Source of the DNA: a virus
Lineage: Duplodnaviria; Heunggongvirae; Uroviricota; Caudoviricetes
IMG/VR virus record: IMGVR_UViG_3300045988_143263
DNA length: 47,925 nucleotides
Direction: 5' to 3' (one strand)
Shown here: one piece after another, positions 1 to 47,925 of the stretch
Layout: each line of letters opens with the position of its first letter
Numbering within the stretch: the stretch's first letter is position 1
The notes under the pieces: model-generated
What the model was told of the DNA's origin: nothing
The model's database searches: none
What the model saw: only the letters and a program-made list of their open reading frames with translations
Made by a program: the position numbers and the translations under genes

Positions 1-60
1 TAGGAAATTTTTTCCCACCTGTAAAGCACTTTTTATATAAATCTATAATTATATAAGCAC
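1..60 (-). promoter_or_regulatory. 3' half of repeated promoter-leader cassette (partial copy at window start; continues from window end if circular)
   Basis: Near-identical to 38578..38636 and 32196..32253; contains TTTACA -35-like box (reverse strand) and TATATAATTATAGATTTATATAA motif. Confidence 0.5.
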
Positions 61-86
61 AAAAAAGCCCCTTTGCAACAGGGGCT
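61..86 (-). terminator. rho-independent terminator downstream of antitoxin gene
   Basis: Minus-strand hairpin (GCCCCU / AGGGGC stem) followed by a U6 run, ~16 nt past the stop of 102..401. Confidence 0.5.
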
Positions 87-101
87 TATCATTCGTTCTG
101 A

Positions 102-401
102 TCAGATGTTAAACGCTATTCGTTTTCCTGTGGGAAGCTCAACATCCAGGCTTAATTTGCCTCCCATAGCTTCAACGTAACGCTTTAATGTCGCCAGCTT
201 TAAATCATTTCCGCGCTGCTCCAGCTTTGTTACTGCTGGCTGGCTTATACCCATCGCCTCAGCAACCTGTTTTTGTGATAACTGGAGTTCTTCACGCATC
301 ATCTGCAAGCCGACCTCAAGAATCATCTCATCTGCCATTTCTTTAATTCGCGCCTGGCTTTCCGGTGAACGGCTGGCAATCGCCTCATCTAATGTTCTCA
401 T
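102..401 (-). CDS. higA: HigA-like antitoxin (HTH XRE-family DNA-binding protein)
   Basis: 99 aa; HTH segment SQKQVAEAMGISQPAVTKLEQ; immediately downstream of and overlapping a RelE/HigB-like toxin gene. Confidence 0.65.
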   Translation of the reverse strand: MRTLDEAIASRSPESQARIKEMADEMILEVGLQMMREELQLSQKQVAEAMGISQPAVTKLEQRGNDLKLATLKRYVEAMGGKLSLDVELPTGKRIAFNI

Positions 402-754
402 TACTTGCTCTCCAGTGTGTTCAGATGTGCTGCAAACTCATCCTCAGCTATACGCACCAGTTTTTCATAAAACCGCTTATCGTTACTTTTGTCTCCTGCA
501 CAAAGAACGATGGCCCGGCGAATCGGATCGAACGCATAAAAGGCTCTTATCGGACGGCCAGAAAACTGAACGCGAAGCTCTTTCATATTTTTGTACCGAG
601 AACCTTTTACGGTATCGGCATATGGCCTGGGTAACTCAGGTCCGTAAACCTGTAGCTTTTTCAAATCAGCCAAAACCTTTTCCTGAAGAGCGTCTTCTTG
701 CTCATTTAGCCAGTCGTCAAATCGCTGGCTAAAAAGTACCGTCCACATGCTCAA
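401..754 (-). CDS. higB: HigB/RelE-family toxin (Gp49-like addiction-module killer protein)
   Basis: 117 aa; N-terminus MWTVLFSQRFDDWL and overall pattern typical of phage Gp49/HigB-like toxins; toxin-first operon with HTH antitoxin. Confidence 0.65.
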   Translation of the reverse strand: MSMWTVLFSQRFDDWLNEQEDALQEKVLADLKKLQVYGPELPRPYADTVKGSRYKNMKELRVQFSGRPIRAFYAFDPIRRAIVLCAGDKSNDKRFYEKLVRIAEDEFAAHLNTLESK

Positions 755-757
755 TCC

Positions 758-803
758 TATAACCTGTAGTTTATATCACTAACTATATAACCTGTGAGTT
801 ATA
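758..803. promoter_or_regulatory. tandem operator-like repeats upstream of the TA operon
   Basis: Two copies of TATAACCTGT(A/G)GTT(T)ATA, each with internal dyad symmetry, directly upstream of the toxin start. Confidence 0.4.
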
Positions 804-992
804 ATTTCAAGAAAAACGGGGCTATTTAACATAATGGACGTTATCGGCACCACCGGATCACCGTTCATTGTCGGATCTAAAAAATCCGCTCAAAAGATCA
901 TGTTTTCCTAGGCGTTTTCCACCGTTTTTTATGTTGCTTATTTGTTAATGAAATCTCGTTTTCAGTTTCGCCTCATTTTCGACGCGAAAGCC

Positions 993-1283
993 CTATTTTT
1001 GTGACTTTACTCCTGGCATATGGACTTCCCAGCGACGAATCCCCATAGCTGCGCAAAAATCAGCCACATAATTCAATCCCGCCCATTCGCGGATACCACC
1101 ACGGGCTTTTTCAATGAAAACGGCAATCCCTTTTTTATTGAGAGCAAAAAGCCGCCAGCTTTTTGTCACTTCGTCCTGGGTAGCCACAACACAAGTGAAA
1201 GCTCCCATGCGATACAGGTCCAAGAACTCTTTGCGTGTTTTGCGTACAAGTTCCATAACAAACCTCATATTTGCATGTTTCAA
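993..1283 (-). CDS. hypothetical protein
   Basis: 96-aa ORF, codirectional with neighbours; no family recognised by eye. Confidence 0.35.
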   Translation of the reverse strand: MKHANMRFVMELVRKTRKEFLDLYRMGAFTCVVATQDEVTKSWRLFALNKKGIAVFIEKARGGIREWAGLNYVADFCAAMGIRRWEVHMPGVKSQK

Positions 1284-1579
1284 ACATCTGTTTTGTTATC
1301 AATGAAGATTAACCCTAACCCAGCGAAGTAACACAGCAGCGCCCAGGCTGCATACGGAATGCTGGATCTGGATGTGGACTCCTTTAACATCTGCCAGTTG
1401 CGAACATTGCGACTATCTTTTAAGCCTAGTTTTTTGGCCAACTGCGAGCCGCTCATTCCGGTCAGGCCAATGACTGCCCGAACTTCTCCACATGTAGGAG
1501 ATTCCCATTCATCCGCTTTTTTTAAACAAGCCGGATTCAACATTTTTAAAACAGTATCTTTATCCATAACCATCTCCAT
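1280..1579 (-). CDS. putative HTH DNA-binding protein (start may be an internal Met near 1567)
   Basis: 99-aa ORF with HTH-like segment GMSGSQLAKKLGLKDSRNVRNW. Confidence 0.35.
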   Translation of the reverse strand: MEMVMDKDTVLKMLNPACLKKADEWESPTCGEVRAVIGLTGMSGSQLAKKLGLKDSRNVRNWQMLKESTSRSSIPYAAWALLCYFAGLGLIFIDNKTDV

Positions 1580-1765
1580 TTATTATATCTACGATGGTAG
1601 GAAATCTTTTCCTATGTGGCAATAGAAATTTACTACATTGCGTATAAGACAAGTTTTCTATGTCTAATAGGAAATGATGTTTCTTACGTTTTATCGCGTT
1701 CTGATGGCTACTGTGTGCGTATTTATCGACGTTTATTGATAAGGCTCGCCCCTTCCTCCTGCAAA

Positions 1766-1926
1766 GCCCGGCCGTAGGCCTTATTTCGGCCTTATATAAA
1801 TTGATTTTGTATAGTTCGAAACGCGCCGTTTCGAAAAGGATGATCAGGCTGCTCCATGCCTCCGGCAAGTGCCGGAGGAGGTATATTTGAGCGTAGCGAC
1901 TCGAACCGGCGCGAGCTTTAGCTCGC
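1766..1926. repeat. cluster of GC-rich perfect palindromes
   Basis: ttcgaaacg-cgc-cgtttcgaa (1815..1835), cctccggca-ag-tgccggagg (1859..1878), gcgagc-ttta-gctcgc (1911..1926), plus ggcc-rich dyads at 1766..1800. Confidence 0.5.
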
Positions 1927-1959
1927 TGCAAGGGCGAACATATTCACAGGCAAAGCCTG

Positions 1960-2200
1960 CGTAAGTTAAATAAAGAAAGTCTTAATAAAAGAAAGTGATT
2001 TTGCATTTATTTGTTTAGTGCATCTATTATAAAAAACCATTTGCATATACATATCAAAACTGTGGATAACTTTATTAGCCGATGCCTGTAAAGGCGATAT
2101 TTTTGCTGTGTTCCGGTTTAGAGAAAATTAATTTAGATTGTTTTTTGAACAGATATTTTATTGCGACGTAGATAATCCTCCGGTAAAACCGGATTCATCA
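1960..2200. other. putative plasmid-type replication origin (AT-rich region with DnaA box) downstream of repA
   Basis: AT-rich tract 1960..2160 containing a perfect DnaA box TGTGGATAA at 2061..2069; lies 3' of the RepA gene as in IncFII oriR. Confidence 0.45.
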
Positions 2201-2210
2201 TTCAGGTGGG

Positions 2211-3059
2211 TTAATGTTGGAGTGATTTCCAGGTCTTTCTTAACCTGTTATAACGCTGCTCAACGAGGGATCGTAAATATGCAAGGTCAGCTCCAGGATA
2301 CATGCCATCAGCAAATTCCTGGCTAACCTCTCTAGTGATTTGATGACGAAGTTCGGCCTCTCCCTTTTCCCGAACAAGACGCGCAGCTCTCTCCGCTGCT
2401 TTCTGTTTTGCCTTTATCTCTCTGGCCGTCTTCCTCTGACGCCATACATTCTCCATCTGCTCCTGAATAACAATACGCTTATAATCAGCCTCCGTTATCG
2501 CTTTTTTAAGCCGTTCGCTATTCTTCGCATTGAAGTAATTAAGTTTCTGACTAACCGCACGTCTCCATGCTTGTTCAGTAATACCAACGGTTTCCAGCAG
2601 TTGATCACGAATCTCTATTTTCGCTGGCCAATACTGTTTATTCACCCGATCCCAGCGACGTTCATAATCAATAAAACCTAACGCTTTCAGTTGCGACAAC
2701 GCCCTTGTACAGCGCGTTATAGACTTGTTCCCAGCTTCGGATACGGTAGACAGGCCGCAAAAATCAGCCAACGCCTCAGCACTAGCCAGAACCCGCTTAG
2801 AAATGATGTTTACATGGTGCAAAATCGCAGCGATCACAGCATTAATCGCCCGACGACGATGCTCGTTTATCCGGCGCTTCCGCTCTGACGGTTGATTAAC
2901 GTAGAACGCAACCTCACACGTAAGATCACGCCCATTAATGCGCTGTAAAGCATCAGATAACACCAGCGGCAGCTTGTGCGTATGGTGCTTTGGAGGCTGG
3001 AACTCCGGCGACAAATTACAAACGTAAGCTGAACGTAGAGACGGCATTGGTCTATCCAT
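2211..3059 (-). CDS. repA: plasmid replication initiator RepA (IncFII RepA1-like)
   Basis: Segment GNKSITRCTRALSQLKALGFIDYE resembles the IncFII RepA1 core (…SITRATRAL…); start placed at internal MDRPMP (3059) rather than the ORF-track start at 3188, giving ~283 aa. Confidence 0.65.
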   Translation of the reverse strand: MDRPMPSLRSAYVCNLSPEFQPPKHHTHKLPLVLSDALQRINGRDLTCEVAFYVNQPSERKRRINEHRRRAINAVIAAILHHVNIISKRVLASAEALADFCGLSTVSEAGNKSITRCTRALSQLKALGFIDYERRWDRVNKQYWPAKIEIRDQLLETVGITEQAWRRAVSQKLNYFNAKNSERLKKAITEADYKRIVIQEQMENVWRQRKTAREIKAKQKAAERAARLVREKGEAELRHQITREVSQEFADGMYPGADLAYLRSLVEQRYNRLRKTWKSLQH

Positions 3060-3072
3060 ATGTTCGCTCTTG

Positions 3073-3185
3073 CGTCCACGGAAAACCAACGTATAATGGG
3101 AGTTGTCGAGGCGCCCATGGTTAATTGTTGGTTTTCCGTGGATGTCGCAAGAAGCCCGCAGATTTATCTGCGGGCTTTTTGTTTC
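3073..3185 (+). ncRNA. CopA-like antisense RNA in the repA leader (long imperfect hairpin plus terminator)
   Basis: Plus-strand inverted repeat 3074..3090 / 3127..3143 (16/17 bp), then a 12-bp perfect stem 3152..3177 followed by T5; antisense to the repA 5' region. Confidence 0.4.
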
Positions 3186-3369
3186 CATATCTGGTCACTT
3201 TCCAACCAGACACCCACAATCATAACCACGTTACGTGGTTTTAAGAGAACTCTACCACAACACTTTCGGTCATGCACGAAGTCTCTCACTGATCGAACGA
3301 TAATCCACCAGTAAAAGGATCTAAATTGGATCTCGTTTTGCGAGCATCATACTACTGGCCTAACTCCAG

Positions 3370-3924
3370 TCAATGATTCCCAGCCGGAAACCTGCGGTAA
3401 AGCGTGGATAAGGTAACATCGAAGATAATCGCTATCCGCTTACGTGAAACACCATTCGCAATAAGCCTTCCGATCTGTTCCCATTGCTCTGGTGCCAGCT
3501 TTGAGCGGCGTCCTCCTATCCTGCCGTTAGCCCTTGCCACCGCCAATCCTGCACGCGTTCTTTCAATCATATTTTCCCGCTCCATCTCTGCGACTGCACT
3601 CAGCATCGTGTAGGCAAAGCGGCCAATTGAAGTGCTAATTTTTATTCCTTCCGTAATCGAAATGAACTCAATGTTGTTTGATAAAAAATGGTTAAGTAAA
3701 TCAACAAGATGAATCAGAGAACGCCCCATTCGGTCCAGCTTCCAGACAATAACCGTATCGCCCGGTCGTAACACCTTCAGTAGCTTATCAAGTCCTGGTC
3801 GTTTTGATTTAGCACCGGATATTTTATCTTCAAAAATTCGGTCACATCCTGAACTCCTGAGCGCCTCCAGTTGTAATTCCAAATTCTGGTCAAAAGTTGA
3901 CACCCTCGCATAACCATATTGCAT
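3370..3924 (-). CDS. serine DNA invertase (Gin/Cin/Hin/Pin family)
   Basis: 184 aa; N-terminus MQYGYARVSTFDQNLELQ, resolvase catalytic domain and C-terminal HTH; adjacent to invertible tail-fibre segment. Confidence 0.85.
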   Translation of the reverse strand: MQYGYARVSTFDQNLELQLEALRSSGCDRIFEDKISGAKSKRPGLDKLLKVLRPGDTVIVWKLDRMGRSLIHLVDLLNHFLSNNIEFISITEGIKISTSIGRFAYTMLSAVAEMERENMIERTRAGLAVARANGRIGGRRSKLAPEQWEQIGRLIANGVSRKRIAIIFDVTLSTLYRRFPAGNH

Positions 3925-3988
3925 ACTTTCTAAACCGCGATTGTTGCTAAAAGCGGAAAAAAATATCGTTCAGACGACACAGAGGCAA

Positions 3989-4014
3989 TTCGCAAAAACC
4001 TCGGTTTACAGGAA
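3989..4014. other. gix-like inversion crossover site (left)
   Basis: Reverse complement reads TTCCTGTAAACCGAGGTTTTTGCGAA, closely matching the Mu gix consensus TTCCTGTAAACCGAGGTTTTGGATAA. Confidence 0.7.
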
Positions 4015-4038
4015 ACGGTAAACAGGGCTGGTAACGCC

Positions 4039-4875
4039 GTGCAAAAAAATGGCGATACCTTGTCCGGTGGGCTTACTTTTGAAAATGACTCAATCCTTGC
4101 CTGGATTCGAAATACTGACTGGGCGAAGATTGGATTTAAAAATGATGCCGATGGTGACACTGATTCATACATGTGGTTTGAAACAGGCGACAACGGCAAT
4201 GAATATTTCAAATGGAGAAGCCGCCAGAGCACCACAACAAAAGACCTGATGACGCTGAAATGGGATGCACTAAATATTCTGGTAAATGCCGTCATTAATG
4301 GCAGTCTTGGAGTTGGTACGACGAATGCGTTAGGTGGTAGCTCTATTGTTCTTGGTGATAATGACACCGGATTTAAACAGAATGGAGACGGTATTCTGGA
4401 TGTTTATGCTAATAGTCAGCGTGTATTCCGCTTTCAGAATGGAGTGGCTATTGCTTTTAAAAATATTCAGGCCGGGGATGGTAAAAAATTCACGCTATCC
4501 AGCTCCAACACCTCCACAAAGAATGCAACGTTTAATTTATGGGGTGCTTCAACCCGTCCAGTAGTTGCAGAGTTAGGCGATGAGGCAGGATGGCATTTCT
4601 ATAGCCAGCGAAATACAGATAACTCGGTAATATTTTCTGTTAACGGTCAGATACAGCCCAGCAACTGGGGGAATTTTGATTCACGCTATGTAAAAGATGT
4701 TCGCCTGGGTACGCGTGTTGTTCAATTGATGGCGCGTGGTGGTCGTTATGAAAAAGCCGGACACGCAATTACCGGATTAAGAATCATTGGTGAAGTAGAT
4801 GGCGATGATGAAGCCATCTTCAGACCAATACAAAAATACATCAATGGCACATGGTATAACGTAGCACAGGTGTAA
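4039..4875 (+). CDS. alternative tail-fibre C-terminal variable segment (silent orientation; would fuse to the constant region after inversion)
   Basis: In-frame upstream peptide …LGLQETVN… matches the junction in the active fibre gene; C-terminus RPIQKYINGTWYNVAQV parallels the active fibre's [17 protein letters not shown]. Confidence 0.6.
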   Translation: MQKNGDTLSGGLTFENDSILAWIRNTDWAKIGFKNDADGDTDSYMWFETGDNGNEYFKWRSRQSTTTKDLMTLKWDALNILVNAVINGSLGVGTTNALGGSSIVLGDNDTGFKQNGDGILDVYANSQRVFRFQNGVAIAFKNIQAGDGKKFTLSSSNTSTKNATFNLWGASTRPVVAELGDEAGWHFYSQRNTDNSVIFSVNGQIQPSNWGNFDSRYVKDVRLGTRVVQLMARGGRYEKAGHAITGLRIIGEVDGDDEAIFRPIQKYINGTWYNVAQV

Positions 4876-4878
4876 ATT

Positions 4879-5406
4879 ATGCAGCATTTAAAAAATATTA
4901 AGTCAGGAAATCCAAAAACAAAAGAACAATATCAGCTAACAAAAAATTTTGATGTTATCTGGTTATGGTCCGAAGACGGTAAAAACTGGTATGAGGAAGT
5001 AAATAACTTTCAGGACGACACCATAAAGATTGTATACGACGAGAATAATATTATTGTCGCCATCACCAAAGATGCCTCCACGCTTAACCCTGAAGGCTAT
5101 AGCGTCGTTGAGATTCCAGATATAACAGCCAATCGTCGTGCCGATGATTCAGGGAAGTGGATGTTTAAGGACGGAACTGTGGTTAAGCGGATTTATACAG
5201 CAGACGAACAGCAACAACAGGCCGAATCACAAAAGGCCGTGTTGCTTTCTGAAGCTGAAAGCGTTATTCAGCCACTGGAACGTGCTGTCAGGCTGAATAT
5301 GGCGACGGATGAGGAACGCACACGACTGGAGTCATGGGAACGCTACAGCGTTCTGGTCAGCCGTGTGGATACAGCAAAGCCCGAATGGCCACAAAAGCCT
5401 GAGTAA
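4879..5406 (+). CDS. tail-fibre assembly protein (alternative copy, U'-like)
   Basis: 175 aa, paralogous to 5435..5974 ([18 protein letters not shown] vs [17 protein letters not shown]). Confidence 0.7.
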
Positions 5407-5411
5407 AAATT

Positions 5412-5430
5412 AAGGCCCAATATTGGGCCT
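5412..5430. terminator. bidirectional hairpin between convergent tail-fibre assembly genes
   Basis: aaggcccaatattgggcctt perfect hairpin between the stops at 5406 and 5435. Confidence 0.4.
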
Positions 5431-5434
5431 TCTC

Positions 5435-5974
5435 TCATTCTGGTTGTTCGGGAAACGTTACTGGCAGGCTGGAGGTGTCTGTAGATTCGACTTTCTGCGC
5501 ATAGAGCATCCACTCGGTTAATTTTTGTTTATTCTCGTCGGAAATGATGCCCAGCCGTAGCTGTGAGTCCCATAGCTGGGTTTTGTCCCTGACAAGTTGC
5601 AACAGGCTTTGTTTTTCATTTTCCGCTTGTTGTCGCTGCTCTTCCTCGGTATAAGTTCGCTTTATCACCGCGCCATCTTTGAACATCCAGTTACCCGAAA
5701 TATCAGCCCGTCTATTGGCTGTTATATCAGGCAACTCAACAACGCTTAAACCTTCTGGATTAATTACCGATACATCCTTATCAATAGCAACAATAATTCC
5801 CTCTGCTGTGTAAGCTAGCTTTATTGTGTCTTCCTGAAAGTTCTTTTGTTCTTCATACCAGTTTTTACCGTCTTCGGACCATAACCAGACAACGCCTGAG
5901 TTTTTAGTTAACAGGTACTGCTCTTTGGTTTTTGGATTGCCGGGTTTTATATTTTTTAAATGCATCATATTCAA
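5435..5974 (-). CDS. tail-fibre assembly protein (active orientation, U-like)
   Basis: 179 aa; overlaps the tail-fibre stop by 4 nt; paralogue of 4879..5406. Confidence 0.7.
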
Positions 5975-8466
5975 ACACTCGATATGTTATACCATGTACC
6001 ATTGATATTTTTTTGAATTGGTCTGTAATAAACGCCACCAATATTATCAGCAGAGTTAGAGCCTGTATCCTGAACGATAATCCCGGTATATGCGCAACCA
6101 GATGGAGCCTGATGTGTCCATGTTGTACCATTATTGGCTGGTTTATATGATGATGCACCACCAAGCCGGATATCCCGGACATAGCGTGAATCAAAATTAC
6201 CGTAATCTGATGGGTTAACACGTCCAGTAACATTTAATCCATGCCCAATTGAAACAGCACCATTGGCGTTGTTAATAGTAAGTGGTCTTAAATTATTCCA
6301 TGAGCCAAATCTGTCACCAGATGCAGTCAGCATAAAATAAGAATCTTTGCCGTCATTTCTGATAAAGAAACCATAATTGCCATAAGCAACGCGCAGACCA
6401 TTGGCATAGAGCGATGTAATTTCACCTCTTGAACGAAGACCATAAGCAGAGCTGAGTGATAATTCTTCCTGAGCATCAGTATTACCGGTCGCCCAGCGAA
6501 TTACCCCGCCCTGTACTGTTTCATGCCAGATAGTGTCTCCTTCTCCACCACGAAACTTTCTGAGATATTTTTTGCCGCCTCTGGTGCCGTAACATAAGGC
6601 CGTAGACATATAGGCATTCTGGCTTCCACTATCCTGATTAATAGTTCCAGACATAGAATCGCCATAACGGTTCCAGTCACGCCGCCAGCCAGGAGCATAG
6701 TTGTCCCCGTGGTTAATATAAGTAAATTGCGCGCTTGTAGCGCCCCCACCGCTTGATGTTGTTGGTGTGGTAATACGAATAGTCATTGCAGACTTTATTC
6801 CCATTACCTCAATAACAGCGCCAGCAAGATGAATATTGCCACAGCCCGTATCGGTAATAAGTTTATTATTGGCATATGACCAGGAGCCTTTGCACATCCA
6901 GTATGGATGATTAAAAGCGCCTACCGAATCAAGCCACTCAATAAACTGAGCTGTAGTCCAGTTTCCACCTTCTGTGCTGTAAGAGCCGCTAAAAGCACGA
7001 GCTGCACTAATATTTTTTGCAAAAGTGTCTTTACTTGGAATATCTGCGCCGTTCTGGTTTTTCTGCAACGCGCCAGAAGCCTGATTTACCGTTTCCTGCA
7101 AACCGAGGTATTCGATAACGGCGGCAACGGTCGATTTCGCAAGAATATCCCGCCCGACTTTTGTCAGAGTTGCCAGGCTGGCGACATCATTCCCCGTAAA
7201 ATACGGAAACCTGTCTGCCGCAGTAGCAAGCCCGGCCAGCGCCGTCAGGGTGGCATCTTTCGGTTGCTTACCCGCAAGCGCGTTAGTCATGGTGGTCGCA
7301 AAATTCGGGTCATTGCCCAACGCCGCAGCCAGCTCGTTCAGCGTATTCAGTGCGTCAGGCGACGAGTCCACGAGGGCAGCGATCGCAGCCATAACATAAG
7401 CCGTGCTTGCGATCTGAGTATTGTTAGTACCTTTTGGCGCAGTTGGTGTTGTTGGTGTTCCGGTCAGCGCCGGACTGTTCAGGGGCGCTTTCTTGTTCGT
7501 TTCATCCATTACCACCTTTACAGCTTTCGATGTCGCGGCCAGTGTTTCAGACGTGCTGTTGGTGGCACTACTGAGCTGAGTTATTCCCCTTACAGTCAGT
7601 GAAGCTACAGGCACATTTGTTATCTGCTCCCACGAATGCGTGTGATTGGACGGAGCCTTTCCGGCCGCAAGATCATACGCTGCCTTAACAGCCTTTGGTG
7701 TTGCTGCCAGCGTTTCAGACGTGCTGTTGGTGGCACTACTGAGCTGAACAATCCCTTTTCGCGCTGTGGTAGCGTCCTGTGCGGTGTATTTAGCGTTAGC
7801 CAGGTCATATGCTGCCTTAACAGCCTTAGGCGTCGCAGCAAGCGTTTCAGACGTGCTATTGGTGGCGCTGCTAAGTTGAACAAAGCCTTTTAAGGTTAAA
7901 GTTGCATCAGGATGATTACGTGATTGCTCATGTTTCACAATGGCTTGCTTAAGCCGCTTTGCTGAAACAGCAAGGGAATCATCTGTACCTGCATCAATTT
8001 CTTGTTCATTAGCAAATCTTGCCACCCCAACAACAGTTTCGGTCGCGGGAGGATTAATAAACTCAATATCACCAAATGTAATATTTTTAGTATCAAGAGT
8101 TTTAATTGCTATATCACTTGATATTAAAGCGATAGTAGATGATGCTTTATTTATTATTGCTTGTTCTTGTGAGTATACAGCAAACAACGTACCCTTATTC
8201 GTATACAATCCTATTGTATGGACAACGTACTCATCTTTACTATCATCCTTCGCTGTTACATGAATTGTATCAGGGGAAACAACTTTGCCACCTATTGTGG
8301 TAAGTCGTTTTATTTCGTTTGTTATATTTGTTTGTGAAGTTGACGTGACATAATATCTACTACCTAAACCAACAGAAACAATCTCAACTTTATTTGTTCC
8401 TGTTTTGTTGGCATTAACCAGCTCCTGACGCCCGGCGTCAGTCATCGTAAATAATAATTTACTCAC
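5971..8466 (-). CDS. tail fibre protein (constant N-terminal region ~7106..8466 plus invertible C-terminal region)
   Basis: 831 aa; three internal repeats of [30 protein letters not shown]; C-terminal receptor-binding module shared with the alternative segment. Confidence 0.8.
7093..7118. other. gix-like inversion crossover site (right, inside tail-fibre gene)
   Basis: TTCCTGCAAACCGAGGTATTCGATAA, inverted relative to the left site; coincides with the LGLQETVN junction of the fibre protein. Confidence 0.7.
7540..7880. repeat. intragenic ~132-bp tandem repeats (three 44-aa repeat units in tail fibre)
   Basis: Near-identical blocks cgtttcagacgtgctgttggtggcactactgagctga at ~7540, ~7708 and ~7840. 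Confidence 0.6.
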
Positions 8467-8496
8467 GCTTAATTCCTTGAATTAACAAATTGCGAA

Positions 8497-9078
8497 TTAG
8501 CACTCGCCAATTAATCGTACATAAGACACAGGCTGACAAGCACCAACAATACCGACACCACCAGAAACATTGGCTGCTTGCGAAAATGTAAATAATGTTC
8601 TTGCCGACTTTGCGCTCTTGATACTTCTTAACGTATCTTCCAACATCTCTTTCGAAGGAACGGCACCATCAAAAGAGTTAATCGAAGCAACAATTGAGGC
8701 TGTATATGGTTCGCCAGGTGGTGATGTTTCAAACCATTCTGTTATGTTTACCTCTCCACCCAAGCTATTTACTACATCTTCAACCGCTGCCCTTGTACCC
8801 TTTATTCGCTTTGTTCGTATTATTGATTTAAAAACAGAGCGCTTTAACGATACAGGCCAACTATCCCTCCATGTATCAGCATTCCATTGCCAGGCTAAAT
8901 GATCGAGAACAACTGAATCCAGGTTATCAACAACGCTATATATTTCTGTCTTATATATTAAATTGTTAATTGCTTGTAGTTCATCATCGATAGCTTTCGA
9001 CATAGCTATCACGTTGGGATCTCTAGCTAAGTTAGGAGGTAAAACATCCAACAAGCTAACATTAAAGATATCAGCCAT
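8497..9078 (-). CDS. baseplate/tail protein (P2 gpI-like)
   Basis: 193 aa; position between baseplate J-like gene and tail fibre; gpI-like sequence character. Confidence 0.55.
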   Translation of the reverse strand: MADIFNVSLLDVLPPNLARDPNVIAMSKAIDDELQAINNLIYKTEIYSVVDNLDSVVLDHLAWQWNADTWRDSWPVSLKRSVFKSIIRTKRIKGTRAAVEDVVNSLGGEVNITEWFETSPPGEPYTASIVASINSFDGAVPSKEMLEDTLRSIKSAKSARTLFTFSQAANVSGGVGIVGACQPVSYVRLIGEC

Positions 9079-10195
9079 CCTCTAACCCCGCATACTGGCA
9101 ATTTATATTTCTCTCTCTGGCGACCTGCGTCTCTCCAACCACAGTAAATACAGGACTTGATATTTCTAATCTTTTAGCCCCGGCATTTTTTAAACGTTGA
9201 ATAATTTCATCTGGATTTATATCTCTTCCCATAACCGAACGTTGCCATTGTTTATACTCATCAATAGCTTTCTCAACCTCACTTTGAATTAAAGTTGTTC
9301 TGTTTTTGTCCGATGAGTTAATCCAGTATTTAATTATTATATCGTATTCAATGCTCTCTGGTTTCTTAACAAGAACTTTATCTGTGAATGGTCGAATATT
9401 AGTTGCAGAGAGAACGCTATTTATCTGCTCTAATAATTCATCAGAAGGTATATCTCCGTTCTCTAACAAAGAACGGATTTCTACAGTTCCGGGCGATGGT
9501 GTATATACATTCACATCTTTTATATTCTGATTGGCTGTTCTTGTCCAATATTTATAAGAATCCTCCGGCCCTGCTGTAGATAGTTTTTCCGGCGAAAGTT
9601 TTATTCTTTCAGCATAATTATCATCTGACTCTGTATCAGCACCAGAATTAGATGTTGTTAGATTCCTTACGCTGGAAACATACGGCAACGGAGTCACCAA
9701 CTCATTTATTTGCCCTGGTAAAAATCCATTCCCCGATAAACCAGGTATAACAGCATATCCTGAGACTGTACCAACTGTTTTCCCAGCTGGTATTTCCAAC
9801 AAAACATCTGTTTGGAAAATAACACTATTTCCAGTTGAAATTTGAGTGCCAGCAGGTATTGTATATATCCCCGATAATTTTGTTGACAGATTAAACTCAA
9901 ATGTAGTCAAGGCAGATTGAGCTTCCAGCCTAGGCGTATCCGTCAGATAGCCTATATGGTCGAGATATTCACCTTCACCATATGTAAGAAGGTTTTGTTT
10001 TGCAGAAAAATCGATAGCTTTTCTTTGCTGTATAATAATCTCACACAATGATAAGATGAATAATCTACGTGGATCAGCAGGTGCTAATGTTTCACCTGTT
10101 ATACTCTCAAAAGCCCTGATTGAACGAGTTGTTATATCAGTCGGGTTAGAATCTGCGAAAGTAATATCTGGCAAACCACCGCGCGGCAACGTCAT
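9071..10195 (-). CDS. baseplate protein J-like
   Basis: 374 aa; size and position between the gp25/W-like and I-like genes, conserved myovirus baseplate order. Confidence 0.65.
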   Translation of the reverse strand: MTLPRGGLPDITFADSNPTDITTRSIRAFESITGETLAPADPRRLFILSLCEIIIQQRKAIDFSAKQNLLTYGEGEYLDHIGYLTDTPRLEAQSALTTFEFNLSTKLSGIYTIPAGTQISTGNSVIFQTDVLLEIPAGKTVGTVSGYAVIPGLSGNGFLPGQINELVTPLPYVSSVRNLTTSNSGADTESDDNYAERIKLSPEKLSTAGPEDSYKYWTRTANQNIKDVNVYTPSPGTVEIRSLLENGDIPSDELLEQINSVLSATNIRPFTDKVLVKKPESIEYDIIIKYWINSSDKNRTTLIQSEVEKAIDEYKQWQRSVMGRDINPDEIIQRLKNAGAKRLEISSPVFTVVGETQVARERNINCQYAGLEDG

Positions 10196-10512
10196 TCTCT
10201 AACTCCTATCACAAGTTTTGGCCTAATAAAACCATCAGAAACGTCCGTTCTTTCAAAAGTAACAGAATGGATAATCGCTCTAGGCTCAAACTCACTAATT
10301 TTTTGAATTATTTCTCGTGTTGCTGTAGCAATAAAAATTGGGCTGGGGCTATCAACAAGACTTGAATTAACTCCTAATTTTCTGGCATATGGTACAGTGC
10401 CAATCTGAGTATTAATAATAGTAGAGACATTTTGCAAAACTTCTTCTACAACTGTTTTGGGCGACCAATCAATCGAGTAAGAAGGTGATGATATGGTAAA
10501 CGTATTATTCAT
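10192..10512 (-). CDS. baseplate protein GPW/gp25-like
   Basis: 106 aa; typical size and position for the gp25-like wedge protein. Confidence 0.55.
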   Translation of the reverse strand: MNNTFTISSPSYSIDWSPKTVVEEVLQNVSTIINTQIGTVPYARKLGVNSSLVDSPSPIFIATATREIIQKISEFEPRAIIHSVTFERTDVSDGFIRPKLVIGVRE

Positions 10513-10976
10513 AATAATTTACCTAACGCACTTCTAGTTTTTGACTCTATATTGCCAGCAATATCAACTAATGCTTCTTTCAGAGAGGTCTGTCCGACTT
10601 CCTGTAATTTAATGCCGACGATTATCACTCGTGGATTCCCAGTTGGACCGAAATAAGTCCATGATTCCTCTATATCTGTAATTATAAAATTACCAAAATA
10701 CTGAATACCAATTACAACAGGATTTACTTCCTGAATTGATTGCATTGTCCTAAGTAATGAAAGCGCAGCCAATGGAACAATGCCAAGTGTTGTATCCAAC
10801 CGCATATTAAAACTAACTTCATCCAGATCTGGACCTATATCCTCCAGAACAGGTTTAAGCCCAATAACATCATGGCGCGCTACACGACGCTTTGACGTCC
10901 TTTTAAAATTGTTGAACGTATTCACCACTATTGATGAGGCAACAAAAGGCATTGTACCAAGCATACCCACAATCAT
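10509..10976 (-). CDS. hypothetical baseplate-associated protein
   Basis: 155-aa ORF translationally coupled between the V-like and W-like baseplate genes. Confidence 0.3.
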   Translation of the reverse strand: MIVGMLGTMPFVASSIVVNTFNNFKRTSKRRVARHDVIGLKPVLEDIGPDLDEVSFNMRLDTTLGIVPLAALSLLRTMQSIQEVNPVVIGIQYFGNFIITDIEESWTYFGPTGNPRVIIVGIKLQEVGQTSLKEALVDIAGNIESKTRSALGKLL

Positions 10977-11593
10977 GCCTGAGCCTCCGTTGTCGGAGCG
11001 TATTCCCCCTGAGCTGTGTGATGGTGGCCTTTAGATTTAATCCCATCAACATCTATATCACCACCAACAACCTTAACATCCCCAGAAATTGTAGCTGCAA
11101 CACCTCCAGCAGAAGATCCTTTCATTCCACCTTTGAAGGTTAGTAATCCTTCAACTGTAGCATTTCCGGTAATGATGGTTTCTGGAGCATCAATAGTTAC
11201 GGTTCCTGTAGCCTTAACGGTTACATCTCCGACAGCATCAACAAGGAGTAAATTAGATTCTCTGTCTACCTCAATACGAGTTCCGTTATTAAATCTAATG
11301 ACGCGTTTATTAACCGTATTAGATGGCGGCTTCTGTGTTTCATCATAAAAACTACCAAGAATAAAACCTTGTTGCGGCCCTGCGGGATGAAAGATACACA
11401 AAACTTGCTCACCAATATCTGGCATCCAGTAATCAGCATTCTTATCCGTATTTTTCACAATAACTGATAACTTTGCCGAAGTGACGTTATCCTGATCATC
11501 GAAAGTAACTCTTGCTGTAACATCACCATCATCAATATCAGAAACAACGCCAACTCTTATAGTCTGACGTAATAATGTTTCTAAATCATTCAT
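10973..11593 (-). CDS. baseplate assembly protein V-like (central spike)
   Basis: 206 aa; N-terminal OB-fold-like region and C-terminal Gly-rich beta-helix-like repeats (TVKATGTVTIDAP… VEGLLTFKGG). Confidence 0.55.
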   Translation of the reverse strand: MNDLETLLRQTIRVGVVSDIDDGDVTARVTFDDQDNVTSAKLSVIVKNTDKNADYWMPDIGEQVLCIFHPAGPQQGFILGSFYDETQKPPSNTVNKRVIRFNNGTRIEVDRESNLLLVDAVGDVTVKATGTVTIDAPETIITGNATVEGLLTFKGGMKGSSAGGVAATISGDVKVVGGDIDVDGIKSKGHHHTAQGEYAPTTEAQA

Positions 11594-11595
11594 AA

Positions 11596-12597
11596 TTAAT
11601 ACCCATTAATTACTCTTCGGACATCAATCGAGGTGGTATAACCACTAGCCCCAATTGAATGCACAGCTTTCGATATAAGATATTTTCCAGAAAATGAACC
11701 GAATCCGTCTAGATTTATAGTTACACCAGCAACCAATCTGGTGTCTCCAACCAATACTAAAGATCCTGTATTTTGATATCTATTTTTAAGCCGCAAAGCA
11801 GCCTTTGCCTTACGTTTTGCTTCATCTAAATTAGCTACCAGTTTTCTTATCTTAAGATTCGACCCTTCTTCTACGGATGGATCTACCCAAGTATACGAAA
11901 GCGACTTTCTTTTTTTAGGTACGCGATATTTGCACGTGCAACTTTTATACAAATCTGTAGATTGTGTGCTAAAGCTATATCTGATTATCTCATCAATACC
12001 TAACGTAAGCGTAGCGATAGGATCTTTTTGCTCAAACATCTCTTGAGCAAATATTATTAATTGGCTATCAGTGACCTTTAACGACAACCCTTCATCCTGG
12101 CAAAGTCGATGGAGAAATTTTAAATCGCTTTCCTCCATTTGATCTTCACGCGCATAATATGGATTACTATCACCATCAATAAGAAACAACAGTTCAAGGT
12201 TAGCTAATTTAGCTATAGAAGTTGCTATATCTTTAAGAGTTGTTTTTTCCCATGCATTACTTTTTAAATCACGTCTAATGCCTGATGAAACAGGAACAGA
12301 AACAGCAGTCACCTCAACAACAGAAGGTGGTCCAGAGCAAGTTATGCCATCCACCTGGAATTTCCCGCACTCAAGGACGATTTGATTTATAGGCTTAAAG
12401 CTCAAATCAATAAAATCACCCTTTTTAGGTGTCCAGTCTCCAGACCATTTCCCATCATCATTTTTTAATATAATAGAAATATCATCGACCTGACCATCTT
12501 CATTATCTGTATAAGACATTGACAAAACATCAGGTGACATATGAGCGGTAATATTTACATTCTGATATATAACATCAAAAATCGTTTTACGTAACAC
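11596..12597 (-). CDS. tail protein D-like (late control D / baseplate hub family)
   Basis: 333 aa; position after tape measure and X-like gene; gpD-like composition. Confidence 0.55.
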   Translation of the reverse strand: MLRKTIFDVIYQNVNITAHMSPDVLSMSYTDNEDGQVDDISIILKNDDGKWSGDWTPKKGDFIDLSFKPINQIVLECGKFQVDGITCSGPPSVVEVTAVSVPVSSGIRRDLKSNAWEKTTLKDIATSIAKLANLELLFLIDGDSNPYYAREDQMEESDLKFLHRLCQDEGLSLKVTDSQLIIFAQEMFEQKDPIATLTLGIDEIIRYSFSTQSTDLYKSCTCKYRVPKKRKSLSYTWVDPSVEEGSNLKIRKLVANLDEAKRKAKAALRLKNRYQNTGSLVLVGDTRLVAGVTINLDGFGSFSGKYLISKAVHSIGASGYTTSIDVRRVINGY

Positions 12598-12805
12598 TAT
12601 TGCGTCTCCACGGAGGCAAATTGTTTACTGATATTGGCATAACCGGAGCATCAGGAACTTTAAGAATAATTCCCGCAGAAAAAAGCACCGTAAAGCGGTG
12701 CTCAGTATTAGCATCAATAAGAAGATAAGACAGGTACTCATTACCATACAACTTTAACGCGATACTATCCCATGAGTCCCCTTGAACCGTTCTATAATCA
12801 TCCAA
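12587..12805 (-). CDS. tail protein X-like (LysM-type small tail protein)
   Basis: 72 aa; MDDYRTVQGDSWDSIALKLYGNEYL resembles the LysM-like N-terminus of P2 gpX-family proteins. Confidence 0.5.
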   Translation of the reverse strand: MDDYRTVQGDSWDSIALKLYGNEYLSYLLIDANTEHRFTVLFSAGIILKVPDAPVMPISVNNLPPWRRNSVT

Positions 12806-15590
12806 AACTTAATCTCCGTTGTTGGAACATATGAGCACTCAATTTCTTCTCAAAATCAGAATATCCCGCATCTAATGCTCTTTTAGCTGCCGCCTCAGTT
12901 TCCTTTGGTGAACCAGCCGGAAGATTGATTACAGGTGAATAGGTTATTCCACCAGTCACAGCGTTAACGTTCTGGCGAGGTCCAGAAGCCCCGGCGGCAG
13001 ATATCCCGTGAGGTGATAAATTTGATTGCCCGAACTTGGTTGCTATTGCATTCTGTAAGCTGTTATTCCTGCTAACACCTGATGCCAGAGTAGTCATTAT
13101 TGCACCACCTGACTTTGTTAGCTGTGAGAATGGACCTTTTTTCGCGTCAGAGAACGGTAAATACTCACGTACAGAAGAAAAAACGCCTTTCACTTCATTA
13201 ATTAAAGCATTTGCTTTTGATTTTATCCCAATGATTAACGTCTCAATTATTTTTGCACCTGACTCACTCCAGTTTATTCCAGATAAATAAGCCGTTACAG
13301 ATTGGAATGCTCTTATAAAGAGTCCAACTGGCGAAAAACGCATAAAAACAGATACCAGTGTATCTATGATTTTCTTTCCTGTTTCGCTCCAGTTAATGCC
13401 AGAAAGGTAATTTGTTGTAAGTTTAAATGCTTTAATTAAGAACGGAAGCGGAGACATCAATTTAAAAGCACTAATTAATGTACTGTAAATTCTTACTCCT
13501 GCCGAACTCCAGTTTATGTTGGAAAGATAATCCCATGCTTTACCAAACATAGATATAATCCATCCATTGAGATCAAAGTTTAAGATAAAGTTTTTTATAG
13601 CCTCAAACGATTTAACTGTATATTCCTTAACAGAAGGCCAAACTCTGACAGCATAATCTCTGATCTTATCCCAGTTCTGATAGAGCAATATTCCTGCGGC
13701 AACCAGCGCAGATATAGCCATCTGAATCCACCCGAAGGGTGTTAGCTTTGTCGCTACAGATAAAGCCAGCATAGCTACCCTACACGCTATAACCACACTT
13801 TTCATGGTTAGAAACGCACCTGCCGCCATCACTATCTGAGACACAAAATTGGGGTTGTTAGCTACAAATTCACTAATTTTTGTAATCAGCGGAACCAAAA
13901 CACTAAGCGCGGCATTCAAAGCAGGTTGCAAGGCCTGACCAAAACTTAATGATGCATTGCTAGCCTGAATACGTAATTGTTTCAATCGCTCCGCATTATC
14001 TTTCGTTATGTTGGCAAAATCGCGGTCAATAACAGCACTTCCAGCTCCAAGAGATGTTGCTTTGATTCTCTGGTATTCCTTCCAGTTTTGAATCATCGGA
14101 CGAACAAAGTTCTGAACCTGCATATCGCCAAATAGTTCACCAAGTAACTTCTGATCTCCGTTCTTAGTCATTTTCATGACAGAATGCATTGCAGCTTCGA
14201 ATGGATTCTTCCCTTTTTTCTGCGCTGTTGTGACAATTTTATATAAATCTACACCGAAATTTTTCTTTGCTTTTTTTAGTGTTTCAGGGGAAAGTATTTT
14301 TGCCAAAAAGTTGTTCATATTATTAGCAGCCTCATCCGAAGTTGCAGCACCTTTGCGAGCTATCTGCAAAGCTGCCCCCATCGTCGCGGCGGCTTCTTTA
14401 CCTCCCATTTTTAATGCCTGGAACTGAGCACCAAGCACAGGAAGATTTTTGGCCATATCTTTAAATTCAAAGTTTCCCTCTTTCCCTGCCTGAACCAGAA
14501 TCCCCATTGCAGACTTCATTTGAGATGGATCAATCTTCAATGAGTCACTTAATGTAAATGATGCTTTCGAGACATCGAGGATATCAGAGCCAGTAGCTGT
14601 AGCTGTTCGCCCAATAGTTAGTAGATTCGCCTGAGCCTCTTTATAATCCTGCCCAGCAGCGACGAGAAAACCCTGAGCGGCCTGAATATCAGATGCAAAC
14701 TGGTTGGTGGCCGTTCCGGTAACAAGCATCGCCTGCCCCATCGCCTGAACTTCTTCCGGCTTCATATCTGCCGTAAGACCAATCATTTTGTTTTCACGAT
14801 TGAAATTTGCTGCATTGTTAGCAGCAGCAAATGCACCAGCCGCTACAGCACCAGTTTGTAATCCTGACCTTACAAGTTGACTCTTTGCCTCACCAAGATG
14901 CTCTCGCTTCAATTCACGCTGCCTTTCCAACGCGCGGTTTAACTCCTCCTGAGCACGTTTTACTGCAAGAACATTTTTCCGTGCTTCAGCCAACGCATTT
15001 TTATAGCTGTTAATTTTATCAATACGTTGTTTTTCTAATGCCCGGTTAAGTTCCTCCTGCTGTTTTTTCACTTGCTGAACATTTGCTCTGGCTAAAGCCA
15101 AAGCCGTTCTGTAGCGGTTAACCTGCTCAACGCTACGGGCCTGAGCCTCACGATTACGATCAATGCTTGCTTTAAGCTCTTTCTCTCTTGAGGCCAAAGC
15201 TCTGGCAGATGTATCAGCTCCCTGATACGCAGACTTTAAAGCGGCCAGTTCTTCACGCTGAGAACGTAGTGATGCTCGTAAATTTGATGAATGTGTTTTT
15301 GCCTTCTCAAAGTCACGAAGCATCGCTCTGGTTGGATTGGCCGTGTTTTTTATTTGCTTCTGTAACTCTTCAACGCGAGCGGCAGCTTTATGATATTCGA
15401 GGGCAGTCTGTCCAACCTTTACTTTTACAGATTGTAGCTTTTGAATTTCCCCATGTTCTTTCGTTAATCCAGCAAGCTCGGCATTTAATTTAGCAACAGC
15501 CTGATTAGCTGTAGTAAAACTTTTGGGGAGAGAGGCGGCAACTTTGCCGCCAATTTCAAAAGCCAGCTTAAAGTTCTTATTGCTGGCCAT
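12798..15590 (-). CDS. tail tape measure protein
   Basis: 930 aa; long Ala/Gln/Lys-rich coiled-coil N-terminal region, hydrophobic segments and C-terminal repeats; follows the chaperone pair. Confidence 0.8.
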   Translation of the reverse strand: MASNKNFKLAFEIGGKVAASLPKSFTTANQAVAKLNAELAGLTKEHGEIQKLQSVKVKVGQTALEYHKAAARVEELQKQIKNTANPTRAMLRDFEKAKTHSSNLRASLRSQREELAALKSAYQGADTSARALASREKELKASIDRNREAQARSVEQVNRYRTALALARANVQQVKKQQEELNRALEKQRIDKINSYKNALAEARKNVLAVKRAQEELNRALERQRELKREHLGEAKSQLVRSGLQTGAVAAGAFAAANNAANFNRENKMIGLTADMKPEEVQAMGQAMLVTGTATNQFASDIQAAQGFLVAAGQDYKEAQANLLTIGRTATATGSDILDVSKASFTLSDSLKIDPSQMKSAMGILVQAGKEGNFEFKDMAKNLPVLGAQFQALKMGGKEAAATMGAALQIARKGAATSDEAANNMNNFLAKILSPETLKKAKKNFGVDLYKIVTTAQKKGKNPFEAAMHSVMKMTKNGDQKLLGELFGDMQVQNFVRPMIQNWKEYQRIKATSLGAGSAVIDRDFANITKDNAERLKQLRIQASNASLSFGQALQPALNAALSVLVPLITKISEFVANNPNFVSQIVMAAGAFLTMKSVVIACRVAMLALSVATKLTPFGWIQMAISALVAAGILLYQNWDKIRDYAVRVWPSVKEYTVKSFEAIKNFILNFDLNGWIISMFGKAWDYLSNINWSSAGVRIYSTLISAFKLMSPLPFLIKAFKLTTNYLSGINWSETGKKIIDTLVSVFMRFSPVGLFIRAFQSVTAYLSGINWSESGAKIIETLIIGIKSKANALINEVKGVFSSVREYLPFSDAKKGPFSQLTKSGGAIMTTLASGVSRNNSLQNAIATKFGQSNLSPHGISAAGASGPRQNVNAVTGGITYSPVINLPAGSPKETEAAAKRALDAGYSDFEKKLSAHMFQQRRLSFG

Positions 15591-15595
15591 TAGTA

Positions 15596-15778
15596 TTAAT
15601 CCTCATTAAACACATCAATCCATGCGACGATTCGCCTCAACCGAAGCGAAAGCCAGTAGGATATAGGTGTTGATTGAGATGATTGAGATAGAGAACTCGC
15701 GGCCCTCATTATTTGCTTATCAATAGGTTTTTGCTCATCAAAACCTACGAGAGCAAAAAATTCTGTACCTTTTGACAA
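15596..15778 (-). CDS. tail assembly chaperone frameshift extension (-1 frame ORF)
   Basis: Overlaps the 3' end of 15745..16026 in the -1 frame; slippery-like TTTTTTG at 15754..15760 (minus strand). Confidence 0.4.
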   Translation of the reverse strand: MSKGTEFFALVGFDEQKPIDKQIMRAASSLSQSSQSTPISYWLSLRLRRIVAWIDVFNED

Positions 15779-16026
15779 ACTTTAACAAAGTCTTTCGCTG
15801 GCAATCCATTCAGATACTCTATTGGACGGCCAATACAGCGAGCAGCCAAGGCTGCATGGACTTTATTATCAAGTGATGTTTGAACTGAAACATGCCCTTG
15901 AGATTGCAGTAAGTCCGATACCTCTAAAATATCACTGCCTTTTAGGCTGTCTAAATCAAGGTTGAGTTCAGTCACCGGCTCAAAGTCTTCAAAACGATAT
16001 TCTTTACTTAATTTAACGGTTTCCAT
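15745..16026 (-). CDS. tail assembly chaperone
   Basis: 93-aa acidic protein between tail tube and tape measure genes. Confidence 0.5.
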   Translation of the reverse strand: METVKLSKEYRFEDFEPVTELNLDLDSLKGSDILEVSDLLQSQGHVSVQTSLDNKVHAALAARCIGRPIEYLNGLPAKDFVKVCQKVQNFLLS

Positions 16027-16035
16027 TTTGTCACC

Positions 16036-16557
16036 TTATAAACCTAAATCATCACGAACGCTTTTTAATATATCTTCACCATCAAAGATACAAATAAAGT
16101 TCAACTTATCAATTTCCAAGACTTCTTTTCCATCAATAAATAATTTGATATAGAGAACTTCAAATTCATTCTCTGAATCAGTAGCCTTTGCCACCTGTAG
16201 CGAACCTAAATCCAGTTTTTTAGGGTTTAGCTTCATTGAAGCCCGAATAGGAACCGTTTTATATTTTCCTGTTCCTGCATCATAAACCTGCTGGCTACCG
16301 CGAAAATCTACCTGATGAGATGAGGATAGAAATAATTTTGTACCAGCAGAGGTCAGAGTTCGCCATTTAAGAGAGACGGTCATTGGTTTGAAATGCCCCA
16401 GCGTTCCGCTCTCAAGCTCTCCAGCGATACCTGCACCACTAACTGTCTCTGTCATCATCTCAATTGATGGCAGCTTTGCGTCAGCAACACCGATAATACG
16501 GTTTCCTTCACCGTATACTGTAAAGTTAATAAGTCTCTCAGGAATTTGATTGCTCAA
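16036..16557 (-). CDS. tail tube protein
   Basis: 173 aa, immediately downstream of the sheath gene. Confidence 0.6.
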   Translation of the reverse strand: MSNQIPERLINFTVYGEGNRIIGVADAKLPSIEMMTETVSGAGIAGELESGTLGHFKPMTVSLKWRTLTSAGTKLFLSSSHQVDFRGSQQVYDAGTGKYKTVPIRASMKLNPKKLDLGSLQVAKATDSENEFEVLYIKLFIDGKEVLEIDKLNFICIFDGEDILKSVRDDLGL

Positions 16558-16573
16558 AGCAACCTCCTATTAT

Positions 16574-18037
16574 TTATTCAGAAAACAAGTTCAGCAGATA
16601 ATCAGGATTATATTCCATGACGAACTCAATATCTCTGGCAGGTGAGAATGGTGTCATTTTTACATGGAATTTAACAATCCCGTCCATTAATGACGTAATC
16701 GTGTTTTCAGACTGATCAAAGGTAACAACACCACCTGCAATATCCTGATTACCTGTGAGGCCGTTAAGCCAAATATTCGCACTTGTAACAATCGATTCAA
16801 TTAATCGACGGTTTGCAGGATTGTCTATTTTTGACCAATGCGAAAGAATTAACGTATTACCCACCCAGTTAAACATACGTCGGCAAACACGAAATGCGTC
16901 TTTGGGGTCTGTAGATGTTGGATAAATAGCATTACGGTTTCCCCATGATTTCCAACCATCAAAATTAAGGCTTGTTACAATCCCCTGTCCATTTAAGTAG
17001 TTTGCCTGGCTAATGTTAAGCCATACTTCACTGCCATCTTTACGTACAGCACCGTCCATCTGTAGTTTTATATTTGACGGAGAACGTGATGGAATATCAC
17101 CATACTGACTATCCAGCAAGCATGTTGCGGCCGCTAAATGGGTTGAGTGATGGTAAATATTGTCACCAAGTTTCACCATCGGCCAGCACACTGTCTGGTT
17201 AGCGGCCATGTGATTATTGTTCTGTTTCCATTCAGGAACAGCCGAGTAATCACTGATAGTAGATTTATCGGTCGGCGCATCCGTTATAGCTTCTGCTTTG
17301 AACAATTCACTAATCAGCGCGGCTTTAGCCGCCATTAGCTGACCAACTTCACTATCAGAACTAAATCCAGGTGCAATCACTTGTCCAGGAACTAACTTGA
17401 AGCGGGGATACACATCTGACAGTAACTCAAGCCCTGTATTGGCTTTAGTGTTGGAATCCACACCACCGATAATGTCATTTTTAGTTACGGCACCGGGATC
17501 AAGATGCGTATAACTAACCTTAAGAGTAGCGTCTTTTTCGGTAATTTTTCCTCCGCTAATAGCTGTAATGACCGTATAGCCATTATCATCCAGCGCCAGC
17601 ACATAATCGGTATCAACCGTTAACCCAGGCGAATCACCATCTGCTTTTTTCACAACAACAGATTTATATAAGACACCATCGTTAGAGAGCGTACCTTTCC
17701 CGCCAGAAAGTTTTACTAACTCATCAGTAACGTCTTTCTTATGCTTTGCTGGATCAAGCACATTGATAAATACAACTGGCGCAACACCATATATTCCAAA
17801 TGCGACTTTAATTACTTCGCTTAAAGTATATTTCTCGAAGTTTGTGCTATATCCTATTTTAGATACGGCCTCTGCGTATGTATAAGCAATGATAGGTTTA
17901 TTTACCGCTGAGGCTGGATCTTCTAACTGATTAACAGGAGCCGTACCAAATGCGACAATCAACCCAGCACTAACTTGCACTGGAGGAGTTATAGATGTAG
18001 CCAGTTCAGATATATAAATACCGTGGCGATATCCCAT
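16574..18037 (-). CDS. contractile tail sheath protein
   Basis: 487 aa; sheath-like size and sequence character; followed by tube gene. Confidence 0.8.
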   Translation of the reverse strand: MGYRHGIYISELATSITPPVQVSAGLIVAFGTAPVNQLEDPASAVNKPIIAYTYAEAVSKIGYSTNFEKYTLSEVIKVAFGIYGVAPVVFINVLDPAKHKKDVTDELVKLSGGKGTLSNDGVLYKSVVVKKADGDSPGLTVDTDYVLALDDNGYTVITAISGGKITEKDATLKVSYTHLDPGAVTKNDIIGGVDSNTKANTGLELLSDVYPRFKLVPGQVIAPGFSSDSEVGQLMAAKAALISELFKAEAITDAPTDKSTISDYSAVPEWKQNNNHMAANQTVCWPMVKLGDNIYHHSTHLAAATCLLDSQYGDIPSRSPSNIKLQMDGAVRKDGSEVWLNISQANYLNGQGIVTSLNFDGWKSWGNRNAIYPTSTDPKDAFRVCRRMFNWVGNTLILSHWSKIDNPANRRLIESIVTSANIWLNGLTGNQDIAGGVVTFDQSENTITSLMDGIVKFHVKMTPFSPARDIEFVMEYNPDYLLNLFSE

Positions 18038-18327
18038 TATTTAATCTCCATGATAGAAGAAGAAACTCTAGAGTACATTACATACTCGACACTGGTTTTA
18101 TCAGAAAGTCTTTTCTCTGCATCTGCAAAATCACTGGTTGCCACAAACAAACACTTTGCACCAGGAATATGTGATATTAATTTTTTACACTCTGGAGATA
18201 AGCCATTCTTAAATAGTTTATGCTTCAAAATTGAGAGTTGAGGGATTGTTGGTCCTATATATACAAATGTTTGAGCAACATCTTCCTTCTTTTCTATATC
18301 TTCTTTACTACTTTTCTTATTAGCCAT
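18037..18327 (-). CDS. hypothetical protein (head-tail region)
   Basis: 96-aa ORF coupled to the sheath gene. Confidence 0.3.
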   Translation of the reverse strand: MANKKSSKEDIEKKEDVAQTFVYIGPTIPQLSILKHKLFKNGLSPECKKLISHIPGAKCLFVATSDFADAEKRLSDKTSVEYVMYSRVSSSIMEIK

Positions 18328-18813
18328 TTAGATAAACTCCTGAGACTGAATATTCTGAGGCTTTAATACTATCCACGTTCCAGTTGCTTCCGTTATCCAA
18401 TATGGATACGGTTGATCATCAAACATTCGCCATCTGATATCGCCCTGAAAGAGAAATTTCTCTTCAAGTAAAGGCTTCTCCTGAAAATGAAACATCATCC
18501 TTTCAAGAAGAGCCATTACCCATTCATATCCAGTATGGTCCTCACAAAAACCACCTAGAAGAAACTTAACCTTAACTTCATCCGTTTCAGGCTGCATTCC
18601 TCCTTCCGTGGGCCTGATAATCACATGAGGAAATTCTGGCGGTTTATCTGGAGATGGTTGTGATTTAGGAGGCAAGTACCCTTTAAATATTGTTGGAACA
18701 AACAATTTAATATCGCTGTCTGTTTCATCATAAGGAGGTCCCTGCACTAATAAATCATGGAAAACCTCATGTTCCAACCGATTTTTTATTGCATCTATCA
18801 AAAGATTAATCAA
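18328..18813 (-). CDS. hypothetical protein, possible neck/tail completion protein
   Basis: 161-aa ORF between head and tail modules. Confidence 0.3.
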   Translation of the reverse strand: MINLLIDAIKNRLEHEVFHDLLVQGPPYDETDSDIKLFVPTIFKGYLPPKSQPSPDKPPEFPHVIIRPTEGGMQPETDEVKVKFLLGGFCEDHTGYEWVMALLERMMFHFQEKPLLEEKFLFQGDIRWRMFDDQPYPYWITEATGTWIVLKPQNIQSQEFI

Positions 18814-19154
18814 ATCGGCATTCCTCTGTTAGTATTAACAGTGAGAGTTATTTCCAATACACCAACATTATCTGATACTTCATCAACAATATAATTTTTA
18901 CCGTTGATTTTCATTGACTGGTCTTTGACAGGGAGAACAGGAAAATCTTTTCTTGAAACAAATAATATTATTTGCCCCTGATTTATTCCCTCTGCAAACT
19001 CAGCATATGAGCGTTTATTCCGCTCATGAATAAGGTCTGTATCAATAACGGCAAGGATATCCTTGCCGTCTATGTTATATGTATCGGCAAACTCTTTTTC
19101 ATTGAGGAATATTGCAGAAATATCTTGCGCTATAACCTCTTTGAAGGAGTTCAT
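18810..19154 (-). CDS. hypothetical protein, possible head-tail connector
   Basis: 114-aa ORF overlapping neighbours by 4 nt. Confidence 0.3.
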   Translation of the reverse strand: MNSFKEVIAQDISAIFLNEKEFADTYNIDGKDILAVIDTDLIHERNKRSYAEFAEGINQGQIILFVSRKDFPVLPVKDQSMKINGKNYIVDEVSDNVGVLEITLTVNTNRGMPI

Positions 19155-19546
19155 TACTTCTTATTACCTTTTTTTTGCGTTGATTTTTTCGCATTACTGG
19201 TATCAGAAGTAGCTACAGATTCAGATGAATCATCAGCAACCGTTTCCTCATTGCCGCCATCATCCTCAAACTCAACCTCGAATACACAGCTACCCGCCTC
19301 CGTTCGCGTAATCAACCCCGCGTCCACAGCATCATTAACAGCAGATGCGTATCCATGCTCAAAAGCTAACTTAGCAGCATCATAGCCCCCAGCCGATGCC
19401 AAATCACCATCCTCTTCGGTGGCAATAGCATGTCCTGACGCAATCAGTTCGGCAATTCTGGAGTTATCCATTAGCCCATTAAGCAAACGGCCCGCTTTTA
19501 GCGAGCCGTGGCTTATCGTATCAATGTTTTTAATCAGTCTGGCCAT
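19154..19546 (-). CDS. hypothetical head-associated protein (acidic C-terminus)
   Basis: 130-aa ORF directly downstream of the major capsid gene. Confidence 0.3.
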   Translation of the reverse strand: MARLIKNIDTISHGSLKAGRLLNGLMDNSRIAELIASGHAIATEEDGDLASAGGYDAAKLAFEHGYASAVNDAVDAGLITRTEAGSCVFEVEFEDDGGNEETVADDSSESVATSDTSNAKKSTQKKGNKK

Positions 19547-20590
19547 TTAAACCACCTTAGCCACCAGATAGGCATCAGCCACACCAGGATTAGGCAGTGG
19601 AGATGACTTCATGGCAACATAACGGCCAGCCGGCTTACGAGTTACCCAGGTGTCTGGAACTCGTGGTGACTCAACAATCGTTAGAGTCTTTTCGGCGTCA
19701 TCTACAAGCTCTACAGCACCATACAGCATCGTTCCTCGACCAGGAGAGCCAAAGAGGATCTTATCTTCCGGTACTAATGGTTCTGGTTTTCCTGTTTTAT
19801 CATTGCGAATAAGTTCGTCGTAACCATAAAAATCGACACCTTCAAGATTGCCATAATGAGTTACGCCTTCTTCTAACTCCTTAGGCTCAATATACCCAAG
19901 CTCTTTTCGGCGATTATCAAGATATTTAGTTACTGCTTCATTTTTAACGAAAGCATCAACAACTTTTGCGCCCATTACGGCAACACGAGGTGTAAAACCT
20001 GAAGTTAGTGATACCCGACGTTTCCAGTTGCGAACATTGACCAACGGATCTGATTTTGCTGCACTCCATAAATCATCACCTGTCAGTTCAAGATATGGTT
20101 TATCTCCTTCCTCTTCAGGCCAAAAATAAACTGTGTCATCCACACCTTCACCAACAATATCAACCTGCCCCGTAAACAAGACTTGTGCACACATCCATTC
20201 TTCACGGCGGTTAACCATTTCATCAAGCTCAAGCAAATCTTTACCTAATTGCTCGGCAGCTCGTTCTGCTGGCGATTTTGCGTTGTAAATATTCTCACCC
20301 GGAAGCCTGTTTAAAAGCAGCTCTGCTGTTGTTACCAAATCAGGTGCAACAAGTGGTGGCTCCAGAGTTCTCGTTACAAAGCCGCGTCGCTCAACGGTTT
20401 TTGAGCCAAAACCTTTACCAACAAACGGAGCCATAGTACGGCCACCGCGAACAAAATCCAGATCAACTTTCTTTGTATTAAAGGTCTGAACACCAGGAAA
20501 AAAGGTACGAAGAAGAAAACGACGAGCCTTGAAATTCTGAATAACAGGCTCAAGCATTGTACGTCGTTCAAAAATATCAATATTCGGCAT
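19547..20590 (-). CDS. major capsid protein (lambda gpE-like)
   Basis: 347 aa; follows a decoration-protein-like gene in lambda head order. Confidence 0.7.
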   Translation of the reverse strand: MPNIDIFERRTMLEPVIQNFKARRFLLRTFFPGVQTFNTKKVDLDFVRGGRTMAPFVGKGFGSKTVERRGFVTRTLEPPLVAPDLVTTAELLLNRLPGENIYNAKSPAERAAEQLGKDLLELDEMVNRREEWMCAQVLFTGQVDIVGEGVDDTVYFWPEEEGDKPYLELTGDDLWSAAKSDPLVNVRNWKRRVSLTSGFTPRVAVMGAKVVDAFVKNEAVTKYLDNRRKELGYIEPKELEEGVTHYGNLEGVDFYGYDELIRNDKTGKPEPLVPEDKILFGSPGRGTMLYGAVELVDDAEKTLTIVESPRVPDTWVTRKPAGRYVAMKSSPLPNPGVADAYLVAKVV

Positions 20591-20610
20591 AAAAATACGA
20601 CCTCTTTATA

Positions 20611-20994
20611 TTATGCAGATGGATTTTGTTGTGCGGTGTTAAGGAATATCCCAACCTTCCGGCAAGCCAGATATACATCGGCAATCTTTGCTGATTCAGG
20701 AAGGATAACCGCATGTGCATTGAACATTCCGGTCAGCCATGCTGTTCCAACTTGCGCTGAATCAGTCGCATCAATACTGTGTTGAGCGATACAATACGGT
20801 TCTTTTGCCACCCCCTCACCAGAGAGATTTATTGGTGCTACAGTGACAACATTTGTTGTCTGATCAATACTGACAAAAGCAAGCAACTCACCTCGATTTA
20901 CTTTACCGCTGGCAAGTTTAATACTTGTTGTAATTGCTGGCATACCACCAGAAATAATCAGATTATCTGGTTCAAATGAAAAAGACTCTCGCAT
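20611..20994 (-). CDS. head decoration protein (lambda gpD-like)
   Basis: 127 aa; located between protease/scaffold and major capsid genes. Confidence 0.55.
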   Translation of the reverse strand: MRESFSFEPDNLIISGGMPAITTSIKLASGKVNRGELLAFVSIDQTTNVVTVAPINLSGEGVAKEPYCIAQHSIDATDSAQVGTAWLTGMFNAHAVILPESAKIADVYLACRKVGIFLNTAQQNPSA

Positions 20995-21003
20995 AAACTC
21001 ACC

Positions 21004-22092
21004 TTAATTTTTATCGCGGTTTTTAAATACTGACCCAATAACATTTTTTACTACTTCAGCTTGTTTATCGCCGTTGTTTTCTGGTTGATTAACATCAACT
21101 GAATCATTCACCTCATTTGCGTCTTCTTGCCGTTGATTAAGAAAGTTTTTGTTACGCGCTCGCTCTGCATTCATAATTTCCAAAGCAAGTTCAGCCGCAG
21201 AAACTCCCGTTTTGAATTTTGCATTCTTAACCAGGTCGTCATGACCTGGAATCACGCTATTCTCGATTGTTTCAATGCGCTCACGTTCTGATTTAACGCC
21301 CTCGTCTTTACCAGCATTAAAAACCTGATTGTATAATTCTGGATGTTTATTTTTTAATTCATCAAGAGTCACAACATCGTCCTCGGTTTGTTCATTTAAT
21401 TCAGTAGATAATTCATTTTTATTTTGTGGCAACTTTGCGAGCGAATCAGGTAATTTTGAAAACCTTGATGCTTCAAAAGTTATTCCATTGAGCGAAAGCA
21501 TCCCTTCCTTTATAGAAGCGGATAAACGCATTGGTTTTTCAACTTCGTCAGCAAACCCAAGCTCAACAGCTTCTTCTGCATTTAGCCAAGTTTCCTGATC
21601 CATTAGTTCAATTAACTTATCTTCAGAAAGTCCTGTCTTCTCCTTATATGCAGATAAAATACTATTTCGTATCTTATCCATCATCTCAGCAATATCACGC
21701 AATTCATCCGCATCCCCCATTGCCCATGTCCACGGATTATGGATCATCATCATAGCATTAGATGGGATAACAACTTTATCACCTGCCATTGCAATAATGG
21801 TTGCAGCCGATGCAGCAATACCATCAATATAAACTGTAATATTAGCCTTATGACGTTTTAATGAAGAAAGAATAGCTTGAGCTGTAAAAACAGAACCACC
21901 ATAACTATTAATTTTTACGTTGATAGCATTTGATGAAATATCCTTTAATTTATTAACTATATCAGAAGAAGAAACCTCATCAAATTCACCAATATACCCG
22001 TATATTAAAAGCTCAGCCGGAGTGTCATCTTCACCCGTGCTATTTTTTATTTCCCACCAATTAGGCATCATCAGTCTCCATATTTTGTTCAT
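21004..22092 (-). CDS. head maturation protease / scaffold (ClpP/S49-type peptidase, lambda gpC-like)
   Basis: 362 aa; ClpP-like core (…KINSYGGSVFTAQAI… IDGIAASAATIIAMAGD…) with a C-terminal charged scaffold-like region. Confidence 0.7.
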   Translation of the reverse strand: MNKIWRLMMPNWWEIKNSTGEDDTPAELLIYGYIGEFDEVSSSDIVNKLKDISSNAINVKINSYGGSVFTAQAILSSLKRHKANITVYIDGIAASAATIIAMAGDKVVIPSNAMMMIHNPWTWAMGDADELRDIAEMMDKIRNSILSAYKEKTGLSEDKLIELMDQETWLNAEEAVELGFADEVEKPMRLSASIKEGMLSLNGITFEASRFSKLPDSLAKLPQNKNELSTELNEQTEDDVVTLDELKNKHPELYNQVFNAGKDEGVKSERERIETIENSVIPGHDDLVKNAKFKTGVSAAELALEIMNAERARNKNFLNQRQEDANEVNDSVDVNQPENNGDKQAEVVKNVIGSVFKNRDKN

Positions 22093-23635
22093 TTACCTCA
22101 GAAACAGGAGGATTAATAAGCCCCAACTCACGGCGAGCATTCTCTTCTCTGCCACAAATTTGTGCGGTTTCTTCCCAGTTAAGACCTGACATTTCAGCCG
22201 CTTCCTTTTCACGGGTAGAGAATGTTTCCTCAACACGCAGTTTTGCAGCTTTGACTTCTTTAAGGGGATCTAATTGGCCTTGTGATGGGCCATACCATTG
22301 AGCGCCACTCCATGCAGCGCGATATTCAGGCCCATAAAAAAAACCAGGGGCAATAACACGACCTTTAGCCACGGCTTCGGCCAACCATTCCTCATAGATC
22401 GGTTGGCAAAATGACTGAACCATCCAGTCACGTCGCATACGGAACATTTTCCAGGCTTCAAGTAATGCGGCCCTGCTTGCGCTATAACTTGCTGTAAAAT
22501 GCTTTACCAAGAGTTCGTAAGGGAGTTCTAAAGCAGCCCCAATTTGACGGCATATGGCGACAACAAAACCATCAAATGCCGTATTTGGTCGCCCGGGATT
22601 TGCTGTATCTATCGACTCACCTTCACCCAAACTTACTATGGAGCCATTCCCCATTTCTTGGGTGTTATCATCATGGTTATCGATCTGCTCGTACTGAGGG
22701 ATACCCGATTCACCGACTGGTCCATCAGGAGCGTCTGTTTTAATAAAGACAGTAAACATCCCTGACACAACCGCAGCAACCAATTCAGCATCGGTGTATC
22801 GTCCTAACTGCTTCAATGCTTCAATTACAGGAGCAAGGACAGGAACGCCACGGCGTTGACCAGGCCTTTCAAAATCCTGCATGACATGCAGAATATTTCT
22901 TCTTCCTGTTTTACTCCCATATGCGGGAATACGTTCCCACTTGCGGGTTACAAAACCAGAAGTCCCGGCTGGGTGATGTTTTGCAACCCAGTACGCCACA
23001 GGCTCGCTAAATTCACCAACCTCTACGCCACCGTAAAGATTTGGTATAAAACGATCCTCTGGATTGCAAACACGATCACCTTCAATTAAATAGACGCACA
23101 AATCATATATAACACCCTTACGCTTAATAACTGGTAGCGCAGCAAATATATCGCCAGATGTTAACGCAGATATTTGGACCAATGATTGCAATTGTCCAAA
23201 AGTACACATTCTTGATGCATCACAATTTGGAGAATCAGCCCATAATCTAAACTCACGCTCAACATGCTTTTCCCATGCTCGCGCTTCTTCCTGCGTCATC
23301 CCCAAGAAATCGGCATCAATGTTCGCATTTAGTTTTAAACCGGAACCAACAACGTTTGTCCTGATAGTTTTTATTGCGCCAACCGATAGCGGGTTTCCCA
23401 TGAAGAGATCACGAGAACGCTCACGCAATTTATCTATATTTTTAACAATATCATCATCAGGAGAACCAGCTTTACTAAACCAACCCCTTAATGATTTTTT
23501 ATGAGTGCTTGCACCATGACGTGAATATCCAAGGTTATTAATACCTTCAAGTGCCTCTAACCGTTTTCTTGCCAAAGCTCGATTTAATGCCCTCTGAGGT
23601 GAAAACGGCGCAATAACTCGATCAAGAATATTCAT
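22061..23635 (-). CDS. portal protein (lambda gpB-like)
   Basis: 524 aa between the W-like gene and the protease. Confidence 0.75.
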   Translation of the reverse strand: MNILDRVIAPFSPQRALNRALARKRLEALEGINNLGYSRHGASTHKKSLRGWFSKAGSPDDDIVKNIDKLRERSRDLFMGNPLSVGAIKTIRTNVVGSGLKLNANIDADFLGMTQEEARAWEKHVEREFRLWADSPNCDASRMCTFGQLQSLVQISALTSGDIFAALPVIKRKGVIYDLCVYLIEGDRVCNPEDRFIPNLYGGVEVGEFSEPVAYWVAKHHPAGTSGFVTRKWERIPAYGSKTGRRNILHVMQDFERPGQRRGVPVLAPVIEALKQLGRYTDAELVAAVVSGMFTVFIKTDAPDGPVGESGIPQYEQIDNHDDNTQEMGNGSIVSLGEGESIDTANPGRPNTAFDGFVVAICRQIGAALELPYELLVKHFTASYSASRAALLEAWKMFRMRRDWMVQSFCQPIYEEWLAEAVAKGRVIAPGFFYGPEYRAAWSGAQWYGPSQGQLDPLKEVKAAKLRVEETFSTREKEAAEMSGLNWEETAQICGREENARRELGLINPPVSEVNEQNMETDDA

Positions 23636-23871
23636 AAATCTCTTATCACCACTCGTTTAATTCGTGGGCCTCGGCGTATACCTGCTGATAATCTTTCTAC
23701 TTCATTACGCCAGTAATCCATCTCTTTTCTGACTTCTGATAAATCCGCACGAGTTAACTGCCGCGTACCAAATTTATATGACTGACCGCCAATAGCAATA
23801 GCGCGATATGCTTCCCGCCAGACAGATAACATCTCTCTGGCTTCAGTCAGAGAAAATGCTTCATTGTTCAT
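23632..23871 (-). CDS. head-tail joining protein (lambda gpW-like)
   Basis: 79 aa; position between terminase large subunit and portal. Confidence 0.5.
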   Translation of the reverse strand: MNNEAFSLTEAREMLSVWREAYRAIAIGGQSYKFGTRQLTRADLSEVRKEMDYWRNEVERLSAGIRRGPRIKRVVIRDL

Positions 23872-23882
23872 TTATATTTCCT

Positions 23883-25739
23883 CTATATGGTTACGCCTTT
23901 ACTTATAACTCTACGGCGTCTTCTACGTATACCTGACGAGTTCTGCACATACACATTACCTCGCATTTCCTGTTCGGCAAGCCAGTTAAAATTAGGGTTC
24001 AGAATTTCCATCGCGGCAGTTGCATAGTTACGGCAATCAAGAGGCTCGTTACGCTCGTAGACTTTCACCCACTTTTCTTTTGTCTGCCCATTTTTATATT
24101 CAAATATTTTTTTCTCTGATAATAATCCTTTAAAGTATTCGGTATCATATCCTCTGTCAGAATCTAATGGGAAATGCATATAACCAGGACCAGGATCATG
24201 TAGTTTAATTCTTGCCATGATGGTCCCTTTACCATCATCAACCCCCAAATTAAACAACATAGCCCCCACACGGTTATTATTACTTGGCTTTCCTATAAAT
24301 GGTAAACCTACCCCACCACGCCCCCTGATAGAGTATATTCGCCTTGATTCTCTCGGCTTAGTAAAGCGATATACTTCTGTCGTAAAATGCCCACCAGAGT
24401 CAATACAAACGGAAGAAATCTGTAATTTTCGACCGTCACGGAATGACCAGCTACGGAGTAAGTATTCATCAAGTTGTTTCCAGACAACATCTTGTGCGGG
24501 ATCACCTGGGAATATTTTATATTCTATCCCCCATGACTCCTTACCTTTTCCCCAACCGACCAATTCACAAACTAAATACGTGTCCTGTACGTCAACACCA
24601 GCACTTAACAATAAAACATCATCTGGTAAAAACTCTTCAAACCTTATTCTGCGTTGCAACAAGTATTCAGGATCGATATCGTCTTTAGCATCCTCTTTCC
24701 ATGGCTCACCCAGCTTAAGGTTAATAAACTCCATTAATCCATTTTTATCGCGGTTTCTGGTTGCTTCCGTAAATTCTTCAACCAGCTCTGACAATGCAAC
24801 CCACGGGGAGTAAAGACTGTTAATATGAAAACCAACAATACCTTTAACTCCAGTATGTTCAGCTATCCATACCCCCTTCGCCAACCAATCAACGTCTGGT
24901 TTACCAGATCCGCGCATAATCCCGCCGCACTCACAGCACTCATATCTGGCCGTTTCCGGTAACGCCTCACCTGAATCGCTCTTATCCCATCTGACTTGCG
25001 ACCATTTCATCACCTGCATGGTGCCACAACATGGGCAAGGAACATGGTAGTAACGCTGATCGGAGAGCTTAAACCACTTGTGGATTTTGCTCGTTTCCTC
25101 CAAAACAGGAGTAGAAACAAAAACTTTCTTACGATTATGAAAGTTGGTAGTACGCTGAATACCTAGTTTTAGTGGGTCGCCCTCCTGCGTCACACCGTAA
25201 CGATCAATCTCATCAGCTAACAGTATTCGAATTGGCCTGGATGCAAGACCTGCTGGGGAATTAGCACCAACAAGTGCTATATATCCACCAGCGTAATGCT
25301 TCATACGTATAGTCGTGCTGGACTTTTTGGCTGCACCGCGCCCCTCTTTCCCTTCATGCAGCTTGTGTTTCAAACCAGGGGAATATTTGAACGTCGGATC
25401 AATACGCTCTTTTGAAAAAGCCTCAGCCGCCTCTACCGTTGGATAAATCATCAACTGAGGAGATGGCTCCTGATCTGCAAAGTAACCCATAACATTTAGC
25501 TGTAATTCGGATTTACCAATTTGCGAGCTACATTGCATCACTACTGTTTCTGTATCAGCGTCACCAATAACATCCATTGGTTCACGCAAATATGGCACTC
25601 GGCTTGTACGCCACGGCCCTGGCTCTGGAGACGTTCCCGGCGCTACATGACGATACTTATCAGCCCATTCGGAAACAGTTAGCCGTGATTTAGGGCGAAG
25701 CGCACGGAAAAAAGCGGTGCTCCATACTGTTTCGCCCAT
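23883..25739 (-). CDS. terminase large subunit (lambda gpA-like)
   Basis: 618 aa; terminase-like ATPase/nuclease character; follows the small-subunit gene. Confidence 0.85.
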   Translation of the reverse strand: MGETVWSTAFFRALRPKSRLTVSEWADKYRHVAPGTSPEPGPWRTSRVPYLREPMDVIGDADTETVVMQCSSQIGKSELQLNVMGYFADQEPSPQLMIYPTVEAAEAFSKERIDPTFKYSPGLKHKLHEGKEGRGAAKKSSTTIRMKHYAGGYIALVGANSPAGLASRPIRILLADEIDRYGVTQEGDPLKLGIQRTTNFHNRKKVFVSTPVLEETSKIHKWFKLSDQRYYHVPCPCCGTMQVMKWSQVRWDKSDSGEALPETARYECCECGGIMRGSGKPDVDWLAKGVWIAEHTGVKGIVGFHINSLYSPWVALSELVEEFTEATRNRDKNGLMEFINLKLGEPWKEDAKDDIDPEYLLQRRIRFEEFLPDDVLLLSAGVDVQDTYLVCELVGWGKGKESWGIEYKIFPGDPAQDVVWKQLDEYLLRSWSFRDGRKLQISSVCIDSGGHFTTEVYRFTKPRESRRIYSIRGRGGVGLPFIGKPSNNNRVGAMLFNLGVDDGKGTIMARIKLHDPGPGYMHFPLDSDRGYDTEYFKGLLSEKKIFEYKNGQTKEKWVKVYERNEPLDCRNYATAAMEILNPNFNWLAEQEMRGNVYVQNSSGIRRRRRRVISKGVTI

Positions 25740-25744
25740 GAGGT

Positions 25745-26305
25745 TTATTCTTCCTGCTTAATAAATCGGGATTCCTGGAGCGCCTGAAGCGCAAAATTAA
25801 TCTCGTCTTCAATAATGCGTTCGATCTCCCTGGCTGTTTTACCTTCACAACGGGGAGCTGCTCTTGGAGCAATACTAAATAAGCGGCTACGCAATTCATT
25901 AGCTGCCAGAAATGCATCATCCCTGACCGCATCTTTAGCGATGAGAGAGCCTTCCTTTTCTTCAAATTCAAGGCGTTTCAGCTTTGCCTGATAAATTTTT
26001 TCTGCGGTCTTAGCCTTGTTGAATTGCACCGCAACACCGGAAGTACCACCAGCTAATCCGGCATCATCAGCGGGTAACTCTGGTTGTTCCGAAGATATCC
26101 CATGCCCTCTTTTTCCGTTTTCAGCAGATACCTCACGACCAACCTGTCGGCTCGCTTCATAAGCCGCACTTGCTTTATCAAAATCCAGCTTGCCGCTTTT
26201 CAGCACTGGAATGCGACCGGAACGACAGAGCTTCGTAACCATTGCCGGAGAAATACCTTTCCGGCGGGCAAACTCTGACTTACTGACGATGGCCATTACT
26301 TGCAA
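25745..26305 (-). CDS. terminase small subunit (Nu1-like, N-terminal HTH)
   Basis: 186 aa; N-terminus SKSEFARRKGISPAMVTKLCRSGRIPV resembles the Nu1 HTH. Confidence 0.5.
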   Translation of the reverse strand: MQVMAIVSKSEFARRKGISPAMVTKLCRSGRIPVLKSGKLDFDKASAAYEASRQVGREVSAENGKRGHGISSEQPELPADDAGLAGGTSGVAVQFNKAKTAEKIYQAKLKRLEFEEKEGSLIAKDAVRDDAFLAANELRSRLFSIAPRAAPRCEGKTAREIERIIEDEINFALQALQESRFIKQEE

Positions 26306-26886
26306 CCATTAGCAAGATACTGAACAAATCCCTCATGCGTTTCATGCGCGTCGTGGTACTGACGATAAACATCCAGCAACAATGCAATTTCCATATCCGT
26401 CGCGGGAATACGTTCTTTATCAATAGCCAGGTACTTAATTTGAACAACAGGGGAAGAATTATCGTCTTCTTCCTGCGGCTGTTCATCGCTTAACATTTCG
26501 TCAAGCTCTGCATCATTAAACCCAAGCAGATCAATATCAAAATCATCATCCATTAACTCTTTGACTTCTTCGGCCAGAAGCTGCATATCCCAGCCAGCAT
26601 TTAAGGCCAGCTTGTTATCTGCAATCCTGTAAGCCTTCTTCTGTTTTTCAGAAAGGTTACTCAACCGAATCGCCGGAACTTTATCCATTTCCAGAATTTC
26701 GGCTGCTGCAAGCCGACCATGCCCCGCAATCAGTTCATTCTTTTCATCGATCAGCACAGGATTAGTGAAACCGAACTCACGGATACTGTTCACCAACTGT
26801 TCAACTTGCTCATCTGAATGAGTCCGTGAATTTTTGGCATATCTGAGCAGCTTACCGACTGGTAAATATTCGATTTTTAGAGCCAT
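26296..26886 (-). CDS. ParB-like nuclease domain protein
   Basis: 196 aa; ParB N-terminal motif NPVLIDEKNELIAGHGR; paralogue of 29553..30176. Confidence 0.7.
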   Translation of the reverse strand: MALKIEYLPVGKLLRYAKNSRTHSDEQVEQLVNSIREFGFTNPVLIDEKNELIAGHGRLAAAEILEMDKVPAIRLSNLSEKQKKAYRIADNKLALNAGWDMQLLAEEVKELMDDDFDIDLLGFNDAELDEMLSDEQPQEEDDNSSPVVQIKYLAIDKERIPATDMEIALLLDVYRQYHDAHETHEGFVQYLANGCK

Positions 26887-27443
26887 TTTTTAACCGCCAT
26901 AACACAACAGGTTAAAGAAAACTGTTTAACTTATTGATACTAAAAGAGAAAAATGACGATCTTTTTACTCATAAAAAATCACACAAACCAGCATAATTAT
27001 CTGATTTTATTAAGTTTTTATAAGTAAAAAGGATCTTGCGATGGTGTTTTGGTTAAAAGATTGGATGTATTTGCATGATTTATAACGATTTTTATCAGAA
27101 CAACATCACATTGGTTAAAGATCTGCGCGTATCTTGATGATCTAAAAGAAAATTTTCTACTTTCTTTTTACCAGCACAAATACAGCAAAAAATCACGTTT
27201 TCCCGATATTTTTCAATGAGATGAGTAAATTTCTTTTACCGCAACTTTTAACCTAACTTTTTTCACGTTTAGCTAGCCGAACATCGGGGTTCGAATGACC
27301 CGCATCCAACGCTTTTGGCCAGAAGGACCCAATTCTGCCGGACGATGAAACGATGCTCGTGCTCCCCCACAGACAGCCAGCGAGCGACGCTACAGAACAC
27401 AGTGAATACACTCTGCATAACAACACCATCAACCACACGATGA

Positions 27444-28163
27444 TTAACGAGAGAAGGTCTTAGAAAGAATGTCATCAATAGCCTTTGTGACTTCATCAGC
27501 AAACGCATCCTCACCAGCACGCAGCGCCACGCCATGCCAATCAAGACGCTGCGAATAGTTAGGTTGCTGGATAAACGTAAGGATCAACGTAGGACGCCGC
27601 CCAACGCGCTGCCAGACACCTGGTTGAAGCGGGTTACTTGTACCAGGTCGAACAACAAAAAACTCCGTAGGCTTGCCCTGACGGCGATTTTGATGCGCAT
27701 CTCGCTGAACTCTTAGGCCAGATAAGACCTGCTGTAATTGCCCCCGCGAAATATTCCCATATTTGTCCAGCTTTGCGCCGGGACCAGGAGCAAGCTGCCA
27801 GCCGTTAGGCAAATATCCACCAGCCCTTAGCGCCCCTTCTGAGCGTTTGTACTGTCGTTGGCCACCTTCGATTTGCGGGGTCAACGTTACAGGGGCTGGC
27901 GTTCCTCCCCATTCACGAGCATACACAATGGCTGTAGGATCGCTCTTCTTTGCGGCCAAAACGTAAGTAGAGTTCTGAATCCACGGCGTGGGCCTGTCAA
28001 ATACCCGATTAATTTCATTCTTAATCGCAGCCTGAGAAGCCTTTGCCGTTCTGGTTGCCGCAAGCGCCATTGCGAACGGCAATTCGCGTTCTTCAAGGCG
28101 CTGGAGTTGTCGTTGAATATCCTGAGAAGAAAAATCCATCTTTATCTCAATTCTGTCAGCCAC
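27444..28163 (-). CDS. hypothetical protein
   Basis: 239-aa ORF between two ParB-domain genes; Gly/Pro/Gln-rich, no family recognised. Confidence 0.35.
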   Translation of the reverse strand: MADRIEIKMDFSSQDIQRQLQRLEERELPFAMALAATRTAKASQAAIKNEINRVFDRPTPWIQNSTYVLAAKKSDPTAIVYAREWGGTPAPVTLTPQIEGGQRQYKRSEGALRAGGYLPNGWQLAPGPGAKLDKYGNISRGQLQQVLSGLRVQRDAHQNRRQGKPTEFFVVRPGTSNPLQPGVWQRVGRRPTLILTFIQQPNYSQRLDWHGVALRAGEDAFADEVTKAIDDILSKTFSR

Positions 28164-28179
28164 CAGCGCCTCCTACAGA

Positions 28180-29559
28180 CTACTTAATCAACGGCCGGAA
28201 AGCCGCCAGCACATCATCAGATCGTCCGATTGTTGAACCACCAGGCAACGGCAACTCAAACTCAAAACGAACAGCTTTCTCCAGACTCGCCCAACTAAGG
28301 GAATCATCGTTAATGACGTGCAAATACCAGCTCTTACAGTTGAATATTGACCGCTTAATCCTGAAACCATGTACACGGCACAACTGCTTCACTTCATCAT
28401 CAGAGTGAAACTTCTGGTAAAACCAGTGCCCCTTCCGGTACAACGCGGTAAAACCGTTATGATCAATAAAATAAAGCCGGCTTTTGGAACTCGCCGCTTG
28501 TGTTTGCTTCAGGACTGTTTCCAGCTCTCCACGGCTACGACCAGAAAAGAATATTGACCCACCAGCTTTACACAGGCCTTTCAGAACCGTCAGAACGGAC
28601 CATTCAGCCTCGACACTATCGACCGAGTTCAAAACGCTATCGCAAATCACGTAGTCGTAACGCCCTCGCGTTTTTAAGTCGTCCACCAGCGTATCAATCA
28701 TCCGGTTTGTTGCGGTCCTATCCAGAGTGTTTCCAGCGCCCTTACGGCGAAAAAGCTCGAGATCATGCAGGTTATATCCCTTTGCCCTGAGCATTCGCGC
28801 GTAGTCTCCCTGCCCCGAACCAAAATCAATTCCTCTTGGCGTCTTGGCAATGATCGGGAGGATCAACGACTCATACAGATTTGATTTCAGGCTGCCACCA
28901 TTACGCAACCGCATAAGCTGCGCATACGTCTGGATATATGTTGTTTTCTCCAGATGAGAATACTCAAATACACCATAAGTTTTATTCAGATAACTTTGGT
29001 ATTTTTCCTTCTCAACATCAGGGATCACAAACACCGTTAGCGGTGTGCGCGTCATTTTCGCTGCTAATGCATACTGAGCACAGTGAATAACCTCACCAGA
29101 CTGAGTAGCAACACAACCACCCCACGGACCATACTTGATAACCAGTTCCGCTATGTTCTTTCGAACATATGCCATTTTCGCGCGCATATTGCCTGAGATC
29201 TGGCTTGCCGATACCTGAACAAAACCATGCTTATCTTCCAGACCGGACACCCTGCAACGCTCATCTCCGCTATCAAAATCCGTTCCGTTATGCAGTTGGT
29301 TAAACCGTACTTCATCGTATACCGTCGTTTCACAGGGCAACACATACACCGCAGCACGCGTTATTCCCAACTTACGTAGCGCCTTCGTCCTTTGGTGTCC
29401 CGCCACCAGCAAATCGCCGCGCACTATCAATGGCTTCACAAGCCCCAGCTCCCTGACGCTTTCCGCCAGCCTCGCAAGATCATCCTCACCGATAAAACGC
29501 GGGTTATATTCCGCGCCGCGTAGGTGCGTTATGTCGTAATTCAGGTGAAGCATCAGCAC
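28180..29559 (-). CDS. ParB-like N-terminal domain fused to a class I SAM-dependent methyltransferase (putative DNA methyltransferase)
   Basis: 459 aa; N-terminal ParB-like segment (…LIVRGDLLVAGHQR…) and methyltransferase motif I IDFGSGQGDY. Confidence 0.6.
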   Translation of the reverse strand: MLMLHLNYDITHLRGAEYNPRFIGEDDLARLAESVRELGLVKPLIVRGDLLVAGHQRTKALRKLGITRAAVYVLPCETTVYDEVRFNQLHNGTDFDSGDERCRVSGLEDKHGFVQVSASQISGNMRAKMAYVRKNIAELVIKYGPWGGCVATQSGEVIHCAQYALAAKMTRTPLTVFVIPDVEKEKYQSYLNKTYGVFEYSHLEKTTYIQTYAQLMRLRNGGSLKSNLYESLILPIIAKTPRGIDFGSGQGDYARMLRAKGYNLHDLELFRRKGAGNTLDRTATNRMIDTLVDDLKTRGRYDYVICDSVLNSVDSVEAEWSVLTVLKGLCKAGGSIFFSGRSRGELETVLKQTQAASSKSRLYFIDHNGFTALYRKGHWFYQKFHSDDEVKQLCRVHGFRIKRSIFNCKSWYLHVINDDSLSWASLEKAVRFEFELPLPGGSTIGRSDDVLAAFRPLIK

Positions 29560-30176
29560 ACCTCCCCAGCCAGCAATGCGGATACAAATCCGATATAGCT
29601 GCCATTATCATCAACATAACGAGACACCGCGCAGTCAAAACGATCCGCTTCCTCATCCGTTGCCGGGATTTTATGACCTCCAAATGACAGGTACTGAACT
29701 TTTACGCCTGATTTGGCCTCATCCTTCTCAAATGGGATATCCATACCCTCTGTGTCATCGTAGACCGCCGCACTCAATAAGTTATCCAGTTCGCGCTGAG
29801 TAAAACCAATTGAGTCCAGAGCAAAATCATCGGCCGCAAGATCTGCAAGCTCCGCGCTTAACAACTCTTCATCCCAACCAGCATTCAGCGGAATACGGTT
29901 GTCGGCCAGACGATATGCCTTCTTCTGATTCTCCGTTAGCCCTTCCAGAACAATGCAGGGAACGTCATCCATCCCCAACTGAGTGGCCGCAGCAATTCGA
30001 CCATGACCAGCAATTACAACGTTGTTCTCGTCTATCAGGATCGGATTAGTCCATCCGTACTCCTGTATGCTGGCAACAATCTGATCTACCTGCTCCACGG
30101 AGTGTGTGCGAGCGTTCTTTTCATAACCAATCAACACAGAAAGTGGTAAAGAAACCACATTAAGATGTTTTGTCAT
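29553..30176 (-). CDS. ParB-like nuclease domain protein
   Basis: 207 aa; NPILIDENNVVIAGHGR motif; paralogue of 26296..26886. Confidence 0.7.
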   Translation of the reverse strand: MTKHLNVVSLPLSVLIGYEKNARTHSVEQVDQIVASIQEYGWTNPILIDENNVVIAGHGRIAAATQLGMDDVPCIVLEGLTENQKKAYRLADNRIPLNAGWDEELLSAELADLAADDFALDSIGFTQRELDNLLSAAVYDDTEGMDIPFEKDEAKSGVKVQYLSFGGHKIPATDEEADRFDCAVSRYVDDNGSYIGFVSALLAGEVC

Positions 30177-30421
30177 GCCGTTTATCCGCTAAAATCCCCT
30201 CGCTTGTGCAAGCAAGTGGGCCTCGGTTTGTATCCACGGCACCCTGTGGGTATGAATGACTGTCGTCAGGTCGCAACTGACGGCGGTCGCCCACCTTCCA
30301 GTAATAAAAAAGCCACCAGCATTAACTCCACAGCGAGCTGGAGTTAATGAGGCAGCTTTGGTTTGCGCATTATCGCAGCCCCTGATTAGCACAAGAGCTG
30401 CTGTAATGCGTTACGCAGGGA

Positions 30422-30739
30422 TCAAACGGAGGCAGCCGTTTCGTCGTCTTCAAGTACCGCGCCTTCTGGCAAATCAACACAGGCAAAAACAGGGCAGCCA
30501 GGATAACGATCATCTTCCATCGCAATCAGCATCGACTCACCGAACCACTCTGTGGTAGCACGGCCATCAGCCGCCTGATAGTGAATCAGATACTGGTTTT
30601 CGCCATTTGCATACTGAGCACGGGCTTGAACTTCTCCCCACTCTTCACTGATACGCATTGTTACCAGTTGGGATAATTCAAACTTAAACGGAACAGACTC
30701 TGCACCAATGGCAATCGGTTTATCTTCTTTCTTTTCCAT
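30422..30739 (-). CDS. hypothetical protein (start trimmed to MEKKEDK)
   Basis: Internal ATG at 30739 preceded by an AGGTGA RBS and an upstream terminator; ORF-track start at 30808 would run through that terminator. Confidence 0.35.
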   Translation of the reverse strand: MEKKEDKPIAIGAESVPFKFELSQLVTMRISEEWGEVQARAQYANGENQYLIHYQAADGRATTEWFGESMLIAMEDDRYPGCPVFACVDLPEGAVLEDDETAASV

Positions 30740-30750
30740 AACATCACCTG

Positions 30751-30780
30751 AAAATAAAAAGCCCCGCGACACCGCGAGGC
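30751..30780 (-). terminator. rho-independent terminator
   Basis: Minus-strand hairpin gcctcgcg-gtgt-cgcggggc followed by UUUUUAUUUU. Confidence 0.45.
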
Positions 30781-30937
30781 TGTAAGAGTTACTTTCGATA
30801 TAAATCAAGGCGCATTTGCTCCCGCTTAAGCCGAAAAGCTCTCTGCGCCACTAAGATGCGCCACAAGACACCAGCAATAACCACCAGCGAGATACAAAAA
30901 CACACGGCCACAACCATCAGAAAAATGCCAAGACCAT

Positions 30938-31144
30938 TCATGAAACTATCCATTCTTCAATGAATATCTCCAGTAATGTCAAGAGATACGCCGTCCCCAG
31001 CGCGGTTCCTACCGATATAGCTAAGACAAACCTCAAAGATAACGAGGTGTCTTTCGCTTTTCTCCAGACGTAAGCGCCAGCCAGAAATACCAACAAATCT
31101 CTTATTGGAAGCGGAAACCAGAACAAATCACTCGGCAAGTCCAC
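30938..31144 (-). CDS. small putative membrane protein
   Basis: 68-aa ORF with two hydrophobic segments. Confidence 0.3.
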   Translation of the reverse strand: MDLPSDLFWFPLPIRDLLVFLAGAYVWRKAKDTSLSLRFVLAISVGTALGTAYLLTLLEIFIEEWIVS

Positions 31145-31146
31145 GG

Positions 31147-31602
31147 TTATATCCTTCCATTCATTTTTATCGGATGACCAGATAGCCTTACGCAGTTGAG
31201 CTGTAAAGCTCCGGTATCAACTAAATAATCAACTAACATGATTAGAGATTCATATTCAGCCAGATAGCTAACCTGACGCATTCGACCGCCGTTGTTCTCC
31301 AGAATGTCGGCCACCTTTGCAGCCAACTCGCTTAGACAGGAGAACTTATTCCCATATATCGTTTTATACTCGCGCTTCTGGCATTCTTCGGCTTGCGGCT
31401 GGTTATCGAGAACTATCAGCGACCGATAACTATCAAGGAAGTCCACAATCTCATTCAGGCACTCTTTGGCTGCCTCATCGTGACTTTTTCCGTATGCTTC
31501 ATGGAGGACTTTCATCCTCATCATTGCTCCGTCACATATAGTCGAAAGCGCGTAAAGCACATCACTAACCGCCATTTCTTTTTCGGTGCTTGTCGAAGGC
31601 AT
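31147..31602 (-). CDS. hypothetical protein
   Basis: 151-aa ORF co-oriented in an operon-like array. Confidence 0.35.
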   Translation of the reverse strand: MPSTSTEKEMAVSDVLYALSTICDGAMMRMKVLHEAYGKSHDEAAKECLNEIVDFLDSYRSLIVLDNQPQAEECQKREYKTIYGNKFSCLSELAAKVADILENNGGRMRQVSYLAEYESLIMLVDYLVDTGALQLNCVRLSGHPIKMNGRI

Positions 31603-31676
31603 CCCATGTTCTCCTTTGTCTGGATGTAAAAAAGCCCCGGCAATTGCCGAGGCTCGTTGTTCGTTATCGTTACGGT

Positions 31677-31877
31677 TTAATGCTCGCGTCGTCCGGCGAC
31701 AACTTCGGATTTGTATTTCAGGTCGCCCAGCAAGAATTGCAGTTTAAGCATCTTTGCCGCTGTGTAGTTCCCTGATTCCACAACCTCTTTCATGAGGTCA
31801 TAAACGGTCGCTACATCATCAGCCAGGAACTCTTTGCGTTGCTGCTCAGTCGCACGTTTGAAGGAAATACGCATCAC
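31677..31877 (-). CDS. hypothetical protein
   Basis: 66-aa ORF overlapping the upstream gene by 4 nt. Confidence 0.3.
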   Translation of the reverse strand: MMRISFKRATEQQRKEFLADDVATVYDLMKEVVESGNYTAAKMLKLQFLLGDLKYKSEVVAGRREH

Positions 31878-32143
31878 TCATCATCTCCTGCCGCACATAC
31901 AACCTCACAAAAAACATCAGCGGAATGTTTCTCCTTGAACGAATGACGCTCAAAACCGCACTCAATATCAGGCGCAAAAACATCCACCACATACGGTCTT
32001 TCAGAATGTTTGTTTTCCCAACGATAAACCGTAGTGACGTTGAAATGTTTTAACGCTTCACGGAACTCAACGCTGCCCGTCAGGTTTTTTGAGGTCAGGT
32101 ATTGCAGGAGGTTTTTTACTACTTCACGGTCTTGTACTTTCAT
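31874..32143 (-). CDS. hypothetical protein (first gene downstream of a repeated promoter-leader cassette)
   Basis: 89-aa ORF; ATG at 32141..32143 directly follows the conserved leader …ccggagataacccg. Confidence 0.4.
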   Translation of the reverse strand: MKVQDREVVKNLLQYLTSKNLTGSVEFREALKHFNVTTVYRWENKHSERPYVVDVFAPDIECGFERHSFKEKHSADVFCEVVCAAGDDE

Positions 32144-32255
32144 CGGGTTATCTCCGGTTTAACCAGGGCGGGTATCGCTCGGTTTCGGGTATAACCATAG
32201 GAAATTTTTTCCCATCCGTAAAGCACTTTTTATATAAATCTATAATTATATAATT
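32144..32255 (-). promoter_or_regulatory. repeated promoter-leader cassette, copy A
   Basis: Near-identical to 38527..38645 and to window end plus start; minus strand reads TATATAATTATAGATTTATATAAAAAGTGC-TTTACG-17 nt-TATGGT-leader with GGAGA RBS. Confidence 0.5.
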
Positions 32256-32843
32256 CTATGACACTTGCCAGAGAGCATCATGCAACTGGATACCTCCGTT
32301 GCACTGGTTGCCCCAGCCATGCCAGCCATCAGGTAAATCACCGCGAGCAAACAGCTCAATACGAGGAACATCGCCTAACAGCTTTACCAGCTTGTCACGG
32401 ACCACATCAGGCTTCCGAGAATGCTCCAGACGAGGCGATGTAAACGACTGAATGATCCCCGCATCAAGACGTGTCGGTAGTTTGCCTTTCACTGCAAACA
32501 AGCAATCTTCACTGTTTGCACGAGTCATATGCCCCATCCCCATCACCAGCTTATCTGGTTGTCGGCTACCACATTTGTTCCATGTGAAGCCCTTCATGGT
32601 CATCAGCCTGAATCCCCATGCTTTCACCACCAGCAACGCTTCTTCTGGCTGAGTCGGAACCCACCACATGGCCAACAAACACGATTCAGGATTAGCAAGC
32701 TGCCAGACAGGAATACGAGCAATATCCTCAGCTTTCATCGTTGGATACTTAAAACCAGCGCCACGATTCCCATCCTTACACTTGTCTTTGTATTCCCAGG
32801 GGGGATCTGCATAAATCAGATTAAACAATGCAATTGCCTCCAT
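32256..32843 (-). CDS. MT-A70 family N6-adenine DNA methyltransferase
   Basis: 195 aa; catalytic DPPW motif (LIYADPPWEY). Confidence 0.75.
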   Translation of the reverse strand: MEAIALFNLIYADPPWEYKDKCKDGNRGAGFKYPTMKAEDIARIPVWQLANPESCLLAMWWVPTQPEEALLVVKAWGFRLMTMKGFTWNKCGSRQPDKLVMGMGHMTRANSEDCLFAVKGKLPTRLDAGIIQSFTSPRLEHSRKPDVVRDKLVKLLGDVPRIELFARGDLPDGWHGWGNQCNGGIQLHDALWQVS

Positions 32844-33151
32844 GTTAGTTGTGTCTCCGGCGCTTATCTCCGGCAGTCATAACGCTGGCCAGCTCTACAG
32901 CAAACACAACGAAAAGGGCACTAACCAGACTGATTAATGCCCTTGCCTGTTGTGTGCCGGATATCGCCCGACAACGCTGTTTTGGTAACACGGCTACAGT
33001 TCCGTGCCGCTCCAGCTTTTACCCCTTTGCGGATAACAGGCCCTGCCTGTAACTTAGCCCCACGTTCGCCCGAAATGCGCACCAGGCACGCATAAAGATG
33101 AGCACGAAGGAAGTAACTCCACCGCGCTTATCTTTATGTGTGAGAGTGAAT

Positions 33152-33227
33152 TGGTGGCCCCTACCGGATTTGAACCGATGACCGTGCGATTATGAGTCGC
33201 CTGCTCTAACCACTGAGCTAAGGGGCC
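33152..33227 (-). tRNA. tRNA with CAU anticodon (tRNA-Ile2/Met-like)
   Basis: 76 nt; cloverleaf with acceptor GGCCCCU/AGGGGCC, GCUC/GAGC D-stem, anticodon loop CUCAUAA, GGUUCAAAUCC T-arm and 3' CCA; 5' half resembles E. coli ileX from memory. Confidence 0.8.
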
Positions 33228-33396
33228 ATATTTGATCTGTTTGTCTGGTGTGGCGCCGCGCACGAAAATCCCAGCCAATAAATTCAGGATTTTTGGGCGC
33301 GGCGGCATATCAGACAAACATGGTTGATGCGTGCGCTAATGAGAAAAGCGCATAGAATGTTGTAACTATATATTTATATAATTATAGAAATATATA

Positions 33397-33606
33397 TTAC
33401 TTTGGACAGTTGATTTCCCATGCCCTGTTATGAGCCAGAATATCTTTCTTTGTCTGGCGGTCCATAACATCGATATCGTGATCAGTCAGGTAGATGGGCT
33501 TTACCCAATCACAGGCGGTATCAACCACCACCGGGACGCTTCCACGACTCCCGCAGCTCGCGATCAACATCGTCATCAGCCATATGGTTAACACTCTGCT
33601 GTACAT
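33397..33606 (-). CDS. Rz1-like outer-membrane lipoprotein spanin (o-spanin)
   Basis: 69 aa; signal peptide with lipobox LIASC; overlaps the 3' end of the Rz-like gene in another frame. Confidence 0.55.
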   Translation of the reverse strand: MYSRVLTIWLMTMLIASCGSRGSVPVVVDTACDWVKPIYLTDHDIDVMDRQTKKDILAHNRAWEINCPK

Positions 33607-33799
33607 TGCCCACCTCTTTTGTCACTTCTATACGCCGCTCCGCAGTGGCTTTTACGGCGGCTGCATTCTCATTAATGCGCTGCTTTTCAGCTTCATCTTC
33701 GGCCTTTTCTCGCCCCTTCATACGACCAAAACCAAACGCGCCGAATGCAACCAATATAATTGTGCCAATAAATGACAAAACGGCCTTCAAACCAGTCAT
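33521..33799 (-). CDS. Rz-like inner-membrane spanin (i-spanin)
   Basis: 92 aa; N-terminal TM helix followed by a charged coiled-coil region; directly downstream of the endolysin. Confidence 0.55.
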   Translation of the reverse strand: MTGLKAVLSFIGTIILVAFGAFGFGRMKGREKAEDEAEKQRINENAAAVKATAERRIEVTKEVGNVQQSVNHMADDDVDRELRESWKRPGGG

Positions 33800-34338
33800 A
33801 CCACCACTCGCTCTTTCATCCAGCCGTAGACAAACGACTCATTCGCCTCGCGCTTCTCCGCCAACTCCAGATAGCGTTCGCCCTGCGTACAGTTCAGCGA
33901 CGTCAGCATCACCCGTTCGCCGTCTTTTCCCCGATTCCCAAGATAAGCACGCAGCGCATTAATGGTACGTGGACCGATTCGTCCATCTGCATCCAAATCG
34001 GGATACAGCTTCCCACGCAGATTGAACACATTCAGCCAGCGTTGAAGCATTTTGGACGCCACTGTTGGCCCCATATTCACACCGGTATCACACAGCTCTG
34101 CGGCAATATCAGAGGATAATGCGGCCACCTGATCAAAGCGTGGTCCGTACCAGTAATCAGCCTCAAGGATTTCTAGTGCCTGTTCGCGGGTTAAATCGCG
34201 CATATCGCCACGGTATCCATGAGCACGGGCAGTGTTCTGAGTAATGCCCCACTTTGTTGGGCCTCCCTTGTCGTCAGGGTGATCCACATAGCCGCCCTCT
34301 TTTCCAAGAATGCTGTTAAAAATCTCATCTTTGGTCAT
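33796..34338 (-). CDS. endolysin (GH108-type N-terminal domain with peptidoglycan-binding C-terminal domain)
   Basis: 180 aa; N-terminus MTKDEIFNSILGKEGGYVDHPDDKGGPTKWGIT typical of GH108 lysins. Confidence 0.75.
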   Translation of the reverse strand: MTKDEIFNSILGKEGGYVDHPDDKGGPTKWGITQNTARAHGYRGDMRDLTREQALEILEADYWYGPRFDQVAALSSDIAAELCDTGVNMGPTVASKMLQRWLNVFNLRGKLYPDLDADGRIGPRTINALRAYLGNRGKDGERVMLTSLNCTQGERYLELAEKREANESFVYGWMKERVVV

Positions 34339-34621
34339 GATTAAATCCTAATGCGTCAACTATCCGCGCCAGATTGCCCCTGAAATACAGAACAACGATG
34401 CAGATAATCAGATTTCCAATAACCACCAGCCAGTGGGATTCTTGATAAAGACCGAACACATAACGGAAGGGAACATTGGCGTATACAATGACGTAGATAT
34501 AAGCCAGAAAGGAAACAAATGGACGATGCCTGGAGTCTTTCCGTCGATAAAGCATCAGCGCCATTACTATTACTGTGCAAAGCACCGCATTAATCAGTGC
34601 TGACGGGTCACTGCTTACCAT
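34325..34621 (-). CDS. lysis-associated membrane protein (possible second holin/antiholin)
   Basis: ~98 aa from internal Met; three hydrophobic segments; between holin and endolysin. Confidence 0.35.
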   Translation of the reverse strand: MVSSDPSALINAVLCTVIVMALMLYRRKDSRHRPFVSFLAYIYVIVYANVPFRYVFGLYQESHWLVVIGNLIICIVVLYFRGNLARIVDALGFNHDQR

Positions 34622-35003
34622 TTGAACCCCCTCCACGTAAGCGGGAAAGCATTCCAAAGATGCTACCGAGATCCTGGCTGTTTACGAACGTGAGGATTTT
34701 AATTGTCAATGCAGCCACAATAACCGCACCAAGCGCATCAAGAGGTCGATCGTTGTAGCTGGTCCATTTGGCAAGAAATGAGCCAACTAACGGCGCTCCA
34801 ATCACTCCAACAATGAACGATGTAAAGAAATAGCCAATCAGCTTGAGACGGCTAATATTCACCGCTGTAGCAACATAGAAAACAGCGCCAGCAAATGCCC
34901 CGAATACAACGCCGTAATCAATACCAGTTGCAATACCAAAAACGCTGGCACCCATCAGGCCACCAGCAGCAACGGCCGTACCGGAAATTGGTTCTGCTGA
35001 CAT
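34608..35003 (-). CDS. putative holin (start trimmed to MSAEP)
   Basis: ~131 aa, Gly/Ala-rich TM helices; ATG at 35001..35003 has a GAGGA RBS and sits 12 nt after a terminator, so the ORF-track start at 35051 is rejected. Confidence 0.5.
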   Translation of the reverse strand: MSAEPISGTAVAAGGLMGASVFGIATGIDYGVVFGAFAGAVFYVATAVNISRLKLIGYFFTSFIVGVIGAPLVGSFLAKWTSYNDRPLDALGAVIVAALTIKILTFVNSQDLGSIFGMLSRLRGGGSNGKQ

Positions 35004-35015
35004 TGAAATCCTCGT

Positions 35016-35047
35016 TAAAAAAAAGCCCCGCCGAAAAAGGCAGGGCT
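35016..35047 (-). terminator. rho-independent terminator immediately upstream of the lysis cassette (tR'-like)
   Basis: Minus-strand hairpin AGCCCUGCC-UUUUUC-GGCGGGGCU followed by U8. Confidence 0.55.
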
Positions 35048-35553
35048 TCATAAAGCAACAAATTACGCGGTAATCGCTTAACGCAGTTTTACTACGTTAA
35101 ATGAAACACTACACCCAGTTACCACCTAAAACAAGGTTTTCCCATAAAAAAACCTTCATATCGTGGTTAATCGATCAATAAAAAAGCAATGTTCAACTTT
35201 TTACCAACCGAACATCCCGACCAGGACTTCCATAATATTCGCCGATATGCCACTGCTTAAGTTGAGTAATCTTCTCCAACTTAACTCCCATAGAGTCCAG
35301 TTTCTGCCATGTTTTCGGTTGTATGTGCTTCATTACCCGCTCTGAATATCTGAATACTGCTCGTAAGCGCATGGTTTCTCACTACAGCTTATATAAGTGG
35401 TTTTTCCAGCGGTTTTGCGCCGCGCTGCGCTTATCTTTGATTCCCTCTCTGGCAATTCCAGAATATAAGTACAACACCACACGGCGATTGCTAACTCTCA
35501 ACCACTGGCTGGGATAGCAACGTCTGTATACACGGGAAATAAGCATCTTTGCT

Positions 35554-35841
35554 TTACGGTTTTTCATCGTTTGCCCCCTGCTTTTCTGCCCTTAACACCA
35601 TGTGAGAACCATCATCCAGCTCCCAATTGATTTCACCGCCTTCTGCCATGACAAGATGCCAAACGAGTTGTGCGGCCTCGTTGGTTACATCACGACCGCG
35701 ATCATTGCCTACACGGCGTTTTGTTCCGTCACCTAAATCGCGCATTTTGGCCAACACGATGGTTTTTGATAGCGGTGAAAAACCAAGCTGTAGCCGTGCG
35801 GAATTACTCACTGGTTGCCCCCTGAATACGTTTAAACTCAA
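35554..35841 (-). CDS. hypothetical protein
   Basis: 95-aa ORF in a co-oriented accessory array. Confidence 0.3.
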   Translation of the reverse strand: MSLNVFRGQPVSNSARLQLGFSPLSKTIVLAKMRDLGDGTKRRVGNDRGRDVTNEAAQLVWHLVMAEGGEINWELDDGSHMVLRAEKQGANDEKP

Positions 35842-36481
35842 TTACCCATACCCACGGGTTAGATAGCCAGTTCTCTTGCCCGTAAATACCGCGCCAGATA
35901 TCACCAAAGCCAACGCGATAAACAGCTTCAGGTGGCGTAATCTTGTACGTCGCCGGAGTTGCGCCTTCTGCTTTAGCATCTGCCTCGCTCATGTCATGCA
36001 GCCGTTCCACACGCACGTCGGTAATTTCCAGCAAAATACGCGAAGCCCAGCGCGGCATGTGAATTGATGGACACCACCCGCCATCAAACTTTTCATTCAC
36101 AGTGTGAGGTTTCCAGTCAGTATCATCGGGTATCGACCACAGGCCGTAATCACCAGGCTTTTGCTCGCAACTGGCCCGATAAATCCTTGCTGCGTTCTTC
36201 TCATCGCCACGACAAAGGTTGTCGTTCCAGTCCACACTGCAACCATCCTCATTGCCTAATATCGCCCACGCTTCACGGACCCATATGCGATCACCAACGT
36301 TACCGAACGGGCATAAACCATGTTCCGGTGCATCCATAACGTGGGTATAGACACCATTGCGTTTCTTTGTCGGTTTACGGATAACCAGGCAGTTATCGGC
36401 CCTGACATTTTTTACAGGTCGGCGAGTCTGCGTTTTCCTTCCTTCGAGGATGGCCCGGACCATCTCATCGTTAAAAATCAT
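35804..36481 (-). CDS. hypothetical protein with ASCH-like N-terminal motif
   Basis: Start placed at MIFNDEMVRAILEGRKTQTRRP (the GRKT.T.R signature resembles ASCH/PUA-like domains); Cys/His-rich C-terminal region. Confidence 0.35.
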   Translation of the reverse strand: MIFNDEMVRAILEGRKTQTRRPVKNVRADNCLVIRKPTKKRNGVYTHVMDAPEHGLCPFGNVGDRIWVREAWAILGNEDGCSVDWNDNLCRGDEKNAARIYRASCEQKPGDYGLWSIPDDTDWKPHTVNEKFDGGWCPSIHMPRWASRILLEITDVRVERLHDMSEADAKAEGATPATYKITPPEAVYRVGFGDIWRGIYGQENWLSNPWVWVIEFKRIQGATSE

Positions 36482-36492
36482 GCCGCGCTCTT

Positions 36493-36804
36493 TCACTCTC
36501 CCTCCCACGTTTTCAGACTTTCACCACAAAACGGGCAAAATGAGACTCGAATAGGTGATTTAGAAAACTCACCGGAACGCAACATCACCAAATCAGGTCC
36601 ACGGGTTAAACTCTCATTCCAGATTTTGTATAGCAGTAAGCCTTTTCTTACTGAGCATTCAGCATCGTGCTCAAGAGACTTTGCCAATGCAGCACACGGC
36701 TCTATTCGATTGCCATTAATTCGACAATTTGATCCACTCACTTCAACTCCTCCCGACGACGTTCCTGAAGCTCTAGCATTGCGGCTCGGAAATCCTGCCA
36801 CCAT
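36493..36804 (-). CDS. hypothetical protein with C-terminal CxxC zinc-ribbon-like motif
   Basis: 103-aa ORF ending …SFCPFCGESLKTWEGE. Confidence 0.3.
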   Translation of the reverse strand: MVAGFPSRNARASGTSSGGVEVSGSNCRINGNRIEPCAALAKSLEHDAECSVRKGLLLYKIWNESLTRGPDLVMLRSGEFSKSPIRVSFCPFCGESLKTWEGE

Positions 36805-37103
36805 TCCTCATCTGCAACGGGGGTGTTCCGCTCCAGCACCTTGCCCGCATCGGCGATCAGGTTTGCCAGACTCTTGTCTGAAATCTTCGTTACCGGAGTC
36901 GTTGGTGGCTCAACCTGCCCGATAGGTTTTATCGTGCTCAAAAGGAGGCGACGGCGGGAAAGTGGTGCCCCACAACGACGGCCATCTTCCTTGCGATATG
37001 TTTCTTTCGGACCAACACACCAGGTTGTCGGCGTTTCGCGCAACTTCACTCTTTTCTCACCATCATTGGTAATGATTATTCCGGTATGGGTTTTGATGCT
37101 CAT
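36738..37103 (-). CDS. hypothetical protein
   Basis: 121-aa ORF. Confidence 0.3.
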   Translation of the reverse strand: MSIKTHTGIIITNDGEKRVKLRETPTTWCVGPKETYRKEDGRRCGAPLSRRRLLLSTIKPIGQVEPPTTPVTKISDKSLANLIADAGKVLERNTPVADEEWWQDFRAAMLELQERRREELK

Positions 37104-37381
37104 GCCACAGCCCCTCTCAACGGCTTAACTTTGGCTAATAAGGTGTTAAACAACATGGAGTTAGGATTCATGCCAAATGGCAATTCCGGTTTAGCGGAGT
37201 AGTACAGGCAACCATTTATTTTCCTGGTTGTTATCTGTCCTTCGGCAACCATGCTTCTCAGTCTGCAACGCATAGAGTTCTGCGACACACCAATGTGCTC
37301 CGCGATTACGTCCACTTTTGAACATGGGTGATCGGTCAGGAAATTAATCACATCTTGGGGGTTAATAATTTTGCGTTTCAT
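37100..37381 (-). CDS. putative winged-helix DNA-binding protein
   Basis: ~93 aa from MKRKIINPQD; wHTH-like segment VDVIAEHIGVSQNSMRCRLRSMVAEGQI. Confidence 0.35.
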   Translation of the reverse strand: MKRKIINPQDVINFLTDHPCSKVDVIAEHIGVSQNSMRCRLRSMVAEGQITTRKINGCLYYSAKPELPFGMNPNSMLFNTLLAKVKPLRGAVA

Positions 37382-37420
37382 TGTCGAGGCGTCCTTATAC
37401 ATTTATATAAATATATAATT

Positions 37421-37440
37421 CTATATACGGCGGGAGACGT
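37421..37440. terminator. GC-rich hairpin downstream of 37459..38526 (possible terminator/attenuator)
   Basis: cggcggga-gacg-tcccgccg, 8-bp perfect stem; no clean U-tract. Confidence 0.3.
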
Positions 37441-37458
37441 CCCGCCGTAGGCTTACTG

Positions 37459-38526
37459 TCAGGCTTTCAATAGCGATTCTTTTAAATATCGGGCATCAGC
37501 CAGGGCGTTTGGAGTAATCTTGCGAACCCATGCATTACGGGTTGGACTCCACTTAAAGGCGCGTGATTTAAGCAGCGAACGAATGTTTGCCTCTGGTTTG
37601 CCAGGGAAATAAAACAGGATGCGGTTATCCTCTGGATCTATCTCCATAGAAAAGCCGTCGTATTCTTCGCGCTGTGCTCCTGTTACAGACTTGACCGATT
37701 CAAGCTCCTTAATACGGCTCTGTAGTCGTTTGATTTCGGCGTTATTGTTGCTCAGTGCGTATGAAGGGAATCCGATGCGCCCACAGAAATCTCCGGCCAG
37801 TAACTCTTTGGCTTCGCTTTCTGTAAACCTGAGATCGATTAATGCAGAAAGCTGCTGTATTTGGTCTTTTTTGTATTTGCGAATGGCCTTATTTGCGGCC
37901 TTCATTTTGACGTGTGACTTCATGCAGCCTTGCAGCTTACGAAGCAACTTAAATAGCGCATCAGGATCATCAGACGAAATTCCATTACGCCCAACACCTG
38001 CGGCTTTGCTCTCGTAGTGTGATGCTTTACTTTCGCATTCAACAAACGCTTTTCTGAATAACGCATCAGCTTTAGACAAACGGCGGCGATGGCCTTTCGC
38101 GCTATAATGGTCAACTAAAATCGGCTGGCCTAACGGGATCACATCCAACAGGTCATGCGCTCGCTTATGCGCTACCGCACCTTCTTTTCTGGCTTTTTCT
38201 GCACGAGCAATATATCGGGCAAGACGCGCGTTCTGGCGTTCCTGATAGGTGTTTACGTAATCATCTCCGCGCTGCTGCTGTTCAAGCCATGCTTTGCGCA
38301 GATCTTCTGTTACGTCCACCAGCTCCGCAGGGATACAACCTGTTTGGGCTTCATAAGAGTAACCATCCTCATAGATGCGCCCATCGTCTTCAACAAAGAA
38401 AAAGGTTTCGTGCTCATCGCTTTTGACCATACGACCATTAACATGGCGTAATAGGTAGCCAGTATCAGTGCTCAACAGGCTGTTAGGGTTGTTGATCCAG
38501 TCAGAAATAATTACTTGTTTATTCAT
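37459..38526 (-). CDS. DUF3560-like phage protein (start trimmed to MNKQVIISD)
   Basis: ~355 aa; ATG at 38524..38526 directly follows the conserved leader of the repeated cassette, which the ORF-track N-terminal extension would read through. Confidence 0.45.
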   Translation of the reverse strand: MNKQVIISDWINNPNSLLSTDTGYLLRHVNGRMVKSDEHETFFFVEDDGRIYEDGYSYEAQTGCIPAELVDVTEDLRKAWLEQQQRGDDYVNTYQERQNARLARYIARAEKARKEGAVAHKRAHDLLDVIPLGQPILVDHYSAKGHRRRLSKADALFRKAFVECESKASHYESKAAGVGRNGISSDDPDALFKLLRKLQGCMKSHVKMKAANKAIRKYKKDQIQQLSALIDLRFTESEAKELLAGDFCGRIGFPSYALSNNNAEIKRLQSRIKELESVKSVTGAQREEYDGFSMEIDPEDNRILFYFPGKPEANIRSLLKSRAFKWSPTRNAWVRKITPNALADARYLKESLLKA

Positions 38527-38647
38527 CAGATTTCTCCGGTTTAACCAGGGCGGGTATCGCTCGGTTTCGGGTATAACCTTAGGAAATTTTTTCCCACCTG
38601 TAAAGCACTTTTTATATAAATCTATAATTATATATTTATAGATTTTC
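38527..38647 (-). promoter_or_regulatory. repeated promoter-leader cassette, copy B (immediately downstream of Q-like gene)
   Basis: -35 TTTACA (rc of 38599..38604), 17-nt spacer, -10 TAAGGT (rc of 38576..38581), AT-rich upstream motif, ~45-nt leader with GGAGA RBS. Confidence 0.5.
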
Positions 38648-38696
38648 CGATGTTCCCGATGCCTACAAATCACCAAAACAGCTCAAAATGACACTT

Positions 38697-39074
38697 TCAC
38701 TCTCTTCGTTTTTTCAAATAGTCGACAACATACGCCCTGGCTTTTGCCAGCTTCCGGCGATACTGTCTGAGACTAAGAGAAAGGGCGTGGGCTTTATCAA
38801 TATGCGGTGCATTTATGTCGAGGCCCCGAATCTCCCACGCCCCGTATTCAATTCTGACAACCAGCGCCGCAGTCTCATCAACTACCGTGAGGGCCGTCAC
38901 CGCTCCCTCGATACTGGTTTCCAGTGAGTCATTTGGTGCGCCGCCCCCTCCGGTAAACTGGCAGCGCGTAACCATCATCATTTCTAACATCGACGCGAAA
39001 CCGCTACGGGCGTTGCAGCCATTGCGCACCCACAGCGCCCATAGCTCAAACAAGCTATCCAGATCGCGTCTCAC
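38697..39074 (-). CDS. putative antitermination protein Q-like (small Q family)
   Basis: 125 aa; N-terminal pattern LFELWALWVRNG…SGFASML resembles small phage Q-type antiterminators (from memory); position in a nin-like region. Confidence 0.4.
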   Translation of the reverse strand: MRRDLDSLFELWALWVRNGCNARSGFASMLEMMMVTRCQFTGGGGAPNDSLETSIEGAVTALTVVDETAALVVRIEYGAWEIRGLDINAPHIDKAHALSLSLRQYRRKLAKARAYVVDYLKKRRE

Positions 39075-39077
39075 TGT

Positions 39078-39410
39078 TCAGATCTCCCGTATCGTGACGG
39101 GATAAAGCGCCTCTACCTGCTTTTTCTTCATGATGTAGACGTCTGTTCGTACACCTTTAGTGTCGACACAATCAATCGTCCCATCGTCATAAAACACCAT
39201 GAAATCAAGTTTATAAACGACACCACCTGGCAGATGAAAAGGCACCTGCATAAGAAACGTCACAACGCGGCCAGCTTTTCTCAGTAGCTTCAGTTCGCAG
39301 TAGTAATCAGCCTCTTTTTTGCTATCAAAAGCGATATCATCGACAACCGTTTTTTTATTGCCGTATTTGCTTTTCCTTGTCGCTGGTTTGCGAAAGCCGG
39401 TATATCTCAT
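39078..39410 (-). CDS. DUF1064-like phage protein
   Basis: 110 aa; N-terminus …SKYGNKKTVVDDIAFDSKKEADYYCELK typical of DUF1064 nin-region proteins. Confidence 0.5.
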   Translation of the reverse strand: MRYTGFRKPATRKSKYGNKKTVVDDIAFDSKKEADYYCELKLLRKAGRVVTFLMQVPFHLPGGVVYKLDFMVFYDDGTIDCVDTKGVRTDVYIMKKKQVEALYPVTIREI

Positions 39411-39811
39411 TTGGTATCCCCTGGTACTTCACCAAGACTAAGATCAAACCCAATTTCGTCTTTAACTGACTGCGGCAACAGCTCCCACGTCTGCGCACAC
39501 AAAAATTCATCTGTGCCATAACGCTCAACAAAGCGAGCACAATTACTCAGGGGAGGGTGACGAACGGCAATATGCGGAGGCACGCGCCCACCACCAGGCA
39601 CAACACCGCGATGATGTGGTGCGCACAGCCCAAAGCTATGGAAGTGGCAATTCTCATCAACGCTGCCGTAATCAGGATCGTGATGCAGCTCCGTCCACAG
39701 CTCTGGATTCTCAATTTCACGGCCATCAATAATGCAAGCTATGCAACCCACGTGAGTGAGCACCGCTTGTATATAAAGTTTCTCTTTCTTCGTTGGTGTA
39801 CGTCCGTTCAT
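39407..39811 (-). CDS. Ref-like HNH nuclease (recombination enhancement function family)
   Basis: 134 aa; N-terminus MNGRTPTKKEKLYIQAVLTHVGCIACIIDG and His/Cys-rich core resemble P1 Ref-family proteins. Confidence 0.45.
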   Translation of the reverse strand: MNGRTPTKKEKLYIQAVLTHVGCIACIIDGREIENPELWTELHHDPDYGSVDENCHFHSFGLCAPHHRGVVPGGGRVPPHIAVRHPPLSNCARFVERYGTDEFLCAQTWELLPQSVKDEIGFDLSLGEVPGDTK

Positions 39812-40044
39812 CAGCGCCCCTTACCATTGATAAAGAGGTTGAACTCGTTGATTAACTGGACATACATGCTTCTGGCCGCGTAGTTCTTTGCCAGCTCTTT
39901 ACGTGATGAGATCCCGCAAAACTCACGCAGAATCACAGAGGCCTCAGAACTGTTCGAAACGTTCTTCCCTGTTTTACTGGTCAGAAAGCGCCAGAATTGG
40001 GGATTCTGGCAATGCATCGCAGCACCGCGAACATAACTACTCAT
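39811..40044 (-). CDS. hypothetical protein
   Basis: 77-aa ORF, translationally coupled. Confidence 0.3.
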   Translation of the reverse strand: MSSYVRGAAMHCQNPQFWRFLTSKTGKNVSNSSEASVILREFCGISSRKELAKNYAARSMYVQLINEFNLFINGKGR

Positions 40045-40556
40045 TGATGGCCCCCGTCATTTCTGGTGCTTTTCACCGTGCGGCTGATTAAAAATCTGCC
40101 ATCACGAGAAACAGACACATCTCGTTTACCCAACCTCATTTCACGGCGGTAACATTCAGAAAATGCCTCGTCCGGCAGCATATAAATGCGGCGTTTCGCC
40201 TCCGTATCCAGAAGAGAACGGCTTGGGGTTACATATAAAAACGACTCATCAATAGGGACAAAACCACGAGCAAGAATTGCTGGCAGAATGCCAGGAAGAA
40301 CGCAGAAAACAGCTCCACGATGCAGCAACATCTGGTACTCCATGACCTCCGTTATCCCCGTGACTACTGTTACGGTGTCACGTCTGTTACGGCTGGCAAC
40401 CAGTCGCTGCACACGTCCAATTTTCTGATCTACAGATAGATGTTTGCTATCGTTATCAATATGATCGATAACAAATCCTTTAATCGTTTGATCAAGGTAG
40501 TGCACCACCTGCGATTGAATCTGGTGATTATCACCAAAGAAGGCCAGAATCATCAT
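40041..40556 (-). CDS. hypothetical protein
   Basis: 171-aa ORF downstream of the Cro-like gene. Confidence 0.3.
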   Translation of the reverse strand: MMILAFFGDNHQIQSQVVHYLDQTIKGFVIDHIDNDSKHLSVDQKIGRVQRLVASRNRRDTVTVVTGITEVMEYQMLLHRGAVFCVLPGILPAILARGFVPIDESFLYVTPSRSLLDTEAKRRIYMLPDEAFSECYRREMRLGKRDVSVSRDGRFLISRTVKSTRNDGGHQ

Positions 40557-41047
40557 TCCTCAAGCCTCCCAAGTGCTGAACGCCGGGCGTTGCTAATCTC
40601 CTTATGAATCAGCTCGATATCGCTGGAATCTTTATTCTTAAACTCCAGCATGGCAATCGCATCACGAACCTCTGAAACGGTTACGTGTGAGTGTTTCCAG
40701 CGAGCAATGAATCGCGGACCGCGTAGATTGCAACGCTCCGCAGGCATCCCCAGCTCAGAGAAAACCGCTTTCAACCTTGATAAGCAGTTAACAGGGAGAT
40801 TCCCTTTGATCTTGTTCTGCCGAACCGATGTGCCATCGCTACGCTGGCGCTGACGTTCGGCAAAATCTGCCGCCCATTGCTGGACGTTAATCCGGCCTTC
40901 CGAATACGCTACCAGCAGCGTCAGGTTATCCGCACGAGGGAATCTCTCGAAGCGATACCAGGCACCAATCAGTGATGACGTAAAGCCAAACTTTCTGGCA
41001 ACACCAATTTGGCCTCCATTTTCGTCAACCCACTCCTGAAAGGTCAT
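40553..41047 (-). CDS. Cro/CII-like early regulatory protein
   Basis: 164 aa; N-terminal HTH-like segment ENGGQIGVARKFGFTSSLIGAWYRF; divergent from the CI-like repressor gene. Confidence 0.45.
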   Translation of the reverse strand: MTFQEWVDENGGQIGVARKFGFTSSLIGAWYRFERFPRADNLTLLVAYSEGRINVQQWAADFAERQRQRSDGTSVRQNKIKGNLPVNCLSRLKAVFSELGMPAERCNLRGPRFIARWKHSHVTVSEVRDAIAMLEFKNKDSSDIELIHKEISNARRSALGRLEE

Positions 41048-41065
41048 TTAACGAACTCCAGTTAA

Positions 41066-41183
41066 ACCACGATATGTGGTATTAAAACCACATATCGTGA
41101 GTTTTTCAATGGGCGAAACAAAAAATAACCTTCTATTTGTGGTCCACCTCTCGTCTTACCATGTGAAAACCACTAAATGTGGT
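41066..41183. promoter_or_regulatory. immunity operator/promoter region with ACCAC-N5-GTGGT sites
   Basis: ACCACGATATGTGGT (41066..41080), ACCACATATCGTGAG (41087..41101), ACCACTAAATGTGGT (41169..41183); TATAAAT -10-like box at 41188..41194. Confidence 0.5.
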
Positions 41184-41220
41184 AATGTATAAATAACCCA
41201 CCATTCACGATTGATGAGAC

Positions 41221-41877
41221 ATGAAAAGCAACGACGAGAACATCAAGAAAGAAATAGGTCTGCGCATTCAGACTCTACGGAAACAATCCGGCATGACTGC
41301 CGGAGATCTCCAGCAAGTCACTGGAATAGGCTTAAGCACCTTGCAGAACTATGAGGCCGGATTAAGACAACCATCTATACCTGCCATCAAGAAAATCGCG
41401 CACGCCCTGAAAGCATCAGCGCCTTATATCGCGTGCTTAACAGATAACCCGTTCCCACCCCAGAATACTAACGCTCCTGTTATTCCTGGGCTTGTAGCTA
41501 TAAAAAATGACATAGCATCGCACGCCGGAGAAAAGCCAGTGCTGGCGATAGAACAGGAGATTCTACGAAGCAAGAACATCAACCCATCGTCTCTGTCAGT
41601 TCTCCAGAGCAACGATGAGTTAATGTCACCAACAATATCCCCTGGCTCCCAAGTCCTGATTGATACAGACGATACAGAGATTCATGAGGGGATCTATGCC
41701 CTTGAAGACAGAAATGGCCTGGTTGTTTTGAGGCACTGTAGAGTCATACCGGGTGACAATGCTGTTATGCTGTCAACCGAAAGGGATGCTGAAATGAACA
41801 CTAAGCATCTGAATAACGAGGAATTTAAGCGTTATAAAGTTCTTGGCCGCGTAGTTAGTGTTGTCAACTGGTTATGA
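41221..41877 (+). CDS. CI-like prophage repressor (N-terminal HTH, C-terminal S24 LexA-type peptidase domain)
   Basis: 218 aa; HTH TAGDLQQVTGIGLSTLQNYEAG and C-terminal S24-like fold. Confidence 0.75.
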   Translation: MKSNDENIKKEIGLRIQTLRKQSGMTAGDLQQVTGIGLSTLQNYEAGLRQPSIPAIKKIAHALKASAPYIACLTDNPFPPQNTNAPVIPGLVAIKNDIASHAGEKPVLAIEQEILRSKNINPSSLSVLQSNDELMSPTISPGSQVLIDTDDTEIHEGIYALEDRNGLVVLRHCRVIPGDNAVMLSTERDAEMNTKHLNNEEFKRYKVLGRVVSVVNWL

Positions 41878-41969
41878 TACACAGCACGGCGAAAGCCGTG
41901 CATTTCTACGCTCAAAAAAACCACATTTTGTGGTTTTGACAACATGTAAAAGTATAAAAGAGGCTACGC

Positions 41970-42344
41970 ATGGAATTACATACAGCCAATAAAAACGAAA
42001 CTCTGATCACTGCTGGAATCGAAATCCAAGCGTTGAACATAGCGATTGAGTGTATGTTATGCCAAATCATTGATAATGAGAAAGATATCGACTGGATAGA
42101 ATCTATCCTTCATCTGGCATCAGAACAAAAAGTCTGCCTCAAAACGGCCTTACAATACGATGTGCCAGCGGTATCGAAGCTGTGCCAGCCATTGATGGCA
42201 TATAACAGGGCTATTATTTCTGTATGCCTCATGATTCTTGATGAAAACACCCCTCTTAGCGACCGCTCAGAAGCTGCTCTAACCCTCTCACGTAAACAGC
42301 GACAGCTAGCAAATCAACTGATATCAACGATAGCTGACCTCTGA
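41970..42344 (+). CDS. hypothetical protein downstream of repressor
   Basis: 124-aa ORF with AAGAGG RBS. Confidence 0.4.
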   Translation: MELHTANKNETLITAGIEIQALNIAIECMLCQIIDNEKDIDWIESILHLASEQKVCLKTALQYDVPAVSKLCQPLMAYNRAIISVCLMILDENTPLSDRSEAALTLSRKQRQLANQLISTIADL

Positions 42345-42360
42345 CTGCAAGCGGGCTAAC

Positions 42361-42475
42361 GCCCGCTTATATGATTATAGATTTATATAATTATATAAAA
42401 CGCTTTCCATCCGCCAAAAAGTTGGTTATGCTTACCTCGTTCTATAAATATAGATTTATAGAATTATATAACCAA
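42361..42475. repeat. AT-rich iteron cluster upstream of parA (candidate centromere/operator)
   Basis: ATGATTATAGATTTATATAATTATATAA and ATAAATATAGATTTATAGAATTATATAA blocks. Confidence 0.5.
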
Positions 42476-42494
42476 ACACATGGAGTCTCGACAA

Positions 42495-43148
42495 ATGACT
42501 ATCTCTGTAGGTATTTTCAACGGAAAAGGCGGCGTAACCAAATCAACAATTGCCCGTGCTTTAGCAGTTGCTTATGCAAAGGCTGGCTGGAATGTATGCC
42601 TGATCGATATGGATGTGCTTAACGGAACGGTAACACGTTGGGTACAACGCAGAATGGCCAACAATATCGAACCAGCAATCGCGGCGCAGCCGTGCGGCAC
42701 ACCATCACAAGTCCAGAAAATCATCGAATCAGAAGTATACGACCTGGTTATCGTCGATGGCGGTGCCTACGCATCTGAATCAGTACCGAAGCTCTCTGAA
42801 TTTCTGGATATGGTTATTTTGCCAACCAGATTCTCTACCGATGACCTGGAAACCACCGTTAACACAGCTCACGGCATCGTTAAAAAGGGTGTACCAATCA
42901 AGAAAATTTGCATGGTGTTTTCCGGCGCGGCTGAAAACGAAGCTGACTATATTGAAGCCCAAGAGTACCTGGCTAATACGCCATACTTTGTTGTCGATAA
43001 GTACATTCCCCACAAGCCAGCTCTGAGCAAAGCTCAGGATAAGGGCTTAAGCCTCATTGAGTGCTCATACGTTGCGCCACGCAAAAAGGCAGACGACGTT
43101 ATTCAGGGGATTATCAACCAGCTTGAGGCTCTGACTACTGCCGCGTAA
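42495..43148 (+). CDS. parA: ParA-family partition ATPase
   Basis: Deviant Walker A box NGKGGVTKST ten residues from the chosen start; start set at the second ATG (GGAG RBS). Confidence 0.8.
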   Translation: MTISVGIFNGKGGVTKSTIARALAVAYAKAGWNVCLIDMDVLNGTVTRWVQRRMANNIEPAIAAQPCGTPSQVQKIIESEVYDLVIVDGGAYASESVPKLSEFLDMVILPTRFSTDDLETTVNTAHGIVKKGVPIKKICMVFSGAAENEADYIEAQEYLANTPYFVVDKYIPHKPALSKAQDKGLSLIECSYVAPRKKADDVIQGIINQLEALTTAA

Positions 43149-43180
43149 TATATAATTATAGTTTTATAGATTTATATAAG
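43147..43180. repeat. AT-rich iteron block between parA and the ParG-like gene
   Basis: ATATATAATTATAGTTTTATAGATTTATATAA. Confidence 0.45.
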
Positions 43181-43191
43181 AGGGGATACAC

Positions 43192-43440
43192 ATGGCCGCA
43201 CCATCAAAACCACCAAAGAAGAACAGCAAAGGCGTACCGCCATCGATCGAACAACCGCAGGTTTTCGACCCGACTGAAACGCCAACCAGAACCAAATCAG
43301 GTGGGGCACAAATGGCGTTTAACGTCGACCCTGAATTTAAACGCGAGTACAAAACGTTCGCCAGCTCAATGGATATGTCATTGAAAGAAGTGCTGACAAA
43401 GTCTTTTGAGTTACTCAAGGCTCAATACAACCAGAAGTAA
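43192..43440 (+). CDS. ParG-like ribbon-helix-helix centromere-binding protein
   Basis: 82 aa; disordered basic N-terminus and C-terminal RHH-like segment MAFNVDPEFKREYKTFASSMDMSLKEVL; directly downstream of parA. Confidence 0.5.
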   Translation: MAAPSKPPKKNSKGVPPSIEQPQVFDPTETPTRTKSGGAQMAFNVDPEFKREYKTFASSMDMSLKEVLTKSFELLKAQYNQK

Positions 43441-43502
43441 GAGAAGGTGACGGCCTCCAGCGCCAACTGTTGGCCGTCGCGACACAACAAGGGGAATTTG
43501 TT

Positions 43503-43652
43503 ATGTCCGAGCAACAATATACACGGTTACTGAAAACTCGTCTAACCGACCTCAAACGGCTGCAAGCTGGCTGCTTATTTGCCCTGCTATCCACCAGGCC
43601 AGAATGGGTACGTGAAGCAGTTCTGAAAGGCTTAATGCGCTCCAGCGTTTAA
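43503..43652 (+). CDS. small hypothetical protein
   Basis: 49 aa from ATG at 43503. Confidence 0.25.
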   Translation: MSEQQYTRLLKTRLTDLKRLQAGCLFALLSTRPEWVREAVLKGLMRSSV

Positions 43653-43662
43653 ATTCAGCCAT

Positions 43663-43686
43663 AAAAAAAGGCCCCCGAAGGGGCCT
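43663..43686 (-). terminator. rho-independent terminator (minus strand; hairpin shared with plus-strand gene end)
   Basis: ggcccc-cgaa-ggggcc 7-bp stem; A7 run on plus strand gives a U7 tail on the minus strand. Confidence 0.5.
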
Positions 43687-43691
43687 AATCG

Positions 43692-43814
43692 CTACTTGCT
43701 GCTAATGTTTATCGTCACATTCAGAGCGTTATCAGTAATCTTCCAACCCTCCCCATGTGGCGTAAACAAAGCTCCAGTAACAACGATAAAAATACACATG
43801 TAGTATTTTTTCAT
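43692..43814 (-). CDS. small hydrophobic peptide (signal-peptide or membrane-like)
   Basis: 41 aa MKKYYMCIFIVVTGALFTPHGEGWKITDNALNVTINISSK; followed by a terminator; ~170-nt structured upstream leader. Confidence 0.3.
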   Translation of the reverse strand: MKKYYMCIFIVVTGALFTPHGEGWKITDNALNVTINISSK

Positions 43815-44231
43815 TGTGTGGCCCTTACAGGCCGTTTCACGGCATCCCCACCGACGAAAATGACGCGAGAGCAAGCACGCTGTTTGTGCCTGCGTGGTAC
43901 GGCAAGTGGATAATCCTTTCCTGAAAGTCGGTGCCCGGTTGCGAATCGGCGAAAAGGCCCCGCGTAATGTTACACCGCAGCCCCTTCATAATGAAGGGAT
44001 AAAAATGTATTGTTTTTCATTAAGTTAAATACACACCACAAAAATCACTCGCTTTTGTGCTCTAACAAACCAAATTTATTTGGACAATTTTATTCAGTTA
44101 GGTAAGAATATGATTGCTGTTTGTGCTTGCGTGGTTGTATTTATACAACAACGTAATGCTGAAAGGACCGCGAATCCGATCAGCACGAAAGAACCGTCCT
44201 CAATAGGGCGGTTTTTTTGTTTCTTCACTCA

Positions 44232-44771
44232 TTAAAACAGTCCAAGACCTGTTAATGGCTTCTGATAATCTCGATTATTCATATCAGCGCCGTTATCGAC
44301 CCAATTTCTATATGCTTCATCGCAACAATACATTACAGCAGTTGGAGTAACAGGGATGCCCCCCCCAAATGAGAACCCCATTGAGCTTATGCTAATTCTT
44401 TCGAATGGCCTATTTCTCAATGCTTCAAACCCCTTGCTATTAAAGTAACGCAGCATCAGAGGCAAAAGACTATCTTCTTCCAGAGGAATGGTTCCTGGAT
44501 GGAAGTGGTAACCATAACGGTTAAATTCGGAAATAAGATTTTCTGCCAATGACATGAAATTCACTGGAGTAATATTAAGGGCTGTGAAAGCACCAAAAAG
44601 GGCGTCAACTGTTAATACAGACTGCCCGTTCTCTATCTTTGTCCATGCGTTCGGTGTTTTACCAGCAGCTTGAGCTAGCATCCCTTGATGCACACCTCTT
44701 TCTAGCCTAAGTTCTTTTATGATCATTAGGTGAATTGTTGAAAAACATGAGTTTTTTGACGGTTCAATCAT
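44232..44771 (-). CDS. HTH (XRE-like) domain protein with C-terminal domain of unknown function
   Basis: 179-aa ORF; HTH-like segment GMLAQAAGKTPNAWTKIENGQSVLTVDALF; true start may be the internal Met near 44726. Confidence 0.4.
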   Translation of the reverse strand: MIEPSKNSCFSTIHLMIIKELRLERGVHQGMLAQAAGKTPNAWTKIENGQSVLTVDALFGAFTALNITPVNFMSLAENLISEFNRYGYHFHPGTIPLEEDSLLPLMLRYFNSKGFEALRNRPFERISISSMGFSFGGGIPVTPTAVMYCCDEAYRNWVDNGADMNNRDYQKPLTGLGLF

Positions 44772-44959
44772 TTTTTATCCCCATACTGGATTTTTTTCTT
44801 GTTCCCGACTTTAACAAAACACTACAACTCAAGACTGATTAATTCCTTACAGGAACTATACATTCCCGTTTTCAGCATATCAAGAAAATTAAAAGCCCCG
44901 AATTCAAACCCACACTATGTGGTTTAGTCTGTTAAAATCCCTCTGTATTGACATGAATG

Positions 44960-45056
44960 CGCCATTGGTGGACACTTTCCGAGCCGTAGCAAAATCTACG
45001 GCCGGGATTGGAACCCCGTAGACACAATGGCGCATACCGCGTTAGCGGTTTTTTTA
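44960..45056 (+). ncRNA. candidate c4-like regulatory small RNA
   Basis: Three predicted hairpins (44984..45001, 45002..45018, 45036..45048) ending in T7; two blocks are complementary to the downstream leader at 45128..45148. Confidence 0.35.
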
Positions 45057-45221
45057 TGCGTAAAGCACTGCTACACCCAAATTATGGTGGGGCGTGCGGG
45101 GGAGTCGTAAGACTCGCCGGTTCGTCATTGTGTCCGGTAGTTCCAACCCTGCACGTCTCACCACCCAATGATTGGAACCTGACGGTGGTGAGTATCCTTA
45201 ACCTTTAAGGGAATCATCACA

Positions 45222-45413
45222 ATGACAAACCTACCCCATGACTATTACGTCAACCTCGTAAAGATCCTTCTCAAGAAAGCCTCATACGCCGATAAATTAC
45301 GCCTGGCTGAAATCATCGAGCGCGAAGCTATGCGCATCGCCAGCAACGATAACGCTGTTTCTGACGCAAAAATCTCCCTCGTAACCAAAGTAGTTATGGG
45401 AGGTGCAAAATGA
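45222..45413 (+). CDS. small protein translationally coupled to antirepressor gene (Icd-like position)
   Basis: 63 aa; AAGGGA RBS; stop overlaps the antirepressor start (ATGA). Confidence 0.35.
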   Translation: MTNLPHDYYVNLVKILLKKASYADKLRLAEIIEREAMRIASNDNAVSDAKISLVTKVVMGGAK

Positions 45414-46552
45414 AAACGCTTCCGACCGTTAACACCCTACAGCCTATCCTGCATAACCAGATCCCCGTTATCACTAGTGAACTTCTGGCGCAGTTATACG
45501 GAACAAAAATCAAAAACATTTCTGATAATTTTCTGAACAACACGACGCGATTCGTAGCCGGAAAGCATTACTTTAAAATTGAAAAAAACGAATTACGCGA
45601 GTTCAAGAACAGACCCGAAACAATCGGGTTAGTTGGTAAAAATGCCCGCTCCCTAATTCTCTGGACCGAACGCGGGGCTGCACGTCACGCTAAAATGCTC
45701 GAAACCGATCAGGCGTGGGATGTATTCGAACGGCTGGAAGACTGCTATTTCAACCAGAACGCGCAAACGGCCGCGACCGTAACCGTCTCGCCAAACAATG
45801 CTCGTGAGGTTGTCGATACGCTCAACGCCAAACCGATGTTTTACATTAAGGTGTGCAATAACGAGCCACTCACAACCTCAGCCGATGTTGCCCAGGCATT
45901 CAGCACCACAAACAATTCCATCGTTATGGCCATCGATGCGTTACGCATTCCTCGCACAGCTGCGGCGCGTCACTTCTTTAAAGAACAACGACCGCTGGAA
46001 GGAAGCGACCGCGAAATAACAATCTATCGCATGACAAAAGACGGATTTACCTTGCTCATGGAAAGTATCGACGGTCCAGGCGTGAAGGATATCAAGCTGG
46101 CCTACATTGAAGCCTTTAACGCTATCAGCAGCGTGTTAAAAACACAGTACGAGCGCGATCTGGCTAAACGACTGTACCAGGAAAAAACGATTATCCGCGC
46201 GGCAACAGAGCATAATCGGCTATTAACGGAACCGAACTACAGGAAGGAACTAATCAAGGAGTTTGACAAGGCAACAGGGAAAACCAAAGCGGCGCTAAAT
46301 CTGCCAGCAATGACTCAGGAAAATGTGATATCAGCCTTACTTCTTGATCTGCTCAGAAACGCCAGAGCACTGATCAGCTTTGACGAAAACCTGAATCCTC
46401 AGCTCAAGCTACTACCACCGACAGGCAAAGTAGTCGACCAGGCAGATCACAACAGCATACTCAGCGTACTGGATGCAAACCTGCCAGCCAGGACACTACA
46501 GGAGCTGATAAAAACATGTGCTGATAAGCTCGCACAGAAAAGCAGACCATAA
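45410..46552 (+). CDS. phage antirepressor (Ant-like, ORF6N/Rha-type domains)
   Basis: 380 aa; N-terminal segment ITSELLAQLYGTKIKNISDNF…FKIEKNEL and a second Rha-like region LTTSADVAQAFSTTNNSIVMAIDAL. Confidence 0.5.
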   Translation: MKTLPTVNTLQPILHNQIPVITSELLAQLYGTKIKNISDNFLNNTTRFVAGKHYFKIEKNELREFKNRPETIGLVGKNARSLILWTERGAARHAKMLETDQAWDVFERLEDCYFNQNAQTAATVTVSPNNAREVVDTLNAKPMFYIKVCNNEPLTTSADVAQAFSTTNNSIVMAIDALRIPRTAAARHFFKEQRPLEGSDREITIYRMTKDGFTLLMESIDGPGVKDIKLAYIEAFNAISSVLKTQYERDLAKRLYQEKTIIRAATEHNRLLTEPNYRKELIKEFDKATGKTKAALNLPAMTQENVISALLLDLLRNARALISFDENLNPQLKLLPPTGKVVDQADHNSILSVLDANLPARTLQELIKTCADKLAQKSRP

Positions 46553-47087
46553 CAACAAAGGGGCTACGGCCCCTTTAAGACACACCCCCCCTCCCCCCAT
46601 ACAGGGTGCCCTTTACCGGAGTTCCGGCCCCTTCTCAAAAGCATCAAAAAAAGCTCGAGATAGAGTACCGGAACTCATGCCACCAGATAGCTCCACATCG
46701 TTTCCAATGCTTCGCCGCCGTGTGCGCCCTGTGGCCCACAATCATGCCATTGGTCGTCTGATATACCTTCTTCTGCTCATAGAGCACAGGCGAGTTGTCG
46801 CACTCCTGCCTTTCTCAGACTCGACTTAGTTTAGATCGCTGTTCCTGGCTTGCGTCAGCACACTTTCCCCTTGTACGCATACCCGCGCGCCACTTCGCCC
46901 AAAAACACCGAACCCAACGAAGTGGCAAAGACAACGACGCGAGCGTGAGTCTGAAATGGGCACCAGTAAAAAAGGGGTTGCAGGCGCAAAAAGATTTGAT
47001 TATCTTTAGACGCAAGAAAGCCGCCCCAATCAAGAGGTGTCTTTTTAAATCCAGCCTACCAAGCAAGATTTAAATTTCAGACTGAAA

Positions 47088-47109
47088 ACCGCCCGGCAAG
47101 GCGGTTTTT
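47088..47109. terminator. bidirectional rho-independent terminator
   Basis: accgcc-cggcaa-ggcggt hairpin followed by T5 on plus strand; ~50 nt past the stop of the minus-strand HTH gene. Confidence 0.45.
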
Positions 47110-47157
47110 GTCTTTCTGGCGCTTACATTACACCACCATAAAACGATCCGTAAAGGA

Positions 47158-47430
47158 TCATTTGATCCCTTGTTCCAATTCTGCCGACACTTTAACCTTT
47201 TCCCATACAAGGGTTTGCAGCCTTAACAGAATCGCATCTTTATCAAGGTGTGAAAGATCCTTCACCATATCGTCAAACGACAGAACGCGAATGGCCATCT
47301 CAATGACCCTCGGCGGCTCCCCCTTCTCATATCGCTTATATGTAGCCAACGATATCCCAAATTCTTCGGCGGCTCGCTCCTGCGTCCAGTTCATCCCACG
47401 ACGCCATAATTTCAATTCATAACCCGTCAT
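47158..47430 (-). CDS. HTH XRE-family regulator (start trimmed to MTGYELK)
   Basis: ~90 aa; HTH GMNWTQERAAEEFGISLATYKRYEKG; strong GAGGAGG RBS upstream of ATG 47430; ORF-track start at 47463 is a TTG. Confidence 0.5.
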   Translation of the reverse strand: MTGYELKLWRRGMNWTQERAAEEFGISLATYKRYEKGEPPRVIEMAIRVLSFDDMVKDLSHLDKDAILLRLQTLVWEKVKVSAELEQGIK

Positions 47431-47458
47431 AGCACCCTCCTCGCACAATATTAACACT

Positions 47459-47485
47459 CGCAAAGTGTCAAAATGACACTTTGCG
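47459..47485. promoter_or_regulatory. 27-bp perfect palindrome operator overlapping a TTGACA -35 box
   Basis: cgcaaagtgtca-aaa-tgacactttgcg; the minus strand reads TTGACA within the left arm; ~30 nt upstream of the HTH gene. Confidence 0.5.
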
Positions 47486-47493
47486 CATTGTGT

Positions 47494-47874
47494 TTACTTA
47501 ACGAGGAATAAAAATGGTTTATTGTTCGGCGGTGTAATCGGGGCTGGCTCGCTTTTGCTCATGCGATCAGTGTACCAGGCCAACTCCTTGTCAAAGTAAG
47601 CCTGATTAAAATAGGCCATGAATGTAGTTTCAAATCCATAACGACCGCTAATACGCAGCATCTGATTGCCGTTCTCTGTTTCCAGATATACCTGGGCACG
47701 TTCCTGATTCTCCTTCAGCCAGGTTAAAGCCTCATCGCATGAGGACACACGATACTCATCATCGTAGCAGTCATCGATGCGGCTTGAGGAAGAACGGCAA
47801 ATCACGCCAACAGAACCAGCCAGGATAGTTTGAATTTTAAGGAAAGCGTTTTTGCGGATTTTAATCATGCTCAT
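47494..47874 (-). CDS. hypothetical protein (first gene downstream of a repeated promoter-leader cassette)
   Basis: 126-aa ORF; ATG at 47872..47874 directly follows the conserved leader …ccggagataacccg. Confidence 0.4.
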   Translation of the reverse strand: MSMIKIRKNAFLKIQTILAGSVGVICRSSSSRIDDCYDDEYRVSSCDEALTWLKENQERAQVYLETENGNQMLRISGRYGFETTFMAYFNQAYFDKELAWYTDRMSKSEPAPITPPNNKPFLFLVK

Positions 47875-47925
47875 CGGGTTATCTCCGGTTTAACCAGGGC
47901 GGGTATCGCTCGGTTTCGGGTATAA
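47875..47925 (-). promoter_or_regulatory. 5' half of repeated promoter-leader cassette (partial copy at window end)
   Basis: Identical to 32144..32194 and near-identical to 38527..38578; continues into window positions 1..60 if the replicon is circular. Confidence 0.5.

What the first reader, a model, noticed from the sequence alone, without database searches (positions are those of the whole stretch)
47158..47874. Two-gene cassette (126-aa unknown plus HTH regulator) with a 27-bp perfect palindrome overlapping its promoter
Cassette-driven unknown protein (47494..47874) is followed by an HTH XRE-type gene whose -35 TTGACA lies inside a 27-bp perfect palindrome (47459..47485), indicating tight autoregulation. 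The arrangement (unknown effector upstream, autoregulated HTH downstream, next to the HigBA pair across the window junction) resembles toxin-antitoxin or small defence or exclusion modules. The 126-aa protein has no recognisable family.
Basis: partly seen in the sequence, partly recalled or inferred. Interest (0 to 1): 0.5.

Follow-up and report, generated by a model that had tools for sequence, protein, structure and literature searches.

The report
Self-regulated HTH gene beside orphan gene
On a 48-kb E. coli phage-plasmid, a small DNA-binding regulator with a conserved palindrome over its own promoter sits next to an uncharacterised 126-aa gene, but relatives show the two are separable neighbours and not a toxin-antitoxin or defence pair.

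Summary
The sequence features are real. Both genes lie on the minus strand: a 126-aa ORF (47874..47494) and a 90-aa XRE-type HTH (47430..47158). Between them is a perfect 12-3-12 palindrome (47459-47485), unique in the window and conserved in relatives.

The TTGACA inside it is only 12 bp from the conserved -10. The conserved promoter element is instead an extended -10, TGnTAAnAT in five loci and weaker in two. The palindrome would cover about -44 to -18.

Autoregulation of the HTH gene is the best reading, but it is inferred and not shown.

The toxin-antitoxin or defence reading is not supported:
- Three relatives carry the palindrome core, promoter and HTH without the 126-aa gene.
- One has the HTH cut by IS110 with the 126-aa gene intact.
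- Viable Yersinia phages have a 323-bp insertion between the HTH ribosome-binding site and its ATG.
- At least 8 plasmids have an opposite-strand gene inserted between the two.
- The 126-aa gene has its own promoter cassette, repeated three times, without the palindrome.

HTH relatives occur on 1,855 plasmids; the 126-aa family on 63.

The 126-aa protein (phrog_8090) gives a confident model with no fold match; its function is unknown. A highly conserved ~650-nt non-coding block next door may be more interesting than the pair.

The parts
47494..47874 (-). 126-aa protein-coding gene, PHROG 8090, function unknown. It is an optional cargo gene of this phage-plasmid family.
   Evidence: ORF. Orthologues at 65-71% identity are full length. 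AlphaFold2 pLDDT 82, pTM 0.73. 37 clusters among 1.84 billion representatives. Absent from relatives L067, L073 and L074.
47158..47430 (-). 90-aa XRE-family helix-turn-helix regulator.
   Evidence: Pfam HTH_3 at 29.8 bits, cut-off 23. phrog_6962 at 1.5e-45. Orthologues at 69-74% identity have an invariant recognition helix. Family found on 1,855 PLSDB plasmids.
47459..47485 (.). Perfect 12-3-12 palindrome, the putative operator of the HTH protein. It also forms a 12-bp hairpin in any read-through RNA.
   Evidence: Searches show it is unique and beyond chance. It is conserved with compensatory outer-arm changes in L004-L007, L063 and L067, and the core is kept in L073. RNA fold -34.1 kcal/mol, z -4.9.
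47448..47456 (-). Putative extended -10 promoter element (TGTTAATAT) of the HTH gene. With it as reference the palindrome spans about -44 to -18.
   Evidence: TGnTAAnAT is invariant in five aligned loci. L067 has TGATAAATT and L073 has TGTTAGCGT. In L067 the upstream gene is on the opposite strand, so a promoter must lie here. Not mapped experimentally.
47436..47442 (-). Shine-Dalgarno sequence GAGGAGG of the HTH gene.
   Evidence: Read directly from the sequence.
47083..47110 (.). Bidirectional intrinsic terminator 47 nt downstream of the HTH stop. It makes the HTH gene the last gene of its transcript.
   Evidence: Terminator scan, L001 6184-6211, which equals window 47083-47110. Invariant in relatives.
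47875..47925 (-). Conserved 5'UTR and ribosome-binding site of the repeated promoter cassette that drives the 126-aa gene. The cassette continues at window 1-56.
   Evidence: Three copies aligned.
1..56 (-). Upstream half of the cassette: the rest of the -10 (which spans the junction), a GGAAA-AAA-TTTCC dyad in the spacer, -35 TTTACA at 25-20, and the AT-rich 21-bp motif at 36-56.
   Evidence: Promoter scan on L001, alignment, and motif search with 10 sites against 0 expected.

Best explanation
These are two adjacent but separable transcription units in the plasmid-maintenance arm of a ~48-kb Escherichia phage-plasmid with a P2-like tail, an IncFII-type RepA and a ParA.

Unit 1 is the 126-aa gene. 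It is optional cargo, expressed from one of three copies of a ~100-bp promoter/5'UTR cassette. The cassette's AT-rich 21-bp motif also flanks parA, so I infer that the gene belongs to a plasmid-wide regulon, possibly controlled by the small RHH-like partition protein, as with omega or KorB.

Unit 2 is the 90-aa XRE-type HTH gene, a backbone gene with its own extended -10 promoter. I infer that a dimer of the protein binds the palindrome (core AAAGTGTCA-N3-TGACACTTT, about -44 to -18). This would shut off its own promoter and could also block read-through from the upstream gene. The transcript ends at a terminator 47 nt past the stop. No second operator exists on the element, so the only cis target is the gene's own promoter.

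The HTH protein is not an antidote to the 126-aa protein.

Shown here: the gene structures, the palindrome, the conservation patterns, and the separability of the two genes. Inferred: HTH binding, promoter activity, and the identity of the cassette regulator.
For: Separability
- L067 and L074 have hicB, then a 103-aa gene on the opposite strand, then the palindrome and the HTH gene.
- L073 has higA, a terminator, the AT-rich motif, GTGTCAatgTGACAC and the HTH gene.
- None of these three carries the 126-aa gene.
- L007 has an intact 125-aa gene while the HTH is truncated at residue 32 by IS110.
- vB_YpM_41 has a 323-bp insertion with inverted-repeat ends between the HTH ribosome-binding site and ATG; the DNA match suggests vB_YpM_44 has the same.
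- At least 8 of 40 sampled plasmids have a 570-bp insert with an opposite-strand 141-aa gene between the -10 and the HTH gene.

Operator and promoter
- The palindrome is unique and beyond chance.
- The core is invariant or changes only by transitions, and the recognition helix is invariant.
- An extended -10 lies immediately downstream in all seven variants examined.
- The pOXA-48 homologue has a similar palindrome at its operon promoter.

Separate promoter for the 126-aa gene: three cassette copies aligned, with a -35/-10 called by the scan.

Regulon idea: the AT-rich motif has 10 sites against 0 expected, including two clusters upstream of parA and one before an 82-aa RHH-like gene.

Distribution: HTH family on 1,855 plasmids, 126-aa family on 63.
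Against: - No binding, transcription start or expression data exist; the promoter is a sequence inference, and the consensus scan did not call it.
- In the window the predicted leader is only about 13 nt.
- The arms are perfect for 12-15 bp, longer than an HTH dimer usually contacts. Outer-arm changes are compensatory but do not track changes in the HTH protein. A hairpin role, or palindrome homogenisation by template switching, could explain the symmetry instead.
- In p48-type plasmids the palindrome stays with the 126-aa gene, 570 bp away from the HTH gene.
- A repressor whose only cis target is itself has no obvious purpose, so a second activity is probably missing from this picture: a protein partner, or targets on other replicons.
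- In all 62 close PLSDB relatives the two genes do co-occur.
Confidence: 0.58

Rival explanations
1. Reverse-order type II toxin-antitoxin or abortive-infection pair. The 126-aa protein is the toxic effector. The HTH protein is its antitoxin, kept in supply by its own autoregulated promoter, as described for HigA.
For: - The genes are adjacent and co-directional in all 62 close plasmids.
- The effector comes first, as in the neighbouring HigBA pair.
- An independent promoter for the second gene is known in some reverse-order systems (from my own knowledge of higBA).
- The HTH shows weak similarity to MqsA and HipB HTH domains.
- An autoregulated HTH with no other cis target suggests a protein partner.
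Against: - The HTH occurs without the 126-aa gene in three arrangements.
- The 126-aa gene is intact where the HTH is destroyed or uncoupled.
- A gene is inserted between them in about a fifth of sampled plasmids.
- The palindrome does not control the 126-aa promoter.
- There is no toxin family or fold match.
- The MqsA and HipB scores are far below their cut-offs.
- Distant family members pair with, or are fused to, a different 72-76-aa protein.
Confidence: 0.1
2. The palindrome works mainly as a nucleic-acid hairpin and not as a protein operator. In the RNA it would be a 3' stabiliser, processing site or partial terminator between the two cistrons, or a device for translational coupling. In the DNA it could form a cruciform.
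For: - The stem is perfect for 12-15 bp with a 1-3-nt loop, and the outer arms differ between relatives but stay complementary.
- RNA folding gives -34.1 kcal/mol, z -4.9.
- In p48-type plasmids the palindrome stays at the 3' end of the 126-aa gene.
- 6 of 9 arm asymmetries give G.U in the sense strand.
Against: - There is no U-tract after the stem on the sense strand; the scan called it terminator-like only on the opposite strand.
- It is present in L067 with no co-directional upstream gene.
- In L073 only the 6-7-bp core survives, which is too short for a stable hairpin but typical of an HTH half-site pair.
- 6 G.U against 3 A.C is not significant.
- Perfect arms and the loop inversion in L025 (AAA to TTT) can arise by template switching without selection.
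- The longer stem that would sequester the Shine-Dalgarno sequence is not conserved.
Confidence: 0.2
3. The HTH protein is the regulatory head of a variable cargo or defence slot, and the 126-aa gene is incidental. HTH homologues lead defence-type operons elsewhere. In this family it would control the neighbouring variable genes, or the conserved non-coding block downstream.
For: - Homologues sit inside operons with a PtuA-like ATPase pair (PDC-M01; L010) and with an Mrr-type restriction nuclease (L008, pOXA-48).
- Beyond the conserved block, relatives carry different genes of 214, 264 and 218 aa.
Against: - A conserved terminator directly follows the HTH gene.
- There is no second operator in the window.
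- The variable genes lie more than 600 nt away, behind the non-coding block.
- The window itself has no cargo gene there.
Confidence: 0.1

Closest known systems
Small autoregulated XRE-family (Pfam HTH_3) repressors of plasmids and phages, such as the HTH gene in the pOXA-48 (IncL) operon of hypothetical gene, HTH and Mrr-type nuclease (WP_004187394.1), or controller proteins of restriction-modification systems
   Same: About 80-90 aa with an N-terminal XRE HTH. A palindromic site overlaps the promoter of its own transcription unit. 44-55% identical relatives occur on 1,855 plasmids.
   Different: Here the gene is monocistronic and terminator-bounded, with no downstream gene to control. The palindrome is unusually long and perfect (27-31 bp). 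The half-site differs from that of pOXA-48 (GTGTCA against TGTTCA).
Reverse-order type II toxin-antitoxin systems (HigBA, MqsRA)
   Same: Two small co-directional genes, with the HTH protein encoded second and possibly having its own promoter. A true HigBA pair lies immediately upstream.
   Different: The first protein matches no toxin family or fold. The operator does not control the first gene. The genes are 63 bp apart and are separated or uncoupled in natural variants. Co-occurrence is not obligate.
Global plasmid regulons run by a partition or centromere-binding protein (omega of pSM19035, KorB of RK2), as a model for the promoter cassette of the 126-aa gene
   Same: One short motif recurs at the parA promoter and at several unrelated promoters around the element.
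   Different: The comparison rests on my own knowledge of those systems and on motif distribution only. The binding protein is not identified, and the cassette also duplicates the whole promoter and 5'UTR, not just an operator.

Membership tests
Type II toxin-antitoxin system | Two small adjacent co-directional genes | tested here: met
   126-aa and 90-aa ORFs, both on the minus strand, 63 bp apart.
Type II toxin-antitoxin system | One partner belongs to a toxin family or fold | tested here: not met
Type II toxin-antitoxin system | Operon promoter for both genes autoregulated by the antitoxin | tested here: not met
   The 126-aa gene has its own repeated promoter cassette without the palindrome. 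The palindrome lies downstream of its stop codon.
Type II toxin-antitoxin system | Partners co-occur; the toxin gene is not kept intact without the antitoxin | tested here: not met
   HTH without the 126-aa gene in L067, L073 and L074. Intact 125-aa gene with an IS110-truncated HTH in L007. HTH uncoupled in vB_YpM_41.
Type II toxin-antitoxin system | Toxicity of one protein, neutralised by direct binding of the other | not testable with these tools
   Needs expression and interaction assays.
XRE / HTH_3 transcriptional regulators | HTH_3 domain above Pfam's gathering score | tested here: met
   PF01381 at 29.8 bits, cut-off 23, residues 6-40.
XRE / HTH_3 transcriptional regulators | Dyad-symmetric site at the regulator's own promoter | tested here: met
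   Palindrome at 47459-47485 directly upstream of a conserved extended -10. The core is conserved in 8 variant loci. Binding itself was not tested.
MqsA-family antitoxin | NCBIfam TIGR03830 above its cut-off, including the N-terminal CxxCG zinc domain | tested here: not met
   25.4 bits against a cut-off of 61.8. Only the C-terminal HTH part of the model (positions 65-117) matches.
RstR-family phage repressor | NCBIfam NF041951 above its cut-off | tested here: not met
   34.1 bits against a cut-off of 80.
Known anti-phage defence systems (PADLOC-DB 2.0) | Either protein matches a defence-system model | tested here: not met
   The 126-aa protein has no match. The HTH has only a chance-level match, mad1 at E 0.026.
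Intrinsic (Rho-independent) terminator, as the role of the palindrome | GC-rich stem followed by a U-tract on the transcribed strand | tested here: not met
   The scan flags it only on the + strand, which is antisense to both genes. On the sense strand the stem is followed by AGUGUUAAUAUUG.
PHROG 8090 (function unknown) | Full-length match to the family profile | tested here: met
   E 6.3e-89, residues 1-126 of 126. All 23 family members tested match it.

The most novel reading that the evidence does not exclude
The 126-aa protein is the founding member of a small family (PHROG 8090; 37 clusters among 1.84 billion representatives). It has a beta-alpha-beta-beta-alpha-beta-beta-beta-alpha fold with no solved or viral structural relative.

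On this reading it is a plasmid or phage establishment or anti-defence effector, switched on by a plasmid-wide, partition-protein-controlled promoter cassette. In other lineages it would work together with a 72-76-aa partner, which is fused to it in some proteins.

In the enterobacterial lineage the adjacent HTH, and/or the highly conserved ~650-nt non-coding block that overlaps the 3' end of the HTH gene, would form part of a new regulatory circuit.
Probability: 0.15. Interest if true: 0.6.

Novelty: new member of a known kind. Interest (0 to 1): 0.3.

Why it matters
As a toxin-antitoxin or defence candidate this can be set aside, which saves wet-lab effort on a false lead.

What remains is modest:
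- The HTH gene is a clean, compact example of a probably autoregulated plasmid HTH with a 27-bp operator candidate.
- The 126-aa gene is a rare orphan protein family with a confident but unmatched fold, wired to a repeated promoter cassette on a phage-plasmid.

This element is carried by common E. coli strains, including ATCC 25922. The surroundings could tell more about how phage-plasmids coordinate plasmid and phage functions than the gene pair itself. The two features worth following are the motif shared between the partition locus and several promoters, and the highly conserved non-coding block.

Tried and rejected
- Lipoprotein or signal peptide for the 126-aa protein. Rejected: Cys26 is Ser in most orthologues, and the N-terminus is a conserved strand-helix-strand in the model.
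- Profile search against PDB sequences, and Pfam and PHROG scans of 23 family members. Only a sub-threshold LPD25 match appeared, in the C-terminal extension of one marginal member, P0093.
- Telling RNA hairpin from DNA operator by the direction of G.U asymmetries. The result, 6 against 3, is inconclusive.
- A long hairpin that pairs the HTH Shine-Dalgarno sequence with the end of the 126-aa ORF, for translational coupling. It is predicted in the window but not conserved.
- Paralogy between the 126-aa protein and the 124-126-aa protein upstream of parA. None was found.
- A homologue in the window of the 72-76-aa partner. None was found.
- Assigning the element to the pSLy3 phage-plasmid group. 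Wrong: that group belongs to the SSU5 supergroup.
- Literature searches on the phage names, protein accessions and PHROG ids. No papers were found.
- The genome-contig scan gave only one distant locus. The full family alignment was too diverse for that tool.
- Rfam found nothing in 46400-47925.

Full report
**What the window is.** The 1-kb region matches 62 non-mobilizable plasmids of about 46-52 kb. These come mostly from Escherichia, with some from Salmonella and Klebsiella. It also matches three Yersinia phages, vB_YpM_39, 41 and 44. The identical plasmid CP055628.1 carries P2-like tail and head genes, a CI-like repressor, RepA, ParA and a DNA invertase. The window is therefore a phage-plasmid. 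The finding lies in its plasmid-type arm, in the order RepA, two small genes, HigBA, the 126-aa gene, the HTH gene, a non-coding block, and an antirepressor operon headed by a C4 antisense RNA.

**Checking the observation.** Both genes are on the minus strand:
- The 126-aa ORF runs from 47874 to 47494.
- The 90-aa HTH ORF starts at ATG 47430, behind a GAGGAGG ribosome-binding site, and ends at 47158.
- The HTH passes Pfam HTH_3.

The palindrome CGCAAAGTGTCA-AAA-TGACACTTTGCG at 47459-47485 is perfect. It is the only match in the window to its 21-bp core even with three mismatches allowed, against 0.02 expected. Perfect arms of 12 bp or more were absent from 29 of 30 simulated sequences.

The 126-aa gene is driven by a promoter/5'UTR cassette of about 100 bp that occurs three times in the window. 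A HigB/HigA pair lies across the junction. The window lacks three bases (CCA) at the junction relative to CP055628.1, inside the cassette -10.

One detail of the observation does not hold. TTGACA inside the palindrome is only 12 bp from the conserved -10 hexamer, and the consensus scan calls no promoter there. What is conserved is an extended -10 directly after the palindrome: TGnTAAnAT in five aligned loci, TGATAAATT in L067 and TGTTAGCGT in L073. With that element as reference, the palindrome spans about -44 to -18.

**The 126-aa protein.** It matches nothing in Pfam, NCBIfam or PADLOC, and it is PHROG 8090, which has no known function.
- A word-indexed search of 5.8 billion proteins found 17 clusters.
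- An exhaustive profile search of 1.84 billion representatives found 37.
- Orthologues at 65-71% identity are full length. Cys26 is not conserved, so it is not a lipoprotein.
- AlphaFold2 gives a confident model with pLDDT 82 and pTM 0.73, of topology beta-alpha-beta-beta-alpha-beta-beta-beta-alpha followed by a disordered tail.

Distant members at 25-45% identity occur in other phage-plasmids and in marine plasmids. There the gene also sits behind a locally repeated promoter cassette. It is followed by a 72-76-aa protein with a W..DNAS.RAYRG motif, and that protein is fused to the family domain in P0062 and P0067. The window has no such partner. The function remains unknown.

**The HTH protein and the palindrome.** Orthologues at 69-74% identity keep an identical recognition helix, ISLATYKRYEKG. 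Across L004-L007, L063 and L067 the core AAAGTrTCA-N3-TGAyACTTT is kept. The outer arms differ (CGC, GTGG, GCTC, GCGC) but stay complementary, giving palindromes of 27-31 bp. These outer changes do not track changes in the HTH protein: the window and L006 share helix 2 but differ in the outer arms.

The symmetry may therefore reflect a hairpin constraint. It may equally reflect mutational homogenisation of palindromes by template switching; one variant, L025, has the loop inverted from AAA to TTT. Arm asymmetries give G.U in the sense strand six times and A.C three times, which decides nothing.

Three observations favour an operator:
- In L073 only the core GTGTCA-ATG-TGACAC survives, still in front of the HTH gene.
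- In L067 the element precedes the HTH gene although the upstream gene is on the other strand.
- The pOXA-48 homologue has an ATGTTCA-AATA-TGAACAT palindrome at its operon promoter.

On the sense strand the stem has no U-tract after it. A conserved bidirectional terminator follows the HTH gene at 47083-47110.

**Are the two genes a functional pair?** The comparative evidence says no.
1. The HTH, with its palindrome core and promoter, occurs without the 126-aa gene in three arrangements. L067 and L074 have hicAB, an opposite-strand 103-aa gene, and then the HTH gene. L073 has the HTH gene directly after higA.
2. In L007 an IS110 element truncates the HTH at residue 32, inside the recognition helix, while the 125-aa gene upstream is intact.
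3. In the viable Yersinia phage vB_YpM_41, a 323-bp insertion with roughly 27-bp inverted-repeat ends separates the HTH ribosome-binding site from its ATG. The DNA match suggests vB_YpM_44 has the same insertion.
4. In at least 8 of 40 sampled plasmids, a 570-bp insert carrying an opposite-strand 141-aa gene lies between the -10 and the HTH gene.
5. The 126-aa gene has its own promoter, which lacks the palindrome.
6. HTH relatives occur on 1,855 PLSDB plasmids, mostly conjugative Klebsiella plasmids, while the 126-aa family occurs on 63. Elsewhere HTH homologues sit in operons with an Mrr-type nuclease (pOXA-48, L008) or a PtuA-like ATPase pair (L010).

**Most likely mechanism.** The HTH gene is a backbone gene that represses its own extended -10 promoter through the palindrome. 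Bound protein, or the RNA hairpin, may also limit read-through from the cassette-driven gene. This is inferred and not shown.

The 126-aa gene is optional cargo inserted between higA and the HTH gene, together with a copy of the promoter cassette. The cassette's AT-rich 21-bp motif occurs at 10 sites against 0 expected. These sites include two clusters just upstream of parA and one in front of an 82-aa RHH-like gene. This suggests a plasmid-wide regulon run by the partition protein, as with omega of pSM19035 or KorB of RK2; that analogy comes from my own knowledge.

One weak point remains. A repressor whose only cis target is itself has no obvious purpose, so a further activity is likely and unknown.

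**Novelty and verdict.** The HTH with its operator is a new member of a well-known kind. The 126-aa family is uncharacterised, but nothing here shows a new kind of system. Interest is low to moderate at 0.3. The most novel reading not excluded is that the 126-aa family is a new-fold establishment or anti-defence effector of the cassette regulon (probability about 0.15).

**Seen in passing.** A non-coding block of about 650 nt (46575-47222) overlaps the 3' end of the HTH gene. It is 83-90% identical to relatives whose backbone genes are only 70-77% identical at the DNA level. It shows no codon periodicity and has no Rfam match. It contains one hairpin with compensatory stem changes around a conserved 20-nt loop. 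It deserves a study of its own.

Noticed in passing
window 46575-47222 (hairpin at 46890-46925; C-run at 46585-46598): This is a highly conserved non-coding block. It starts in the last ~65 nt of the HTH gene and runs ~580 nt past its stop. It is 83-90% identical to relatives whose RepA, HigBA and Par regions are only 70-77% identical at the DNA level. There is no codon periodicity (35/29/26), no Rfam match, and it is present in all 62 related plasmids and nowhere else in PLSDB. Variable positions cluster in one hairpin stem, with compensatory changes around a conserved loop YCCAAAAACACYGAACCCAA. It could be a non-coding RNA or an origin-type element; which is unknown.
   Followed up: partly
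window 47871-47925 plus 1-56; 32139-32253; 38522-38634: Three copies of a promoter/5'UTR cassette of about 100 bp. Each has an AT-rich motif, -35 TTTACA, a GGAAA-AAA-TTTCC dyad in the spacer, -10 TATGGT or TAAGGT, and a ~50-nt conserved leader and ribosome-binding site. They drive the 126-aa gene, an 89-aa gene and a DUF3560 gene. Distant phage-plasmids (L011, L013) have their own repeated cassettes with a similar leader end, AACCGGAG.AT.ACCG-ATG.
   Followed up: partly
window 36-56, 32233, 33374, 37406, 38615, 42367, 42440, 43148-43176: A 21-bp AT-rich motif, TATAAATCTATAATTATATAA, occurs at 10 sites against 0 expected. Two clusters lie directly upstream of parA (42480-43148) and one lies before an 82-aa RHH-like gene (43192-43440). 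This suggests a partition-protein-controlled global regulon of the omega or KorB type.
   Followed up: partly
window 44983-45168, 45222-46552, 43664-43962, 33155-33227: Rfam hits above the gathering score: isrK and C4 antisense RNA, directly upstream of a 63-aa ORF and a 380-aa ORF6N/pRha antirepressor-like gene (a P1/P7 immI-like c4-icd-ant arrangement), plus ryfA and a tRNA.
   Followed up: no
window 41068-41099: The only other exceptional perfect palindrome in the window (13-bp arms, 6-nt loop). It lies in the divergent region between the CI-like repressor gene and the early operon, and is probably the main immunity operator.
   Followed up: no
L072 (Yersinia phage vB_YpM_41) about 840-1165: A 323-bp MITE-like insertion with roughly 27-bp terminal inverted repeats (GGGGTTCCGTGGGAATTTCTGCGATAA...) and an apparent GCTATG target duplication. 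It lies between the Shine-Dalgarno sequence and the ATG of the HTH gene. The DNA match suggests vB_YpM_44 has the same insertion.
   Followed up: partly
L004 5159-5803; L005 1231-2025; L006 1480-2136; L001 5460-5648: Beyond the conserved non-coding block lies a variable slot with unrelated genes of 214, 264, 218 or 62 aa in different relatives. None matches Pfam or PADLOC. The window has no gene there.
   Followed up: partly
L011 4564-4782; L013 3537-3767; P0062, P0067: A 72-76-aa protein with a W..DNAS.RAYRG...YKSW.G.S motif follows distant members of the 126-aa family and is fused to the family domain in two proteins. It has no Pfam match and no homologue in the window.
   Followed up: partly
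L018-L068 (IMG/VR contigs), for example L062 and L065: The core AAAGTrTCA-N3-TGAyACTTT occurs in 51 stretches of viral contigs. About 40 of them have no relative of this HTH nearby, and some contigs carry four copies (TAAAGTGTCATAATGACACTTTA). Some look like terminators. Others may be operators of an unrelated regulator with the same half-site.
   Followed up: no
L010 4001-6716; L008 and L069 (pOXA-48) 4001-5311: HTH homologues at 44-55% identity are embedded in operons with a PtuA-like ATPase plus partner (PADLOC PDC-M01) or with an Mrr-type restriction nuclease, next to ParM and resolvase genes on conjugative plasmids.
   Followed up: partly
window 47925 / 1 junction: The window's ends are not an exact circular junction. 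The identical plasmid CP055628.1 has three more bases (CCA) between them, and the other two cassette copies show the same bases. The -10 of the 126-aa gene promoter is therefore split and incomplete in the window.
   Followed up: yes
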